A stretch of 64,000 nt of DNA from Chloroflexota bacterium (GTDB lineage Bacteria > Chloroflexota > Limnocylindria > Limnocylindrales > CSP1-4): NCBI GenBank assembly GCA_015478725.1, contig JADMIG010000008.1, positions 1,174 to 65,173 on the forward strand. Reading direction: 5' to 3'. The position numbers and the translations under genes are program-made. A model generated the notes under the pieces. The model did not search any database and was not told where the DNA came from. It saw only the letters and a list, made by a program, of their open reading frames with translations. Of the stretch, positions 1 to 64,000 are shown one piece after another. Positions within the stretch are counted from its first letter, which is position 1, and every line of letters starts with the position of its first letter.

Positions 1-3000
1 TCGTTGACGAGGACCTCCACCGGGTAGAAGCCCATCGGCTGGGCGTTGATGAGCCCGACGACGAACTGGGCCGGATAGAACAGCTTGAGGAACGCCGACT
101 CGTAGGCCGTCCGGGCGAACGCGGCCGCGTGCGACTTCGCGAACCCGAAGCTCGCGAACGCGGCCACCTGGCGGAAGAGCTCCTCCGCCATCGGTTCGTC
201 CATCCCCGGCTGCCGCAGGCACCCGTCCACGAACCGCCGGTGGAGCTTCTCCATCTCCCGGCTCGAACGCCACGTGCCCATCGCCCGCCGGAAGCCATCC
301 GAGTCGGCCGGGCTGAAACCGGCGACATCGATGGCGATCCGCATGACCTGTTCCTGGTAGAGGATGACGCCGAGGCTGTCGCGAAGGATCGGCTCGAGGC
401 TCGGGTGGAGGTACGTCACCGGCTCGAGGCCCTGCTTGCGTCGCAGGTACGGATGGACCGCGTTGCCCTGGATCGGGCCCGGCCGGATGATCGCGACCTC
501 CACGACGAGGTCGTCGAGGTTCTGCGGTCGCGACTTCGGCAGCGTCTGCATCTGGGCCCGGCTCTCGACCTGGAAGACGCCCACCGTGTCCGCCGCCTGG
601 AGCATCGCGAAGACCTCGGCGATCTCCTCCGGCAGGCGGTCGAGGTCGAGACAGGTCGCGCAGTCGTGCTCGATGAGCTGGAGCGTCTCGTCGATCGCGG
701 CGAGCATGCCGAGGCCGAGCAGGTCGAGCTTGATGAGCCTGAGCGTCTCGACATCGCGCTTGTCGAACTGGACGACGACGCGGTCCTTCATCGTCGCTCG
801 CTCGAGTGGCGCGATGTCGATGAGCGGCGCGGCGGTCACGAGCATCCCGCCCGAATGGATGCTCAGGTGGCGGGGGAAGCCATCGATGCGGGCACAGAAC
901 TCGAGCCAGCGCTCCCAGTCGGACAGGCCGCGCGTGCTGCCACCGCGAGGCTGGGGCGGCGGCGCGGGTCGTCGCTCGGACGCTGGTCGTCCCGGCGCAA
1001 GGGACCCCGGCGCGGACGCTGGCCGTCCCGGCGCGACGACCCGATCGCGGTGGGTGAGATAGCCGGTCCCGCGCCCGGCTCGAAGCCAGGCGACGCTCGC
1101 TGGCGTGTCGCCCGGTCCGCCCTCATCGTCACCGGGACCACCCGTCCGGGTGGATGGCCCGCCGGGCAACCCCATCTCAGGCTCGTCCGATCGCCGGAAG
1201 AACTGCCCGAAGCCACCCTCCGACTCGAGGTCGCGACGGACCGTGACGCTGTCATACGTCTCGAGTGCCTTCGCCACCCGATCGACGAGCGGCCGCGGGA
1301 ACCCGAGCGCGATCCCCACCTCTCGCACCGCCGACCTGGCCCGGTACGTGACGAGATTGCAGACCATGCCGGTGTGTTCCGATCCGTACCGCCGGTACAC
1401 GTACTGGATCACCTCCTCTCGCCGCGCCGACGAGAAGTCGATGTCGACGTCCGGATACGTCGTCCGGCCCTCATTGATGAACCGCTCGAAGAGGAGGTTG
1501 TGGCGGATCGGGTCCACCCGGGTGATCCCGAGGACGTAGGCGACGAGCGAATCCGCCGCGCTCCCCCGTCCCTGGGCGGGGATGCCGCGCTCGCGGGCGA
1601 ACCGCATGAGATCCCAGCAGATGAGGAAGAACTCGGCGAGGCCGGTCCGTTCGATGACGTCGAGCTCGTGGGCGAGCTGGGTCACGACCGCCGGGGTCAT
1701 CGGATGGTAGCGGCGGCGGACTCCCGTCCAGCACAGGTCCGAGAGGTGACTGAACGGCGTCTCCCCACCGGGCACCGGGAACCCGGGGAACCGATACCGC
1801 TCGAACCCGAGATCCACCGTGCACGCCGCCGCGAGCTCGGCGGCCGAGCGGATGCCCTCGGCCCAGGCACGGGCCGTCCGCGCGTCGTCCATCGAGCCGA
1901 CGGCGGTCGCAGGGTCACCCGGCGGCAACGCCGCGAGCTCGCCGGCCGACTTGAGGTAGTGCTCGCCGGACGGGGACCGCAGGTCGCCGAGCGTGTCGAG
2001 CGTCCGGCCGTGACGGATCGCGGTGAGGACATCGTGGAGCTCACGATCCGTCGGTTCGGCGTAGTGGACATCGTTCGTGACGACGACCGGCAAGCCGAGA
2101 TCGTCGGCGAGCGCCGCCGTCTCCGCCACGAGCCAGTCGTCACCGGGGAGGAGGTGATGACCGAGCTCGAGGACGAACCCCGCCGAGGCGACCGCCGAGC
2201 CCTCTCGGACCGCCGGGCGACCGCTCGCCGCCGAACCGCCGCTTCCCGCCGGGCCGCTGCTCCGCGCCGGGCGACCGCTCGCCGCCGAACCGCTGAACAG
2301 TCGCGCATATCGCTCGCCCACAGCCCGGGCGCCCTCGAGGTCACCGGCGATGAGCCGTCGGGCGATCTCGCCGTCGCGGCAGCCTGAGAGCGCGACGATG
2401 CCCTCGACGTGCTCGGCGAGGAGTGCCTGGGTGAACCGTGGGACACCCTTCGTCCCGGCCATGTTCGCCCGGGAGACGAGGCGGCAGAGGCTCCGATACC
2501 CGGCCGCATCCCGGGCGAGAAGGACGAGGTGCGGCCCGCGCATCGCGGGGCTCACACCTCGAAGGTCCTCCCTGACCACCGGCCGGTGTCCGGGAGGTCG
2601 AGCCCGATCGGGCCGTGGCCGAGCCGGCAGCCCGTCCACGGGGACGCGTCCCGCGAACGGCACTCGCGCGGATCCTCGATCCACCCAGTCCCCGCCATCC
2701 ACCTCGCGGCGGCCGCGAGCCCCACCGGACGACCGTCGTGGCGGCACCACGATCCCGCCCGGATCCGGGACGGCCGGGTTGACGAGCTCGATCTCCACCC
2801 CGATGACCGGATGGAGGCCCGCCGCCTCGGCCGCCGTCGCGAAGCGCACGACCCCGTAGAGGCCCTGATGATCGGTGATGGCGAGACCGGTCAGGCCGAG
2901 ACGGACCGCTCGTTCGATGAGCTCGTCCGGCGGCGACGCCCCGTCGAGGAACGAGAAGTTCGTGTGGCAATGGAGCTCGGCGTAGGGGGTCGAGTCGGTC

Positions 3001-3002
3001 AT
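1..3002 (-). CDS. dnaE2: Error-prone DNA polymerase III alpha subunit DnaE2 (N-terminal ~1000 aa; gene continues beyond the left edge)
   Basis: My own minus-strand translation from ATG at 3002 gives MTDSTPYAELHCHTNFSFLDGASPPDELIERAVRLGLTGLAITDHQGLYGVV (PHP domain start). Later motifs are GIPAQGRGSAADSLVAYVLGIT, SIHSGGMLVT and GVFQVESRAQMQTLPK. It is absent from the ORF track because no stop lies inside the window. A LexA box sits 16 nt upstream, and imuA/imuB are adjacent. Confidence 0.93.
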   Translation of the reverse strand, partial: MTDSTPYAELHCHTNFSFLDGASPPDELIERAVRLGLTGLAITDHQGLYGVVRFATAAEAAGLHPVIGVEIELVNPAVPDPGGIVVPPRRSSGGARGRREVDGGDWVDRGSARVPFAGRVPVDGLPARPRPDRARPPGHRPVVREDLRGVSPAMRGPHLVLLARDAAGYRSLCRLVSRANMAGTKGVPRFTQALLAEHVEGIVALSGCRDGEIARRLIAGDLEGARAVGERYARLFSGSAASGRPARSSGPAGSGGSAASGRPAVREGSAVASAGFVLELGHHLLPGDDWLVAETAALADDLGLPVVVTNDVHYAEPTDRELHDVLTAIRHGRTLDTLGDLRSPSGEHYLKSAGELAALPPGDPATAVGSMDDARTARAWAEGIRSAAELAAACTVDLGFERYRFPGFPVPGGETPFSHLSDLCWTGVRRRYHPMTPAVVTQLAHELDVIERTGLAEFFLICWDLMRFARERGIPAQGRGSAADSLVAYVLGITRVDPIRHNLLFERFINEGRTTYPDVDIDFSSARREEVIQYVYRRYGSEHTGMVCNLVTYRARSAVREVGIALGFPRPLVDRVAKALETYDSVTVRRDLESEGGFGQFFRRSDEPEMGLPGGPSTRTGGPGDDEGGPGDTPASVAWLRAGRGTGYLTHRDRVVAPGRPASAPGSLAPGRPASERRPAPPPQPRGGSTRGLSDWERWLEFCARIDGFPRHLSIHSGGMLVTAAPLIDIAPLERATMKDRVVVQFDKRDVETLRLIKLDLLGLGMLAAIDETLQLIEHDCATCLDLDRLPEEIAEVFAMLQAADTVGVFQVESRAQMQTLPKSRPQNLDDLVVEVAIIRPGPIQGNAVHPYLRRKQGLEPVTYLHPSLEPILRDSLGVILYQEQVMRIAIDVAGFSPADSDGFRRAMGTWRSSREMEKLHRRFVDGCLRQPGMDEPMAEELFRQVAAFASFGFAKSHAAAFARTAYESAFLKLFYPAQFVVGLINAQPMGFYPVEVLVN
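2211..2293. repeat. 29-bp direct repeat (2211-2239 and 2265-2293) spaced in frame inside dnaE2
   Basis: cgccgggcgaccgctcgccgccgaaccgc occurs twice, 54 bp apart. It encodes a duplicated GSAASGRPA low-complexity insert after the PHP domain. Confidence 0.8.
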
Positions 3003-3017
3003 CGGGACCGTCCATGA

Positions 3018-3033
3018 TAGAACAGATGTTCTA
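3018..3033. promoter_or_regulatory. LexA/SOS box (Cheo-type GAAC-N4-GTTC palindrome) between dnaE2 and the divergent mini-ORFs
   Basis: TAGAACAGATGTTCTA is a perfect palindrome. On the minus strand it is followed by TATCAT (-10-like), then 12 nt, then the dnaE2 ATG. On the plus strand it is flanked by TACCAT. A near-identical copy lies at 6143-6158. Confidence 0.85.
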
Positions 3034-3081
3034 CCATGTGATCCGCAACATCGCGTCCCTCAACCGCGTCTCAGAGCCGCG

Positions 3082-3207
3082 ATGAAGCAGATCGTCCCGA
3101 AGGTCAGATGGCTCGCCCGACCGGTCGCCCTGACCATCGTCGTCGTCCTGCTCATCGAGGTCCTCCTCCCCCTCGCACTCGCCACCGCATCCGGTCCGGC
3201 GAGCTGA
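3082..3207 (+). CDS. Mini-ORF P1, 41-aa hydrophobic (single-TM) peptide
   Basis: MKQIVPKVRWLARPVALTIVVVLLIEVLLPLALATASGPAS. GC3 is about 36/41. It starts 49 nt downstream of the LexA box. It is too short for the ORF track, and no clear SD is present. Confidence 0.4.
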   Translation: MKQIVPKVRWLARPVALTIVVVLLIEVLLPLALATASGPAS

Positions 3208-3328
3208 ACTCGGCTCTCCCGGGCCTGGGGGTCCGGGAGAGCCGATACGAGGCACCTCCGTCGAGCACGCCACGGTAGGATGCCCTGGCACCCACCTGTC
3301 CTCGGCACTGACAGAGGAGACGACGCCG

Positions 3329-3427
3329 ATGGGACCACGACCGCGCGACATCCTCGGAGCCGGCCTGTTGACGGTCGTCCTCATGGGGCTCGTCGTCCTG
3401 CTGTTCATCGGGAATCTCCATCCCTGA
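3329..3427 (+). CDS. Mini-ORF P2, 32-aa hydrophobic (single-TM) peptide
   Basis: MGPRPRDILGAGLLTVVLMGLVVLLFIGNLHP. A GAGGAGA SD lies 8 nt upstream (3314-3320). It shares the PRD(I)LG + TM architecture with P3. Confidence 0.5.
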   Translation: MGPRPRDILGAGLLTVVLMGLVVLLFIGNLHP

Positions 3428-3519
3428 GACGCGCGCAGCCACCGCGCACGATGGGCCGGATGCAGCTACGATTCAGATCGGGTCGGCCGAGATCCGATCC
3501 ACACGGTCTGGGGGTGATC

Positions 3520-3627
3520 ATGCAGTCGGCGAAGCCTCGCGATCTGGGGCTCCTCGTCCTCGTCGTCGGCCTGTTCGCGATCCTCTTCCTGAGCTCGCTC
3601 ATCGTCGGCTCACCGGCTGTCCGCTGA
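3520..3627 (+). CDS. Mini-ORF P3, 35-aa hydrophobic (single-TM) peptide
   Basis: MQSAKPRDLGLLVLVVGLFAILFLSSLIVGSPAVR. A GGGGGTGA SD-like stretch lies just upstream. GC3 is high. It is the C-terminal part of track ORF 3280..3627. Confidence 0.5.
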   Translation: MQSAKPRDLGLLVLVVGLFAILFLSSLIVGSPAVR

Positions 3628-3655
3628 TCCGGCCAAGGGCGGCCGGTTCCCTCGG

Positions 3656-3904
3656 TCAGTCGTACAGCCGTTCGAGATGCCATGTCCCGTCGACCCGATC
3701 GAGATAGACGAGGGCCAGCCAGCGGGACCCCACGATCTTGAAGTAGTCGCGCGCGATCGGATCGCGCCACCACGATTCGTCGATCCGCCAGCGGGCGCAG
3801 ACCTCCACCGGTTCCCACCGATCACCCCAGCGGATCGCGGCGGGACGACCGTCCGGACCGAGTCTGGCCTCGATCGACGGATGCTCGCGGAGGAGGCGGG
3901 TCAT
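3656..3904 (-). CDS. 82-aa Trp/Arg-rich protein of unknown function, translationally coupled to imuB
   Basis: MTRLLREHPSIEARLGPDGRPAAIRWGDRWEPVEVCARWRIDESWWRDPIARDYFKIVGSRWLALVYLDRVDGTWHLERLYD. Its ATG (3904-3902) overlaps the imuB stop (3903-3901) as ATGA. It is the tail of track ORF 3656..4918. Confidence 0.7.
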   Translation of the reverse strand: MTRLLREHPSIEARLGPDGRPAAIRWGDRWEPVEVCARWRIDESWWRDPIARDYFKIVGSRWLALVYLDRVDGTWHLERLYD

Positions 3905-5277
3905 CGAACGCCCGGCCGCGCGCCCGGACCGGAACCCGGCCGCGCGCCCTGGCCGGAGCCTGCCGCACCGGAGCCTGCCGCACCGGAGCCTGCCGCACCG
4001 GAGTCGATGTCCACCCACCGCCAGCGCGCCTCGGCGAGCGGCGCCTCCGGATCGACGATCTCCATCCGCCGGATCCGATCGTCGCCGAAGGTCAGGGCGA
4101 GTCGGGCGAGCTGCCAGCCAAGCCGCGACGCGCGAGCCGCCTGTGGGACGAACAGCGACAGCTGCTGACCGGCGGCCGGGACGACACCGGCGAGCTCCAG
4201 CTCCATCCGCTCGACCGATGCGGGCGGCGGCGTCCGCTCGAGGCGGGCGAACAGGAGGCGCTCGATCACCGAACCCTCGGCCGTGGGCTCGGGGAGTCGC
4301 TGGCGGTACTCGACGACGGGCGGTCCGGTGGCGGCCGTGACCGGACCGTCGGTCGCGGCCGGGGCGTCGAGCGTCAGTCGGAGGTACGCGTCGGCGGCGG
4401 CCATCCCGCGGCCGGCGAGTTGATCGGCAAGGACGGCCACGAGTCGATGGAGGAGGAACCGGAGCGGTTCGAGGTCGTCGACCGGCGGCTCGATCGGGAG
4501 GGCGAACGCGAGGCGTTCCGGCGCCCGGCGGGGCATGAACGGCTCCGTCTCCTCTCCGCGGGACCGGGCCCGGATGCGTCCCCCCTCCGGTCCGAACCGG
4601 GCGACGAGCGCCGAGCGCGGGATCTCCGCGATCTGCCCGATCCGTCGAAGTCCGAGCCGGACGAGTCGAGCCCGGATCTCCGCATCTCCGGTGAGGAGCG
4701 CGGAGGGGAACGGGGCGAGGAACGCCGCCTCCGCTCCAGGCGGGACGGATCGGAGCCCCATCCGTGAGAGGTCGGACCCCGCCGGGGTGGGCGCGGCATC
4801 GCTGGCGGCGATGAGGGCCGCGAAGCGTGTCCCGGCGATCCCCGCCCGCGGCGCGCCGGGCAGGAGCGTCTCGAGCGCCTCGACGACTCCCCGGACAAGC
4901 GTCGGCTCCGGACCCCACAGCCGCTCGAGGCCGTCGAGCTGGAGCTCGATCCGCCCGACGGCAGGGTGACCGGCATCCGTCTCCCCGGCCACGCCTGGGC
5001 TGAACCGGGCGAGCCGTTCGAGCACACGTTCGAGCGCCGCCGCGTCGGACGCCGGATCAGGGTCGAGGAAGACCGCCTCAGGGGCGAGTCGCTGGGCGCT
5101 CCCGAGCGACATCCCCCTTCGGACGCCGAGCGCTCGGGCGTCCGGACTCGCGTCGAGCACGATCCCGGGCGTCCATGGCTGACCGCCGAGGATCACCGGC
5201 CCCTGCGGGAACGAGGCGGAGCGCGACCGGGCGAGCCGGAGGAGGAGATGCGGCCAGTGGAGGTGGAGGAGGCGCAT
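3901..5277 (-). CDS. imuB: ImuB, Y-family-polymerase-like mutasome subunit
   Basis: Start is MRLLHLHWPHLLLRLARSR...VILGGQPWTPGIVLDASPDARALGVRRGMSLGSAQRLAPEAVFLDPDP, a typical ImuB N-terminus. The gene lies between imuA and dnaE2. It uses the in-frame internal start of track ORF 3901..6150. Confidence 0.85.
   Translation of the reverse strand: MRLLHLHWPHLLLRLARSRSASFPQGPVILGGQPWTPGIVLDASPDARALGVRRGMSLGSAQRLAPEAVFLDPDPASDAAALERVLERLARFSPGVAGETDAGHPAVGRIELQLDGLERLWGPEPTLVRGVVEALETLLPGAPRAGIAGTRFAALIAASDAAPTPAGSDLSRMGLRSVPPGAEAAFLAPFPSALLTGDAEIRARLVRLGLRRIGQIAEIPRSALVARFGPEGGRIRARSRGEETEPFMPRRAPERLAFALPIEPPVDDLEPLRFLLHRLVAVLADQLAGRGMAAADAYLRLTLDAPAATDGPVTAATGPPVVEYRQRLPEPTAEGSVIERLLFARLERTPPPASVERMELELAGVVPAAGQQLSLFVPQAARASRLGWQLARLALTFGDDRIRRMEIVDPEAPLAEARWRWVDIDSGAAGSGAAGSGAAGSGQGARPGSGPGARPGVR
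3955..4003. repeat. 15-bp tandem repeat x3.3 in the imuB 3' end
   Basis: ggagcctgccgcacc is repeated and encodes (SGAAG)n at the ImuB C-terminus. An adjacent duplicated cccggccgcgcgccc (3911-3925 and 3935-3949) encodes GARPG. Confidence 0.85.
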
Positions 5278-6130
5278 GGGTGGAGGTCCCGGGGGTCGGA
5301 TGGATGGGGGCATCCGCGACAGGGGCGGTGGAAACGGACCGGATGCCGTTGAGCGGCATATCCCGGAGCAGCCGCTCATCGCCGAGACGACGGTCCGCCT
5401 CCCCGCCTTCGGCGTAGAGGATCCGCACCTCCGCCCGCCTCCCCGGCGGTCCGGACCGATCGCGGACGATCGCCACCTCCGTCCGCTGGCCGACGATGTC
5501 CCGCCCGAGCCGGATCCACGACCGCCGGACGAGCTCGAAGTGGAGTCCCGTCGACTCGGCGAGCGCGCTTGCCAGGTGCCCCGGCAGGCCCGGCGGCTGG
5601 AGGAGGACGAGGAGGGTCCCGGCCCGCCGGGCGAGTGCCGCGAGCCGATGGATCCGGTCCGCCGTTCCGCCATGCGGGCGGTGTCCACCCCCGGGCGGCC
5701 GCTCGACCGCGAGATCCGCAACGAGGAGATCCACCGTCCTGCCCTGGAGGAGCTGACCGGCCATCGACAGGCCCTCGTCGAGCGACGCCGGCGTGAGGAC
5801 GACAAGCCATTCGAGCCGAACCCCACGGGCGACCGCCTCCACCGGGTCGAGGCCACGGGCGAGGTCGAGCCAGGCGACGATCGACCCGCTCGCCTGCGCC
5901 TCCGCCACGAGCCGGAGGGCGAGCGTCGTCTTGCCGCTCGAGTGATCGCCACGGAGCGAGAGGCCGACGTGGCGGGGGACGCCGCCCGGACCGAGGATCG
6001 CATCGAGCGCGGCGAACCCGGTGGACACGACGTTCCCATCCGCCGTTCCAGGCCACCGTGGAGCTGCGGCGCCCCAGCGATCCCGGAGGGTCGCGAGAAC
6101 GGCCGTGACATCGGCGGAGGCGGTGGCCAT
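5078..6130 (-). CDS. imuA: ImuA (RecA/SulA-like mutasome subunit)
   Basis: STGFAALDAILGPGGVPRHVGLSLRGDHSSGKTTLALRLVAEAQASGSIVAWLDL is a RecA-like P-loop region. A LexA box lies 13 nt upstream of the ATG at 6130. The last ~66 codons overlap imuB out of frame. Confidence 0.8.
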   Translation of the reverse strand: MATASADVTAVLATLRDRWGAAAPRWPGTADGNVVSTGFAALDAILGPGGVPRHVGLSLRGDHSSGKTTLALRLVAEAQASGSIVAWLDLARGLDPVEAVARGVRLEWLVVLTPASLDEGLSMAGQLLQGRTVDLLVADLAVERPPGGGHRPHGGTADRIHRLAALARRAGTLLVLLQPPGLPGHLASALAESTGLHFELVRRSWIRLGRDIVGQRTEVAIVRDRSGPPGRRAEVRILYAEGGEADRRLGDERLLRDMPLNGIRSVSTAPVADAPIHPTPGTSTHAPPPPPLAASPPPARPVALRLVPAGAGDPRRSAMDARDRARRESGRPSARRPKGDVARERPATRP

Positions 6131-6142
6131 CGCCGATCATGA

Positions 6143-6158
6143 TAGAACATCTGTTCTA
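6143..6158. promoter_or_regulatory. LexA/SOS box upstream of imuA
   Basis: TAGAACATCTGTTCTA. The flank ATGATAGAACA..TGTTCTA is shared with box 1. On the minus strand it is followed by TATCAT, then 10 nt, then the imuA ATG. Confidence 0.85.
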
Positions 6159-6284
6159 TCAGTCAAGGCCCGGGCAGCCTCCGGATGGTCCCGGGACGGC
6201 CCCACGGTCTCCGGAACCGGCCCCACGACGCTCCCGCCCATCGTCACGAGAACGTCAACGAGCCCCATTACGCTGCTCGATACG

Positions 6285-7091
6285 ATGACGTCCATCATGA
6301 CCGCACCCCGCCGCGGGACGATCGATCCCGCCCTCCGCCCGCCCGGTCCGATCCTCGTCGTGGACGACGATCCGAAGATCGTCCGGCTCGTCCGGACCTA
6401 CCTCGAGCGCGATGGGTTCGACGTCGTGGGCGCCGCGGACGGACGGACCGCCCTCGCGGCGATCGAACGCCATCGGCCGGCCCTCGTGATCCTCGACCTC
6501 ATGCTCCCCGAGATCGACGGGCGGGACGTCATCCGGGCCCTCCGGCACACCGAGCAGGCGGACGGACGGCCAGCCGTCCCCGTCCTCATCCTCTCCGCCC
6601 GCGGATCGCTCGGCGACCGGATCGCCGGGTTCGAGGACGGCGCCGACGATTACCTGCCGAAGCCGTTCTCCCCCGCCGAGCTCGTCCTCCGGGTCGGAGC
6701 CATCCTCCGGCGCGTCGCCACCGAGCCCGCCATCGAGGTCACCGCCGGTGGCCTTATCGACGGGTCGGGTCGGCCGCCGCTTCGCCAGGCAGACCTCGTG
6801 GTCGACCGTGAGCGGCACGAGGTGACCCGGGGCGGCGAGCGGATCCCGCTCACGAACGTCGAGTTCCGGCTCCTCGAGACGCTCCTCGAGGCGGACGGGC
6901 GAGTCCTCTCGCGCGACCAGCTGCTCGACGCGGTGTACGGCTCGGATGCGACCGACGTCCTCGACCGGACGATCGACGTCCACGTGGGTCGTCTCCGCGA
7001 CAAGCTCGCCGACGACGCGGACCGGCCGCGATACGTCATGACGGTCCGCGGCGTCGGATATCGGAGCGCGCCGGTGGATCCCGGCCGATGA
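6285..7091 (+). CDS. OmpR-family response regulator
   Basis: ILVVDDDPKIVRLVRTYLERDGFDV...LVILDLMLPEIDG...GADDYLPKPFSPAELVLRV...TVRGVGYR. The start is chosen at MTSIMTAPRR; 6297 is also possible. Confidence 0.9.
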   Translation: MTSIMTAPRRGTIDPALRPPGPILVVDDDPKIVRLVRTYLERDGFDVVGAADGRTALAAIERHRPALVILDLMLPEIDGRDVIRALRHTEQADGRPAVPVLILSARGSLGDRIAGFEDGADDYLPKPFSPAELVLRVGAILRRVATEPAIEVTAGGLIDGSGRPPLRQADLVVDRERHEVTRGGERIPLTNVEFRLLETLLEADGRVLSRDQLLDAVYGSDATDVLDRTIDVHVGRLRDKLADDADRPRYVMTVRGVGYRSAPVDPGR

Positions 7092-8152
7092 TCGGCCGGG
7101 GGATCGCCGGGCGGATCGCACTCGCGGCACTCGCCTCGGCGGCGGTCGGCCTGCTCATCCTCGTGGCGGGCGTCCAGATCGTCGGCTCGCAGGTCTTCAC
7201 CCGGCTCATGGAGACCCACGGCAGTCAGGCGAGCGATGCGCAGGCGATGTTCGACCAGTCCGTCACGTGGGTCGTCGCCGTCGCGGCGGTCATCGCGATC
7301 CTCGCGAGCCTGATCCTGGCGATGGCTTTCGGCCGCCGGCTCGCCGGCCCGCTCGGACGGATTGGTGGAGCAGCGCGGCGCATCGCGGACGGCGACTACG
7401 GCGCTCGGGTGCCGCGTGACGGCCCGGAGGAGCTCGTGAGCCTCGCCGATTCCTTCAACCAGATGGCGGCCTCGCTCGAGGACCAGGAGCGGCTGCGACG
7501 GGATTTCATCGCGAACGCGGCCCACGAGCTCCGCACCCCGTTGACGAACCTGCAGGGCTATCTCGAGGCGCTTCGCGACGGCGTCATCACCGCGGACCGG
7601 GCGACGTACGTGTCGCTCTGGGAGGAGGCCGACCGTCTCGTCCGGCTGTCACGGTCGCTCGACACGCTCGCCGAGGGCGATGCCGCGGAGGGGCCGCCGA
7701 CGCTCGTCGAGGTGGATCTCGCGGCAGCGGTGCGGGCCGCTCTCGAGCGGGCAGCGCCGGCCGTCGAACGGGCCGGCCTGACGGTGACCCCCGAGCTGCC
7801 GGTCCGACTTCCGGCCCGGGCGGACCCGGACCACCTGAGCCGGATCCTCGACAACCTCGTCTCGAACGCCGTGCGCTACACACCGGCCGGAGGCAGCGTC
7901 GTCGTCCGTGCCGAACGACGTCCGGCGGACTCGCTCGTGTCCATCTCGAACACCGGCGACGAGATCCCGCCGGACGATCTGGGCCGAGTCTTCGAGCGCT
8001 TCTATCGGGTCGAGAAATCGCGCGACCGGGCGCGCGGCGGGGCTGGGATCGGGCTGGCCATCGTCAAGCAGCTCGTGGAGGCGGGCGGCGGACGCGTCGG
8101 CGTCGAATCGCGCGAGGGTCTCACGCGATTCTGGTTCAGCCTGCCGGCCTGA
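7088..8152 (+). CDS. Sensor histidine kinase (TM-HAMP-HisKA-HATPase)
   Basis: FIANAAHELRTPLTNL is the H-box. DNLVSNAVRYTP and GGAGIGLAIVKQLVEAGGG are the N and G boxes. An ATGA overlap couples it to the upstream regulator. Confidence 0.92.
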   Translation: MIGRGIAGRIALAALASAAVGLLILVAGVQIVGSQVFTRLMETHGSQASDAQAMFDQSVTWVVAVAAVIAILASLILAMAFGRRLAGPLGRIGGAARRIADGDYGARVPRDGPEELVSLADSFNQMAASLEDQERLRRDFIANAAHELRTPLTNLQGYLEALRDGVITADRATYVSLWEEADRLVRLSRSLDTLAEGDAAEGPPTLVEVDLAAAVRAALERAAPAVERAGLTVTPELPVRLPARADPDHLSRILDNLVSNAVRYTPAGGSVVVRAERRPADSLVSISNTGDEIPPDDLGRVFERFYRVEKSRDRARGGAGIGLAIVKQLVEAGGGRVGVESREGLTRFWFSLPA

Positions 8153-8237
8153 GACGCGCCGGGCGGCCACACCGGAACGCGACCGAGCCCGTGCTACACT
8201 CTCGCCCGGTCGGCCCTCCGCGGACGCCGCGCCCCGT

Positions 8238-8313
8238 GGGGATGTAGCTCAGCTGGAAGAGCACCGCGTTCGCATCGCGGGGGTCAGGGGTTCGAGTCCC
8301 CTCATCTCCACCA
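8238..8313 (+). tRNA. tRNA-Ala (anticodon CGC)
   Basis: It folds by hand into a 76-nt cloverleaf with acceptor GGGGATG/CATCTCC and G3:U70. The anticodon loop is TTCGCAT, the T-loop is TTCGAGT, and CCA is encoded. Confidence 0.9.
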
Positions 8314-9844
8314 TTCCCTTCTGTTCGCGAACCGCATCCTCTCCTTCCCATGCCCCCGGCGACACCGGCGCCCTCGGCACCCGGTAGGTCGGTCGGATGT
8401 CGGTCGGCGACACGACCCGGATCTCCTCGATCAGGAGGCGCAGCAGCGCCTTGGTGCGCGGCGTCGGGATCTGCTCCAGGATCTCACCAAGGGCCTCGCT
8501 GAGCGACCAGGAGATGAAGGCGATCTCGTCGGGACCGATTGCCTGCTCGGTCACACCGTCTGGGAGAGCCGCCCGTTCGTCCTCGATCGTCCGGATGCGA
8601 GCCTGGAGGCCCTCCACCCGCTCCCGGCAGAGCTCCGGGCTCAGCTGCCCGGCTTCGAAGCTCGCGAAGTAGCGATCGATCCGGACCCGCAGCTCGGCGG
8701 CCTCGGCGTCGAGCGCGACTCGCTTTTCGGCATGGGCGACCTCGGACGTGCGCAGCGCGGCCTCCATCTCCTCGATGGCCGCGCCGATCAATGAGGTGTC
8801 GGCGTAGACCTCGCTCATCTGTCCGAGGATCGCCTTCTCCAACTCGTCCTTGGGCAGGCGCGCCTGATCGCAGCCCGCGCGCCCGTAGCGGCTCCGGGCG
8901 TAGCAGGTGTAGTAGGCGTAGCGGCGACCACCGCGGCCCCGTGCGGCCGCACCGATGAGGCGATGGCCGCAGCGGTCGCACACGATGGGGAGGCCGGAGA
9001 GGAGGTAGTCCGACCCGTCGGTGCGGCGCGAGCCGGGCTCCGCGGCGCGCCGTGCCAGGATCGCGCCGGCCGCATCGAACAGCCCTTGCTCCACGAGCGG
9101 CTCGTGATGCCCGATGTACCAGACGCCGCGGAACGGCACCTCGCCGAGATAGACCCGGTTGCGCAGGATGTCGAGGATCGCCGTGCGCGACCAGAGGTGG
9201 CCGTAGCGGGTGCGCAGGCCACGGGCGTTCAGCGCAGCCGCGATGACCGTCGAGCCTTGCCGATCTTCCGCGTAGCGGTGGAAGATCTCGCGCAGCACCG
9301 GGGCCGCCGCCGGATCGGGCGAGAGGCCGGCCGTCCCGTCGAGCTTGCGGTACCCGAAGGGGTACGTCCCGACCGTCCACCCGCCGCTCTTCGCCTTGCG
9401 CTCCATGCCCGCGGCGATGCGCTCGACGATCGAGGAACGCTCGAACTGGGCGAAGACGCCCAGCATCTGCATCATCATGAGCCCGGCAGGGGTGGCGGTG
9501 TCGAAGGGCTCGGTGGCCGAGCGGAAGGCGACCCCCACCACCTGGAGCTCCTCGATGAGGGTCCCGAGCTGGGCCAGGTTGCGGCTCAGCCGATCAACCC
9601 GATAGGTGAGGAGCAGGTCGAACCCGCCCGCGGCCGCGGCCGCCCGCGCCGCCGCGAGGTCGGGACGCTCCAGGCTCTTGCCGGAGGCCCGGTCAACGTA
9701 GCGGGCGACGATGTGCCAGCCGGGCTGGCTCGCGACATACGCGTCGAGGCGGTCGCTCTGGGCGCCGAGCGAGTAGGGCTGGTTCGTCTCGTCGGTGCTG
9801 ATGCGGCAGTACGTCGCGACCCGCACGGGCGCATCCGCGCTCAC
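8249..9844 (-). CDS. Large serine recombinase (resolvase domain + recombinase domain + zinc ribbon + coiled coil)
   Basis: VATYCRISTDETNQPYSLGAQ...YRVDRLSRN is the catalytic Ser region. IVCDRCGHRL...YYTCYARSRYGRAGC is the zinc beta-ribbon. The GTG start at 9844 overlaps the upstream stop as GTGA. The ORF has no stop until 8249, inside the tRNA-Ala gene, so its tail ...MVEMRGLEPLTPAMRTRCSSS is the antisense of the tRNA. Confidence 0.9.
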   Translation of the reverse strand: MSADAPVRVATYCRISTDETNQPYSLGAQSDRLDAYVASQPGWHIVARYVDRASGKSLERPDLAAARAAAAAGGFDLLLTYRVDRLSRNLAQLGTLIEELQVVGVAFRSATEPFDTATPAGLMMMQMLGVFAQFERSSIVERIAAGMERKAKSGGWTVGTYPFGYRKLDGTAGLSPDPAAAPVLREIFHRYAEDRQGSTVIAAALNARGLRTRYGHLWSRTAILDILRNRVYLGEVPFRGVWYIGHHEPLVEQGLFDAAGAILARRAAEPGSRRTDGSDYLLSGLPIVCDRCGHRLIGAAARGRGGRRYAYYTCYARSRYGRAGCDQARLPKDELEKAILGQMSEVYADTSLIGAAIEEMEAALRTSEVAHAEKRVALDAEAAELRVRIDRYFASFEAGQLSPELCRERVEGLQARIRTIEDERAALPDGVTEQAIGPDEIAFISWSLSEALGEILEQIPTPRTKALLRLLIEEIRVVSPTDIRPTYRVPRAPVSPGAWEGEDAVREQKGMVEMRGLEPLTPAMRTRCSSS

Positions 9845-10116
9845 GGCGTCTCCTCCCCGCCCTCGGTCGCCAGCTGCGCGATGCTCGTCCCGAGGAGCCG
9901 GGCAGCGTCGTCCGCATCGGACTCGGACAGCGGGGCGAACCCGGGGGCGCCGAGCCGGATCGTCCGCGCCACCGGCTTGCTCGGTACGAGCCGCTTCACG
10001 GCGGCCCCCACGATCGCGACGAGGATGAGCAGCAACACGATCGCGAGGTCGAGCGCGCGGTTGTCCCACGGTGGCCCGGAGCCGCTCGGAGGGGTGGCGG
10101 CGTCCCGTTCGTTCAC
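9841..10116 (-). CDS. 91-aa single-TM protein, unknown function (recombinase operon)
   Basis: VNERDAATPPSGSGPPWDNRALDLAIVLLLILVAIVGAAVKRLVPSK... It has GTGA overlaps at both ends (10113-10116 and 9841-9844). Confidence 0.55.
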   Translation of the reverse strand: MNERDAATPPSGSGPPWDNRALDLAIVLLLILVAIVGAAVKRLVPSKPVARTIRLGAPGFAPLSESDADDAARLLGTSIAQLATEGGEETP

Positions 10117-10718
10117 TTCGCGGCCTCCGGCACGCTCGGCGTCGACCGCCAGAAGAGCAGGCTGTAGTTCTGGCCGAACGTCGCCTTCGGCCGGTAGCCG
10201 TGCGGCTTGTGGTAGACGTGGGCGCCGCCCTTCTCGCCCGCTTGCTCGGCCCACTCGGCCTCTGGCGCGTACTTGCCACACGCCGCGCAGAAGGCGTGAT
10301 GGGGCACGAGCGCCGCGAGGCGGCGGGCCTCGCCCTGCGCCGCGGTGAGGTCGCGCCGCGCGCTCGCGAGATCCTCCTTTGCCTGCCGGAGGTCGGCCCT
10401 CGCCAACTTGAGGACGGCGCGTTCATCGCGCAGCTGCGAGGTAGTCGCCTTCAGCTCGTCGCGCAGCGTGCGCCCCGCGGCCAGCTGCGCCGCGGTCGCG
10501 GCTGCCTCGACCGCGGCCGCGTCACGCCCTTGCTCCAGCTCGGCAACGTGCCCCCGCAGCGTCTCCAGCTCGCCGCTCTCCAAGAGCCGCAGGCCATCGA
10601 GGATCGCCCGCCGCTTCGTGCCGCGGCTGAGCCCCAGACGATCCAGGAGATCCGACTCGGTTGGCGTGAACTCGACCAGGAAGCGGCGCTTGTACCGGTC
10701 GGCCGGTGGTGGTTGCAT
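10113..10718 (-). CDS. Ribbon-helix-helix-like + coiled-coil protein with C-terminal Cys/His cluster, unknown function
   Basis: The N-terminus KRRFLVEFTPTESDLLDRLGLSRGTKRRAILDGLRLLE shows an RHH pattern. The middle has heptad-like, Ala/Arg/Glu-rich repeats. The C-terminus is HHAFCAACGKY...HVYHKPHGY. An AT-rich TATATA/TATAGT element lies immediately upstream. Confidence 0.65.
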   Translation of the reverse strand: MQPPPADRYKRRFLVEFTPTESDLLDRLGLSRGTKRRAILDGLRLLESGELETLRGHVAELEQGRDAAAVEAAATAAQLAAGRTLRDELKATTSQLRDERAVLKLARADLRQAKEDLASARRDLTAAQGEARRLAALVPHHAFCAACGKYAPEAEWAEQAGEKGGAHVYHKPHGYRPKATFGQNYSLLFWRSTPSVPEAAK

Positions 10719-11447
10719 AGACTATATATACCACATACAGTCCATCGCAGAGAGCGGCCGGTGGGCCGTAGATACGGGCGAACCCCAGGAGACGGCAGGG
10801 TGAACGCGGATTGGACCGGTAGCCGGTAGGAGATCGCCGGTGAGGCGGTAGGCGATCCGGCCAGCGACCCGCTGCGAGACCGAGACCGCCGCTCGATCCG
10901 CGATGACCGACGTCGACCCCGCCCCCTCCTGCGCCGGGGCCGCCACAGTCGGACCCGGTCGCGCGCTCTCATACGGCCACCCTGTTGACGATTCACGTCC
11001 CCTCCGCCCGCGCGACCCGTCCCGAAAAGGGAGCCTCCCACGACCGTCCGATTCGCGCGGAGGCGCGCCCCGCTCCCAGACCTCCCCAAAGGAGGGGTGG
11101 GTCCTTCCGGAACGGGCGACCTTGCGCGGGGGCGCCCAAGTGCGCTCACCCGGCTGGGTCCGCTCGCCAACACGATGACCGCCACCCATCGTGCACTGTA
11201 CGAGCGCCTGACGGTGGCACGACGTGGACATGCCGGGGCCGCATCGGCCTACCGGAGAACGTCGCGGTTCCAGCCCGCCCCACTTCGCGGACTTCGTCGA
11301 CGGGACCGCAGGGTGATCGGCCAGACGACCACCCTGCATAGTCAGGTGGCTCTCCGGAGGCGATAGCCGCGTCACTGATACGCCGCGCCCGCTCAGGGTC
11401 CTGAACATCTCGTCTCCACGAACCACCCGAACCAAGATGCAAGGATC

Positions 11448-12062
11448 GTGGCCCGCCGTGCGTATGAGGAGCATGAGGATCCCGACGAAGGCCGCCGCGG
11501 CGTCATGAACGACGACGATCCGCGGCGGGCCGCGGTCGAACGGGCCTACCGGGCGCACGCCGATGACGTCTATCGCGTGGCGTATGCGATCCTCCGGGAC
11601 CCCGACGCCGCCGCGGACACGACCCACGACGCGTTCGCCCGGGCCTATGAGCGGTGGGACCAGTACGACGCGAACCGTCCGCTCCGGCCGTGGCTTCACG
11701 CGATCGTCGGCCATCTGGCGCTCGACGCCCTCCGCCGACGCCGCGTCCACGAGCGGACGATGCCGTTCCTCCGGCACGTCGCGGAGATCGCGGCGATCGC
11801 GCCGATCGATCTGGCCGCGGGCCCGGAGATGGCGATGGCCCGTCGCGACACCGTCGACGTGGGCCTCGGGATGCTCAGCCCGACGGCACGGGCCGCGATC
11901 GTCCTCCGCCACTACTACGGCTACGACTACGTCGAGATCGGGACGTTCCTCGGCACGAGCGCCGGCAACGTCGGCTCGATCCTCAGCCGCGCCCACGCCG
12001 AGCTGCGACGGCGCCTTTCGGACGATGCCCCCGCCGACCGGCTCGGCCGTTCGGCGGTCTGA
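11448..12062 (+). CDS. ECF-type RNA polymerase sigma-70 factor
   Basis: DVYRVAYAILRDPDAAADTTHDAFARAYERW is region 2. ARAAIVLRHYYGYDYVEIGTFLGTSAGNVGSILSRAHAELRR is region 4. The start could alternatively be ATG 11505. Confidence 0.88.
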   Translation: MARRAYEEHEDPDEGRRGVMNDDDPRRAAVERAYRAHADDVYRVAYAILRDPDAAADTTHDAFARAYERWDQYDANRPLRPWLHAIVGHLALDALRRRRVHERTMPFLRHVAEIAAIAPIDLAAGPEMAMARRDTVDVGLGMLSPTARAAIVLRHYYGYDYVEIGTFLGTSAGNVGSILSRAHAELRRRLSDDAPADRLGRSAV

Positions 12063-12084
12063 CCTCGCGACCACGGAGACGACG

Positions 12085-13851
12085 ATGACGAACGATCGAC
12101 GGAAGACCGACCCACGCCTCGACGACGACGCCCTGGGCGACCTTGTCCGAAAGGCGGTCGAAGGATGGCGCATGCCGCCGGAGCGGCTCCACGCCACGAC
12201 GTGGCGGGAGCGGATCGGACCGCGCACCGGTCGCTCGTCGTGGGGTCGCGGCCCGCGCGGTGGGGCTCGCTGGCTCAGCCGCCTCGGGGCCGCCACGTCC
12301 GCGGCGATCGTGGCTGCCGTCCTCCTTGCCCTCGTCGCGGTGTGGCTCGGTTCGAACCGCCCCGCGTCCGTCGGCGTCCCGGCGACGCATTCGCCATCCC
12401 AGGTCGCCGGTGCGGGGAAGACGCCGGTCCCGACCGCCAATCCCGTCTCGTTCCCGCCGGGCTCGTCGGAGCCGACTGCGGGTCCGTTGCCAGCCTTCGC
12501 CCTCTCCGGGCCGCCGCTCGCCGGCCGGGTGATCGCCGGGGCCGGCCAGGGGTTCGTGGCGATCGATCTCGCGACCGGGTCGGCGGGCGCCGATCTCGTT
12601 CCGGGTGCCACCTACGGTTCTCGGCTCTTCCATCGTCCGGGCGGTGGGTTGATCTGCGCCTGCCAGGCGTTCGCCTCAACCGACTTCGTCAGCGGGACCA
12701 TGACGATCGAGATCCGCGTCATCGCCGCTGCGGGCGGGACCGTTCAGCGGATCCCGGTCGAGACGCTCATCGGGAACACCGATCCGTACGCGGGTGGTTA
12801 CGACACTGCCGGCGTCGTCACGACCGCCGACCTCAGCCCGGACGGACGGACGGTGTACGTCGCCTGGGCGTACCGGACGAGTCCGCTCTGGCACCTCGGC
12901 ATCGACGTTGTCGATCTCGGGAGCAGGACGGTCGTCCAGAGGATGCGACTCGCCGATCGACCGTCGATCGTGTCCGGATCGCCAGTCGGGATGTGGTTCT
13001 CCGCCCTGCGCGCCGCCCCCGACGGATCGAGCGCGATGCTCTCGATCGTCGGCCTCGATGGTGCGGCGGGGATCACGCGCGTCCTGGCGACGATCGCCGG
13101 CGGCCGGATCGCGGGCACGACGACCCTGCCGGTCTCGACCCCCACGGTCGGAGGGACTGCCTGCACCGCCGTGGGCGCTGAGGGATGGGCGACCGCGCGG
13201 TCGTACTACGCCGTGTGCGCCGGACCGGTGGCCGCAGTCGTCATCGTCGATCTCGCCGGACGCACCATCGCCTCGCAGTGGCTCGCCGGCACCGGCCAGT
13301 CGCTCGCGGCCTTCGCGGGAGCCGATGTCGTCGATCGGGTCGCCGGCCTCCTCTATCACTGGGATCCGTTCGCCCGGACCGTCACCCGGGTCGACCTCGC
13401 GACCGGTCGGATCACCGGCACGGCAACCGCCGCCCAGGCGGATACGGGCGGCGGCGGGCCGCTCGGCGTCCTCGGCGATCTCGGCCGGACCATCGCGGGC
13501 TGGATCGCACCGCAGGCGACGGCGAAGGTCTTCCTCCAGCCGGGACTCGCGCTCGCGCCGGACGGCTCGCGGATCTATGCCCTCGGCGTGGCGTCGAGCG
13601 GATCGGGTTCGTCGGGCGTCGACGTCTTCGACACCCGGACGATGACGCAGCTCGACCACTGGGCGCCGGTCGCGGATCTCATCTCGATCGCGGTGAGCCC
13701 GGACGGCCGATACGTGTATGTCGCGGGCGCGCCGGGTGGGAATTCCAGTCAGACATACCCTGCCTCGCTCGAGGTCTACGACACGTCCAACGGCGCGCTC
13801 CATCTCGTGGCAGGCGATCTCGGCTCAACGTATCTCGCCCTGGTTCCCTGA
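12085..13851 (+). CDS. Membrane-anchored putative anti-sigma factor with extracytoplasmic beta-propeller (YVTN-like repeats)
   Basis: It lies directly downstream of the ECF sigma, with a GGAGACGACG SD. A single TM is AIVAAVLLALVAVWLG. Repeated SPDGRTVYVA / APDGSRIYAL / SPDGRYVYVAG motifs are present. It uses an in-frame internal start of track ORF 11563..13851. Confidence 0.7.
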   Translation: MTNDRRKTDPRLDDDALGDLVRKAVEGWRMPPERLHATTWRERIGPRTGRSSWGRGPRGGARWLSRLGAATSAAIVAAVLLALVAVWLGSNRPASVGVPATHSPSQVAGAGKTPVPTANPVSFPPGSSEPTAGPLPAFALSGPPLAGRVIAGAGQGFVAIDLATGSAGADLVPGATYGSRLFHRPGGGLICACQAFASTDFVSGTMTIEIRVIAAAGGTVQRIPVETLIGNTDPYAGGYDTAGVVTTADLSPDGRTVYVAWAYRTSPLWHLGIDVVDLGSRTVVQRMRLADRPSIVSGSPVGMWFSALRAAPDGSSAMLSIVGLDGAAGITRVLATIAGGRIAGTTTLPVSTPTVGGTACTAVGAEGWATARSYYAVCAGPVAAVVIVDLAGRTIASQWLAGTGQSLAAFAGADVVDRVAGLLYHWDPFARTVTRVDLATGRITGTATAAQADTGGGGPLGVLGDLGRTIAGWIAPQATAKVFLQPGLALAPDGSRIYALGVASSGSGSSGVDVFDTRTMTQLDHWAPVADLISIAVSPDGRYVYVAGAPGGNSSQTYPASLEVYDTSNGALHLVAGDLGSTYLALVP

Positions 13852-14256
13852 GGCGGCGTGAGGGCGTAGGGAACAGGCAGGCGGCAGTCGCGCAGTCGAC
13901 GTAGCCTGAGCTCGCCGGGGTGCGGAGCGGACGGGTCGGTGGCCCTCGGCAAGCTCGAGAGCGACGCCACGTTCGCCCACGTCATCACCGCGGGAGTGGA
14001 TCACCACCAGCTGGATCGACCTAGCCGGGCTGGTGCGGTCCCTGCCACGATCTGGCGGGGGGCCGCCGAGCTAGTTGTGAGTCCGCGCCGCGATCGAGGG
14101 GCGTCACGACGGGGATGCGCGATATCGGCCTCTTGCCGCCCATGACGGTCGTCGCGGGCGACCTGGCGACGATGCTCGTGAACGACCCGATAGGTCCGCG
14201 CGACCGTCGCGGCGAGGATGCTGGCGACGAACGATGGATACATCCGGAGCATCCGG

Positions 14257-15345
14257 CTAGTGTGCCGAGTCCAAGGTCCGCCGACAAAACCGCGCCACGC
14301 TGGCGAGGATCTGGTCGGCGCTCCTGGTCCAGATGAAGGGCTTGGGGTTCTCGTTGTAGATCGCGAGGTAGGCGAGGATGGCCGCCTTGAGTTCGGCCGT
14401 GCTGCGGTGGGAGCCGCGGCGGATCTGCTTCTCGGTGAGGAGCGCGAAGAACCGCTCGACGAGGTTGAGCCAGGAGGCGCTCGTGGGCGTGAAGTGGAGG
14501 TGGTAGCGGGGGTGGCCGACGAGCCAGCGCCGGATGAGCGCCGTCTTGTGGGTGCCGTAGTTGTCGAGGATGACGTGGACCTCGAGCTCGGGCGGCACGC
14601 TCGCCTCGATCGTGTCGAGGAACGAGCGGAACTCGACTGCCCGGTGACGCCCGTGGCACTCGCCGATCACTTGGCCGGTCGCCACGTCGAGGGCGGCGAA
14701 CAGGCTCGTCGTGCCATGGCGCTCGTAGTCGTGGGTATGGCGCTCGACCTGGCCGGGCCGCATCGGCAGCATCGGCGCCGTCCGGTCGAGGGCCTGGATC
14801 TGGCTCTTCTCGTCGACGCTCAACACGAGGGCCCGCTCGGGCGGGGCGAGGTACAGCCCCACGATGTCGCGGACCTTCTCGATGAACAAGGGATCGGTAC
14901 TCAGCTTGAACGTCTCGCTCCGGTGAGGTTGGAGGGCGAAGGCCCGCCAGATCCGGCTGATCGAGCTCTGGCTGAAGCCGGTGGTGGCGGCCATCGAGCG
15001 GGTGCTCCAGTGGGTGGCGTCACGCGGCGCCGACTCAAGCGTGATCGCGATGACCCGCTCGACGTCGGCGTCGCCGATCGTCCGCGGGGCGCCCGGCCGC
15101 GGTTCGTCGAGCAGGCCGTCGAGGCGCCCGGCGAGGAACCGGCGCCGCCACTTGCCGACGGTCGGCTCGGTGATCCGCAGTGTCGCGGCGATGTCCTTGT
15201 TCGAGCGGCCCTCGGCGGCCCCGAGCACGATGCGCGCCCGGACAGCCAGCGCCTGGGCCGTCGTCGGCCGGCGTGTCCACTCGGTCAGCCTCGCCTGTTC
15301 CTCCGCCGTCACGGTGAGCTCCTCGAGGGGGCGTCCCCTGGGCAT
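14257..15345 (-). CDS. IS630-family transposase (HTH + DDE)
   Basis: [27 protein letters not shown]...[14 protein letters not shown]...[11 protein letters not shown]...[17 protein letters not shown]. The full-length ORF is 362 aa. Confidence 0.93.
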
Positions 15346-15416
15346 GGCATCCTCCCGGTTCGTGCGGCCACGAGAGATGCCTCTATTATATCACACACTT
15401 CTGACTCAGGACACTA
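14258..15416 (-). mobile_element. IS630-family insertion sequence, apparently intact, with TA target duplication in a CTAG site
   Basis: Imperfect terminal inverted repeats are GTGTGCCGAGTC (14260-) and GACTCAGGACAC (-15414), matching 10/12. Both are flanked by TA (14258-9 and 15415-6) within C-TA...TA-G. A single transposase ORF lies inside. Confidence 0.85.
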
Positions 15417-15629
15417 GACTCGCCAATGGCCCCCGCCTCTCCCCCGCACCGGACGCTCCGCTCTTCGCGGAGGATGGGACTCACCGGGCGACCGGGGACC
15501 GCTCGTCGCGTTCGGCACGTCCCGACGTTCCCGTGCGTCACTGGGAACGAGATGCCGCCGGAGTGTGCTCGAATGGAACATCGCCGCGAGACCGAGGATC
15601 TCCCACCGACCACGCGCGTGAAGCCGGCA

Positions 15630-16142
15630 ATGCGCGGGCGTGCGCTGCCCCTTCCGTCGCTCGTGCCGCTGGTCGGCGCACTCGGCGTCCTCCTCGGGTT
15701 CATCCTCGCGCCCAAGGGAGTCCCGCTCCCCGCGCCGAGCCCCGTGGCAATCGCGGCAGCCTCGCCCTCGTCCACAGACGCGCCGCGGGCCATCCTCGAG
15801 CCCACGGCCGTCCAGAGCGCCGAGCTTCCACCGGGTGGCGGCCTCCCGTTGGCGCAGGCGTTGGCGGCGATGGGGGGGTGGGGGATTTGGGGGATGGGTG
15901 TGTCGCCGACGGCCGTCATCTCGGCGCGGATCGTCCGGTATTCGGACGTCTCATCCTTCCACGTGTCCCGCAACCGGGGGGTCTGGGCGATCGTGACCCG
16001 GGGGACGTTCCCGTCGATCTCCTGCGGCGGCCTCCGTCCGGGGACCCCGGCACCCTGCCCTGCGCCGGCGACGACCGAGCTGCTCGTCCTAGACTACCAC
16101 CCGGGCTTCTTCCTGGAGAGCACGATCCCGGCGCCCCCATGA
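15630..16142 (+). CDS. Hypothetical membrane-anchored/secreted protein (170 aa)
   Basis: MRGRALPLPSLVPLVGALGVLLGFILAPKG is an N-terminal signal/TM. The frame has high GC3. It uses an in-frame internal start of track ORF 15426..16142. I recognise no family. Confidence 0.5.
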   Translation: MRGRALPLPSLVPLVGALGVLLGFILAPKGVPLPAPSPVAIAAASPSSTDAPRAILEPTAVQSAELPPGGGLPLAQALAAMGGWGIWGMGVSPTAVISARIVRYSDVSSFHVSRNRGVWAIVTRGTFPSISCGGLRPGTPAPCPAPATTELLVLDYHPGFFLESTIPAPP

Positions 16143-16351
16143 CCGTCCGTACGACGCTTCTTCCTCGCGTGACGCCTTCATCGTCGCCACGGCCGAGGCG
16201 GCGTCGTCCTGACGAGGTTCTCGGGGCCGAGCGACGGCGTCGGGACCAAGATCCCGAGGGCGACGCTCAGTTTCAGCGCATAACTGCGCACATTCTCGGG
16301 TCGGCGGCCGCGCTCCAGGCGCTCACGAGTGCACCGCGTGCTGCCGGACGC

Positions 16352-17425
16352 ATGTCAAGCACCATCCTGCGAGCATGCCTCGTGGCCGTGCTCGTGCTGG
16401 GTTGCAGCAATCCGGTGCGAGCCACCTCGCCGCCGACGTCAGCGATCACGCCGAACCCCTCGCCCGTGGCACACATCGAGGCGTACGCGGTCGCCTACGA
16501 TGCTGTCGGACCAACACTGGTGACGCTGCTCGCCGATGGGTCGATCGGGGAGCGGCGCAGACTCGGCTACGATCCGGTTGTCGCCGTCACACCGGAAGGG
16601 ATCTTCGTCGCCGCCCTGGATCCGCAGAATCCGCGCTCGGACAGCGCCGGTGGCCGCCTCAGCATGCTCCCGTTCATCGGACCCGATCCCGCATGGACGA
16701 TCGGGTCTGCCCCTTCCCCCGTGGCCGTGGACGGGCCGGTGGCCAGATGGGCCGCGACATCATTCGCGGGATCCGTGTGGTACGAGAGCTCGATATTGGA
16801 CGGATCGTTCTACAAGGACTCGCTGGTGAGCGTCGATCCGGCGAGCAGGCGCATCGCAACGATCGCCCTCGATGGCTGCGGAGTCGGCCAGCTCCTTGCC
16901 TTCGAGCAGGTCCACGCGATGGCGCTCGTCTGTGCCGCGCCGGGGCGGGCGTGGATCATTGCCGGAGGCCAGCTCGGAGGTTCGCTGCCGCTCGGCGCGT
17001 ACGACATCGTCGCCGCTGCGTCGACCGGCAGGACGGCGTTTGTGACGGCGAGCCAGCTCGGCCTCATTGACGTGCACGATCTTGAACAGCGCGTCACCCG
17101 AGTCTGGGACTTCAGCCCCCTCCGCGCGGTGCGAGACCAGCTGCAGGTGGCGGGAGGTCAGGCGGCCGTCGGACTCGAGTCGGCAGCAGACGTCTCAGCG
17201 GGCGGGTTCACGCGCGTCGGTATCGTCACCCTCGCGACGGCGTCGGCTGTGCAGTTCGGGCTCGACCGCCCCGCCACCGCGCTCGCGTTGACGCCTGATG
17301 GCATCCTGATCGCGTCGACCGATGGGTGTGTGCGCCTGTACAGCCGAGATGGTCGAGGGAGCACCGCAGCGTGGTGCGGCGTGACGTCGGTCGCGCAACT
17401 GCTCGTACTGCCTCCCGGCCGATGA
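16352..17425 (+). CDS. Putative lipoprotein, beta-propeller-like, unknown function
   Basis: MSSTILRACLVAVLVLGCSNP contains the lipobox LVLGC. TPEGIFVAALD and TPDGILIASTDG repeats are present. It is the C-terminal part of track ORF 14981..17425. Confidence 0.6.
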   Translation: MSSTILRACLVAVLVLGCSNPVRATSPPTSAITPNPSPVAHIEAYAVAYDAVGPTLVTLLADGSIGERRRLGYDPVVAVTPEGIFVAALDPQNPRSDSAGGRLSMLPFIGPDPAWTIGSAPSPVAVDGPVARWAATSFAGSVWYESSILDGSFYKDSLVSVDPASRRIATIALDGCGVGQLLAFEQVHAMALVCAAPGRAWIIAGGQLGGSLPLGAYDIVAAASTGRTAFVTASQLGLIDVHDLEQRVTRVWDFSPLRAVRDQLQVAGGQAAVGLESAADVSAGGFTRVGIVTLATASAVQFGLDRPATALALTPDGILIASTDGCVRLYSRDGRGSTAAWCGVTSVAQLLVLPPGR

Positions 17426-17501
17426 GGCGACGCCCACGCCAGCCGGATGGACCTACTTTTCACCGAACCAGTCGACACGGCCGGTGTAGACAACCATGGT
17501 A

Positions 17502-17518
17502 TAGTCACTGAGTGACTA
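17502..17518. promoter_or_regulatory. Palindromic operator candidate upstream of padR
   Basis: TAGTCAC-tga-GTGACTA has 7-bp arms and overlaps a TATAGT -10-like hexamer. It lies 72 nt upstream of the PadR GTG start. Confidence 0.5.
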
Positions 17519-17589
17519 CCGGCTGGAATGGTGTGATGCCGACTCCTATGGTCTCGCTGACTGCCGCTCTCCCTGTCTCCTGAACGCCC

Positions 17590-18135
17590 GTGGGACTCTC
17601 CGGCGCGCTCACCGCGCTCCTGCTCCCGGGCTCGAGCCACGGCTATGAGCTCCACGCGACCCTGGAAGCCGAACTCGGATCGACCTGGGTGACGCGCCCG
17701 GCACAGGTGTACCTGACGCTCGGGCGCATGGGCCGCGACGGCCTCGTGACGAGCCAGCGGATCCACCAAGAGACGCGGCCTGACCGGCAACGCCTCACCC
17801 TCACCGAGGCAGGACGGCGCGCGGCCGAGGATTGGCTCGCCAGTGGGCCCGCCGACGAACTGGTCGTCCGCCTCGCCGTGGCGCGCCTGGTCATCCCCGA
17901 GCGCCTGCCCGCGCTCGTCGCCGCGATGATCGACGAACGGACGACGGCACTCCACCGGCTCCGCGCAGCCCGCGCGGAAGACGAAGGAGGGTTCCGGGCG
18001 GAGGCCCGCGATGCCGAGATCGGCGCGGTCCAGGCGCAGCTGCGCTGGCTCGACGGGCTGCGTGACCATCTCGACGAGCTCCTCGCCCGACCACGCAGGA
18101 GGCCGCAGGATGACCGCGCCGCTGCGTCTGCCTGA
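17590..18135 (+). CDS. PadR-family transcriptional regulator
   Basis: LLLPGSSHGYELHATLEAELGSTWVTRPAQVYLTLGRMGRDGLVTSQ is a winged HTH of PadR type. The C-terminus is a coiled coil. Confidence 0.85.
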   Translation: MGLSGALTALLLPGSSHGYELHATLEAELGSTWVTRPAQVYLTLGRMGRDGLVTSQRIHQETRPDRQRLTLTEAGRRAAEDWLASGPADELVVRLAVARLVIPERLPALVAAMIDERTTALHRLRAARAEDEGGFRAEARDAEIGAVQAQLRWLDGLRDHLDELLARPRRRPQDDRAAASA

Positions 18136-18862
18136 GCGGCATCCGGCCGTCGCCCTGGCCGGCGTCGCACGCACCTACGCCAGCGGTGCCGACGTCGTGC
18201 GCGCCCTCGAGGGGGTCGACCTGCGCGTCGCGCGGGGCGAGGCGGTCGCGATCACCGGGCCGTCGGGTTCGGGGAAGACCACGCTCCTCAACCTCGTGGC
18301 CGGACTCGATCGGCCGACCGCCGGCACGATCACTGTGTTCGGGACGCGCATCGAGGACGCCTCGGAGCGCGAGCTGGCGGAGTTCCGCGCCCATCATGTG
18401 GGCCTTGTCTTCCAGGACCCGCACCTGCTCTCCGGGCTCACCGCGCTCGAGAACCTGGTCGCGGCGCGGCTCCCCTGGGGGCGCTGGCGAGACCTGCAGG
18501 ACGAGGCCCGTGCGCTCTTGACTGAACTCGGGCTGGCCGACCGGCTCGATGCGCCGCCCTCGCGCCTGTCCGGCGGCGAGCGCCAGCGCGTCGGCCTCGC
18601 CCGCGCGCTGATGGGGAGCCCGGAGCTGCTCCTCGCCGACGAGCCGACCGGCAACCTCGACGCCGCCACGACCGAGGGGCTCATCGGCATGCTCGAAGCC
18701 GTGCGCCACGAGCACGACCTCACCATCGTGCTGGCCACCCACGACCCGGCGGTGGCGGCGTTCGCCGACCGGGTCGTGCACCTCGTGGGCGGGCGGGTCG
18801 ACGGGGAGCGCCGCCTCGATCGCGCAGGTCCGCTCGAAGCGCGGGCGCTCGAAGACCGATGA
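18110..18862 (+). CDS. ABC transporter ATP-binding protein (MacB/LolD-like)
   Basis: GPSGSGKTTLLNLVAGLDRPT is Walker A. LSGGERQRVGLARAL is the signature motif. LLLADEPTGNLD is Walker B. An AGGAGG SD precedes ATG 18110. Confidence 0.92.
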   Translation: MTAPLRLPERHPAVALAGVARTYASGADVVRALEGVDLRVARGEAVAITGPSGSGKTTLLNLVAGLDRPTAGTITVFGTRIEDASERELAEFRAHHVGLVFQDPHLLSGLTALENLVAARLPWGRWRDLQDEARALLTELGLADRLDAPPSRLSGGERQRVGLARALMGSPELLLADEPTGNLDAATTEGLIGMLEAVRHEHDLTIVLATHDPAVAAFADRVVHLVGGRVDGERRLDRAGPLEARALEDR

Positions 18863-21510
18863 TCAGGCTCGCGCTCCGAGGCCTGCTCGCCCGGCGCGTG
18901 GCGACGGCGCTCGCTGCCGCTGGGCTGCTCACCGCGGTCTCGGGGTTCCTCGTCCTGGCAGGCGTGTCACGGACGACGCAGGCAGTCCTCTCCGGCGACA
19001 TCGCACGCGCCTGGAACACGCCCTACGACATCCTCGTCCGACCCGCCGGCACGCAGACCGCCCTGGAGCGCAGCGAGGGCCTCGTCCGACCCAACTTCCT
19101 GTCGGGCGTCACGGGCGGGATCACCACCGTCGAGCTGGCCGCGGTCCGGTCCGTGCCGGACGTCGAGGTCGCTGCGCCGATCGCCGTGGTTGGCACCGTC
19201 CAGTGGCCAGCCGGATTCCCGGTCGACCTACGGACCGTGATCGGCCCCGGGCCGATCACGGTCCTGCGCGTGATCGCCACCTCGAGCGGCGAAGCCGGCC
19301 TCTCGCACTACGCGCCCCTTCCGGCCAGCTACCTCGTCGTCGCACCGCAGGGACGGATCGTCCACGAGTCCACGGGCGGCGCCGCGCCCACGAGCGCGAC
19401 GTTCCTCGAGGTCGGCACAACGAACGTCGCCTGCACCCCACCCGTGGCCTGTTACGGGGGCCTGACGCCCGACGCGGCCACCGCGGGCGCCCTCGCCTCC
19501 GGCACACCCGGGATCTTTCTCGGCTGGCCGGAGCCGATCGTGGTGGCCGGCGTCGATCCGGTCGCCGAGGCGCAGCTCGCGCACCTCGATGGCTGCGTGG
19601 TCGCCGGCCGCTATCTGCGCGCCTCGGACACGCCGACCACGATCCAGGTGCAAACCGGACCGCAGCCGGCCATCCCGGTGTTGGTGAGCAGCCGGAGCTT
19701 CATCGACGAGACCGCCCGGATCACCGTGGAGCGGGCAGCGGACCCGTCGGCCGTCCTCGTGGGCGCGGCACCGGGCAGCCTCGGCGCATGGGCACCGGTC
19801 AGCGAGCAGACAGCCACGGCCAATGACGCGTATCAGGCCTACCTCTCGACCTTGGTACACGGCGACTACTACGACGCCTCACCCCATTGGACGGTGGGCC
19901 CGGTGACCTACCGCGAGGTCGGACCCGATCACCTCGCCGCTGAGCTCCAGCCGGCCGATCCCCGCGTCTACGAGAGCCAGACCACGGTCCGCGGCGGTGC
20001 GAGGCCAGCCAGCCTCGCGCCCGTGGAGGCGTCCGATGTCTGGTTCCGTTCGATCGCGCGCCGGGACCAGATCCCCCGCGCCGAGCTCTTCTCGCGCTGG
20101 CAGCCCGTGGGCCAGTACAACCCCGACTGCCTGCCGGGCTTCGATCCGCTCGCCGGCGGCCGTCTCGAAGCGTACGGGCTGCCCGCCGTCCGCCTCGCTG
20201 ACGGCCAGGCCCTCGGACCGACTCGCTCGCTCGCCTCCTACGTCAACAGTCCGCCGCTCGTGCTGACGACGCTCTCAGGCGCGGCCTGGCTGTCGGATCC
20301 GGCGCGCTTCGTCGGTGCCCCAGGTGCCGCCTTCATCAGCGCGATCCGCGTCAAGGTCGCGGGCGTCGACACGCCCGGTTCGGCGGCCGAGGCAAAGCTC
20401 GCGGCGGTGGCCGCGGCGATCCACGATGCGACCGGGCTGCAGGTCGACATCGTCAAGGGCTCCTCTCCGCGGACCGTCCTTGTCGACCTGCCGGCAGGTC
20501 ACTTCGGGCGACCAGCTCTCACCGTGAGCGAGGGCTGGTCGGACAAGGGCGTGGCGGTCGGGTTCGTGGAGGCCGTCTCGGCCGAGGACCTCGCCCTCTT
20601 CGCGCTCGTGCTGCTGGGCGCGGTCCTCTTGGTGGCCGACACGGCGTACGTGGCCGCGCTCGGGCGGGGGCCCGAGCTGGCCATCCTGCGAGCGATCGGC
20701 TGGTCGGGGGCGCGGATCGCCTGGCTCGTCGAGGCCGAGATGCTCGTGCTCGGGCTCGCGGTCGGCCTCCTGGCGATGCTGGTGACGCTCGCGCTCCTGC
20801 CGCTCGGGCTGGTGCTGGCGCCCTGGCAGCTCCTCGGGGCGCTCCCGCTCTCGCTCGCCGTGGCGGGGATCGCCGGTCTCGTGCCGGCGCTCCTCATGCT
20901 GCGGGGCCGGCCGATCGGGCATCTGGCCGGTCTCGAGCCCGCGCGTCGCAGCCGGCCCATCCGCTGGCTCAGCTGGCTCGCCGTGTCGGATCTCCTCGGG
21001 CCGCGGCGGGTCGAGACCGCGCTGGGGGTGCTGGCGGTCGGGCTCGGCGCGCTGCTCGTCGGCTCAGTGACGCTCGTCGCGCTCGCCTTCAACGGCCGCC
21101 TCGACACGACCGTGCTCGGGGTCTACCTGACGGCCCAGGTGCGGCCCTTCCACCTGGTGATCGCGGGCCTCACTCTCGGGGTCGGCGCGCTCGCCGCGGG
21201 CGAGATCGTGAGCCTGGGGTACCTGCGCCGGGAGGCCGCCTTCGCCACTCTGCGGGCGATCGGTTGGTCGCCCCGCCTGATCATCCGCTTCCTGGTCGTC
21301 CAAGCCCTGACCATCGGCCTGCTCGGCGGCCTGGTGGGCGCGGGTGTCACATTCGTCGTGGCGCGGGTCCTGGAGGCCGCGGCGGGACCGACTGCGTTCG
21401 GCGTCGCCACCGCGATCGGCGCGGCGCTGGTGGCCACGCTGGCGGCCGCGGCGGGCCCGGCGGTGCTCGTCCGACGTGCTGTGCCGGCCGCGATCCTGCG
21501 GGGGGAGTGA
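18859..21510 (+). CDS. FtsX-like ABC transporter permease (large, two FtsX domains)
   Basis: The protein is 883 aa. It has an N-terminal TM, a long periplasmic domain, and two clusters of TM helices (LRAIGWSGARIAWLV and LRAIGWSPRLIIRFLV). An ATGA overlap couples it to the ATPase. Confidence 0.88.
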   Translation: MIRLALRGLLARRVATALAAAGLLTAVSGFLVLAGVSRTTQAVLSGDIARAWNTPYDILVRPAGTQTALERSEGLVRPNFLSGVTGGITTVELAAVRSVPDVEVAAPIAVVGTVQWPAGFPVDLRTVIGPGPITVLRVIATSSGEAGLSHYAPLPASYLVVAPQGRIVHESTGGAAPTSATFLEVGTTNVACTPPVACYGGLTPDAATAGALASGTPGIFLGWPEPIVVAGVDPVAEAQLAHLDGCVVAGRYLRASDTPTTIQVQTGPQPAIPVLVSSRSFIDETARITVERAADPSAVLVGAAPGSLGAWAPVSEQTATANDAYQAYLSTLVHGDYYDASPHWTVGPVTYREVGPDHLAAELQPADPRVYESQTTVRGGARPASLAPVEASDVWFRSIARRDQIPRAELFSRWQPVGQYNPDCLPGFDPLAGGRLEAYGLPAVRLADGQALGPTRSLASYVNSPPLVLTTLSGAAWLSDPARFVGAPGAAFISAIRVKVAGVDTPGSAAEAKLAAVAAAIHDATGLQVDIVKGSSPRTVLVDLPAGHFGRPALTVSEGWSDKGVAVGFVEAVSAEDLALFALVLLGAVLLVADTAYVAALGRGPELAILRAIGWSGARIAWLVEAEMLVLGLAVGLLAMLVTLALLPLGLVLAPWQLLGALPLSLAVAGIAGLVPALLMLRGRPIGHLAGLEPARRSRPIRWLSWLAVSDLLGPRRVETALGVLAVGLGALLVGSVTLVALAFNGRLDTTVLGVYLTAQVRPFHLVIAGLTLGVGALAAGEIVSLGYLRREAAFATLRAIGWSPRLIIRFLVVQALTIGLLGGLVGAGVTFVVARVLEAAAGPTAFGVATAIGAALVATLAAAAGPAVLVRRAVPAAILRGE

Positions 21511-21575
21511 CCGAAAGGCCTCGGGCGGGGTCGCGGACTGACAGCACCGGCGCACCGTGCGCGAGCCATGCGTAC

Positions 21576-21601
21576 CCGGAAGGACTTGCCCCTCCTTCCG
21601 G
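21576..21601 (+). terminator. Hairpin downstream of the FtsX permease (terminator-like, no U tract)
   Basis: CCGGAAGGA-cttgcccc-TCCTTCCGG is a 9-bp stem, 66 nt after the stop. Confidence 0.4.
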
Positions 21602-21849
21602 AGCGGCCAATCTGACCGCGTCGATCGAGCACCGGTCGAGCCGTCTCACCGGACCCCCGATGGCGGGTGGGCGCGACAGGCTACTTCCCCGGGTCCGGCC
21701 GTGCCGGTTGCGCATGTGGGGCATGCCCTGACCTCATCGGGGTGACGAGCGAGTCCACCGGCGGCGCTCCGGTCGCCTGGCGGCGCAGCTCCGGGGGCGG
21801 ATACTCCCCGCACCAAAGACTGAACCTTCGGTGGTCCGTGCGGTCCTCT

Positions 21850-22452
21850 ATGACAGTGCCCGAGAACAGCAGTCAGCGCGGACTCGTCGAGCGCGCGCAG
21901 CACGGCGACGGCGAGGCGTTCGCCCGGCTCGTGTCGAACCATCTCGACGCCTCGTGGCGGTTTGTCCGGGCGATCGGAGGCGACCGTGTCGACCCCGACG
22001 ATGTCGTGCAGGAGGGGTTCGTGATGGTCTGGCGTGATCTCCCGCGACTCCGCAACGCGGACGCGTTCGAGCCATGGCTCCGGGCGGTCCTCGTCCATGC
22101 GACCCGCCATGCCCTCCGCCGTGACGGTGGGGTCCGCCTCATCAGGATCACCGGGGACTCCTCGTCGGACGCGATGGACCGCAGCGCCGCCATCCGCGCG
22201 GACAGTCTGGTCGATCCGCACCTCGAGCCGGGCGCCTCGCTGGCGAACCGCGATGCGGTCGCGCACGCCTTCGGCCGACTCTCGGTCGATCAGCGGACCA
22301 TCCTCGCCCTGCACTACCTCGAGGGCCATCCGCTGGAGTGGATCGCGCAGGTGATCCGATGCCCGCTTGGCACGGTCAAGTCGCGCCTGTCCGGTGCCCG
22401 CTCCGCCCTGCGGGCGGCGCTCAGCGCCGAGGATCGGCCCGCCGATGACTGA
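21850..22452 (+). CDS. ECF-type RNA polymerase sigma-70 factor
   Basis: LVERAQHGDGEAFARLV...DPDDVVQEGFVMVWRDLPRLR...QRTILALHYLEGHPLEWIAQVIRCPLGTVKSRLSGARSALR. It uses an in-frame internal start of track ORF 21667..22452. Confidence 0.88.
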   Translation: MTVPENSSQRGLVERAQHGDGEAFARLVSNHLDASWRFVRAIGGDRVDPDDVVQEGFVMVWRDLPRLRNADAFEPWLRAVLVHATRHALRRDGGVRLIRITGDSSSDAMDRSAAIRADSLVDPHLEPGASLANRDAVAHAFGRLSVDQRTILALHYLEGHPLEWIAQVIRCPLGTVKSRLSGARSALRAALSAEDRPADD

Positions 22453-23629
22453 CATGCTGCCCGACCACGACCCGCGAGACGGACTCGACGATGGCCTTCG
22501 GGAGCTGCTCGCCGCCCGCGCTCTCGGCTCCCCCGGCGCTGGCCTCGAGGCGCGCATCCTCGCGCGGGTGGGCGAGACCCGGCAACGGCGCCGGCGCGCC
22601 TTCATCCCTGAGCGGTGGTCCGGCGCGTGGCCAGCGACGTCCGGGTCCACCCGTGCCGTTGCCCTCGGATCGATCGGCCTCGCTGCGGTCGTCGTCAGCG
22701 CGCTCATTGGGACCGCGCTGCTCAGAGCGCCCGCGGCGACCGAAGCACCCGGTGCAATCGGGCCCTCGGGTGCGGCCTCACCTGCCCCGACCGACGTTCC
22801 GGCGAGCGTCCCGCCTCACGTCGGCGGCACCTGCCCGCTCACGCCCATCACCCGCCTCGCCGGTGGCTCGGCACCGGAGGTCGATGTGAGCGGTCTCCGC
22901 TGGCGATGGGGTGGCGTACCGTGGATCGCCGGGGTCGATGAGAAGGTCGTCTGGCTTGACGATGCCGGAATGATGCCCGAGCCCGGCGTCTCGGTGTTCG
23001 CGATCCAGCTCGACCTGCCGATCCTCGTCGACGGCCGTCCGCTGACATTCGCTGGGGCCGCGGGCGGAGCCATCTACGCCGCCACCACCGACGCCCAGTG
23101 GGCCGCGCAGATCCGGCTGCCGCGTCCAGGGTGCTGGCTCCTCACTGCCGTCTGGTCCGCGGGAGCGAGCAGCGTCGTCGTTGCGGCGGCACCACCTCCC
23201 GCAACGGCCAGTCCGGCGCCATCCACTCCCGGTTCGGTGTCGAGCACGCCGCTCGCCACCTGCCCGGCGACGCGGCGACCGACGGCCCCCCCACCGTCAG
23301 GGTGGCCAGGGCCGGCGATCGTCGATGGCCCCTTCCGATGGCTCCTCCCACCGAGTGCGACCTGGCGGATCGGAGGCGACGGCGACAAGCTCGTCCTCGA
23401 CTCGCAGATCGGCTGGGACATCGGCGACATGCGGATCATGGCCATTCCCCTGGCGCGAGCGGCCGCCGTCGGCTGGCTCCGGGCGACGGCCGTCGGCGGC
23501 GACATCCCCCCGGGCTTCGGTGGCGGCACGATGGGCTTCGGGGTCACGCTCCCGGCGCGCGATTGCTGGGCGTTCGTCTACCTCGCCCCGCACGCCACCT
23601 CGACGATCGTCGCCGACCTGCGCCCGTAG
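22445..23629 (+). CDS. Putative anti-sigma factor / membrane-anchored protein with unknown extracytoplasmic domain
   Basis: It overlaps the sigma stop (ATGACTGA). A single TM is AVALGSIGLAAVVVSALIGTALL, followed by a Pro/Ala-rich linker. Confidence 0.65.
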   Translation: MTDMLPDHDPRDGLDDGLRELLAARALGSPGAGLEARILARVGETRQRRRRAFIPERWSGAWPATSGSTRAVALGSIGLAAVVVSALIGTALLRAPAATEAPGAIGPSGAASPAPTDVPASVPPHVGGTCPLTPITRLAGGSAPEVDVSGLRWRWGGVPWIAGVDEKVVWLDDAGMMPEPGVSVFAIQLDLPILVDGRPLTFAGAAGGAIYAATTDAQWAAQIRLPRPGCWLLTAVWSAGASSVVVAAAPPPATASPAPSTPGSVSSTPLATCPATRRPTAPPPSGWPGPAIVDGPFRWLLPPSATWRIGGDGDKLVLDSQIGWDIGDMRIMAIPLARAAAVGWLRATAVGGDIPPGFGGGTMGFGVTLPARDCWAFVYLAPHATSTIVADLRP

Positions 23630-23913
23630 CGTCGACGAGGAGGCGCCCCAACGTCCGATCAGGCGACCACCGATCGACCGCCGGTCGACCGCCACCCTCG
23701 CTTGTTATCTCGGCCTCAAGCCCATTCAGCCCCGACCAGATACTCTATCGGCGGCTGCGGTCCGCCAGCACCAATGAGCAGCGAACCCTTCCCGCCGGGC
23801 GGTTCGCGGTCTGTCGGGCGCGGACCACCAACATCCCCGGCCTGCGCTCGGTCAGACTCGGCCTCGAGGCGGCACCACCGTTGGACGATCCGGCGATCTC
23901 CCCACCCTCCGAC

Positions 23914-25266
23914 GTGACGAACCACCAGGCTCGGGCGCAGGCCCGGCTGGCGGGTCGCGCGCTGCGCCGGCAGGTCGCGCGATCGGCGCACGCCGCCTGG
24001 ATCCCGCCGGCCGACCGGCCGGACCCGATCTCGCTGCTCGAGACACAGGCCCGGGCTCGCCTTCCGGAGCTGGCCCCGATCCGCTACGGCCGGATGATCG
24101 CCTCCCCGTTCGGATTCCTCCGCGGATCGGCCATCGTGATGGCCGCCGATCTGGCGCACTCACCGGCGACGGGTCTCACCACCCAGATCTGCGGCGACGC
24201 CCATCTCTCGAACTTCGGGATGTTCGCCTCGCCGGAGCGGAACCTCGTCTTCGACGTCAACGACTTCGACGAGACCCTCTGCGGACCCTGGGAATGGGAC
24301 GTCAAGCGTCTGGCGGCAAGCGGCGTCGTGGCGGCCAGGACCGTCGGTCTCTCCGGGCGCGACGCCCGGGAGGTCGCGGAGGCCGCCGTGCGGTCCTATC
24401 GGGAGCGCATGCGCGCGCTCGCGGACCTCACGACCCTGGCCGTGTGGTACCGGCGCATCGACGCCGCGGAGATCGCCGCCGACCGGCGCAGCGGAAGACT
24501 CCTCGAGGGATTCCTCGGGGCAGCCCGGCGGCACCACGACGAGAACGCTCGCTCGCGCCTCCTCACGCAGACGAACGGACAGCTGCAGTTCGTCGAGGAC
24601 CTGCCGCTCATCACCCGCGAGCCGGCGGCAAGCGAACAGTTCGAGGCGATCCACGAGATGTTCGCGTCGTACGCGAACCGCCTTCGGTACGACTGGCGCG
24701 TCCTGCTCGACCGCTACGAGGTCGTCGACGTGGCACGTCAGGTCGTGGGCGTCGGCAGCGTCGGCACACGCACGTTCGTGGCCCTCCTGGTCGCGAACCG
24801 CAGCACCGTCGATCCGCTCATCCTGCAGCTCAAGGAGGCAGACGCGTCGGTGCTCGAGCCCCACCTCGGGAGGAGCCCGTTCCGATCCCACGCCGAGCGC
24901 GTCGTGAACGGCCAGCGCGTGATGCAGTCGGTGAGCGATGTCTTCCTCGGCTGGAGTCGCAGCCCGCTCACCGGCGTGGATTACTACTGGCGGCAGCTCT
25001 GGGATTGGAAAGGCTCGGCGGCGATCGAAACGATGAACCCGGAGGAGCTCACCTTCTACGCCAGCCTGTGCGGGCAGGCGCTGGCCCTGGCTCACGCTCG
25101 CGGCGGCGATCGGCTCGCCATCGCTGGCTACCTCGGCACGTCCGACCGATTCGACCGCGCGATCACGGACTTCGCCGAAGCGTACGCTGAGCAGGTGGAG
25201 CGCGATCACGCAGCACTCCTCACGGCCGTGAGGCAGGGACGGATCAGAGCCGATCCCGGGATCTGA
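23914..25266 (+). CDS. DUF2252-family protein
   Basis: PIRYGRMIASPFGFLRGSAIVMAADLA...GDAHLSNFG...VFDVNDFDET...WEWDVKRLAAS match the family as I recall it. The start is uncertain: GTG 23914 or TTG 23881, both in frame with track ORF 23098..25266. Confidence 0.75.
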   Translation: MTNHQARAQARLAGRALRRQVARSAHAAWIPPADRPDPISLLETQARARLPELAPIRYGRMIASPFGFLRGSAIVMAADLAHSPATGLTTQICGDAHLSNFGMFASPERNLVFDVNDFDETLCGPWEWDVKRLAASGVVAARTVGLSGRDAREVAEAAVRSYRERMRALADLTTLAVWYRRIDAAEIAADRRSGRLLEGFLGAARRHHDENARSRLLTQTNGQLQFVEDLPLITREPAASEQFEAIHEMFASYANRLRYDWRVLLDRYEVVDVARQVVGVGSVGTRTFVALLVANRSTVDPLILQLKEADASVLEPHLGRSPFRSHAERVVNGQRVMQSVSDVFLGWSRSPLTGVDYYWRQLWDWKGSAAIETMNPEELTFYASLCGQALALAHARGGDRLAIAGYLGTSDRFDRAITDFAEAYAEQVERDHAALLTAVRQGRIRADPGI

Positions 25267-25336
25267 GCAGCTTCCGGGCCCGCGGCCGACGCTCGCGCGA
25301 CGCGGACCCGCGCGTACCACCGATGGAGGAGCACGG

Positions 25337-26197
25337 ATGAGCCGCCAGGCGTCGTCGATCGAGGAGGGCCGCTTCGATTTCACGGACGCGCAGTTCGAGT
25401 GGCGGCGCCTGTTTTCAGAGGCGCTCGGGACCTTCTTCCTGGTCCTGGTCGCCGTGGGCGGCGGGATGGTCAATGCCAGGTTCGGCGGCGGTGTGCTGTC
25501 CCTGACCGCCCAGGTCACCGCGCCGGGTCTGATGGTCGGGGCGATCATCCTGTTCATGGGCGCGGTCTCCGGGGCGCACCTCAATCCGGGCGTCAGCATC
25601 GCCTTCGCCCTCCGCGGCGACTTCCCGTGGCGTCGCGTGCCCGGGTACATCGTGGCCCAGTTCGTCGGCGCCATCCTCGCCACCCTGCTCCTCATGGTCT
25701 TGCTCGGCCGGCAGGGTGCCGCCGGCCTCACCCTGCCCGGCCCCGGCATCAGCGACATGACGGCGGTGGTGTGGGAGGTCATCCTCAGCGTTGGCCTGGT
25801 CAGCACGATCCTCGGCACGTCCTCGGGGGCCCAGAACATCGGCCCCATGAACGCCATCGGCGTGGCGAGCTACGTCATCCTCGCCGGCCTCTTCGGCGCA
25901 CCCGTCAGCGGCGCCTCGATGAACGTGGCCCGCTCACTCGGCCCGGCGCTCGTGCTCGGGGACACGACCGCGTGGTGGGTCTATCTCGTCGGACCGCTCG
26001 TCGGCGCCGTCATCGCGGCCGGCATCGCGTACATCCTCCGCGGTCCCGGTGGCGGGTTCTACGGCACCAAGGCGGCGGAGGGCACGCTCGGCTGGCTGTG
26101 GCGGCCCGGGCCGATCGAGACCACGGTCCCCGGCACGCCGGAGGAAGCCATCGCCCAGGGTGATGCGACGTCGCCCGACCGTTCACGGCGAGGCTGA
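25337..26197 (+). CDS. MIP/aquaporin-family channel with non-canonical NPA boxes (NPG / NVA)
   Basis: The pattern fits six TM helices. SGAHLNPGVSIAF and SGASMNVARSLGPA sit at the two NPA positions. Confidence 0.85.
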   Translation: MSRQASSIEEGRFDFTDAQFEWRRLFSEALGTFFLVLVAVGGGMVNARFGGGVLSLTAQVTAPGLMVGAIILFMGAVSGAHLNPGVSIAFALRGDFPWRRVPGYIVAQFVGAILATLLLMVLLGRQGAAGLTLPGPGISDMTAVVWEVILSVGLVSTILGTSSGAQNIGPMNAIGVASYVILAGLFGAPVSGASMNVARSLGPALVLGDTTAWWVYLVGPLVGAVIAAGIAYILRGPGGGFYGTKAAEGTLGWLWRPGPIETTVPGTPEEAIAQGDATSPDRSRRG

Positions 26198-27523
26198 CGA
26201 GGCCGGCGCCGTCTCGTGCGGATGCGGCACCGCGCGGGCGAGGCGGATCCCCCGCGAAAACACGAAGAGGAGACTCGTCAGCGCCGTCCCGACCGCGATG
26301 ACGACGAGGGTGACGCCGCCATGCACCGCGTCGAGGAGCACGCCCCCGACGAGCAGGCCGAGCGGCTGGATCCCGATCGAGATCGTGCGGGCCGTGCTCC
26401 CGACCCGACCGAGGAGCTCGTCCGGTGAGCTCGAGGCCCGGACCGTGACGTAGGCGACGAGGACGATCGACTGGCTCGTCCCGGCCACGAGCGCGAGCCC
26501 GGCCATGAGCGGCAGCGACGCCGTCACCGCCATCCCGAGGACCGCGATGGCGACGATGAGATTGCCGATGAGAAGGTGCGGGGCGAGCCGCCCGGTCGCG
26601 AGCCGGCCGGCGAGGAGAGCACCCACGAGCGACCCGACGCTGTATGCGGAGATGATCAACCCGAACGCCGACGGCCCGAGCGCGCGGTCGATCGTGAGGT
26701 AGTAGGCGACGACCTCGATGATCGGCGCCGAGACCAGGCTCACGAGTGTCCAGAAGGCGATGAGATCCCGCAGGACGGGATGCTCGAGGATGAACCGGAC
26801 CCCCTCCGCCATCTCCCGCCGGAGGCTCGTTCGTTCGCGTCGTTCGGCCCGCCGGAGCGGCCGCCGGACGAGGAGCAGGCTGACCGCCGAGACCGCGAAG
26901 GAGGCCGCGTCGATGACGAGGGTCGGTGCCGCGCCGATGCGGGCGACGAGCAGCCCGGCGATGCCCGGACCGATGATGAAGCTCGCGCCGCTCAGCGCCT
27001 CGAAGATCCCGGTCGCCCGGGCGAGCTGCCGCCTCCCCACGAGGTTCGGGACCGCGGCTGTCCAGCCGGCCATGAAGACGACGCGGCAGGCATTGATCGG
27101 GAACGCGACGAGCAGGACGACACCCATCACCGGGACGCCAAGGAGGGACGCGAGCGGGATGAACGCGGTGAGGATCGCTCGACCCGCATCCGCCCACATC
27201 ATCATCCGCCGGCGATCCCATCGATCGGCGTAGGCGCCCACCGGCAGGCCGAGCAGGAGGTCCGGCAGGCGCGCCAGGACCGCCACGATGCCCATCTGGA
27301 GGCCGGATCCGGTCAGAGCGAGGACGAGGAGCGGCAGTGCGGTCGCGCTCACCGCATCCCCGACCGCGGAGACGCCCTGGCCGACGAAGACGATCCGGAA
27401 GTCCCGGTTCGCCCGGAGGCTCAGGGTCGCCGTGTCTTCGCCCGGGTCGGGCGACGCGACCTCGCGATCCGGCAGGGGGACGAGCGCGTCCGTCACGGGA
27501 TCGAGCTCGTCCACGAGATCCAC
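26183..27523 (-). CDS. MFS transporter
   Basis: The protein is 446 aa with about 12 TM helices. It carries GAYADRWDRRRMM and the LVRRPLRRAER central loop. Confidence 0.85.
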   Translation of the reverse strand: MDLVDELDPVTDALVPLPDREVASPDPGEDTATLSLRANRDFRIVFVGQGVSAVGDAVSATALPLLVLALTGSGLQMGIVAVLARLPDLLLGLPVGAYADRWDRRRMMMWADAGRAILTAFIPLASLLGVPVMGVVLLVAFPINACRVVFMAGWTAAVPNLVGRRQLARATGIFEALSGASFIIGPGIAGLLVARIGAAPTLVIDAASFAVSAVSLLLVRRPLRRAERRERTSLRREMAEGVRFILEHPVLRDLIAFWTLVSLVSAPIIEVVAYYLTIDRALGPSAFGLIISAYSVGSLVGALLAGRLATGRLAPHLLIGNLIVAIAVLGMAVTASLPLMAGLALVAGTSQSIVLVAYVTVRASSSPDELLGRVGSTARTISIGIQPLGLLVGGVLLDAVHGGVTLVVIAVGTALTSLLFVFSRGIRLARAVPHPHETAPASSASP

Positions 27524-27635
27524 CGATCACCTCATGCCTGACGGCCGCCGCGGCCGGCCAGGTGCCGAGTCACGAACGCCGGCCGGGAGCGTACACCGCC
27601 CCGACGACACGGTCGTGCGCTCGCCGCCTCGACCG

Positions 27636-28856
27636 CTACAGCCCGGGCCAGGCCGCCGACATGCTCGCGCCGCCGAGGGTGGACGTGCCGATCCTCCACC
27701 GACCGCCGGTCGCGCGGACGATCTCGTTGGCGATGGCGAGCCCGAGTCCCGCCCCGCCCGCCGAGTCCGTCGCCCGATGGAAGCGATCGAAGATCCGATC
27801 CCGCTCGTCGACGGGGATCCCGGGGCCCGCGTCCTCCACGGTGAGCCGGACGCGGCCGGATTCCCGGGTCACGCTCACCTGGACGGTCCCACCGGCCGGG
27901 GCGTACTTGCAGGCGTTGTCGAGGAGGACACCGAGGAGCCGATCGAGCCACTCAGGGGGCGCGCTGACCGCCGTGGCGTCGCTGCGCACGTCGAGCCCGA
28001 GGCGAAGGTGGCGCGTCTCGGCGACACTCCGGAACCGCTCCACCGCCTGGCCGGCGAGCAGGCCGACATCCACCGGCTCGGCGTGCGGCGCGCCGCGGGT
28101 CGCGTCGAACCGGGCGAGCCAGAGCAGATCGTCGAGGAGCCGGCGCATCCGCCTGGTCTCGCCGTCGACCCGGACGAACGCGGAGCGGTACCAGGCGCCG
28201 TCGCGCTCCCGGCCGAGGGCGAGCGATGTCTCCGCCTCGATGACCGAGAGCGGCGTGCGCAGCTCGTGCGATGCATCGGCCGTGAACTCCAGCTGGCGGT
28301 GGCGGGCCTGCTCGATCGGCGACGCGACCCGCCGGCCGATGGCGACCGCGCCGAGGAAGACGAGGATAAGGAGCACCGGGCCGATGAGCGCCTCGGCGAG
28401 GAGGAGCGTCGCCTGGGCCTGCCCCACGCTGTCCATCGACTGGCCGACGACGACGGTGAAGCCCGGGGCGATCGTTTCCCCGGCCACTCGGACCTGGGCT
28501 CCACCGATGGTCACGGTCCGGGGGCTGCCGGGCCCGCGGACGGAGGCCGGCAGCGCCGCGTCCAGCGTGTTCGAGTCGACTTTCCCGTCCGCGTGGATCG
28601 TCCAGACGAGGAGCTGCGGACCGAACCGTGGACCGCCGGGCGGAGCGTCGAAGCCCCCGTGCTCCGGCGGCTGCTGGCTCGTGAGGCTGCGCAGCGAGTC
28701 GGTGAGCCGGCCGTCGATCTGTGAGGTGAGGTTGTTCGTGACGAGCACGAAGACGGCCGCCGCGACGGCGAGATAGCCGAGGGCGACGAGCGCGCCCGCC
28801 CCAAGGGCGACCCGGATGGAGGCGGTCCGCACCGCGTGTCCAGGCTCGGCGTTCAT
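27636..28856 (-). CDS. Sensor histidine kinase
   Basis: FTADASHELRTPLSVI is the H-box. LLDNACKYAP and GGAGLGLAIANEIVRATGG are present. Two TM helices are predicted. An ATGA overlap couples it to the regulator. Confidence 0.92.
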   Translation of the reverse strand: MNAEPGHAVRTASIRVALGAGALVALGYLAVAAAVFVLVTNNLTSQIDGRLTDSLRSLTSQQPPEHGGFDAPPGGPRFGPQLLVWTIHADGKVDSNTLDAALPASVRGPGSPRTVTIGGAQVRVAGETIAPGFTVVVGQSMDSVGQAQATLLLAEALIGPVLLILVFLGAVAIGRRVASPIEQARHRQLEFTADASHELRTPLSVIEAETSLALGRERDGAWYRSAFVRVDGETRRMRRLLDDLLWLARFDATRGAPHAEPVDVGLLAGQAVERFRSVAETRHLRLGLDVRSDATAVSAPPEWLDRLLGVLLDNACKYAPAGGTVQVSVTRESGRVRLTVEDAGPGIPVDERDRIFDRFHRATDSAGGAGLGLAIANEIVRATGGRWRIGTSTLGGASMSAAWPGL

Positions 28857-29521
28857 GCGTCCTCGAGGCGATACCCGGCCCCGCGCACGGTGACGATCCG
28901 GACCTGCCCGGCGGGGAGCTTGCCCCGCAGGCGGCTCAGCTGAACGTCGATCGCGTTCGTCCCGAGCGGGTCCGTCTCGTCACGCCAGCCGTGCTCGGCG
29001 ATCGCCTTGCGGTCGACCACCGCCGGAGCGCGACGCATGAGCAGCTCGAGGATGTTGTACTCGGTCGGCGTGAGCGGGATCGGGCGGTCACCGTCGGTCA
29101 CCACGCGCCGGAGCGGGTCGAGGGAGAGCCGCCCGCGGACGATGACGGGAGCATCCACCCCGCGGGGTCGTCGCTGCAGGGCGCGGACCCGGGCGAGGAG
29201 CTCGCCGAAGTCGAACGGCTTGACGAGGTAGTCGTCGGCGCCGGCGTCGAGTCCCCGGATCCGGTCCGGCGGCGCGTCGCGGGCGGTGAGCATGAGGAGG
29301 GCCGTGGGCCGTTCGTTCCGGCGGGCCCAGCGGACGACATCGATCCCCTCGGCGCCGGGCATCCGCCAGTCGATGACCGCGACGTCGTACTCGTAAAACT
29401 TCAGCTGGTCGATGGCCTCGTCTCCGCGCTCCACGGCATCCACCTGGTAGCCCTGGTCCTCGAGGCCGAGGACCAGGACCTTCCGCAGTCCGGGATCGTC
29501 TTCCGCGACGAGGATCCGCAT
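28853..29521 (-). CDS. OmpR-family response regulator
   Basis: MRILVAEDDPGLRKVLVLGLEDQGYQV...AVIDWRMPG...GADDYLVKPFDFGELLARV...TVRGAGYRLE. It uses an in-frame internal start of track ORF 28853..30277. Confidence 0.92.
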   Translation of the reverse strand: MRILVAEDDPGLRKVLVLGLEDQGYQVDAVERGDEAIDQLKFYEYDVAVIDWRMPGAEGIDVVRWARRNERPTALLMLTARDAPPDRIRGLDAGADDYLVKPFDFGELLARVRALQRRPRGVDAPVIVRGRLSLDPLRRVVTDGDRPIPLTPTEYNILELLMRRAPAVVDRKAIAEHGWRDETDPLGTNAIDVQLSRLRGKLPAGQVRIVTVRGAGYRLEDA

Positions 29522-29651
29522 GGTCAGGCCGCACTCCGAGATGTCATCGAGGGATGATGCACCACCGAATCTTGCGTTGCGATTACGGCCGGCGCGCCAC
29601 GCCGGACCGGAGGCCGGTCGCGAGCGGGATGAGCCGGGCGAGCTGCGACCC

Positions 29652-30467
29652 TCAGCCCTCCGCGAACGCGGCGTGGAGGTCCATCGCGTGGTCGCGCAGC
29701 CAGCGCCGCCACTGGCGATGATCCGGGCGGAGTGCGGCGACGAGCGCCCAGAACCGTGGACCGTGGCCGAAGACCCGCAGGTGGGCGAGTTCGTGGATGA
29801 CGACCGTCTCGAGTGCCTCCGGCGGGGCGAGGCCGAGCCGCCAGCTGAAGGAGAGCCGCCCGGCCCGTGAGGCGCTCCCCCAGCGCGAGCGGGTGTCGCG
29901 GATCGTGATGGCGGTCGGAACCACGCCCAGGGCAGGCGCGAAGCGGCCGATCGCCGTGTCGATGGCCACCCGCGCCTCGCCCCGGACCCAGGTCTCGAGG
30001 ACCACGGAGGCAGGTCGAGCGTCGCGGGCAGCGAGCCGCACGATGAGCTCTGCGGCGCCGGCATCGCGGAGGACGACGGAACGTCGAGCGGCCGGGGGTG
30101 CGGGCACGAAGACGAGGCGGTGGTCGAACCCGCCGTAGAGCGCGGATCCATCCGGCGCGATCGGACCGCGCGCGTCGAGCGCCGCTCGCTGGCGGGCCTG
30201 GCGATCGAGGTGTCGGCGGATCCAGGCCGACCGCTCGGCCAGGAACGTCGCCGCGAGGCGCCGCCCGTCGATCGCACCGAGGCGATGGCCGGCTGGGACG
30301 GTGACGACGACCCCCCGGAACGGATCGACGGCGACGCGGACGTGCCTGGCGCGGGGCGATCGGCGGAGCGTGTAGGCGAGCGCGCCGTCCGGGAGCTCGG
30401 CCGTCGCGGGCTCCTCGATCGCGGCCGTCGTCACGGCCCGCCTATGCACCGTCAGGCGCGGACCCAT
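29652..30467 (-). CDS. DUF45/YgjP-like (M48/SprT-like) zinc metallopeptidase-fold protein
   Basis: RSRWGSASRAGRLSFSWRLGLAPPEALETVVIHELAHLRVFGHGPRFWALV carries the HExxH motif. The start could be ATG 30467 or GTG 30434. Confidence 0.75.
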   Translation of the reverse strand: MGPRLTVHRRAVTTAAIEEPATAELPDGALAYTLRRSPRARHVRVAVDPFRGVVVTVPAGHRLGAIDGRRLAATFLAERSAWIRRHLDRQARQRAALDARGPIAPDGSALYGGFDHRLVFVPAPPAARRSVVLRDAGAAELIVRLAARDARPASVVLETWVRGEARVAIDTAIGRFAPALGVVPTAITIRDTRSRWGSASRAGRLSFSWRLGLAPPEALETVVIHELAHLRVFGHGPRFWALVAALRPDHRQWRRWLRDHAMDLHAAFAEG

Positions 30468-31459
30468 GCGACCGTGAAGGACGTCCCGCTCGTCGCCGTC
30501 GCGGTCACCTGGGCCCGGATCGAGCCGTCCGGGGCGAGCATCGTGATCTGCGAATGGGTCGCGTCCGCCCCGTCGAGTGGCTCCCGGAGCCCCCCGACGG
30601 TGAGCCACGTCCCGCTCACCGTCAGCTGGCCGAAGTTCGGCATGGGGAGGATGTGGCAATCGGCCGGGCATCCGCCCGTGGGCGACTCGACGACCCACTC
30701 GGCGGAGGTTGGGCGGAGCCGCGGGTTCGTGTCGCGGACGGTGAAGACTGTGCCCCGGGTGAGGTTCGCGATCGACAGCTGATACGTCGTGGAGGTGAGC
30801 GCCCGGACCTGGGCCCGGAGGTGGTCGCCGCGCCGGACGGCGAGGCGGATCGGGACCTCGTAGTGCTCGAGCGGCAGCGACTCGCGCCACAGGTAGCCGG
30901 TCGGCGACCCGTGCTCGCAATCGACTTCACTGCCGATCTGCTCGAGCCCGACCTGGTCGAATCCACCGAGGCCGACCCAGATCGAGACCGCGCTCCGCGC
31001 GCTCGTGCAGCGGACCGTGGGCTGCGTCCACGTGGCCTCGACGCATGAGAAGGTCGCGCTGTCGGCGGTCGCCGCGTAGCCGGACCAGTTCGTGCTCGTG
31101 TCCGTCGCGAGCGGGCCGCTGCCGGCGGTCGTGACGCGGCCGGGACACGGCGCGAAGGCGGCTGCCGACCCGGCGCCAGCGGGGGGCGCGGAGGTGCTGG
31201 GGCGAGAGGATGCGGTCGGCCGGGGGGTCGCGTTGGACCGGGGCGATGCGGTCGGAGTCGGCTGCGGGGCGACGGTCGTTGTCGTCGCTGTCGGGCCGAT
31301 GTCCGTCGCGCCGCCGGATTTCGCCGACGGGACGGCGAGGCCCGCCGATCCACTCGGCGTCGGGACGTAGGTCACCTCGCACGCGGCGGCAACGAGCAGG
31401 AACGTCGCGAGGATGGCGAGGAGCGGGCGAGGCGAGCGTCTCCGTGCCGGGCGGTCCAT
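30452..31459 (-). CDS. Peptidase G1 (eqolisin/glutamic peptidase, Peptidase_A4)-like lipoprotein
   Basis: LLVAAACEV is a lipobox, followed by a Thr/Pro-rich linker. [15 protein letters not shown]...LEQIG (catalytic Gln context) and SAEWVVESP (catalytic Glu context) are present. Confidence 0.7.
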
Positions 31460-31577
31460 CGCCCGGAACTGTACGACGCCTCGGGATGGCGTGGACGCGG
31501 CATTGGCTCGCCCATCGCGGACCTCCCGATCCGCCGTCCCGAACGAGGCGGTTTGGTACACTCCGCCTCTGCGTCGC

Positions 31578-31653
31578 GGGGCTATAGCTCAGCTGGAAGA
31601 GCGTCTGAATGGCATTCAGAAGGTCCGGGGTTCGAACCCCCGTAGCTCCACCA
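31578..31653 (+). tRNA. tRNA-Ala (anticodon GGC)
   Basis: It forms a 76-nt cloverleaf with acceptor GGGGCTA/TAGCTCC and G3:U70. The anticodon loop is ATGGCAT, the T-loop is TTCGAAC, and CCA is encoded. Confidence 0.9.
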
Positions 31654-31706
31654 ACCCCCCACCGGGTCCGGCGGGGGGTTCGATGTCGAGAGGGCCGGAT
31701 CCACCG

Positions 31707-34319
31707 ATGACCACTACGGACGAGACCCAGCCGGCGCGAGCCGGGCGCGCGCGTGTCGAACGGTACGACCCCACGGAGATCGAGCCACGCTGGCAGGCGC
31801 GCTGGGCGGGGCTCGACCTGTACCGGACGGACCTCGGCGACGAGTCCCGGCCGTCGTATTACCTGCTGACGATGTATCCGTATCCATCCGGCGATCTCCA
31901 CATCGGGCACTGGTACGTGAAGACGCCGACGGACGCGCTCGCCCGGTTCCACCGGATGCACGGCGAGAACGTCTTCCTCCCGATCGGCTTCGATGCGTTC
32001 GGGCTGCCGGCCGAGAACGCCGCCATCAGGAACCGCATCCACCCCCGCGCGTGGACGATGTCCAACATCGAGAACATGCGCCGCCAGCTGCGGAGCATGG
32101 GCGCGACGTTCGACTGGTCCGCGGAGGTCGTGACCTGCCAGCCGGAGTACTACCGCTGGAACCAGTGGCTGTTCCTGCGGCTGCTCGAGGCGGGTCTCGC
32201 CTACCGCCAGCGCTCACCGGTGGACTGGTGCCCGAACGACGGGACGCTCGCCCGCGAGCAGGTGGAGGGAGCGGACCGCCACTGCTGGCGCTGTGGGGCG
32301 AAGGTCGAGAAGCGCGACCTGGAGCAGTGGTTCCTCCGCATCACGCGGTACGCGGACGAGCTCCTCGACTTCAGCGGCATCGACTGGCCGGAGCCGGTCC
32401 GCATCCAGCAGACGAACTGGATCGGCCGGAGCGAGGGCGCGGAGATCGTCTTCACGACGGCGCCGGACGATCACCAGCCGGGTGGCGACGAGCTGCGGGT
32501 CTTCACGACCCGACCGGACACCCTCTTCGGAGCGACGTTCATGGTCCTCGCTCCGGAGCATCCGCTCGTGGAGCGGCTCACCGCGCCGGCCCGTCGCCCG
32601 GAGGTCGAGGCGTACGTCGCCCGGGCCCGCACGGAGACGGAGATCGATCGGTTGTCCGCCGACCGGGAGAAGACCGGCGTCGCCCTCGGCGCTGACGCGA
32701 TCAACCCCGTCAACGGGACGCGGATCCCGATCTTCATCGCCGACTATGTCCTCTCCGGCTACGGGACCGGGGCGATCATGGCCGTGCCGGCCCACGATGA
32801 GCGCGACTTCGCCTTCGCGAAGCGATTCGGCCTGCCGATCGTCCGCGTCGTCGCTCCAGCCTCGGTGGCGAGCTCGCTCTCCGACGCGGCCGACGCCGGA
32901 GCCGACGCCGGCCCGGCCGACGACCACGCGATGGAGGACGCCTACGTCGCCCACACCGCCGACGAGATCCTCGTGAACTCGGGGCGCTTCAGCGGGCTCT
33001 CCGCCCCGGACGGTCACCGGGCGATCGTGGAGTGGCTCGCGGCGGACGGCCGCGCCCACGCGACCGTGACCTACCGCATCCGCGACTGGCTCATCAGCCG
33101 CCAGCGTTACTGGGGCACGCCGATCCCGGTCATCTACTGCGATCGCGACGGCGTCGTGCCGGTCCCGGACGCCGACCTGCCGGTCCGCCTTCCGGAGACG
33201 GTGGACTACCAGGGCAGCGGCGACAATCCCCTCAAGCGGGACGCGGCGTTCGTCGACATCGCCTGCCCCCGCTGCGGCGGGCCGGCCCGTCGCGAGACGG
33301 ACACCATGGACACGTTCATGGACTCCTCGTGGTACTGGTTCCGCTACCTCTCGCCGCACGAGGACCGAGCGCCCGTGGACCGTGCCATCGCCGATCGCTG
33401 GAGCCCCGTCGACCAGTACACCGGCGGCGCCGAGCACGCGGTCATGCATCTGCTCTACAGCCGGTTCTTCACGAAGGCGATGGCGGACCTCGGGCTCGTT
33501 GGCGTCCGCGAGCCGTTCCGCCGGCTGTTCAACCAGGGTCAGGTCCTCGGCGCGGACGGCGAGCGGATGAGCAAGAGCCGCGGCAACGTCCAGGACCCGG
33601 ACGAGCTCATCGCGCGCTACGGGGCGGACACGGTGCGCCTCTTCCTCATGTTCATGGGCCCGTGGGATCAGGGCGGGCCGTGGAGCCCGACGGGGATCGG
33701 CGGTGTCCATCGGTTCCTCAACCGGATCTGGACGCTCGTCCTCGACCCAACCGGTCACGAGCCCGGCGACGCCGAGGCCGGGCGGCTCCCGGCGGGCCTC
33801 GATGCCGCCGCAGCCGAGCGAGCCATCCGGACGGCCGCCCACCGGACGCTCCGGGTGGTCAGCGGCGAATACGCCGAGTTCAAGTTCAACACGATGATCT
33901 CCCACCTCATGGAGCTGTCGAACACGCTCGTCCGCTACCGCGGGACGCCGGTCGTCGGCGGGCCGGCGTGGGACGAGGCGATCGAGTTGCTCCTCCTCAT
34001 GCTCGCCCCCGCGGCGCCGCACATCGCCGAGGAGCTGTGGGAGCGACGGGCGGCGGCGAGCGGCCGGCCGTGGTCGTCCATCCACACCGCGCGCTGGCCG
34101 GAGGTCGATCCGGCGGTCGCGACCGAGGAGACCCGCGAGGTCCCCATCCAGGTCAACGGCCGCGTCCGCGATCGCGTCGTCGTGCCCGTCGGCATCGGCG
34201 AGGCGGAGCTCGAGTCGATCGTCCTCGGCCGCGAGAAAGTCGTCGCGGCGCTCGGCGGCCGGCCGCCACGACGGGTCATCCACGCCGGCGGTCGGCTCGT
34301 CAACATCGTCCTCGGCTAG
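31707..34319 (+). CDS. leuS: Leucine--tRNA ligase
   Basis: [20 protein letters not shown] is the HIGH region. [10 protein letters not shown] is the KMSKS region. The CP1 editing domain is present. ATG 31683 is an alternative start. Confidence 0.95.
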
Positions 34320-34335
34320 CGCGAAGCCGGCGCGG
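34314..34335. repeat. 22-bp direct repeat copy 1 (spans the leuS stop codon)
   Basis: ggctagcgcgaagccggcgcgg is identical to 34671-34692. Confidence 0.85.
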
Positions 34336-34670
34336 AGACCTCGAGGCCGGCGGGCGTTGTCGACCAACGCAGACCCGCCCGGCATCTGCCGGCTCCGGTT
34401 CCATCGGGCGGGATGCGGCGCGGCATGCCGTTCGTGCCAGATGACCCCCAGGTGGGCGTTGGTCACCGACTCCCCGCGCGGCGCTGGCTGACCTGAGCGT
34501 GGATCGGGCCGGGTCGGCACGTCGATCCTGCCAGATGCGCGGGGGAGGGCCACCTGTCACCGACCTGCAGACCAGTGCCCGCCTCATGGCCATCTGCCGG
34601 AACCTGGGACGGAGGGCTCGATCCGATGGCCATCCTCGTCAACGACGTGTCCGGGGATCACGGCCGGCGC

Positions 34671-34692
34671 GGCTAGCGCGAAGCCGGCGCGG
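34671..34692. repeat. 22-bp direct repeat copy 2 (spans the stop of the convergent CGNR gene)
   Basis: ggctagcgcgaagccggcgcgg. It is embedded in the local 18-bp tandem gccggcgcggctagcgcg-aa-gccggcgcggctagcgcg. A ctcgtcaac stretch upstream mirrors the leuS 3' end. Confidence 0.85.
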
Positions 34693-35314
34693 CTAGCGCG
34701 GTCCCGGTCGCCCTGAGGCGGGCCCGATGTCGGGCCGCCTTGGCCCGGTTGCCGCACGACGCCATCTCGCACCAGCGGCGCCGATGCGTCGGTGACGAGT
34801 CGAAGAAGACCCAGCGGCACGTGTCGTTCGCGCAGATCCGGAGCCGCTCCGCGTCGTGGCCGGTCACCACCCGGGCGACCCGCTCCGCGATCCGGCCGAG
34901 GACATCGTCGAGCGGGTCCCCGTCGTGTCGATGGCCCAGGACGAGATCGCCATCCCCGCTCACGAGGACGAGCCGCTGCCGGGCGGCGAGCGCCCGATTG
35001 ACCTCGTCGAGCGCCCGCGGGTCGGCGAACCCACGCTCGACCGCCGCCCGGACCACCTCGCGCAGTGCCTCCCGCACGGAGCGCACCCGGCGGAGGGCGG
35101 CGTCACCTGCGGGTCCATCTGCCTTGAGCGCCGCAAGTTCGGGATCGATCGGGCCGTGCACCAGGCGGTGGTCCTGCAACCAATCGATCGCGTCGCCGGC
35201 CGTCTCGAGGTGATCGACGAGCAGCCCGCGCTCGAGGGCGGCGGTGTCGATGAAGTCGAGGGCGGCATCGATGTCAAGGTCATGGCTGTGACGGATCGGG
35301 TCCATCGCGTGCAT
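34673..35314 (-). CDS. CGNR zinc-finger (ABATE-domain) putative regulator
   Basis: The C-terminus LRICANDTCRWVFFDSSPTHRRRWCEMASCGNRAKAARHR is a CGNR zinc finger. Possible starts are ATG 35314 or 35305. Confidence 0.85.
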   Translation of the reverse strand: MHAMDPIRHSHDLDIDAALDFIDTAALERGLLVDHLETAGDAIDWLQDHRLVHGPIDPELAALKADGPAGDAALRRVRSVREALREVVRAAVERGFADPRALDEVNRALAARQRLVLVSGDGDLVLGHRHDGDPLDDVLGRIAERVARVVTGHDAERLRICANDTCRWVFFDSSPTHRRRWCEMASCGNRAKAARHRARLRATGTALAAPASR

Positions 35315-35332
35315 ATAACCAGCATATAGGAA

Positions 35333-35361
35333 TTGACAGGTTACGTGCAATGGGCTACGCT
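35333..35361 (+). promoter_or_regulatory. Sigma-70-like promoter candidate for the divergent small ORFs
   Basis: TTGACA (35333-8), a 17-nt spacer, then TACGCT (35356-61), in an AT-rich patch. It overlaps GGTTAC-N20-GTAACC (35339-35370). Confidence 0.45.
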
Positions 35362-35408
35362 GCGGTAACCACTAACTAACTGTGCACCAGTTATTCCGAA
35401 GGTGGCCC

Positions 35409-35537
35409 ATGCCCGGTCTCGCGATCCTCTTCCTCGTCCTCGCGGCGCTGCTCCTGCTCGACGTCGCCGCGATCTCTCTCGGCGTCGATTCGCGAGAGCT
35501 CGATCCCCGGCCGGCGACGCCCGCGGAGGATTTCTGA
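35409..35537 (+). CDS. 42-aa single-TM mini-protein
   Basis: MPGLAILFLVLAALLLLDVAAISLGVDSRELDPRPATPAEDF. A GAAGGTGG SD lies upstream. GC3 is high. Its stop overlaps the next ATG (TGATG). Confidence 0.5.
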   Translation: MPGLAILFLVLAALLLLDVAAISLGVDSRELDPRPATPAEDF

Positions 35538-35794
35538 TGTGGTACCACCTCTACGATCGGGCCCGGGAGCTCGCCGCGGAACGAGAACGCGACGACCGGC
35601 GCGACCGCCTCGCCCGCTTCGCCCGTCGACCCGCGGATCCGGCCGCGCCCCGGCGGTCGGCGGCCCATTCCGCCCTCCGTCATTCGTCCGCTCGCGCTCT
35701 CCTTGCCCTCGGGCGGTCGGCCGCCCGCCTCGCCCAGGCGCTCGACGCCGACGCAGGACCGTCGATCACGTCCGAGCCTCTCGAGCGCGCCTGA
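35537..35794 (+). CDS. 85-aa Arg-rich helical protein, unknown function
   Basis: MWYHLYDRARELAAERERDDRRDRLARFARRPAD... It is translationally coupled to the 42-aa ORF and shares the frame of track ORF 35402..35794. Confidence 0.4.
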   Translation: MWYHLYDRARELAAERERDDRRDRLARFARRPADPAAPRRSAAHSALRHSSARALLALGRSAARLAQALDADAGPSITSEPLERA

Positions 35795-35876
35795 GAACCG
35801 GCGGCCGCGCAGTTCCCCGGAAGAGGCAATGGCCAACGCACGGCTAACGTTGACAGTTCTTGTCATAGCGAGCCAG

Positions 35877-35909
35877 GCTACGGCTAATGCGACGAACATT
35901 AGCCGTAGC
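35877..35909. promoter_or_regulatory. Perfect 13-bp stem / 7-nt loop hairpin built from ACGGCTAA repeats
   Basis: GCTACGGCTAATG-cgacgaa-CATTAGCCGTAGC. A third direct ACGGCTAA copy lies at 35840-35847. A TGACA-N5-TGTCA palindrome lies at 35851-35865. No U tract follows. Confidence 0.6.
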
Positions 35910-35962
35910 TGTGGCGTGAGACTCCCGGAGCGTGCCCGAGACGGGCGGGAAGGAGATCAGGG

Positions 35963-36148
35963 ATGGCCGAGCAGCTCGTGATCGAGTCGTATCCGAAGCT
36001 CCGGCAGGTTCTGGGCGAGGACGGCTTCAAGGAGCTCGCCAGGCTGATCCGCACGACCTACGAAGCCAACGAGCAGCGCCGACGGCGCGAACCCGACGAG
36101 GCCGTGCGCGAGGTGAAAGGGAGCTTCGAGGGACGAACCGGGTCCTGA
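35963..36148 (+). CDS. 61-aa hypothetical protein
   Basis: MAEQLVIESYPKLRQVLGEDGFKELARLIRTTYEANEQRRRREPDEAVREVKGSFEGRTGS. A GGAAGGAGA SD lies 7 nt upstream. GC3 is high. Confidence 0.55.
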   Translation: MAEQLVIESYPKLRQVLGEDGFKELARLIRTTYEANEQRRRREPDEAVREVKGSFEGRTGS

Positions 36149-36513
36149 AAGAGGTGGCGACGCCTTCATCGCGGAGGTGATGAACGAGTCAGGGGCGCGA
36201 TCAGGGATGCGCGACGCCCGACACGGACCAGCGCGCCGTCGGCCTCCCGGCGCACGACGATCCCGCTGGTACCTGCGGGGGGCTGGTCGTCGCGGGCGCC
36301 GGGTCGGTCGGTTGTTCGGGCGGGAGTTCTTCCCTGAGGACTTCGTGGATGGCCGATCGAAAGCGAGCGTCCGCCTCCATCCGGTTACTCGAGCGACAGG
36401 TAGTCTCTCGGAAGTCTGGACACGGCGATGACTCGCACACGCACGACCGCCGGAGCATCGCATGTTCTGGGAGCCGGACTGTCTTGGCTCGTCACCACCG
36501 TCGCCGAGGCGAG

Positions 36514-38472
36514 TTATCCCTCCCGTCCGGAGAACGACAGCTCGCTCGCTGCCGGCAGCGACTCGGCTGTCTCCTGCGTCCCGGCAGCGGCCTGGCGCTC
36601 GAACTGGGTCCGATAGAGCTCGGCGTAGAGGCCGTCCGCGGCGAGAAGGTCGGCATGCGTGCCCCACTCGACAACCCGTCCCTCGGAGATGACGAGGATC
36701 TGGTCCGCCTCGCGCACGGTCGAAAGTCGGTGCGCGATGACGATCGACGTTCGCCCGACAAGGGCGGTCTTGAGGGCCAGCTGCACCGCCATCTCCGACT
36801 CCGAGTCGAGGTGCGCCGTGGCCTCGTCGAGCACCACAACATCGGGTGCCTTGAGCAGGAGGCGGGCGATGGCCAGCCGCTGCTTCTCGCCTCCCGAGAG
36901 CCGGTATCCGCGGTCACCGACGAGGGTGTCGAGGCCCTCCGGCAGTGACTCGATCAAAGGCAGGATCTGGGCGGCCTGCAAGGCCTCGACGAGCTCCTCG
37001 TCCGAGGCGCCGGGCTTCGCAAAGAGCAGGTTGGCCCGGATCGTGTCATGGAGCATGTGAGCGTCCTGGGTGACCATGCCGACGATGCGCTGGATCGAGT
37101 CGAGGGTGGCGTCACGCACGTCGACGCCATTGATGCGGACCGCGCCCGAACGCACGTCGTAGAGCCGGGGGATGAGATGGCTGATCGTGGTCTTGCCCGC
37201 TCCGGACGGACCGACCAACGCCACCAGCTGGCCGGGTTGGACCGTGAACGACACGTCGAAGAGCACCTGCTGGGAAGGGGCCTGGCCGAGGACCGCGACC
37301 GACTCGAGAGATGCCAGCGACACCTCCTCGGGCCTCGGGTAGCTGAAGTCGACGTGGTCGAATTCGATCGTCGCGGGTCCTTGCGGGATGGCGACCGCGG
37401 CCGCCTTCTCGGCGACCGCGGGCTCCAGATCCAGCACCTCGAAGACGCGGTCGAAGGAGATCAGGGCAGTCATGATGTCGACCTGCACATTCGAAAGTGC
37501 CGTGAGGGGACCGTACAGACGGTTCAAATAGGCCGTCAGGGCCACGAGAGTACCGATCTGGAGGGTGCCTGTGGCCGCGAGGACCCCGCCCCACCCGTAC
37601 ACGAGCGCCGTCGCCAGCGCAGCCGTGAAGATGAGCGCCGCACTGAAGACCCGCGTGTACAGAGCCCGCGTGACCCCGATATCGCGCACCCTGCCGGCCT
37701 TCTCCTCGAAGCTCCGGATCTCACGCTCAGGTTGACCGAAGAGCTTCACGAGCAGCGCTCCCGCCACGTTGAAGCGTTCGACCATCGTGGAGGTCATCGT
37801 GGCGTTGAGGTTGTAGCTCTCCCGCGTGATCGCCTGAATGCGCCTGCCCACCCAGCGGGCGGGCAGGACGATGACCGGGAGGAGAGCGAGTGCGACGAGG
37901 GTGATCTGCCAGGACAGGAGGGCCATCGCCACGAGCGTGATCGCCACGCCGACCACGTTGCCGACCACCGAGGAGAAGGTGTCGGTGAATGCCCGCTGCG
38001 CGTCCATCACGTCGTTGTTGAGGCGGCTGACCAGGGCTCCGGTCTGGGTGCGCGTGAAGAAGGCAATCGGCATGCGCTGGAAGTGCGCGAACACCTGCGT
38101 CCGCATATCGAAGATGAGCCCCTCGCCGATCTGCGCGGAGATCCACCGCTGCCACAGGGAAAGGGCGGCGTCGGCCAGTGCCAGGCCGGCCAGGGCGACG
38201 GCCAGCTCAACGACGAGCCCGGTGTTCCTGGGCAGGATGCCGTCGTCGATGATGCCGCGGTAGATGAGCGGAGTCGCCGCATCCATCAGCGCGCCCACGA
38301 CGATCAGTACCAGGAACACGAGCAGCATCCGCCGGTAGGGGGCCGCGAACCGCAGGATCCGCCGGAAGATGCCCGGCGAGAGCTTCTGGGCGGTGACCGA
38401 GGCGTCGCGGCGGAAGGAGCGCATCAGCCCCCCACCCCTCATCCCCCCGCCTGGCCCGTCTCGGATGCTCAT
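36514..38472 (-). CDS. ABC exporter, fused permease/ATPase (MsbA/MdlB-like)
   Basis: Six TM helices are followed by GPSGAGKTTISHLIPRLYD (Walker A), LSGGEKQRLAIARLLL and VVVLDEATAHLD. The start is uncertain: ATG 38472, or 38526/38529. Confidence 0.9.
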   Translation of the reverse strand: MSIRDGPGGGMRGGGLMRSFRRDASVTAQKLSPGIFRRILRFAAPYRRMLLVFLVLIVVGALMDAATPLIYRGIIDDGILPRNTGLVVELAVALAGLALADAALSLWQRWISAQIGEGLIFDMRTQVFAHFQRMPIAFFTRTQTGALVSRLNNDVMDAQRAFTDTFSSVVGNVVGVAITLVAMALLSWQITLVALALLPVIVLPARWVGRRIQAITRESYNLNATMTSTMVERFNVAGALLVKLFGQPEREIRSFEEKAGRVRDIGVTRALYTRVFSAALIFTAALATALVYGWGGVLAATGTLQIGTLVALTAYLNRLYGPLTALSNVQVDIMTALISFDRVFEVLDLEPAVAEKAAAVAIPQGPATIEFDHVDFSYPRPEEVSLASLESVAVLGQAPSQQVLFDVSFTVQPGQLVALVGPSGAGKTTISHLIPRLYDVRSGAVRINGVDVRDATLDSIQRIVGMVTQDAHMLHDTIRANLLFAKPGASDEELVEALQAAQILPLIESLPEGLDTLVGDRGYRLSGGEKQRLAIARLLLKAPDVVVLDEATAHLDSESEMAVQLALKTALVGRTSIVIAHRLSTVREADQILVISEGRVVEWGTHADLLAADGLYAELYRTQFERQAAAGTQETAESLPAASELSFSGREG

Positions 38473-38641
38473 GCGCCACGCCTCTTCCTGGTGCTTTGCG
38501 AGCGATTCCTTCGGCTTCCTCGCCATCATCGCCGCCCGTCGGCCCGCCGTCCCGACGGGCCGGTGCGTCCGAGCGCGGCGTGGTCTCCGGATCGCCCCGG
38601 CACGCCGGGGCCGAACGCACGGTTCCGCGCGTCTCCCAACG

Positions 38642-39526
38642 CTACCCGACGAGCGGCGGTACCACACGAACCACCCGTGGTGTTGCGTTGCCCCCGCCTC
38701 CCGCGCGATTGATTTGGCGAGCCGAGGAGCGACCGCTCAGGGCACCCGCGATGCTGCCTGGCGGGTGGCCCCGCCCTTCGGACTCACCAGGGCGAACCAA
38801 TACGGCCACGACCGGCATCCCCATAGCGACGGGTGCGATCACCACGATCGCCGCGATCGCCGCCGGAGCGGCGCCCGACAAGAGGTTCGCGAGCATCATC
38901 GCCGCGTCGGCGAGGACGGGATCCCGCTTGGACCCAGGGAGAGCGGCCCGACCGGCCAGCGTCCAGCGTCGCTCCACCGAGCGGTACAGGAGATAGACGG
39001 TGAAGGTGGTCACGATCCAGCCGAGGTAGTTCTGGACCGGGACCCCGTAGTAGGGACCACCGCGCTCCCACACCCAGGCGCCAACGGTCGGACCGGAGAG
39101 GATGGGATCGACCACGAGATCCCAGGCTGTCATCACGAGGGCGCCGACGAGGGCCAGACGGACGAGGTGGCCGCGGCCCCCGGGCGTGCCGACCGGCCAT
39201 CCGTCCACGATCAGGTTGGCCACCACGTAACTCGGGTAGACCATCATGAACCAGGCCAGTGGGATGAGGACCGGGACCGAGCCGAGCCACGGGCCAAGGG
39301 TCGAGGTGTAGTGGTACGGGCCGTAGACGAGCCCCGTGACGACGCCGATCTCCTCGAAGATCCAGGACGTGACCGTTGTGATCGCGAAGAAGGCCGGGGT
39401 GAGCCGTCCGCCCAGCGCGACTGACGCATGCCACAGGCTGAAGACCAGGAGGATGAGGATCAGGCTGTTCAGGCCGCCCAGGATCACCGGCAGCGCGACC
39501 AGTCCCGCCAGCAGCCGCCGCAGCAT
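38642..39526 (-). CDS. Polytopic membrane protein, carotenoid-biosynthesis-protein family (DUF422/CruF-like) by motif
   Basis: SWIFEEIGVVTGLVYGPYHYTSTLGPWLGSVPVLIPLAWFMMVYP and VQNYLGWIVTTF resemble the family. The C-terminal ~45 aa look like low-complexity read-through. Confidence 0.55.
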   Translation of the reverse strand: MLRRLLAGLVALPVILGGLNSLILILLVFSLWHASVALGGRLTPAFFAITTVTSWIFEEIGVVTGLVYGPYHYTSTLGPWLGSVPVLIPLAWFMMVYPSYVVANLIVDGWPVGTPGGRGHLVRLALVGALVMTAWDLVVDPILSGPTVGAWVWERGGPYYGVPVQNYLGWIVTTFTVYLLYRSVERRWTLAGRAALPGSKRDPVLADAAMMLANLLSGAAPAAIAAIVVIAPVAMGMPVVAVLVRPGESEGRGHPPGSIAGALSGRSSARQINRAGGGGNATPRVVRVVPPLVG

Positions 39527-39730
39527 GCCGTCCTACACGAGGACGGCCAAGAACACGCTCGCCACGACAAGCCGGTTGTGTCCATCGATGGGCGTGCCTC
39601 GTCATCGGGACGATGGGGCGGGGCCGCGGGTAAAGCCGGAGCTTCCCGGTCCCACCATCGTGTATGCAGTACGGAGCCCGCCGCTGTCAACGGGTACGCC
39701 ATCCTCCGGCGGCTCGAGGGCGGAGGCGGA

Positions 39731-39770
39731 CCGGACGTGGCCGGACGTGGCCGGACGTGGCCGGACGTGG
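39731..39770. repeat. Perfect 10-bp tandem repeat (CCGGACGTGG)x4 in a divergent intergenic region
   Basis: It reads directly as ccggacgtgg x4. It lies 70 nt upstream of the LLM oxidoreductase ATG and about 205 nt upstream of the divergent membrane-protein gene. Confidence 0.9.
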
Positions 39771-39839
39771 TGGAGGCGATCGGCGTGTGATCCGATCCAG
39801 TTGCGCCGCGGCGATCGCGCCCTGCCTAGACTGGCACGC

Positions 39840-40781
39840 ATGAACGACGTGAAGCTTGGCGCACTTTGCTGGAACCAGTACACGGACTGGCCTTCCCTGC
39901 TACAGGCCGGCGTCCGGGCCGAGCGGCTCGGCTATGACGGCCTCTGGACATGGGACCACGTCTATCCGATCGTCGGCTCGGCGGACGGCCCGATGTTCGA
40001 GGGCTGGCTGACGATCGCCGCCTGGGCGGCCGCCACGAGCCGGGCGACGGTGGGCCTCATGGTCGGCGCGAACACGTTCCGCGAGCCGTCGCTCGTCGCG
40101 AAGATGGCGACGACGCTCGACCATATCAGCGGTGGCCGAGCGGTCCTCGGGATCGGCGCCGCGTGGTTCGAGACGGAGCACACCGCGTTCGGCTTCCGGT
40201 TCGGGTCAGGAGCTCCGGAGCGGCTCCGCTGGCTCGGCGAGGCGCTGCCGATCATCCGGGGCATGCTCGACGGGACGGCGCCGAGCGGCGCCGGCGTGCG
40301 GTACCACGCTCGCGAGGTGAAGAACGATCCGCCGCCGGTCCAGCGCCAGCTGCCGCTCCTCGTGGGCGGCGGCGGCGAGCGGGTGACGCTGCGGCTCGTC
40401 GCCCGCTACGCGGACGCGAACAACCTCGGTGGCGGTTTCGAGACGGTGAAGCGCAAGGACGCGATCCTCCGCGAGCACTGCGAGGCCGTCGGGCGCGATC
40501 ACACGGAGATCGAACGGACGACCGGGCTCGGCACCGTCGTCATCCGCGATTCGCGGGCCGAGGCGCAGCGCGTCCAGGCCGCGATCATGGCGCGCAACGG
40601 CGGTGCCCGGGTCTGGGCGCATCAGCCGGTTGGCACGCCGGAGGACGTGGTCGAGATGCTCGCCCCCTACGCGAGCATCGGCTATCGCCACCTCATCGCC
40701 GGGTTCCCCGCGCCGTACGACGAGGAATCGATGACCCGGTTCGCGACGGAGGTCCGACCGAAGCTCGCGGCGCTCGGCTGA
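39840..40781 (+). CDS. Luciferase-like monooxygenase (LLM) family oxidoreductase, probably F420-dependent
   Basis: GYDGLWTWDHVYPI...MFEGWLTIAAWAAATSRATVGLMVGANTFREPSLVAKMATTLDHISGGRAVLGIGAAW. It uses an in-frame internal start of track ORF 39336..40781. Confidence 0.85.
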   Translation: MNDVKLGALCWNQYTDWPSLLQAGVRAERLGYDGLWTWDHVYPIVGSADGPMFEGWLTIAAWAAATSRATVGLMVGANTFREPSLVAKMATTLDHISGGRAVLGIGAAWFETEHTAFGFRFGSGAPERLRWLGEALPIIRGMLDGTAPSGAGVRYHAREVKNDPPPVQRQLPLLVGGGGERVTLRLVARYADANNLGGGFETVKRKDAILREHCEAVGRDHTEIERTTGLGTVVIRDSRAEAQRVQAAIMARNGGARVWAHQPVGTPEDVVEMLAPYASIGYRHLIAGFPAPYDEESMTRFATEVRPKLAALG

Positions 40782-40894
40782 CCGACCGACGGTCGACTGA
40801 CGGCCGACGGCGGACGGAGCGCCCTGCCGAGTGAGCCTGCCAAGGAGTCCAGGTAAGTCGCAGCTAAGCCGGCTCGGATAGCGTTCGTCATGTC

Positions 40895-40934
40895 GGCCGC
40901 ACGACCTCGGATGTGCCCCCGAGGTCGTGCGGCC
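40895..40934. terminator. Perfect 16-bp stem / 8-nt loop hairpin between the LLM gene and comEA
   Basis: GGCCGCACGACCTCGG-atgtgccc-CCGAGGTCGTGCGGCC. It lies 114 nt after the LLM stop. No U tract follows, so a terminator role is only inferred. Confidence 0.45.
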
Positions 40935-41018
40935 GGACCATCGGGACGCCGGGCCGGCCATCGACGCGCGACGCCCGACTGACGTCCCGTCCCGATCCTC
41001 CCGCCGACGGAGGACCGT

Positions 41019-41771
41019 GTGGACGACCGGCAGGCGCCATGGCGCGCCTTCGAGCTCGGCGAGCCGGCGACTCCCGTCGAGGCGCCATCAGCGGATGCGT
41101 CCGGAGGGCCGCGAGCGACGCGGGCGTCCCTTCCGATCGGCTGGGTCATCGGTGCCGTGGTCGCGCTCGTCCTCCTCGCCGGAACGGCCGCGATCCTCCT
41201 CGCCACGGCACCCCACGGGTCGACGACGTTCGGGTCGACGTCGTTCGAGAAGCCTGCGTCCGCGGCCGCCGATCCGCTGGCGAGCGCGGAGCCCGTCGGA
41301 CCGGTGGTGGAGGTTTCGGGCGCGGTCCTCCATCCAGGCGTCGTCCGTCTCCGCAGCGGAGCTCGGGTGGCCGACGCGATCGCGGCGGCGGGCGGCTATT
41401 CCCCTCGCGTGGACGCCGCTCGCGCGGATCGGGAGCTCAATCTCGCCCGCCTCGTGACGGACGGCGACGAGGTCCGGGTCCCGTCCCGCGACGACCAGCC
41501 AGCGTATCGCGGCAGCGCCGCTCCATCGAGCGGTCGCTCCGGCGGCGCGGGAGGGTCGGGCGGCGCCGAAGGGTCGGCCGGTCCACTCGACCTCAACACG
41601 GCGACCGCGGCGCAGCTCGACACGCTGCCGGGCATCGGGCCAGTGACGGCGGCGAAGATCGTCGCCGCCCGAGCGACCGCGCGATTCACCGCGATCGACG
41701 ACCTGCGGACGAGAAAGCTCGTCGGGGCTTCGACGTTCCAGAAGCTCCGCGCGCTCGTCGTCGTCCACTGA
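41019..41771 (+). CDS. comEA: ComEA competence protein (TM + SLBB + helix-hairpin-helix)
   Basis: [30 protein letters not shown] is the SLBB region. [29 protein letters not shown] is the HhH region. The start is GTG. Confidence 0.88.
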
Positions 41772-44695
41772 TGCCGCGGAGCGGCTGGGTCGCGGCCGGT
41801 GCGGTCGCCACCGCGCTCGGACTCATCGCGGCCGGCTCCGCCGGGATCGCCTCTGCGACCGGGGCATGGTGCATCGGCGCTGTCACGCTCGGCGTGCTCC
41901 TCGGTTCCGGGGTCTTCCACGCCGCCGGCAGGCGGTGGCTCGCCCCGCGCACGATCGCGATCGTCGTCGGGGTCGCGCTCGTCTCGATCCGCGTCTCGGT
42001 CGCCGGCGGGTTCGATCCCCCGCCGGCTGAGCTCGCCGCGTCGGCCACCGGCAGCGGGGAGTGGCAGGCTCGGGTGGTCGCCGTCGGGACGCCACGTGAC
42101 GGACAGCAGGTCGCGACGATCGAGCTGGCGCGAGCTGGCGCGCCGCCACCGCCGCGCCCGCCGCTCCGCGTCGCCGCGACGCTGCCCCGCTATCCGCAAA
42201 TCCGGCCGGGTCTGCGGATCGATGTCCACGGCCGCCTCGACCGCCGGCCGGACGACGAGTACGGCCGGTACCTCGAACGGACCGGGGTGGACGCCACCCT
42301 CCGCGCCGACCGCCTGTCCGTCACCGGCGACGAGGGCGATCTGAGCGCGGCGATCGAGGGTCTTCGCCGGACCGGCGACGCGGCGCTCGCCGCGTCGCTC
42401 CCGGAGCCCGAGGCCGGCCTCGCGGCGGGAATCCTCATCGGCCTCCGCGATCGGGTCGATCGCGAGCTCGCGGCGGCCTTCGTCGGGGCCGGGGTCAGCC
42501 ACGTCGTCGCGATCTCCGGCTGGAACATCGCGATCGTCGCCGCGTCGGTCGGCGCTCTCCTCCGCCGCTGGCCGCGACGGCGCCGGGCGACGGCGATCCT
42601 CCTCACGATCGCCGTGTACACCGTCCTCACTGGAGCGTCGGCATCCGTCCTCCGGGCAGCGGTCATGGCGGCTGTCGTCCTCGGAGCACGCGAATCGAAC
42701 CGCCCGGGGCGGGCTGCGGTGGCACTCGGCTGGGCGGTGACCGGACTCGTCGTCGCCGGGCCAGGTCTCGTGACCGATGCGGGATTCGCCCTGTCGGCGG
42801 CCGCGACGGGCGGGCTCATGGCCTGGGCCACGCCGCTCACCGAGCGTCTCCGCAGCTGGCGCGACGGACGCCTGCCGGACTGGTTCTGCGGATCGGTCGG
42901 CGTCTCGTTGGCGGCCGAGTTCGCGACGCTGCCGATCGCGCTCCTCTGGTTCGGCCGCATCGGGATCGTCGCGCCGCTCGTCAACCTCGCTGTCGTCCCG
43001 CTCGTCGCGCCCGCGATGGCAACCGGGGCGATCGCCCTGCTCGGCGGTGGCCTCGCGGTCGCCGGTGCGCCCGGCTTCCTCGCGACTCTCATCGGGCTCC
43101 CGGCGTGGGTCGCCCTCGGCCTCATCGTGGCGATCGTGCGGGCCGCCGCGGTCTTGCCCTTCGCGAGCGTCACACTGGAGCCGCCGTCGAGCACCGCGCT
43201 GGCGGGCGTGACCGCGGTCGCGATCCTCGCGGTCGCCGGCGGATGGCCACGGCGGGTGGCCACGCGATTCCATCGGACGGCGGCGAGCCCGGCGGTCGAA
43301 CGCGCGCGGTCGGGCCGACTCTCGCTCGTCGGCCAGCGGTCGGGGCGCCAGCCGTCCGGCCGCAAGCCGAGCCCCCGCGTTGCACGCGTCGCGATCGCGA
43401 TCCTCGTGGCCGCCGTCGCGGGAGTCGGGTCGCTGGCGGTCACCCGACCGGACGGCCGGGTCCGCATCACCGTCCTCGACGTCGGCCAGGGCGACGCGAT
43501 CCTCGTCGACGGCGATCGTGGCTCTCGGCTCCTCGTCGACGGCGGTCCGGACCCGGACCGGCTCCTCGTCGCACTCGACGCGAACCTGCCGCCGTGGGAT
43601 CGGCGCATCGACGTCATCATCCTCAGCCATCCTCACGAGGACCACGTGGCGGGGCTCGCGACGCTCCTCGCCCGATATCGGATCGGCCGGGTGATAGAGC
43701 CGGGGATGCGCGGCCCGGGGCCCGGCTACCGTGCCTGGGCCGAGGAGCTCGCGGCACAGGGACGGGTCGCGGGTCGCCTCGCAACGGGTGATCGGTTCAC
43801 CCTCGACGACGTCGGGTTCCGCGTCCTCTGGCCGGATGCGGGCGCCGTGCCGCGCGAGCCGGCCGACACGGGCACGGGCATCAACAACGTGTCGATCGTC
43901 CTGCTCGGGACATTCGGGACGGAGCGGTTCCTGCTGGCGGGCGACATCGAGGAGGGGATCGATCCGATCCTCCTCGCCCGCGGCGTGCCGCGCGTGGAAG
44001 TCCTCAAGATCGCCCATCACGGCAGCCGGACCTCGTCGACGCCCGCGTTCCTCGACGCCACCCGACCACGGCTCGCGGTCGTCTCGGTCGGAGCGAAGAA
44101 CCCGTACGGTCATCCGGCACCGGCCACCCTGGCCCGGATCCGGGACCGGAAGGCGACGCTCTACCGCACGGATCAGGACGGCTCCGTGACGATCTCCCTC
44201 GATGGCACGCAGGCGGTCGCCTCCGCGGCGCGTCCAACGCCGGTCGCGAACGTCGCAGCGGGAGGTCCTGGCGGGGCCGATCGTGAGGCGGCGATCGCCG
44301 ACGATCCGGCTGCCGGCCGGCCCCTCGCGACGCCGATCCTGCGCTTCGCCTGCGGCATCGTCCGCCCGACTGTCCCCGAGCGGACGGCCGTCCGGACCCC
44401 CACCGCCGTGCCGCCGACGACCGCCCTCGTGCGCGGGCCGACCACGGTGGTGCGCAGCCCGACGGCCGTCGCATCGGCGCCCGCTCTGCCAGCGATCCTC
44501 GCCCTGTACCATCGGGCCGATGACGGGTCCCGGGTCGATCGCCGCCGCGCCGATCGCCTACTTCTACGGCGACGATGCGTACTCGCTCGACGTCGCCGCT
44601 GGGACGCTCGCCGACCGCCAGCGATCGAGCGGCGGTCCGCCGCTCGATCGCTGGCGCGTCGCCGGCGTGACGGCGACCGCGGCGAGGATCGCTGA
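41771..44695 (+). CDS. comEC: ComEC/Rec2 DNA internalisation channel with metallo-beta-lactamase domain
   Basis: FVGAGVSHVVAISGWNIAIV is the competence domain. VLDVGQGDAILV...ILSHPHEDHVAGL...KIAHHGSR is the MBL domain. The start overlaps the comEA stop (TGATG). The last ~58 codons overlap holA and are Arg-rich, so the true 3' end is uncertain. Confidence 0.88.
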   Translation: MPRSGWVAAGAVATALGLIAAGSAGIASATGAWCIGAVTLGVLLGSGVFHAAGRRWLAPRTIAIVVGVALVSIRVSVAGGFDPPPAELAASATGSGEWQARVVAVGTPRDGQQVATIELARAGAPPPPRPPLRVAATLPRYPQIRPGLRIDVHGRLDRRPDDEYGRYLERTGVDATLRADRLSVTGDEGDLSAAIEGLRRTGDAALAASLPEPEAGLAAGILIGLRDRVDRELAAAFVGAGVSHVVAISGWNIAIVAASVGALLRRWPRRRRATAILLTIAVYTVLTGASASVLRAAVMAAVVLGARESNRPGRAAVALGWAVTGLVVAGPGLVTDAGFALSAAATGGLMAWATPLTERLRSWRDGRLPDWFCGSVGVSLAAEFATLPIALLWFGRIGIVAPLVNLAVVPLVAPAMATGAIALLGGGLAVAGAPGFLATLIGLPAWVALGLIVAIVRAAAVLPFASVTLEPPSSTALAGVTAVAILAVAGGWPRRVATRFHRTAASPAVERARSGRLSLVGQRSGRQPSGRKPSPRVARVAIAILVAAVAGVGSLAVTRPDGRVRITVLDVGQGDAILVDGDRGSRLLVDGGPDPDRLLVALDANLPPWDRRIDVIILSHPHEDHVAGLATLLARYRIGRVIEPGMRGPGPGYRAWAEELAAQGRVAGRLATGDRFTLDDVGFRVLWPDAGAVPREPADTGTGINNVSIVLLGTFGTERFLLAGDIEEGIDPILLARGVPRVEVLKIAHHGSRTSSTPAFLDATRPRLAVVSVGAKNPYGHPAPATLARIRDRKATLYRTDQDGSVTISLDGTQAVASAARPTPVANVAAGGPGGADREAAIADDPAAGRPLATPILRFACGIVRPTVPERTAVRTPTAVPPTTALVRGPTTVVRSPTAVASAPALPAILALYHRADDGSRVDRRRADRLLLRRRCVLARRRRWDARRPPAIERRSAARSLARRRRDGDRGEDR

Positions 44696-45587
44696 GCGGG
44701 TCGCGACGGCGACCCTCTTCGGCGGCGGCACGCTCGTCATCGTCGACGAGCCGGGGCCGCTCATCCGGTCGCGCGACGCCCGAACGGCGCTCGAGCGGGC
44801 GCTCGGGACCGTCGCACCGGGGAACGTCCTCGTCTTCCTCGACCTCCTCGAGCGACTGCCGACGGAACGCCGGCCGCTCACGGCGGACCGCCTGGCGCTC
44901 GCGGCGGCCGTCCGGGCCGCCGGCGGAGAGTCGCGTCAACTCCAGGGTCCGGGCACGCGGATGCCCGCGTGGATCGAGGAGCGAGCGCGGGAGCGAGGGA
45001 TCCGGCTCGGCCGGGGCGCGGCTGCGGAGCTCGCCCGACGCATCGGGGGGCTCGTCCGCCAGCCGGATGTCGATCGGCGGTACGCCGGCCGCTTCGCGGT
45101 CGGCGAGCTCGAGAAGCTCGCCCTCCTCCACCCCGACGGGAACGAGATCACCGTCGCGGATGTCGAGGCCCTCGTCGCCGAGGCGATCCCGACGTCGTCG
45201 TGGGCATTCCTCGATGCGCTCGGCGAGCGGCGGGTCAGCCAGGCCGCAGACATGCTCGACCGGCTCCTCGCGACGACCCCGGAGCCGGTGCTCCTCGCCC
45301 TGCTCCACGCCCGGATCCGGGACCTCATCCTCGTCGCCGACGGGCTCGCCGCGGGCGCCTCACCGGCGGAGCTCGCTCGGGCGACGAAGCTCAGCGGCTA
45401 CCGGCTCGAGCGCTCGGTCGAGATGGCCCACCACTGGACAGTGGAAGAGCTCAGCTGGGCGCTCGATGGACTCCTCGAGCTCGACATCCGGGTCAAGGGC
45501 GCGGACGGGACGATGTCGACCGAGGAGCAGCGCCGCTTCGCGTTCGTCTCGTGGGTCGCCGACCACGCGGGCCGGCTCGCCGGCTGA
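44520..45587 (+). CDS. holA: DNA polymerase III delta subunit
   Basis: PIAYFYGDDAYSLDVAAGTLA...ATLFGGGTLVIVDEPG...FAVGELEKLAL. It holds the conserved position after comEC. It uses an in-frame internal start of track ORF 44202..45587. Confidence 0.8.
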   Translation: MTGPGSIAAAPIAYFYGDDAYSLDVAAGTLADRQRSSGGPPLDRWRVAGVTATAARIAERVATATLFGGGTLVIVDEPGPLIRSRDARTALERALGTVAPGNVLVFLDLLERLPTERRPLTADRLALAAAVRAAGGESRQLQGPGTRMPAWIEERARERGIRLGRGAAAELARRIGGLVRQPDVDRRYAGRFAVGELEKLALLHPDGNEITVADVEALVAEAIPTSSWAFLDALGERRVSQAADMLDRLLATTPEPVLLALLHARIRDLILVADGLAAGASPAELARATKLSGYRLERSVEMAHHWTVEELSWALDGLLELDIRVKGADGTMSTEEQRRFAFVSWVADHAGRLAG

Positions 45588-45590
45588 CGA

Positions 45591-45845
45591 TCAGTCGGCG
45601 CTCGACCAGGCCTGTTCCTGGACGACGAGGTCGCTCTCGATCGCGAAGACGCAGCGGCCGTCGCCGAGCTCGAGGGTGTCGATGAGCTCCGGGTCGATGT
45701 ACAGCTGGTGGCAGTCCTCGCACAGTCCGCCCGGGATCCCGAAACACAGCCGCTCGGACCGATCCGCCATCCGGAAGGTCGTGTCGAAGCGGGTGACGAT
45801 GAGCTTGCGGGTGCAGCGTGGACACCGTTCGCGAAGGCGGGACAT
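45591..45845 (-). CDS. Small zinc-ribbon protein, unknown function
   Basis: MSRLRERCPRCTRKL...GGLCEDCHQLY carries CxxC...CxxC. The track ORF extends to 45896. Confidence 0.5.
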   Translation of the reverse strand: MSRLRERCPRCTRKLIVTRFDTTFRMADRSERLCFGIPGGLCEDCHQLYIDPELIDTLELGDGRCVFAIESDLVVQEQAWSSAD

Positions 45846-45969
45846 CGGATGCGCGACCTCGAGCGGGTCGGTCTTCTCACCGACCGCTGAGCGCATCCTA
45901 TGGACGCCCCTCCGACGTTGGCATGACCCGCTCGTACCGGCCCGCCCCGTACCTGTCCCTACTTCGCGG

Positions 45970-46440
45970 TCACTGGACGCGAAGGATCGTCTTCGCCTCG
46001 GACCAGTGCTTCTCGAGCTCGTAGTAGTCGCGCTCCGGCGGAGTGAAGACGTGGACGATCACCGACCCGAAGTCCACGAGGACCCAGTGCGAGGCGGCCA
46101 CGCCCTCCCGGCCGATCGGGCGGATACCGTCGGCGCGGAGGGCCTCGACGATCCCGTCCGCGATCGCCTCGAGCTGTCGCTCGGACCCGCCCGAGCAGAT
46201 GACGAAATGATCGGCCAGCGTGGTCAGGCTGCCGATGTCGAGGAGCACGATGTCCGAGGCCTTCTTGTCCTCGGCCACCTCGACGATCCGGCGGGCGACC
46301 TCAAGCGGCGGCCGTTCGGCGCGGGCGGCGGCGACGACGCGGGCGCGGTCAGGCGGTGCCGCGGTCCGGCTCGTCGATCGGCGGCGCGCCGAGGCGGCGG
46401 GGATGGTGGCGGTGGAGCGATCGGACTGTGGGTCGGTCAC
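45970..46440 (-). CDS. rsfS: Ribosome silencing factor RsfS
   Basis: VAEDKKASDIVLLDIGSLTTLADHFVICSGGSERQLEAIADGIVEAL...HWVLVDFGSVIVHVFTPPERDYYELEKHW. The GTG start overlaps the nadD stop (GTGA). Confidence 0.9.
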   Translation of the reverse strand: MTDPQSDRSTATIPAASARRRSTSRTAAPPDRARVVAAARAERPPLEVARRIVEVAEDKKASDIVLLDIGSLTTLADHFVICSGGSERQLEAIADGIVEALRADGIRPIGREGVAASHWVLVDFGSVIVHVFTPPERDYYELEKHWSEAKTILRVQ

Positions 46441-47168
46441 GAGCTGGCGGTTCCTCCTGTGCGCAGTGTCCACGCCGACGGCGCGGACGGCGCGGACGGC
46501 GTGGCCGGGTCGGGCGAGTATCCCGCCCGGTAGAGCCCATGGTCCGCGATGTACGCCGATACCGCATCCGGGACGAGATATCGAACGGACAGGCCGCGGG
46601 CGATCCGGTCCCGGATCTCCGAGGCGGACAGCCCGAGGTGCGGCCCGTCGAGGGCGACGATCCGGCCGGCGGCCTCCGAGTGGGCCCGCAGGACCGCGTC
46701 GACGTCCGGCGGGCCATGCCCATCGCGAGGAAGGACGGCGAGTCGGACGGCGGCGAGGATCCGCTCGGGCGCCTGCCAGTCGAGGAAGCCGTCGAACGCC
46801 TCGGCCGAGAGGAGGAACCACAGGTCCGGCTGCCGGCCCGCGGCCCGTTCCGCGGTCGCGAGCGCCTCCACCGTGTCGACCGTGAACGACGGCCCATCCC
46901 GGTCGAGCTCGAGCGGCGAGAGGCCCAACGCGTGATCGCCGGCGATCGCGAGTGCGACCATCGCGGCCCGATCCTCCGCGCTCGCCCCTGGAGCGCTCGA
47001 GCGGTGCGGGGGGATGCGAGCCGGGACGAACAGGACACGCTCGAGTCCGAGTGCCTCGCGAGCCGCGATCGCGACGGCGAGATGTCCCACGTGGACCGGA
47101 TCGAAGGTGCCGCCGAGGATCCCGAGCCGGCCCGGAACGACGGCCGCCGGTCCGGGCGCTTCGCTCAT
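46437..47168 (-). CDS. nadD: Nicotinate-nucleotide adenylyltransferase
   Basis: LGILGGTFDPVHVGHLAVA...SASEIRDRIARGLSVRYLVPDAV. The start overlaps the obg stop. Confidence 0.9.
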   Translation of the reverse strand: MSEAPGPAAVVPGRLGILGGTFDPVHVGHLAVAIAAREALGLERVLFVPARIPPHRSSAPGASAEDRAAMVALAIAGDHALGLSPLELDRDGPSFTVDTVEALATAERAAGRQPDLWFLLSAEAFDGFLDWQAPERILAAVRLAVLPRDGHGPPDVDAVLRAHSEAAGRIVALDGPHLGLSASEIRDRIARGLSVRYLVPDAVSAYIADHGLYRAGYSPDPATPSAPSAPSAWTLRTGGTASS

Positions 47169-48460
47169 CCGTCCTCCCATGGCTGGCGACCCCATTCGAG
47201 CTCCACGGCACCGATCCGCACCAGGTCGCCGGGGACGACGCCTGCCCGGCTGAGCTCGGTCTCGACGCCGAGGCGGGCGAGGTCGCGCTGGAATCGCTCG
47301 GCCGACTCCTCGACCGCGAAATCGGTCTGCGCGGCGATGCGCTCGATCCGGTGACCGCGGACACGGAACGCGCCGTCCTCGTCGCGCTCGACGAGGAACC
47401 CGTCGCGCGTCCCCTCGATCCGGTGGACGACGACGCCGGCCGGCTCGCGTGGAGCGGCGAGCTCCTCCGCCGAGGGAAGGAGCACGGCGAGCGCGGTCCG
47501 GAGATCGCCGAGCCCGTCGCCGTGTCCAGCGGAGATCGAGACCGCCCGGATGCCGTCGCGCGCCCGGGATCGGGCGAAGGCGGGCCACGCGGCGGCGGCA
47601 CCCTCACGATCGATCTTGTTGAAGACGACGAGCAGCGGCTTCTCGAGGAGCGCCTCGTCGTGCGCCCGCAGCTCCTCGCGGATCGTCGCGTGGTCAGCCT
47701 CGGGATCGCGGGCGGACCCATCGACGATGTGGACGAGGATGCGCGTCCGCTCCACGTGGCGAAGGAAGGCGTGCCCGAGCCCCGCGCCGCGGCTGGCGCC
47801 CTCGATGAGACCCGGCATGTCGGCGATCGTGGGACGGCGCTCATCGTCCCCGCCGAAGTCCATGACGCCGAGATTCGGTTCGAGTGTCGTGAACGGATAG
47901 TCGGCGATCTTCGGGGTCGCGGCGGTCAGCGCCGCGAGGAGCGTCGACTTCCCGGCGTTCGGCAGCCCGATGAGCCCGATGTCCGCGATGAGCCGGAGTT
48001 CGAGCCGAAGGCCCCGTTCCTCGCCGGGTTCGCCCTTCTGGGCATGTTTGGGCGCCTGGTGCGTCGAGGTGGTGAAGTGGGTGTTGCCGAGGCCGCCCCG
48101 TCCGCCGCGGGCGACGAGCGCCGTCTGGCCCACCTCGACGAGGTCCGCGAGAAGGGCCCCGCTCGCATCATCGAGGACCGCGGTGCCCGGAGGGACGGCG
48201 ATGGTGAGATCCTCGCCGGCCCGGCCATGGCGCCGCGAGCCGCTGCCGCGACCGCCGGCATCGGCCCGAAAATGGTGGGTGTACCGGAAGTCGCGGAGCG
48301 TGGTCTGGCCCGCATCCACCCGCAGGGCGACGGATCCTCCCCGGCCGCCGTCCCCGCCGTCCGGCCCGCCACGCGGGACGTGGGCCTCGTGCCGGAACGT
48401 GGCCGCTCCATCGCCGCCGTCGCCGGCGCGGACCCAGAGCTTCACGCGGTCGAGGAACAT
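47165..48460 (-). CDS. obg: GTPase Obg/CgtA
   Basis: MFLDRVKLWVRAGDGGDGAATFRHE...GGDGGRGGSV is the Obg fold. IGLPNAGKSTLL and the DMPGLIEGAS G-motifs are present. Confidence 0.95.
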   Translation of the reverse strand: MFLDRVKLWVRAGDGGDGAATFRHEAHVPRGGPDGGDGGRGGSVALRVDAGQTTLRDFRYTHHFRADAGGRGSGSRRHGRAGEDLTIAVPPGTAVLDDASGALLADLVEVGQTALVARGGRGGLGNTHFTTSTHQAPKHAQKGEPGEERGLRLELRLIADIGLIGLPNAGKSTLLAALTAATPKIADYPFTTLEPNLGVMDFGGDDERRPTIADMPGLIEGASRGAGLGHAFLRHVERTRILVHIVDGSARDPEADHATIREELRAHDEALLEKPLLVVFNKIDREGAAAAWPAFARSRARDGIRAVSISAGHGDGLGDLRTALAVLLPSAEELAAPREPAGVVVHRIEGTRDGFLVERDEDGAFRVRGHRIERIAAQTDFAVEESAERFQRDLARLGVETELSRAGVVPGDLVRIGAVELEWGRQPWEDG

Positions 48461-48557
48461 CGTCGCCTATCGTCCCACGTCGGCCCGCGAGCGGCGGATG
48501 TCCGCCTGCCGCGCGGAGCGGCGACCCGGAGGACCGACCCGCGTCAGCGGGCGCGGA

Positions 48558-50039
48558 CTACAGATACCCGAGCGGGTTGACCCGGTACGAGCCGCTCGCC
48601 CACGGGTAGCCGCGCCACACCTCGAAGTGGCAGTGCGGTCCGGTCGCCACGCCGCTCGTCCCGATCCGCCCGATCTCCGAGCCGCGGCCGACCTGCTCGC
48701 CCACGCCAACGCCGATCGACGACATGTGGTAGTAGCCGGTGTAGAGGCCGCTGCCGTGGGAGATCCAGACCTGGTAGCCGCCTTCGTTGTTCCGATAGCC
48801 GGCCCAGATCACGACGCCGGCTGCGGCCGCAAGGATCGGCGAGCCATACGAGGCCGCGATGTCGAGCGCCTGGTGGCCCCACCAGAAATACTGACTGATG
48901 AACCCGCCGGGGACCGGCCAGGCGAATGTGCCGCCGGCGTACGACGCCGGGGCGGGACGGTACGCGACCCCACCACCACCGCCGCCGGACGAGCCCGACG
49001 CGGCCAGCGCGATCGGCTTCGGGGTCGGGATCGCCTTGCCGACCGCTCCGGGGAGGATGAGCTTCTGACCGATGACGAGGTTGCGGTCCCGAAGCCCGTT
49101 GTAGGTCACGATCTCGTCCGCCGGGACGCCGGTCCGGGCGGCGATCGTCGCGAGCGTGTCGCCATTCGCCACGGTGAGGACAAGGCCGCTCACCGGCGGG
49201 ATGACGAGGACCTGACCGATGTGGAGCTCGTCCTTCGAGGTGAGCTTGTTCGCCCACCAGATGCTCATCATGCTCACACCGAAGTGGTTCGCGATCCCGG
49301 TGAGGGTGTCGCCGCTGCGGACCGTGTAGTTCGTGAGCTTGCTGCTCCCATCCGCGACAGTCGTGTCCACGGCGACTGGCATGAGGAGCGTCCCGTCGGC
49401 GAGGAACGGTCCGGTCTTCGGCGCGAGCGACGGGTCGGTCTGCGCGAACGGCGAGATCGAGCCGACGGGCAGGCCGGCGTCGATCGGGGCGCCGTCGATG
49501 GACTCCGGCAAGCCGGAGCCGATCGTCCCGGCAACCGCCGGGCCCGGACCCGTCGGCCCGCCGATCGCAATCCGGGGCGGCGTCCCACCGGACTGCGCGC
49601 TGCCGGTGCCGCCGGCGGCGGGCGCGCCGCCGGCGACGCTGAATGCCGACGCGACGAGCAGCAGGGCGGCGACCCCGATCGGGATGAGTCGTTCGCGGGG
49701 CAGCTGGTTCGGGATGAATCGCCCGATCGTTGCACGGGGGGCGGCCCGCAGGACCGCGGCCGTCGCGAGTACCCGCCGGAGCCGGCCGCCGGAAGGATGG
49801 ATCGGGTGCGCGCCGGAGCCGTGCGTCCGGCGAGGATCGCGGGGCCGAGCCGACGCCGTGGATCCCACCGATCGCGGGCGGATCGCCGGCCGAATGGCCG
49901 CCGTGAGGCGGAGCCGGGCGCCGCGCAGGCGAGCGATGCCGCCGCCACCGGACGCCGTGAGGATGGCCGACGGTCGTGTCTTCAGGCCGGTGCGGAGACG
50001 CGTGAACAGGCGTCGGACACCGACCGCTGCGTTGCGCAA
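48558..50039 (-). CDS. LysM-domain M23 family metallopeptidase (cell-wall hydrolase)
   Basis: Two LysM repeats are present (YTVRSGDTLTGIANHF, LTVANGDTLATIAART). The M23 domain shows HQALDIAA...GYYHMSS...GPHCHFEV. The N-terminal ~110 aa are Arg-rich and precede the TM, so the true start may lie downstream of 50039. Confidence 0.85.
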   Translation of the reverse strand: MRNAAVGVRRLFTRLRTGLKTRPSAILTASGGGGIARLRGARLRLTAAIRPAIRPRSVGSTASARPRDPRRTHGSGAHPIHPSGGRLRRVLATAAVLRAAPRATIGRFIPNQLPRERLIPIGVAALLLVASAFSVAGGAPAAGGTGSAQSGGTPPRIAIGGPTGPGPAVAGTIGSGLPESIDGAPIDAGLPVGSISPFAQTDPSLAPKTGPFLADGTLLMPVAVDTTVADGSSKLTNYTVRSGDTLTGIANHFGVSMMSIWWANKLTSKDELHIGQVLVIPPVSGLVLTVANGDTLATIAARTGVPADEIVTYNGLRDRNLVIGQKLILPGAVGKAIPTPKPIALAASGSSGGGGGGVAYRPAPASYAGGTFAWPVPGGFISQYFWWGHQALDIAASYGSPILAAAAGVVIWAGYRNNEGGYQVWISHGSGLYTGYYHMSSIGVGVGEQVGRGSEIGRIGTSGVATGPHCHFEVWRGYPWASGSYRVNPLGYL

Positions 50040-50288
50040 TACGGTCTCCTGGCAGAAGGACGGTCAGGGGACGCGAGGTCGGCGCGTGTCCATGACGACA
50101 GCCATGGACGTGGAGTGCGGTCGACCGTCCGGGGTCGCGCTATCGAGCTGGGGGTCTCGTATAGGGCTGGGGCCCGACGGAAGTACCGGGCTCTGAGGAC
50201 GGGCGAACCGTAGCAGACGTGTGGCTTCTGCGCAAACCACGACCCGAGTCGTAGGTCAGCGGGCCATCGCCCCCGCTTCCGGCGTCGG

Positions 50289-51680
50289 CTACGCGTCGAG
50301 GGTCTTGGTGAGTGTGGCGAGGAACTGGGCGTTGCTCTCGGTCTTGCTGATCCGGTTGAGGAGCAATTCGATCCCTTCGTTCGTGCCCACGGCGGAGAGC
50401 ATCCGCCGCATCGTCCAGACCATCTTCAGCGTCCCGTCCTCGAGGAGGAGCTCCTCGCGCCGGGTGCCGGATCGCTGGACGTCGATGGCCGGGAAGATCC
50501 GCTTCTCGGCGAGCTTCCGGTCGAGGATAAGCTCGCTGTTGCCGGTCCCCTTGAACTCCTCGTAGATGACGTCATCCATCCGCGAGCCGGTGTCGATGAG
50601 GCAGGTGCCGATGATCGTGAGCGAGCCACCCTCCTCGATGTTGCGGGCCGCCCCGAAGAACCGCTTTGGCGGGTAGAGGGCGATCGGATCGATGCCACCG
50701 GAGAGCGTCCGGCCGGACGGCGGGAGGGCGAGGTTGTAGGCACGAGCGAGACGAGTGATTGAGTCGAGGAGGATGACTACATCGCGACCGGTCTCGACCT
50801 GGCGCTTGGCGATCTCGAGGGCCATCTCCGCGACGTGGGTGTGGTTCTCGGTAGGCTCGTCGAACGTCGAGCTGATGACCTCGCCCTTGACGCTCCGTCG
50901 CATGTCCGTCACCTCCTCCGGCCGCTCGCCGATGAGCGCGACCATGAGGAGGATGTCCGGGTAGTTCGCCGTCACGCCGTTCGCGATCTGCTTGAGGAGC
51001 ATCGTCTTGCCGGCCTTCGGCGGGCTGACGATGAGCGCTCGCTGACCCTTCCCGATCGGGTTGACGAGGTTGATGAGCCGCTGACTGAGGTTCTTCGGAT
51101 CCGTCTCGAGATTGATCAGCTCGTCCGGATGGATCGGCGTGAGGTCGGCGAAGTGATCGCGCCGGCGGGCGCTCTCGGAGTCGACGCTGTTGACGGCATC
51201 GACGCGGAGGAGGCCCCAGTACTTCTCCCCCTCGTGCGGGGCGCGGACCGCACCGGCGACCCGATCGCCGACTCGGAGCCCGTAGCGGCGGACCTGGCTC
51301 GACGAGACGTAGACATCGTCCGGGCTCGGCAGGAGGCCGTGCCGCCGGATGAAGCCGAAGCCCTCGTCCACGACATCGAGGATCCCGCTCGCGTAGTCGA
51401 GGCCCGCCCGCTCTGTCTGGGCCTGGAGGATGCGGTCGGCGATGTCGTCGCGGCGCTCCTGGGTGCCCGTCTCGAGCTCGAGGTCGCGGGCGATCGCGCG
51501 GAGCTCGGCCACGCTCATCTCAAGGAGATCGCCGATGTCGAGGTCGTTCCGCTCGCGGGCGGCTTCGAGCTCCTGCTGCTCGTCGTATTCGGTGACGGGG
51601 CCGCGGATGGCACCCTGTGGCGGGCGGCGACGGGTGCGGCGACGCTGACGATCGCGCTGATCGGGACCGAGTTGTGGCAT
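50289..51680 (-). CDS. rho: Transcription termination factor Rho
   Basis: GFGFIR...[17 protein letters not shown] is the RNA-binding domain. [12 protein letters not shown] is Walker A. RLARAYN and [22 protein letters not shown] are present. Confidence 0.96.
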
Positions 51681-51803
51681 GAGGAAGGGCTCACCGATGC
51701 TGGGAGGGACGTTCCGCCTCTCACCGGTCGCTCGCGCGGAATCGGGCCGCTGCAGGGCGAGTGAGGGGAATGGCGTGAGTCTAGGCGCTCGGTCGGCGGT
51801 TCG

Positions 51804-52235
51804 TCAACGGCCCCCGGTCGCGATGTGGAGGAACGCGACGCCGGCCGAGCCGGCGGCGACAAGGACGGTCGTCCAGAGCACCACGCCGGCGGCCATGCTC
51901 GCGAGGAGCCGCGACCGGGGAGCGCCGAGGATGAGGGCGACCGCCGTCCCCATCGGCGGCGCCATGACGAGCGGCGAGATCAGGCCCCAGCCCACGACGC
52001 CGTAGCGGAGCCAGATCCGTTCGAGCCGGCCCGTGCGCGGCGCGCCTCTTCCGTGGGACCGGCCGAGCCGATCGCGGATCCGGACCCCAGCGAAGAGGAC
52101 GACCGAGATCCCGACGAGCGAACCGAGGACCGTGACGATCCAGATGGCGATCGCCGGGACGCCGAGGGCGATGCCGGCCGGCACGGCCGCCCATATCTCG
52201 ATGAGGGCGAGCCCGAAGACGACCACGAGCGGCAT
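51804..52235 (-). CDS. Small 4-TM membrane protein (small multidrug export-like)
   Basis: MPLVVVFGLALIEIWAAVPAGIALG... is highly hydrophobic, 143 aa. The family call rests on weak motif memory only. Confidence 0.5.
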   Translation of the reverse strand: MPLVVVFGLALIEIWAAVPAGIALGVPAIAIWIVTVLGSLVGISVVLFAGVRIRDRLGRSHGRGAPRTGRLERIWLRYGVVGWGLISPLVMAPPMGTAVALILGAPRSRLLASMAAGVVLWTTVLVAAGSAGVAFLHIATGGR

Positions 52236-52284
52236 GCGCGGAGTCTGCCAGACGCGCCTCGTGGCCCCCCGATCAGGGGACCGG

Positions 52285-52956
52285 TCAGGCGTTTGCCCTG
52301 GCAGCGAGCGAGGCCTGGGCCTTCGCCCAGTCGGCGCGGAATTGCTCGATGCCCGTATCCGTGAGCGGATGGTGGACCATCTGCTGAAGGATCTTGAACG
52401 GCAGCGTCGCGATGTGGGCGCCGGCGAGGGCGGCCTGCGTCATGTGCAGCGGGTTGCGGATCGAGGCGGCGAGGACCTCGGATTCGATCTCGTGGATGGC
52501 GAAGATCTCGGCCAGCTCGCGGATGACGATCATCCCGTCCTGATTGATGTCGTCGAGCCGACCGACGAACGGGCTGATGAGGCTCGCTCCCGCCTTGGCG
52601 GCAAGGAGGCCCTGGTTCGCCGTGAAGATGAGGGTGCAGTTCGTCTTGATGCCCTCATCCGCGAAGCGCGCGATCGCCTCGAGGCCGGTCTCGCTCATGG
52701 GGACCTTGACGACGATGTTCGGGGCGATCTTGGCGAACGCCCGGCCCTGGCTCAGCATGCCCTCGACGTCCTCCGCGACGACCTCGGCGCTCACCGGGCC
52801 GGACGTGATCCGGCACACCTCGGCAAGGATCGACTCGTAGGACGCGTTGCTCACCTTCGCGTAGAGGCTGGGATTCGTGGTGACGCCGTCGAGCACGCCC
52901 CAGCGGGCGGCGATCTTGATCTCGTCGATTTCCGCGGTGTCGAGGAAGATCTTCAT
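52285..52956 (-). CDS. tal: Transaldolase / fructose-6-phosphate aldolase (type 3B)
   Basis: MKIFLDTAEIDEIKIAARWGVLDGVTTNPSL...VVKVPM...TNCTLIF...SPFVGRLDD. Confidence 0.93.
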   Translation of the reverse strand: MKIFLDTAEIDEIKIAARWGVLDGVTTNPSLYAKVSNASYESILAEVCRITSGPVSAEVVAEDVEGMLSQGRAFAKIAPNIVVKVPMSETGLEAIARFADEGIKTNCTLIFTANQGLLAAKAGASLISPFVGRLDDINQDGMIVIRELAEIFAIHEIESEVLAASIRNPLHMTQAALAGAHIATLPFKILQQMVHHPLTDTGIEQFRADWAKAQASLAARANA

Positions 52957-53130
52957 CGGCAGGATCCTTCCGGTCGGGACGGGCCGGGTCGCGGTCGAGA
53001 CGGGTCGCCGCTCACCCCGGCGCTCGGGTGGCCGCGCCCATGGTACGCCGCCGGCCGGCAGATGCCGTCGGCGCGCGAAAGCGGCCGGCCTCGGGACGAG
53101 GCCGGCCGCCTGCAGCTGGGAGGGCCGCCG

Positions 53131-53721
53131 TCAGTTGCTCGGCGCCGCCGACGCTGGGGCCGCCGGACCCGGCGCGGCCGGGACAGCGGCCCGGATGAGC
53201 TTCGCGGTGTACGAACCGTCCGGGTTCTGGAGACCGAGGACCATCGCCCGCTCGCCGGTCGCGAGGCCGGATGGCTGCACGGCCTTGCCCTTCTCGCGGA
53301 CCTTCGTGGCCGTGTCGATCGTGAACGACTGGGTCGCCTTGTCCTTCATCGTGATGGTCACGCTCGTCGACGACAGGGCGGTGATCTGGCCCCGGACGTA
53401 GAGGATCGTCTTGTCGCCCTTCGCGGTCGCGACGGTGATCTGGACGCGCTCGGCGTGGCCGAGGAAGCGTCGCAGGAGGCCGCCGCGGCCCCTGGCCGGG
53501 GCGGCCGTGACGTTCGCGGTCGACGTGTTCGCGGCGAGCGCGAGGTCCGCCGCGGTCGGGACGAGGGCCGTGGCGGCACCGCCGGCAGCGACCGGCGAGG
53601 TCGCGCTGGCTCCGGCTCCGCCGGCGGTCGCGGCGGTCGCGCCGACGGCGACGGCGAGGAGGAGGGCGCCCGCGCTGAGGAGCAGGCGCATCGGGGTGAT
53701 GGCGATCGAGGTAGTACGCAT
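53131..53721 (-). CDS. Secreted hypothetical protein (signal peptide, Ala-rich N-terminus)
   Basis: MRTTSIAITPMRLLLSAGALLLAVAVGATAATA is a signal peptide. A GGAGA SD lies upstream. It uses an in-frame internal start of track ORF 53131..54360. Confidence 0.55.
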   Translation of the reverse strand: MRTTSIAITPMRLLLSAGALLLAVAVGATAATAGGAGASATSPVAAGGAATALVPTAADLALAANTSTANVTAAPARGRGGLLRRFLGHAERVQITVATAKGDKTILYVRGQITALSSTSVTITMKDKATQSFTIDTATKVREKGKAVQPSGLATGERAMVLGLQNPDGSYTAKLIRAAVPAAPGPAAPASAAPSN

Positions 53722-53935
53722 CGGTATCTCCGGTCGGCGGATTCTCGAGGGGTCCGAGCGCTGCGCCGAACGTCCGCCCGGCGAGGGACCTGGATCCGCG
53801 TCGTCCATGCCGGCCACGATGCACCCGACCCCGGCGCGGTTCACCCGCGTCGCTCGCCCCGAATGTAAGGGCCGTGCAAGACGCGCGCCGGGCCAGGGGC
53901 GGTCAGTCAGGTCAGGGCGCGCCGGGCCAGGAGCG

Positions 53936-55678
<1,743 letters not shown>

Positions 55679-55965
55679 CTATCGGAATACCGGCCCGAGG
55701 GCAACTCGGCGTACCCGCGGGTCGCGGGCTCGTGGACATGACGCCGGCCGGCCGCGGAGGATCTCTCGTACGTTCATCCAGGGAACGTACGTGCGGGTTC
55801 TCGGGCTCGATCCCGCCTCAGCGCTGAAGGATCGTGCCCCGCTGAGCGTGACGGGCGAGGGAACGTGCCGCCCCGAACACCGCGGCCGTGACGAACGTTC
55901 CACGGATGAGCGGATGAGACAACGGGCGGCCGATCGCGGACGGGCGGAGACCGCTCGACTCGCGG

Positions 55966-56727
55966 TCATGCCGGCGGATCCGCCACGTCATCGCCCCAGA
56001 CCTCGGGTCCGCAGAAGAACGGACGGTCCCGCGGGCGAGGCATGAGCGGACTCGCTGCATCCGCGTGCCACGCCGCGAGCGTCTCCGTGAGCCAGGCGTC
56101 GATCTCGGCGAAGTCGCTCCAGGGTCGATATGGCCAGCCGTTGGCGACACAGATCGGGACGAGGGCCCGCTTCGCGAAGATGAGGTCCGCATAGCCGGCC
56201 GCGTAGCGGTCCGACTCGCCGTCGCCGACGAAGACGACGGCCCGCCCGGCCGCGCGCTGGGCGAGGACCCGCTCTCGCTTGCATGTGCCGCAGACGAAAC
56301 ACCGTGGATGGCCGTACGGCCAGGCGATCGCCGGCGGACCGTTCCCGTCCCACGTCATGGCCGCGGTCGCGATCGGCACATCCGGAAGGCCGAGGCGGGC
56401 GAGAGCCGGCGCGATGAAGAAGCCGAATCCGTCCGACACGACCTCGACGGGCACGCCCGCCTCACGGGCCCGCCAGACGAACGGCGCGAAGGCCGGGTCG
56501 TGGGGCTGCGCAGCCGCGGTCGCGAGGAGCGGACCCGCATCCGCCGGCATCCGGGCGACCTCCCATTCCATGAGCCGACGGGAGCCGAGCCGACCCTCGT
56601 CGTACTGCGCGGCGAAGCGCTCCCAGCCGCCCGGCGCGTGGGTCGCCACGACGATGTCCGAGACGTCCGTGAGCGCGATCGTCCCGTCGTAGTCGACGAG
56701 GATGGCAAGGGGCGGCTCGTCCATCAC
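55966..56727 (-). CDS. HAD-IB family phosphatase (MtnX-like)
   Basis: ILVDYDGTIALTD is HAD motif I. VVSDGFGFF and FVGDGESDRYAA are motif IV. Confidence 0.7.
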   Translation of the reverse strand: MMDEPPLAILVDYDGTIALTDVSDIVVATHAPGGWERFAAQYDEGRLGSRRLMEWEVARMPADAGPLLATAAAQPHDPAFAPFVWRAREAGVPVEVVSDGFGFFIAPALARLGLPDVPIATAAMTWDGNGPPAIAWPYGHPRCFVCGTCKRERVLAQRAAGRAVVFVGDGESDRYAAGYADLIFAKRALVPICVANGWPYRPWSDFAEIDAWLTETLAAWHADAASPLMPRPRDRPFFCGPEVWGDDVADPPA

Positions 56728-57668
56728 GCCATCGCCGCCCGAAGCCGCGGATCACGCCTCGCGATCGACACGCCGAGCACGATGATCATCCCGCCGACGA
56801 TCTGGGCGGCGAGGATCGGCTCGCCGAGGACGATCGCCGCGAGGACGATCGCGAACGCCGGGGTGAGGAACTGCAGGTTCGTGATGCGGGTGGGGCCGAC
56901 GAGCGAGATCCCCCAGAAGATGACGACGTTGCCGAGGGCGGTCGAGAGGAAACCGGAATAGGCGAGGCCTGCGAGCTGGGCGACCCCCACCCGGCTGACG
57001 TCCACACCGGCGAGCTGCCAGATGCCGAACGGCGCGAGCGCCAGCGCACCGAACGTCACCGTCCACGCCGTCGCCCGGAGGGGCGAGAACCGCCGCAGGA
57101 CGCTTGCCCCGAAGCTCACGTAGCCCGCCCAGCAGACCGCCGCGATGAGCGTGACGAGGTCGCCGAGCCCGGCGCTGTCGAGGGCGAGCCCGTGACTGGC
57201 GGCGACGAGCACGACGCCGCCGAACGCGACGGCCGCCCCGATCGCCTTGGGGGGACTCAGCGTGTCGGTGCCGATGACGACGGCGACGAGCGCCGTGAAG
57301 ATCGGCGTCGAGCCGATGATGAGCGCCGAGTTGCCGACACTCGTCGAGTCGAGGGCCGTGGACCAGAGCATCTGGTAGATCCCGAAGCCGAGGAACCCGA
57401 GGCCCGCGAGGGCCGGCACGTCGCGACGGGGGATCGAGATCGACCCTTCCCGGAGGCGGCAGATCGCGAGCAGGACGAGCGCCGCCAGACTGAAGCGGAG
57501 GAACGCGTAGCCGATCGGGCTGAGGACCGGGATCGTCGCCTTGACGACGACGAAGTTCGCCGCCCAGAGGACCATGACGCCGACGCAGGCGAGTTCGGCC
57601 GCCCGGAACTCGAACGACGACCGAGGTGCGATCGGAGATCGGCGCTCCACGATCGGCGCCACCGACAT
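56724..57668 (-). CDS. EamA/DMT-family transporter
   Basis: The pattern fits ten TM helices. WAANFVVVK and two EamA-like halves are present. An ATGA overlap couples it to the HAD gene. It uses an in-frame internal start of track ORF 56724..58208. Confidence 0.85.
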   Translation of the reverse strand: MSVAPIVERRSPIAPRSSFEFRAAELACVGVMVLWAANFVVVKATIPVLSPIGYAFLRFSLAALVLLAICRLREGSISIPRRDVPALAGLGFLGFGIYQMLWSTALDSTSVGNSALIIGSTPIFTALVAVVIGTDTLSPPKAIGAAVAFGGVVLVAASHGLALDSAGLGDLVTLIAAVCWAGYVSFGASVLRRFSPLRATAWTVTFGALALAPFGIWQLAGVDVSRVGVAQLAGLAYSGFLSTALGNVVIFWGISLVGPTRITNLQFLTPAFAIVLAAIVLGEPILAAQIVGGMIIVLGVSIARRDPRLRAAMA

Positions 57669-57742
57669 GGAGACGCCCGCCGGGCGGTCGGCGGGCGTCG
57701 CTGCGGTGGCCGGGCCGGAGACTCCGGCGCGGGAAGGTTCGA

Positions 57743-57898
57743 TCAGGCGCCTTCCTGGTCGAGCTCGAGGGCCTCGTCGTCCGCCTCTTCGGTGAGCTTG
57801 AGCCAGACGAACAGGCCGGCCAGCACGAGGAGCGGGATGACGATGAGCGCGCCGAGCGTGACGCCGAGGGCTATGGCGACGGTCCGCAGTGCTTTCAT
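57743..57898 (-). CDS. 51-aa single-TM mini-protein with acidic tail
   Basis: MKALRTVAIALGVTLGALIVIPLLVLAGLFVWLKLTEEADDEALELDQEGA. A perfect AGGAGG SD lies 8 nt upstream. It is not in the ORF track. Confidence 0.6.
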   Translation of the reverse strand: MKALRTVAIALGVTLGALIVIPLLVLAGLFVWLKLTEEADDEALELDQEGA

Positions 57899-57918
57899 CT
57901 GTACCTCCTGGTCGCGGG

Positions 57919-58467
57919 TCAGTTCGGCGCCGCGCCGCCGGACGCGTTGGGCGGGATCCGGAGACTCGGGCCCTGGGCGACGAGCCCGTCGATGTCCTCC
58001 CGGGTGAACTCGGCGAGGACGTGATGGCTGCCGGACTGATCGGCCATGAGCAGACGGACGACGAAGGCGCCGTCCTGCTCGAAGAAGAACACGTCGCGCG
58101 GCTTCTGTTCGTCCATGTACCGGCCGAGGACGCGGAACGCCCGCTCATAGTAGCCGGCGGCATCCCAGGTGGCCTTCGCGGCGACGGGATCGAGGTTCGC
58201 CATGGCACCGCGTCGGGCGATCGCCTCGTCGAGGAACCGGGCGATGTCGTCGTCGACGAAGGTGAGCGTCTCCTTGCCGAGCCGACCCATGGATTCGGAC
58301 CAGCCGCCCTCGCCGGTCGTCGCCGATACCACGATCCCCTGCACGATGAACCCGTCGGGAGCCTCGACGAGGAGGACCTCCTTCATGCCGCGCTGATCGA
58401 GGAACGCGCCGATCGAGCGGAAGACCTCCTCGAAATCCTGGCGCGGGCTGCCCTCGTAGATCCGCAT
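57919..58467 (-). CDS. 182-aa hypothetical protein with internal tandem domain duplication
   Basis: DFEEVFRSIGAFLDQRGMKEVLLVEAPDGFIVQGIV...TLTFVDDDIARFLDEA aligns with YYERAFRVLGRYMDEQKPRDVFFFEQDGAFVVRLLM...LAEFTREDIDGLVAQG. Confidence 0.6.
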   Translation of the reverse strand: MRIYEGSPRQDFEEVFRSIGAFLDQRGMKEVLLVEAPDGFIVQGIVVSATTGEGGWSESMGRLGKETLTFVDDDIARFLDEAIARRGAMANLDPVAAKATWDAAGYYERAFRVLGRYMDEQKPRDVFFFEQDGAFVVRLLMADQSGSHHVLAEFTREDIDGLVAQGPSLRIPPNASGGAAPN

Positions 58468-58482
58468 CTGGCCCTCGGACTG

Positions 58483-59190
58483 TCAGTACCCCGTCGTCTG
58501 GTCGATGAGGCCACGATCCTTCGCTCGGCGCTCACTGACCCGGAACGCGAGTGTCGCCGCGAGTGTAACCACGACCCCGGTGACCAGCAAGGCGGCGACG
58601 ATCGTCACGGGGTCCGGTCGATCGGCATGGACGAGCCGCTCGAAGAGCGATCCGCTGCCGCCGATCCCGGTCGGACTGTCCGGCAGAAGACCCCGCCGAA
58701 CGCCCTCGATCCACCAGCTCAGCGGAGAGACGAGGCCGACCGCCTGGACGGGATCGGGGAGGACGGACAGCGGGAAGACCACGCCCGAGATGAGGAACAG
58801 CGCCCCGGCGAGCGCCTCGGGATAGCGCCACGAGTCCTGCCGGGTCTGGAGGCAGACGGCGGCCATGAGGATCCCGATCGCGACGACCGCACCGAGGCCG
58901 ACGACCATCGAGACCCCGCTGAGGATCGGGTCCACGCGGGCGGGATCGAAGCCGACGCCGAGGAAGACGAAGCCGACGCCGAGGGCGATGACCGCCCCGA
59001 TGAGCCCGACACCCACCCGGGCGACCCCTCGGCCCAGGACCGGCTTGGCGACCGAGTAGATGGCGAACAGGACCGGGTCCGTCCAGTTCGCCTCCATCTG
59101 CCAGCCGAGGCGCGCGGCGGTCCCGAACGCGCGCCAGCCATCGCCGCGCTCGGATCTCCGCGGTCGCCCGACGGCGCTGCCGACGTCCAT
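58483..59190 (-). CDS. ABC-2 type transporter permease
   Basis: It is hydrophobic, with six TM helices. It follows the ATPase and first permease in the same operon. Confidence 0.8.
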   Translation of the reverse strand: MDVGSAVGRPRRSERGDGWRAFGTAARLGWQMEANWTDPVLFAIYSVAKPVLGRGVARVGVGLIGAVIALGVGFVFLGVGFDPARVDPILSGVSMVVGLGAVVAIGILMAAVCLQTRQDSWRYPEALAGALFLISGVVFPLSVLPDPVQAVGLVSPLSWWIEGVRRGLLPDSPTGIGGSGSLFERLVHADRPDPVTIVAALLVTGVVVTLAATLAFRVSERRAKDRGLIDQTTGY

Positions 59191-59196
59191 CGCCGC

Positions 59197-60074
59197 TCAG
59201 CCCCAGCGGAGGGACAGGCGCCCCTCCGCGCGGGCCCGCTGCTCGAGTGCGGCGAGCATCCAGCGAGCCACGACGAGGAAGACGACGGTCATGACCACGA
59301 GGATGCCCGCCTCCACCGATGGCGACGGGGTCCCGAACGAGGCACTCCCGCCGACGAATGCGAGCTGCCGCATCGCGTCGAGCCCCACGGCGAGCGGGAT
59401 CGTCGAGATGGCGAGGGTGCCGAGGGCTCCCAGCCGCCGACCGGGAAATTGAGGCCGGACACGAAGTAGACCGGCTCCACCGCGAGCTGGGTGAGGTGCC
59501 ACGCCTCGCGACCCCAGAGGAGGAACAGGCTGGCGAGGACCATCCCGAGGCCGTACAGCGCAGCGAGGGTGAGGAGGAAGACCGCGGCGAGGAGGCCCCA
59601 CTGGTCGACGCCGAACCGGACGTCGAAGGCGATGGCTCCGATGACGAGCACGACCGAAGCGCGCACCGCGCTCATGACGAGCCCCCCGACGGCCATCCCG
59701 AGCAGGATGCTCATCATGCTCACCGGGGCGGTGAAGTAGAGCTCGAGATTGCCCTGGTCCTTCTCCCAGTACAGCTGGGCGGCCATCATCCACATGACGT
59801 TGAGCCAGAACGCCGTCATCGCCCCGCCGAGGACGACGAAGCCGACGTACTCCGGCGGCGCGTGGAGTGCGCGGTAGACGTAGACGAAGCCGGCCGTCGT
59901 CATGAACGGGAGGAGGATCTCGAAGAAGAGCCAGCTCCGTTCGCGGAAGATGCCGGAGACGCGCGGGTAGGCCCGTCCGCCGATCCCGCGGATGTTCGTC
60001 ATGAGCTCGTGGCGTGGTTCCCAGGCGGCCGCCTCGGCCGGGCTCGCCGTCGGCCGGTGGACGTAGGCGCTCAC
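59197..60074 (-). pseudogene. ABC-2 type transporter permease interrupted by a 1-nt frameshift near 59430-59450 (or an assembly error)
   Basis: The N-terminal 2/3 is in the frame of track ORF 59289..60632 (...LAVEPVYFVSGLNFPVG). The C-terminal 1/3 is in the frame of ORF 59197..60246 (RLGALGTLAISTIPLAVGLDAMRQLAF...). The GTG start at 60074 overlaps the ATPase stop (GTGA). Confidence 0.65.
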
Positions 60075-61153
60075 GTCGAAGCCAGCTCGGCGGCGGCCGG
60101 CCCCGCGGTCGGATCGGAGGTGTCGTCGAAACCGCGGCCCACGAGCTCCACGAAGACATCCTCGAGGCTCGGCTCCGACTTGCGGAGCGAAACGATCTGG
60201 GCGCCCAGGCCGCCGAGCGCACCCACGACGCCGCCGAGCGCGGCATCGTCGACCAGGACGAGGTTCATCGTCACCGTCTGGCGTGCGTCCGCATCGACCC
60301 GATCGGCGTCCGTCGCGGGGACGGCGCTGACCACGCCGGGCAGCCGGGCAAGGGTCGCGGGTCCCCCATCGAGGTGGTCGAGCTCGAGTCGGAAGATCGA
60401 TTCGCGCTGGACGCGCCGCTTCAGCTCGTTCGGAGTCCCGATCGCGAGGATCCGGCCGTGGTCGACGATGGCGAGCCGCTCGCAGAGCTCGTCCGCCTCC
60501 GCCATGTAGTGCGTGGTGAGGAGGATGGTTCGGCCCGGGACGGCGGCCTTCCAGGCGACGACGAGCTCGCGGACCGCCCGTGCGGCCGCGACATCGAGGC
60601 CGAGCGTCGGCTCGTCGAGGAAGAAGACCCACGGGTCGTTGAGGAGGCCCCTGGCGAAGTTCATCTTCTGGCGCTGCCCGGTGGACAGCGTCCCGACCCG
60701 CTGGGTCCGCTGCTCCTCCAGGCCCACCGCCTCGATGAGCTCGTCGACCCGGCGCTGGCCGTCGCGGACGCCGAGCCCGTAGAACTGCCTGAACATCCAG
60801 AGCTGCTCGCGAACGGTGAGCATGCCGTAGCCCGACTGCTCGCCGCCGGCGACCATGTTCATGATCCGCCGGAGCTGCTTCGTCTGGGTCGCGACGTCGA
60901 AGCCGAAGACCCGGGCCGTCCCCTCCGACGGCAGGAGGAGCGTGGTGAGGATCTTGATGAGCGTCGTCTTCCCCGCCCCATTCGGTCCGAGCAGCCCGAA
61001 GAACTCACCCGGCGCGACCAGGAGGTCGATGCCGTCGAGGGCGACGACGGGTTTCGGCTTCGTCTTGTAGATCCGGCGGATCCCACGGGCGTCGATCGCG
61101 GGCGGGGAGCTCGGATGCGTCGCCGACGATGGGCTCGGCAGCGGGGCGGGCAT
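60071..61153 (-). CDS. ABC transporter ATP-binding protein (ABC-2/DrrA-like)
   Basis: GLLGPNGAGKTTLIKIL, LSTGQRQKMNFARGLL and VFFLDEPTLGLD. Confidence 0.93.
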   Translation of the reverse strand: MPAPLPSPSSATHPSSPPAIDARGIRRIYKTKPKPVVALDGIDLLVAPGEFFGLLGPNGAGKTTLIKILTTLLLPSEGTARVFGFDVATQTKQLRRIMNMVAGGEQSGYGMLTVREQLWMFRQFYGLGVRDGQRRVDELIEAVGLEEQRTQRVGTLSTGQRQKMNFARGLLNDPWVFFLDEPTLGLDVAAARAVRELVVAWKAAVPGRTILLTTHYMAEADELCERLAIVDHGRILAIGTPNELKRRVQRESIFRLELDHLDGGPATLARLPGVVSAVPATDADRVDADARQTVTMNLVLVDDAALGGVVGALGGLGAQIVSLRKSEPSLEDVFVELVGRGFDDTSDPTAGPAAAELAST

Positions 61154-61221
61154 GACTCGGCCTCACTGAGGTCGGGGAGGGCGCTGAGTATAGCCCCCGT
61201 TCCAGTCCGCTCAGCGGTCGC

Positions 61222-62181
61222 TCAACGGTCGGCGAGCCCCTTCGCGATCCGACCGGCGACCTCGGCATCGTGGACGATGAGCGCAGTGTTCGCCCGAACG
61301 GACGCGCCTCCGGTGAGGCTCGCGATCCGGGCGAGCAGCCAGGGCGTCAGCGCCGGACCGACGATGCCGGCGGCGGCTGACTCCGCGACGGCCGTCTCGA
61401 TCGCCTGCCGCGCCTCGGCCTCCGGCAGCGCGTCACTCGCCGGAACGGGCGTGCAGAGGAGGATCCCGGAGCCGAGTCCGAGCCGAAGGTGAGTCCGGAC
61501 GAGCTCGATCGCGGCGACGTCGTCCGCGACCCGGCCCGGCGCGAGGAGGCCACTCGTCCGGCTGAAGAAGCCCGGCAGCTCCGCCTGGCCGATCGCGACG
61601 ACCGGCACGCCCCGCGTCTCGAGGTATTCGAGCGTCGCGGCCACGTCGAGGATCGCCTTCGGCCCGGCACACACGACCGCGACCGGAGTGCGGCCGAGCT
61701 CGTCGAGGTCCGCGCTCACATCGAGACTCGGCCGCGCCCCACCGAGCGCTCCGCGATGGACACCGCCGATCCCGCCGGTCGCGAGCACGCGGATGCCCGC
61801 CGCGTCGGCTCCGAGCATCGTGGCCGAAACGGTCGTCGCGGCCCATCCGCCGGCGAGCAGAGCGAGGGAGAGGCTCGGGCGGGCGACCTTGCGGATCGTG
61901 CCCGCCGGAGCCGTCCCGAGCGCCTCGATCGCCCCATCGTCGAGCCCCACGAGGAGGCGCCCGTCGTGGACCGCGATCGTCGCCGGGGTCGCACCCGCTG
62001 CCCGCACCGCCGCGTCGGCGGCGCGCGCGACCGCGACGTTGTCCGGATATGGCAGCCCGTGGCTGATGAGTGTCGACTCGAGGGCGACCACCGGCCCGCC
62101 GCCGGCGAGGGCGTCGGCCACCTCGGGCGCGATGACCAGGCGGTCGTGGATGGAACCCGCGGTTCGGCCGCTGCGACTCAC
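61222..62181 (-). CDS. psuG: Pseudouridine-5'-phosphate glycosidase
   Basis: PVVALESTLISHGLPYPDN...TGGIGGVHRGA...DVSADLDELGRTPVAVVCAGPKAILD. The GTG start overlaps the upstream kinase stop. Confidence 0.92.
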   Translation of the reverse strand: MSRSGRTAGSIHDRLVIAPEVADALAGGGPVVALESTLISHGLPYPDNVAVARAADAAVRAAGATPATIAVHDGRLLVGLDDGAIEALGTAPAGTIRKVARPSLSLALLAGGWAATTVSATMLGADAAGIRVLATGGIGGVHRGALGGARPSLDVSADLDELGRTPVAVVCAGPKAILDVAATLEYLETRGVPVVAIGQAELPGFFSRTSGLLAPGRVADDVAAIELVRTHLRLGLGSGILLCTPVPASDALPEAEARQAIETAVAESAAAGIVGPALTPWLLARIASLTGGASVRANTALIVHDAEVAGRIAKGLADR

Positions 62182-63200
62182 GGTCGGAGGGTACCGGACG
62201 GCCGCCCGACCGGTGTGCCGGCGCCCGATGCAACCGCGATCTCGCGACGCGGCCGGGTCAGCTGGCGCGCTGCCGCGCGATTGCCGGCGACCGCGGCGCG
62301 GCGGAGCGCGGGGATCGGCGCGCGGCCTGCGGAACGCTCCGCGAGCCAGGTCACGAGGAAGCCGGCATCGAAGGCGTCGCCGGCCCCGGTCGTGTCCTCC
62401 GTCGCGATCGTCGCCGTCGGCACGTCGAGCCGCGTGCCGCCATCCGCCGTCCGGGCGAGCACGGACGCACCCCGTGCGCCGCGCTTGATGACGACGACGT
62501 CCGCCAGCTGGTCGAGTCGATCGAGCGCGGAGACGCCCATGAGTGCCTCGGCCTCCGCGGCGGTGGCGAACAGGAGATCGGGTGCGATGCGAGCGATGAG
62601 CGTCCTCGCGGCGACTCGCCCACCGGCGAGGAGCGGCCCCGCCGAGGCGAGGTCCACGCTGACGATCGCCCCCGCGGCCCGACCGAGTGCGGCCGCTCGC
62701 CGGCCGGCGCTCCCGAGCGGCTCGCCGAGGAGGGAGTACGCCGGCAGGTGGACCGCGTCGGCGCCGGCGAACCAGGCGGCATCGAGGCGGTCGGGGCCGA
62801 GCCCGTCGGCGGCTCCTCGATCCGCGACGAACGAGCGCTCACCGTCCGGCGCGACGACGATCCCGATCCGCCCCGTGGGCAGGCCGGCGACACGGAGGGC
62901 GCGGACGCGTACGCCGACGATGCGCAGCTCGCGGACGAGGCTCCGTCCTGTCGCGTCGCGGCCGACCGCACAGACGAGCGCTGAGCGGGCGCCGAGACGA
63001 GCAGCCCAGCGGGCCGTGTTCGCTGCCGATCCGCCCTGGCGCAACCGGACGGTGCCCGGCACATCGGTTCCGGAGCGGAGCGGGGCGGCCGGGGCGATCG
63101 AGACGTCGAGCATGAGGTCGCCGACGACGACGATCGTCGGGCGCGAACGAGGAGCCGAGGGCGCCCTCGCTGGCGCGGCCGGACGACGACCCGCTGACAT
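62178..63200 (-). CDS. PfkB-family carbohydrate kinase, likely pseudouridine kinase by context
   Basis: IVVVGDLMLDV...GGSAANTARW...DTTGAGDAFDAGF. It is coupled to psuG. The start could be ATG 63200 or 63212. Confidence 0.8.
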   Translation of the reverse strand: MSAGRRPAAPARAPSAPRSRPTIVVVGDLMLDVSIAPAAPLRSGTDVPGTVRLRQGGSAANTARWAARLGARSALVCAVGRDATGRSLVRELRIVGVRVRALRVAGLPTGRIGIVVAPDGERSFVADRGAADGLGPDRLDAAWFAGADAVHLPAYSLLGEPLGSAGRRAAALGRAAGAIVSVDLASAGPLLAGGRVAARTLIARIAPDLLFATAAEAEALMGVSALDRLDQLADVVVIKRGARGASVLARTADGGTRLDVPTATIATEDTTGAGDAFDAGFLVTWLAERSAGRAPIPALRRAAVAGNRAAARQLTRPRREIAVASGAGTPVGRPSGTLRP

Positions 63201-63317
63201 GCGGCGCAGCATAGGTCGGCCGCCGGCGGCGCGGGCGGGCGCGGTGGCCGAGGGCGCTCGCGGCGGGCGCTGGTACGATGCGAGGCACGTTCGCCTCCAT
63301 CTCCGGAGCATGCCCGA

Positions 63318-64000
63318 TGACCGCCGCCACCGACCCGACCCGCACCGCCGAGCCGTCGCTCGACCAGCTCGCGATCGACACCATCCGGACGCTCTCGATC
63401 GACGCCGTCCAGAAGGCGAACTCCGGTCACCCGGGCGCCCCGATGGGCGCGGCGCCGATGGCGTACACACTCTGGACGCGGTTCCTGCGCCATGCGCCGC
63501 GGACGCCGCACTGGCCGGACCGCGACCGATTCGTCCTGAGCGCCGGCCACGCGAGCATGCTCCTCTACTCGCTCCTCCATCTGACCGGGTACGACGTGAC
63601 GCTCGACGACCTCGAGCATTTCCGGCAGTGGGGATCGCGGACGCCGGGCCACCCGGAGCACGGCCGCACCGCCGGCGTGGAGGCGACGACCGGTCCGCTC
63701 GGCCAGGGCTTCGCCAACGGCGTCGGGATGGCCATCGCCGAACGGCGGCTCGGCGCGGAGTTCGATCGGCCCGGCCACACCGTCGTGGACCATCGGACGT
63801 TCGCGATCTGCTCGGACGGCGATCTCCAGGAGGGGATCTCCTCGGAGGCGGCGAGCCTCGCCGGCCACCTCCGCCTCGGCAAGCTCATCTACCTGTACGA
63901 CGACAACCACGTCCAGCTGGACGGGCCGACCCGCATGGCGTGGAGCGAGGACGTCCTCGAACGCTTCGACGCCTACGGCTGGCACACCGAGCGCGTCCAC
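63318..64000 (+). CDS. tkt: Transketolase (N-terminal 227 aa; continues beyond the right edge)
   Basis: My own translation gives [53 protein letters not shown]...[19 protein letters not shown]...[14 protein letters not shown]. It is not in the ORF track because no stop lies inside the window. Confidence 0.95.

Follow-up and report, generated by a model that had tools for sequence, protein, structure and literature searches.

The 653-bp gap that separates the imuA-imuB-orf82 operon from dnaE2 in the window, i.e., the whole 64-kb stretch of Chloroflexota DNA analysed here, appears to hold a clade-specific operon for three small single-pass membrane proteins that recurs across Limnocylindria-type Chloroflexota, and we consider it fairly probable that this operon is driven by an ECF-type promoter of its own and plays a role in the cell envelope. 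The gap contains three ORFs on the plus strand, here called P1, P2 and P3, opposite to the strand of both flanking units: imuA, imuB, orf82 and dnaE2 all lie on the minus strand, which corrects an earlier description, and the peptide genes are therefore divergent from dnaE2 and convergent with orf82. The divergent intergenic region between dnaE2 and P1 measures 79 nt, and at the other end the convergent stops of P3 (3627) and orf82 (3656) are 28 nt apart. The flanking genes encode a RecA-like ImuA, a Y-family-like ImuB and DnaE2, and LexA boxes are present at the locus.

Three small membrane protein genes opposite the mutasome genes

The three ORFs were borne out in the window sequence at the places and with the translations that the first-pass annotation had assigned to them: P1 (3082-3207, plus strand) encodes a peptide of 41 aa, MKQIVPKVRWLARPVALTIVVVLLIEVLLPLALATASGPAS, P2 (3329-3427, plus strand) one of 32 aa, MGPRPRDILGAGLLTVVLMGLVVLLFIGNLHP, and P3 (3520-3627, plus strand) one of 35 aa, MQSAKPRDLGLLVLVVGLFAILFLSSLIVGSPAVR. 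The coding-like GC3 remarked on there was reproduced, with values of 0.86 for P1, 0.79 for P2 and 0.86 for P3 compared with 0.88 in dnaE2 and 0.72 over the window as a whole, and the GC2 of the mini-ORFs, when GC was taken by codon position, was about 0.4. Upstream of P1 no Shine-Dalgarno (SD) sequence occurs. P2 is preceded by GAGGAG (3314-3319, plus strand), 9 nt before its start, and P3 by the SD-like CTGGGGGTG (3508-3516, plus strand), 3 nt before its start; both sites had been noticed beforehand, and both are conserved in relatives, with an AGGAG-like motif before P2 in 28 of 34 loci and a GGGGGA/GGGGGAGG motif before P3 in 55 of 56.

Iterated HMMs, run on 13,729 six-frame segments from 80 related Limnocylindria-type loci and the window, recovered P1 in 53, P2 in 33 and P3 in 55 of the related loci. 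There were 145 matches in all, every one of them within the orf82-dnaE2 gap and opposite the dnaE2 strand, with at most one match per family per locus save for a single cross-match of the P3 model on a P2. The stop positions of the homologs align across loci, a proline in the ..LLP.. motif is invariant in the P1 family, and conservation is highest in P3, for which tblastn E-values among related loci reach 3e-12; P2 shares about 80% identity with its counterparts in L113 and L114, the closest relatives of the window. Codon position 3 was the most substituted and position 2 the least in the mini-ORF alignments, and dN/dS in close pairs was 0.37 for P1, 0.25 for P2 and 0.34 for P3. Peptide-level conservation with synonymous drift, proposed by the first-pass annotation as something to look for in related loci, was thus found. 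Furthermore, the IMG gene caller placed genes of 41, 32 and 35 aa at the matching positions of L114.

It could be objected that the ORFs are untranslated, that it is RNA or DNA elements which are conserved and that the frames stay open as a by-product of the high GC content. Short ORFs are indeed common in DNA of 72% GC, the antisense frames are mostly open too, and little purifying selection is seen on P1 in the closest pair, where the window and its closest relative differ by 14 nonsynonymous and 5 synonymous codon changes, a sign of weak constraint. A by-product would nonetheless hardly account for peptide-level conservation in which the third codon position is the most variable, for starts, SD sequences and stop positions kept in more than 50 species-level genomes, for HMM matches confined to one strand and one place, or for the same ORFs being called by an independent gene caller, and we regard such an origin as highly improbable. 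On comparative sequence evidence, the status of the three mini-ORFs as real coding genes is considered confirmed.

Other frames in the interval were rejected. The minus-strand ORFs at 3031-3408 and 3405-3818 have a lower GC3 than GC1 and are also countered by a lipoprotein gene, X, that relatives carry on the peptide strand in that interval, while an in-frame extension of P3 to 115 aa, starting from 3280, is countered by the SD and start codon of the short form, which are conserved in 55 of 56 loci.

Each peptide has a single, strongly hydrophobic stretch of 19 residues (Kyte-Doolittle mean 2.8-3.0) and a positively charged N-terminus, in agreement with the one transmembrane (TM) helix per peptide that had been suggested. 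The kinship suspected between P2 and P3 also gained ground: a profile-profile comparison (hhalign) returned 68% probability with an E-value of 5e-5, and the two peptides have in common the layout R-x-R-D-x-G followed by the TM segment. P2 and P3 are probably paralogs, and P1 is unrelated to them. A reading of P2 as a Tat signal peptide was discarded because the twin arginine is not conserved.

Sequence searches of Pfam, NCBIfam, PADLOC and PDB returned no relatives of P1, P2 or P3 and no match for orf82, and the database homologs of the peptides are all named 'hypothetical'. Likewise, and as the first-pass annotation had remarked, we came across no earlier account of peptides of this kind at an imuA-imuB-dnaE2 locus. 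A phmmer search with P3 against 1.84 billion representative proteins gave 27 matches, of which 26 were proteins of 35-88 aa that end, or nearly end, with P3, and the remaining one a protein of 334 aa with five partial matches; a concatenated P1+P2+P3 profile, swamped by hydrophobic words, gave 15 weak protein matches, all P3- or P2-type and with over-long called N-termini. When a hand-made degenerate DNA pattern for P3 was scanned over 185,579 species genomes, it matched in this clade and at this locus only. The cassette is single-copy per genome, syntenic and vertically inherited across a class.

LexA box and ECF-type promoter motif

The LexA (Cheo-type) box TAGAACAGATGTTCTA lies at 3017-3032, with its core GAAC-N4-GTTC at 3020-3031, and the sequence around it reads as a sigma-70-type promoter for dnaE2 (3014-3042, minus strand), composed of a -35-like ATCACA (3042-3037), a 17-nt spacer in which the box is located, and the -10 hexamer TATCAT (3019-3014). 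This was the sole promoter-like site in a consensus scan of 2900-3750, which found neither a promoter-like site opposite the ORFs nor a T-run terminator. The dnaE2 ATG is at 3002, 11 nt past the -10 hexamer, leaving a leader that is very short or absent. Only two GAAC-N4-GTTC sites occur in the 64 kb, and the second, at 6145-6156 upstream of imuA, is part of an identical module of box and TATCAT, with the imuA start 8 nt after its -10 hexamer. Upstream of dnaE2 the box was found in 76 loci, in the spacer that follows the -35-like hexamer.

The first-pass annotation had proposed that the perfect palindrome, flanked by TATCAT on the minus strand (3019-3014) and by TACCAT on the plus strand (3032-3037), is shared by dnaE2 and the mini-ORFs. 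The palindrome and both flanks are present as described. In the fuller form of this proposal weighed here, LexA at 3017-3032 would repress a divergent P1-P3 transcript together with dnaE2, and the peptides would be made upon DNA damage, either as membrane toxins like TisB and DinQ or as division inhibitors like SidA, YneA and SosA. The box does lie in the 79-nt divergent region, and 13 nt separate its end from the downstream P1 -35 element in the window and five relatives, where it is 51 nt away from P1; the cassette is found at the mutasome locus only; the gene for a GH18 hydrolase, which in some relatives starts 45-60 nt from the box, recalls SOS-linked cell-wall proteins; and small SOS-induced membrane proteins are an established class (PMC6051672, PMC6851548, PMC13396833). 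The comparison among loci, however, points to dnaE2. The flank on the dnaE2 side is a nearly invariant TANNNT (67 of 76 loci), whereas the peptide-side flank fits TANNNT in 20 of 76, and the TACCAT of the window, taken as a -10 toward the mini-ORFs, reads TATGCA in the close relative L114. Box and P1 are 51 to 1816 nt apart, depending on the locus, with a GH18 gene between the two in eight loci (L015, L019, L022, L040, L049, L052, L062, L076), and a separate promoter-like motif stands near the P1 start at a fixed distance in every locus. Moreover, the dnaE2 promoter fully accounts for the position of the box, the peptides have no homology to any toxin family, and their single-copy, vertical and syntenic inheritance is unlike that of type I toxins.

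Genes of a LexA regulon have a conserved box that overlaps or adjoins their own core promoter, which the peptide genes lack. In three relatives orf82 abuts dnaE2, and both the cassette and the second LexA box are absent; from these loci, dnaE2 alone explains the box. A common use of the box, SOS induction of the peptides and their assignment to the tisB/dinQ/hokE class did not hold up against these data, and we consider SOS control of the cassette unlikely. Judged by its conservation, the box is part of the dnaE2 promoter and not a conserved control element of the peptides, and it would keep dnaE2 SOS-inducible now that the cassette separates dnaE2 from imuAB. In the window lineage, where it sits 13 nt from the -35 element, bound LexA could influence the peptide promoter. 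The case calls for caution: that a LexA box lies between two divergent genes is not in itself a sign that both are under SOS control, and the two can be told apart by comparing spacing and flank conservation among relatives.

The motif upstream of P1 is of the ECF-sigma type and spans 3045-3073 (plus strand), with -35 GCAAC (3045-3049), a 17-nt spacer and -10 CGTC(TCA) (3067-3073). In the form G(A/C/T)AAC-N17-CGTC it precedes P1 in 54 of 54 loci, with the 17-nt spacer in 53 of them, whatever the distance to the LexA box, and it stays directly upstream of P1 where the 1.6-kb GH18 gene separates P1 from the box. The 64-kb window contains one match, against 0.03 expected by chance, and all 59 strict copies in 905 kb of loci fall within the gap and on the cassette strand. 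A -35 element with AAC and a -10 element with CGT(C), 16-17 nt apart, are what defines an ECF promoter, and both are present here at that spacing. CGTC at -13 to -10 is a typical feature of such promoters (PMC3397946). We infer that the motif works as an ECF-sigma-type promoter for the peptide operon. Neither the window nor the 905 kb of loci yielded a sigma gene carrying the motif, and no ECF sigma gene came up when the window was searched by regular expression for the ECF region-2 signature.

The P1 start codon follows CGTC by 8-12 nt in all loci (exactly 8 nt in 43 of 54, and 11 nt in the window), a spacing that suggests a leaderless or near-leaderless mRNA, from which P1 is probably translated. 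Leaderless starts are plausible in this organism, since imuA and dnaE2 start 8 and 11 nt, respectively, past their -10 hexamers.

Structured RNA and envelope genes of the cassette

Directly after the P1 stop, an RNA hairpin is predicted at 3210-3245 (plus strand), with arms of 16 nt (3210-3225 and 3230-3245) that are 94% complementary, an MFE of -38 kcal/mol (z = -4.2) and the conserved loop CCUGGGGG (3224-3231). Of 53 loci, 39 have the exact loop octamer after P1, and each of these folds to a hairpin of 8 bp or more (32 distinct stems in all); the energy was -12 or lower in 97%, compared with 22% of flank shuffles, and three pair changes between the window and L114 are compensated. In a MAFFT alignment restricted to the short hairpin, bulges shifted the stems out of register and RNAalifold was of no help; the hairpin was assessed instead by per-sequence constrained folding with shuffles and by a longer alignment. 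In most relatives it is the first of a larger, four-hairpin element with G-rich, SD-like loops (CCUGGGGG/YUGGGG). Rfam returned nothing real in the gap, where a single sub-threshold viral match was due to chance, and no match for the element in relatives. The post-P1 hairpin could be a terminator, a stabiliser or a regulatory element, and together with the four-hairpin element it represents a candidate new cis-regulatory RNA. In the P3-orf82 gap, a short GC-rich hairpin (GATCCGGCC / GGCCGGTTC, 3626-3649) is a putative bidirectional terminator, and L113 has a different hairpin in its place.

In most relatives the lipoprotein gene X lies between P1 and P2 on the cassette strand, while it is absent from the window. 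Since L113 and L114 both possess X and the homology of the window to L113 starts only at 3314, X appears to have been lost in the window lineage. A Foldseek search with a model of X gave weak matches, at E ~0.04, to envelope lipoproteins, a hint of an envelope lipoprotein fold. In some relatives the gene for the secreted GH18 enzyme is also found on the cassette strand.

Tandem hydrophobic peptides accompanied by structured RNA might also be type I toxin-like or growth-arresting membrane peptides that act independently of LexA, with the SD-like-loop hairpin and the larger element as control RNA. The size (41, 32 and 35 aa), hydrophobicity, single TM helix and tandem arrangement of P1-P3 fit this possibility, as do the conserved, structured RNA with G-rich, SD-like loops after P1 and the fact that the peptides are without known function. 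On the other hand, neither an antisense promoter nor an antitoxin RNA was identified, P1 would lack a 5' UTR in which translation could be held off, and the SD sequences of P2 and P3 are exposed and conserved. A structured 5' UTR with an antisense RNA was not found at the locus, although an RNA acting in trans is conceivable, the SD sequences are not obviously sequestered, and searches of Pfam, NCBIfam, PADLOC and PDB placed the peptides in no described toxin family. The cassette occurs in one copy at one locus class-wide and is presumably co-transcribed with the lipoprotein gene in most relatives, and for this reason it looks like a housekeeping accessory operon and not an addiction module. 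A toxin function of this kind therefore seems quite improbable.

Proposed role and comparison with known systems

In an envelope operon of the kind favoured here, an ECF-type alternative sigma factor would recognise G(A/C)AAC-N17-CGTC at 3045-3070, and transcription would begin no more than a few bases from the P1 start codon, with leaderless or near-leaderless translation of P1, as the conserved motif suggests. The CCUGGGGG-loop hairpin may end or stabilise a short P1 transcript or modulate read-through, and P2 and P3, going by conservation, would be translated from their own SD sites. Hydrophobicity and the positive-inside rule predict that the peptides insert N-terminus-in, with one TM helix each. 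In the least secure step, which draws on context, their site of action would be the envelope, where they would probably modulate some membrane process during envelope stress, and in most relatives they would do so jointly with lipoprotein X. The locus offers three unannotated small-membrane-protein families (P1, and the apparently paralogous P2 and P3) in a class of abundant uncultured soil and freshwater Chloroflexota, and these come with a clear, testable promoter and translation model.

All 32 unbiased P3 matches lie at the mutasome locus, an absolute linkage of the cassette that is not explained if the cassette is seen as an unrelated neighbour. A functional tie to the mutasome is conceivable, in which an ECF input placed back-to-back with the LexA-controlled dnaE2 promoter, and transcribed convergently into imuAB-orf82, would supply peptides and structured RNA that link the state of the envelope to translesion synthesis or cell-cycle arrest. 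The sole pointer to it is that every P3 copy in the 185,579 species genomes is at this locus, and we give the idea little credence; if true, such a link would be a previously unknown one.

With the LexA-controlled type I systems of Enterobacteria (TisB/IstR-1, DinQ/AgrB, HokE), the cassette shares hydrophobic, single-helix peptides of ~30-40 aa. Toxins of this type are patchily distributed, often in several copies, and come with antisense RNAs and long, structured 5' UTRs, whereas here P1 appears to be without a 5' UTR, the SD sites of P2 and P3 are open, the cassette is single-copy and syntenic across the class, and the peptides are without Pfam or PADLOC matches. SidA of Caulobacter, YneA of Bacillus, SosA of Staphylococcus and DivS/ChiZ of Actinobacteria are also short proteins with one TM helix, encoded beside DNA-damage-response genes and near a LexA box. 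In these systems, however, the box overlaps the promoter of the protein itself, most of them being divergent from lexA, whereas here it is located in the promoter of dnaE2, and a separate ECF-type motif precedes the peptide genes; the sequences show no similarity, and three peptides stand in tandem.

The promoters of ECF-sigma (envelope-stress) regulons, such as those of sigma-E, sigma-W, sigma-M, sigma-X and Tt-RpoE1, resemble the P1 motif in the AAC of the -35 element, the CGTC of the -10 element and the fixed 17-nt spacing, and the products encoded downstream are here, too, envelope proteins (the peptides in all loci, the lipoprotein in most relatives and GH18 nearby in some); the cassette differs in having no sigma gene nearby and an apparently leaderless transcript. 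Finally, the genes for ImuA, ImuB and DnaE2 and the LexA boxes that flank the peptide genes are those of the imuA-imuB-dnaE2 mutasome cassette, but the organisation in this clade is a distinct one: imuB is followed by an additional, conserved gene of 82 aa, the peptide cassette interrupts the operon in the opposite orientation, and the promoter module with the LexA box occurs twice, its second copy standing before dnaE2.

The peptide genes and their neighbourhood

The window comes from a Chloroflexota organism with 71.6% GC, and the MAGs nearest to it go under the labels Candidatus Limnocylindrales or Limnocylindria. The large genes flanking the peptide ORFs are all minus-strand: imuA (6130-5078), which is RecA-like according to Pfam, imuB (about 5277-3901), which has the IMS domain, the 82-aa orf82 (3904-3656), whose start codon overlaps the imuB stop by 4 nt (ATGA), and dnaE2, which starts at 3002 and continues beyond the window edge. 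P1 (3082-3207), P2 (3329-3427) and P3 (3520-3627) occupy the plus strand of the 653-bp gap between orf82 and dnaE2 (3003-3655) and so point away from dnaE2 and towards orf82, a short GC-rich hairpin lying between the P3 and orf82 stops.

The first-pass annotation had considered the three ORFs to be coding and to specify one transmembrane helix each. They are present exactly as it described them, with third-position GC at the level of the window's real genes (0.86, 0.79, and 0.86 for P1, P2, and P3), and each encodes a basic N-terminus followed by a single very hydrophobic stretch of ~20 residues. In 80 related loci (designated by L and a number), retrieved from species-representative genomes with the DnaE2 N-terminus as query, tblastn gave peptide-level matches for all three ORFs. 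When these loci and the window were translated in six frames, iterated profile searches of the resulting 13,729 stop-to-stop segments recovered P1 in 54 sources, P2 in 34 and P3 in 56, window included. All 145 profile matches were on the strand opposite dnaE2 and within the orf82-dnaE2 gap, with aligned stop positions and at most one match per family per locus, the sole exception being a cross-hit of the P3 model on a P2. The family consensus sequences are ..R..AMVALAMLLILGLLPAVLAVQAA.. for P1, MEPxxRDxxGAGLLxLVLxxLVVLLVxxxLP for P2 and VQTxRPRDxGALxLVVGLFLVLFVVSxxLGSPxxR for P3. Codon position 3 took the most substitutions and position 2 the fewest, and dN/dS between close pairs was 0.37 (P1), 0.25 (P2), and 0.34 (P3). 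The peptide genes start with ATG or GTG, preceded by GGGGGA(GG) in 55 of the 56 P3 loci and by AGGAG in 28 of the 34 P2 loci, and in the close relative L114, a JGI contig, the IMG gene caller independently placed a 41-aa, a 32-aa, and a 35-aa gene at the P1, P2, and P3 positions. The observation of three genes is thus confirmed, on stronger grounds than were available from the window alone.

With P3 as query, a full HMMER scan returned 27 matches among 1.84 billion representative proteins. In 26 of them, proteins of 35-88 aa, P3 lies at the C terminus or close to it, and the remaining one, of 334 aa, has five partial matches; since nearly all are small, P3 is not a fragment of a larger protein family. 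Profile-profile comparison moderately supports the suggested paralogy of P2 and P3 (68% probability, E 5e-5) and finds P1 unrelated to both. No matching Pfam, NCBIfam, PADLOC or PDB sequences were found for P1-P3; the families are new, their public entries being unannotated or "hypothetical."

Some neighbouring features deserve mention in their own right. The orf82 product is Trp-rich and, with 73-90% identity among relatives, more conserved than DnaE2 or ImuB; its homologues fall into 620 protein clusters, of which almost all are exactly 82 aa long and all that bear a name are "hypothetical," and it had no match in Pfam, NCBIfam or PADLOC. It is a candidate for an ImuA-ImuB-DnaE2 mutasome component of this clade that has gone unrecognised. 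About 200 nt (5078-5277) are shared, in different frames, by the imuA ORF, whose stop is at 5078, and imuB, whose likely start is about 5277 (MRLLHLHW...); either the proline/arginine-rich ImuA tail is encoded over imuB or one boundary is miscalled. A plus-strand tRNA gene (8238-8310; 66 bits in Rfam) and the 3' end of a long minus-strand ORF for a large serine recombinase-like protein (8249-10426) also overlap, which may indicate the border of an integrated element.

Cassette variants and RNA hairpins

The orf82-dnaE2 gap ranges among loci from -5 bp to about 5 kb. In L021, L036, and L077 orf82 abuts dnaE2, and both the peptides and a LexA box before dnaE2 are lacking; all other loci carry a cassette of opposite-strand genes in the gap, usually in the order GH18 hydrolase (some loci), P1, X (a lipoprotein of 170-210 aa), P2 (not always present), P3, with occasional insertions of a TetR/DUF4260 pair or a HAD hydrolase. 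The GH18-family glycoside hydrolase is secreted, of ~520 aa, and lies between the dnaE2 LexA box and P1, its start ~45-60 nt from the box (L015, L019, L022, L040, L049, L052, L062, L076, L013, L020, L023, and L072; e.g., L015:4327-5889, minus strand). The window cassette is a minimal version. Its closest relatives, L113 (orf82 90% identical) and L114, both retain X between P1 and P2, and nucleotide homology with L113 begins only at 3314, indicating that the window lineage lost X here (3246-3313); a short block (CACGGTAGGATGC..CTGGCACCC), found upstream of X in L114, is kept upstream of P2. When the P3 core RPRDxGALxLVVG was turned into a degenerate DNA pattern and searched for, irrespective of context, in 185,579 species genomes, 32 matches came up, all in Chloroflexota MAGs of the window's group and all adjoined by orf82 and/or dnaE2, so the cassette is specific to this clade and locus.

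Immediately after the P1 stop in the window stands a stable hairpin (3210-3245) with the loop CCUGGGGG. The exact loop octamer occurs 3' of P1 in 39 of 53 relatives, and each of these 39 sequences folds into a hairpin of 8 bp or more; 32 different stems are represented, and the energies are far better than those of flank-shuffled controls; three compensated pairs distinguish the window from L114. In most relatives three more hairpins follow this one, and the four make up a conserved ~160-nt element between P1 and X (L002:5515-5699 and equivalents in 37 other loci, minus strand; loops CCUGGGGG, CUGGUGAGC, and YUGGGG), the full form of which is absent from the window/L113/L114 lineage, the window having the first hairpin only. 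RNAalifold predicted 32 pairs from the 38 sequences, 22 of them with compensatory double changes, and no Rfam family matched. The element is a candidate new cis-regulatory or 3'-UTR RNA, and could act as terminator, stabiliser, leader of X or Shine-Dalgarno mimic.

The probable cassette promoter and the dnaE2 promoter

The motif G(A/C)AAC - 17 nt - CGTC(TCA) stands directly upstream of P1 in 54 of 54 sources (spacer of 17 nt in 53); CGTC is separated from the first ATG or GTG by 8-12 nt throughout and by 8 nt in 43 of them. The window copy (3045-3073) is the sole one in 64 kb, with 0.03 expected by chance, and the 59 strict copies in 905 kb of related loci all fall on the cassette strand within the gap. 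ECF sigma-factor promoters are typified by AAC in the -35 element and CGTC at -13 to -10 (PMC3397946), and the motif thus points to an ECF-type promoter for P1. In this register the P1 start codon would lie at or within about 3 nt of the predicted transcription start, which would explain why P1 alone has no Shine-Dalgarno sequence. A search of the window turned up no gene for a cognate sigma factor. The ECF-like motif is also present in L013, L020, L023, L028, L072, L029, and L080 (e.g., L028:4130-4222, minus strand), in five of which no recognisable P1, P2 or P3 follows; in those loci a short conserved stretch (..GTCACMYGATGG..GCATGCCTGGGGG) takes their place, which suggests that P1 decayed and that the promoter and the GCCTGGGGG element outlasted it.

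The first-pass annotation had instead proposed that the LexA box before dnaE2 gates a divergent promoter shared with the peptide genes, which would encode SOS-induced membrane toxins. GAAC-N4-GTTC occurs at two sites in the window, 3020-3031 before dnaE2 and 6145-6156 before imuA, each within a module of -35-like hexamer, box and TATCAT, with the start codon 8 nt (imuA) or 11 nt (dnaE2) further on. The two modules (6145-6175 and 3014-3042) are near-identical (TAGAACAGATGTTCTATCATG), which, together with these start-codon distances, suggests that a LexA-controlled promoter was duplicated and that the mRNAs of both genes have no leader or almost none. In the 76 loci compared, the box sits within the dnaE2 promoter spacer, and the dnaE2-side hexamer is TANNNT in 67 and GATCAT in seven more; on the cassette side, where a -10-like hexamer had been read, TANNNT occurs in only 20 of 76, and the window's TACCAT is TATGCA in L114. 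A consensus promoter scan of 2900-3750 detected the dnaE2 promoter and none on the plus strand. The distance from box to P1 start is 51 nt in the window and five relatives, about 105 nt, or 813-1816 nt with other genes in between, and in eight loci where a 1.6-kb GH18 gene separates P1 from the box the ECF-like motif stays with P1. Comparison across loci hence lends no support to a shared LexA-gated promoter, the central premise of the SOS-toxin proposal; box and peptide genes stand in no conserved relation, and dnaE2 is enough to account for the box, since, parted from imuAB by the cassette, it requires an SOS promoter of its own. The proposal nonetheless keeps some probability: the window's box ends 13 nt upstream of the P1 -35 element, a distance at which back-to-back promoters make a lineage-specific LexA influence possible, and the absolute linkage of the cassette to the mutasome locus is unexplained.

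Probable nature of the cassette

We favour the reading that the three small single-pass membrane proteins are encoded as one operon, probably driven by the ECF-type promoter, in which the first cistron (P1) would be leaderless and the second and third (P2 and P3) led by Shine-Dalgarno sequences. In relatives the operon is associated with secreted or lipoprotein genes, and the AlphaFold model of X (pLDDT 80) weakly matches envelope lipoproteins, among them MTC28, DcrB, and LpqN (E about 0.04). From this context, our best guess is that, under envelope stress, the peptides modulate a process of the membrane or envelope. It is possible that envelope stress, the peptides and translesion synthesis are functionally linked, with synteny as the one line of support; if true, this would be the more exciting reading of the cassette. 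Small membrane proteins under the control of alternative sigma factors are themselves of a known kind.
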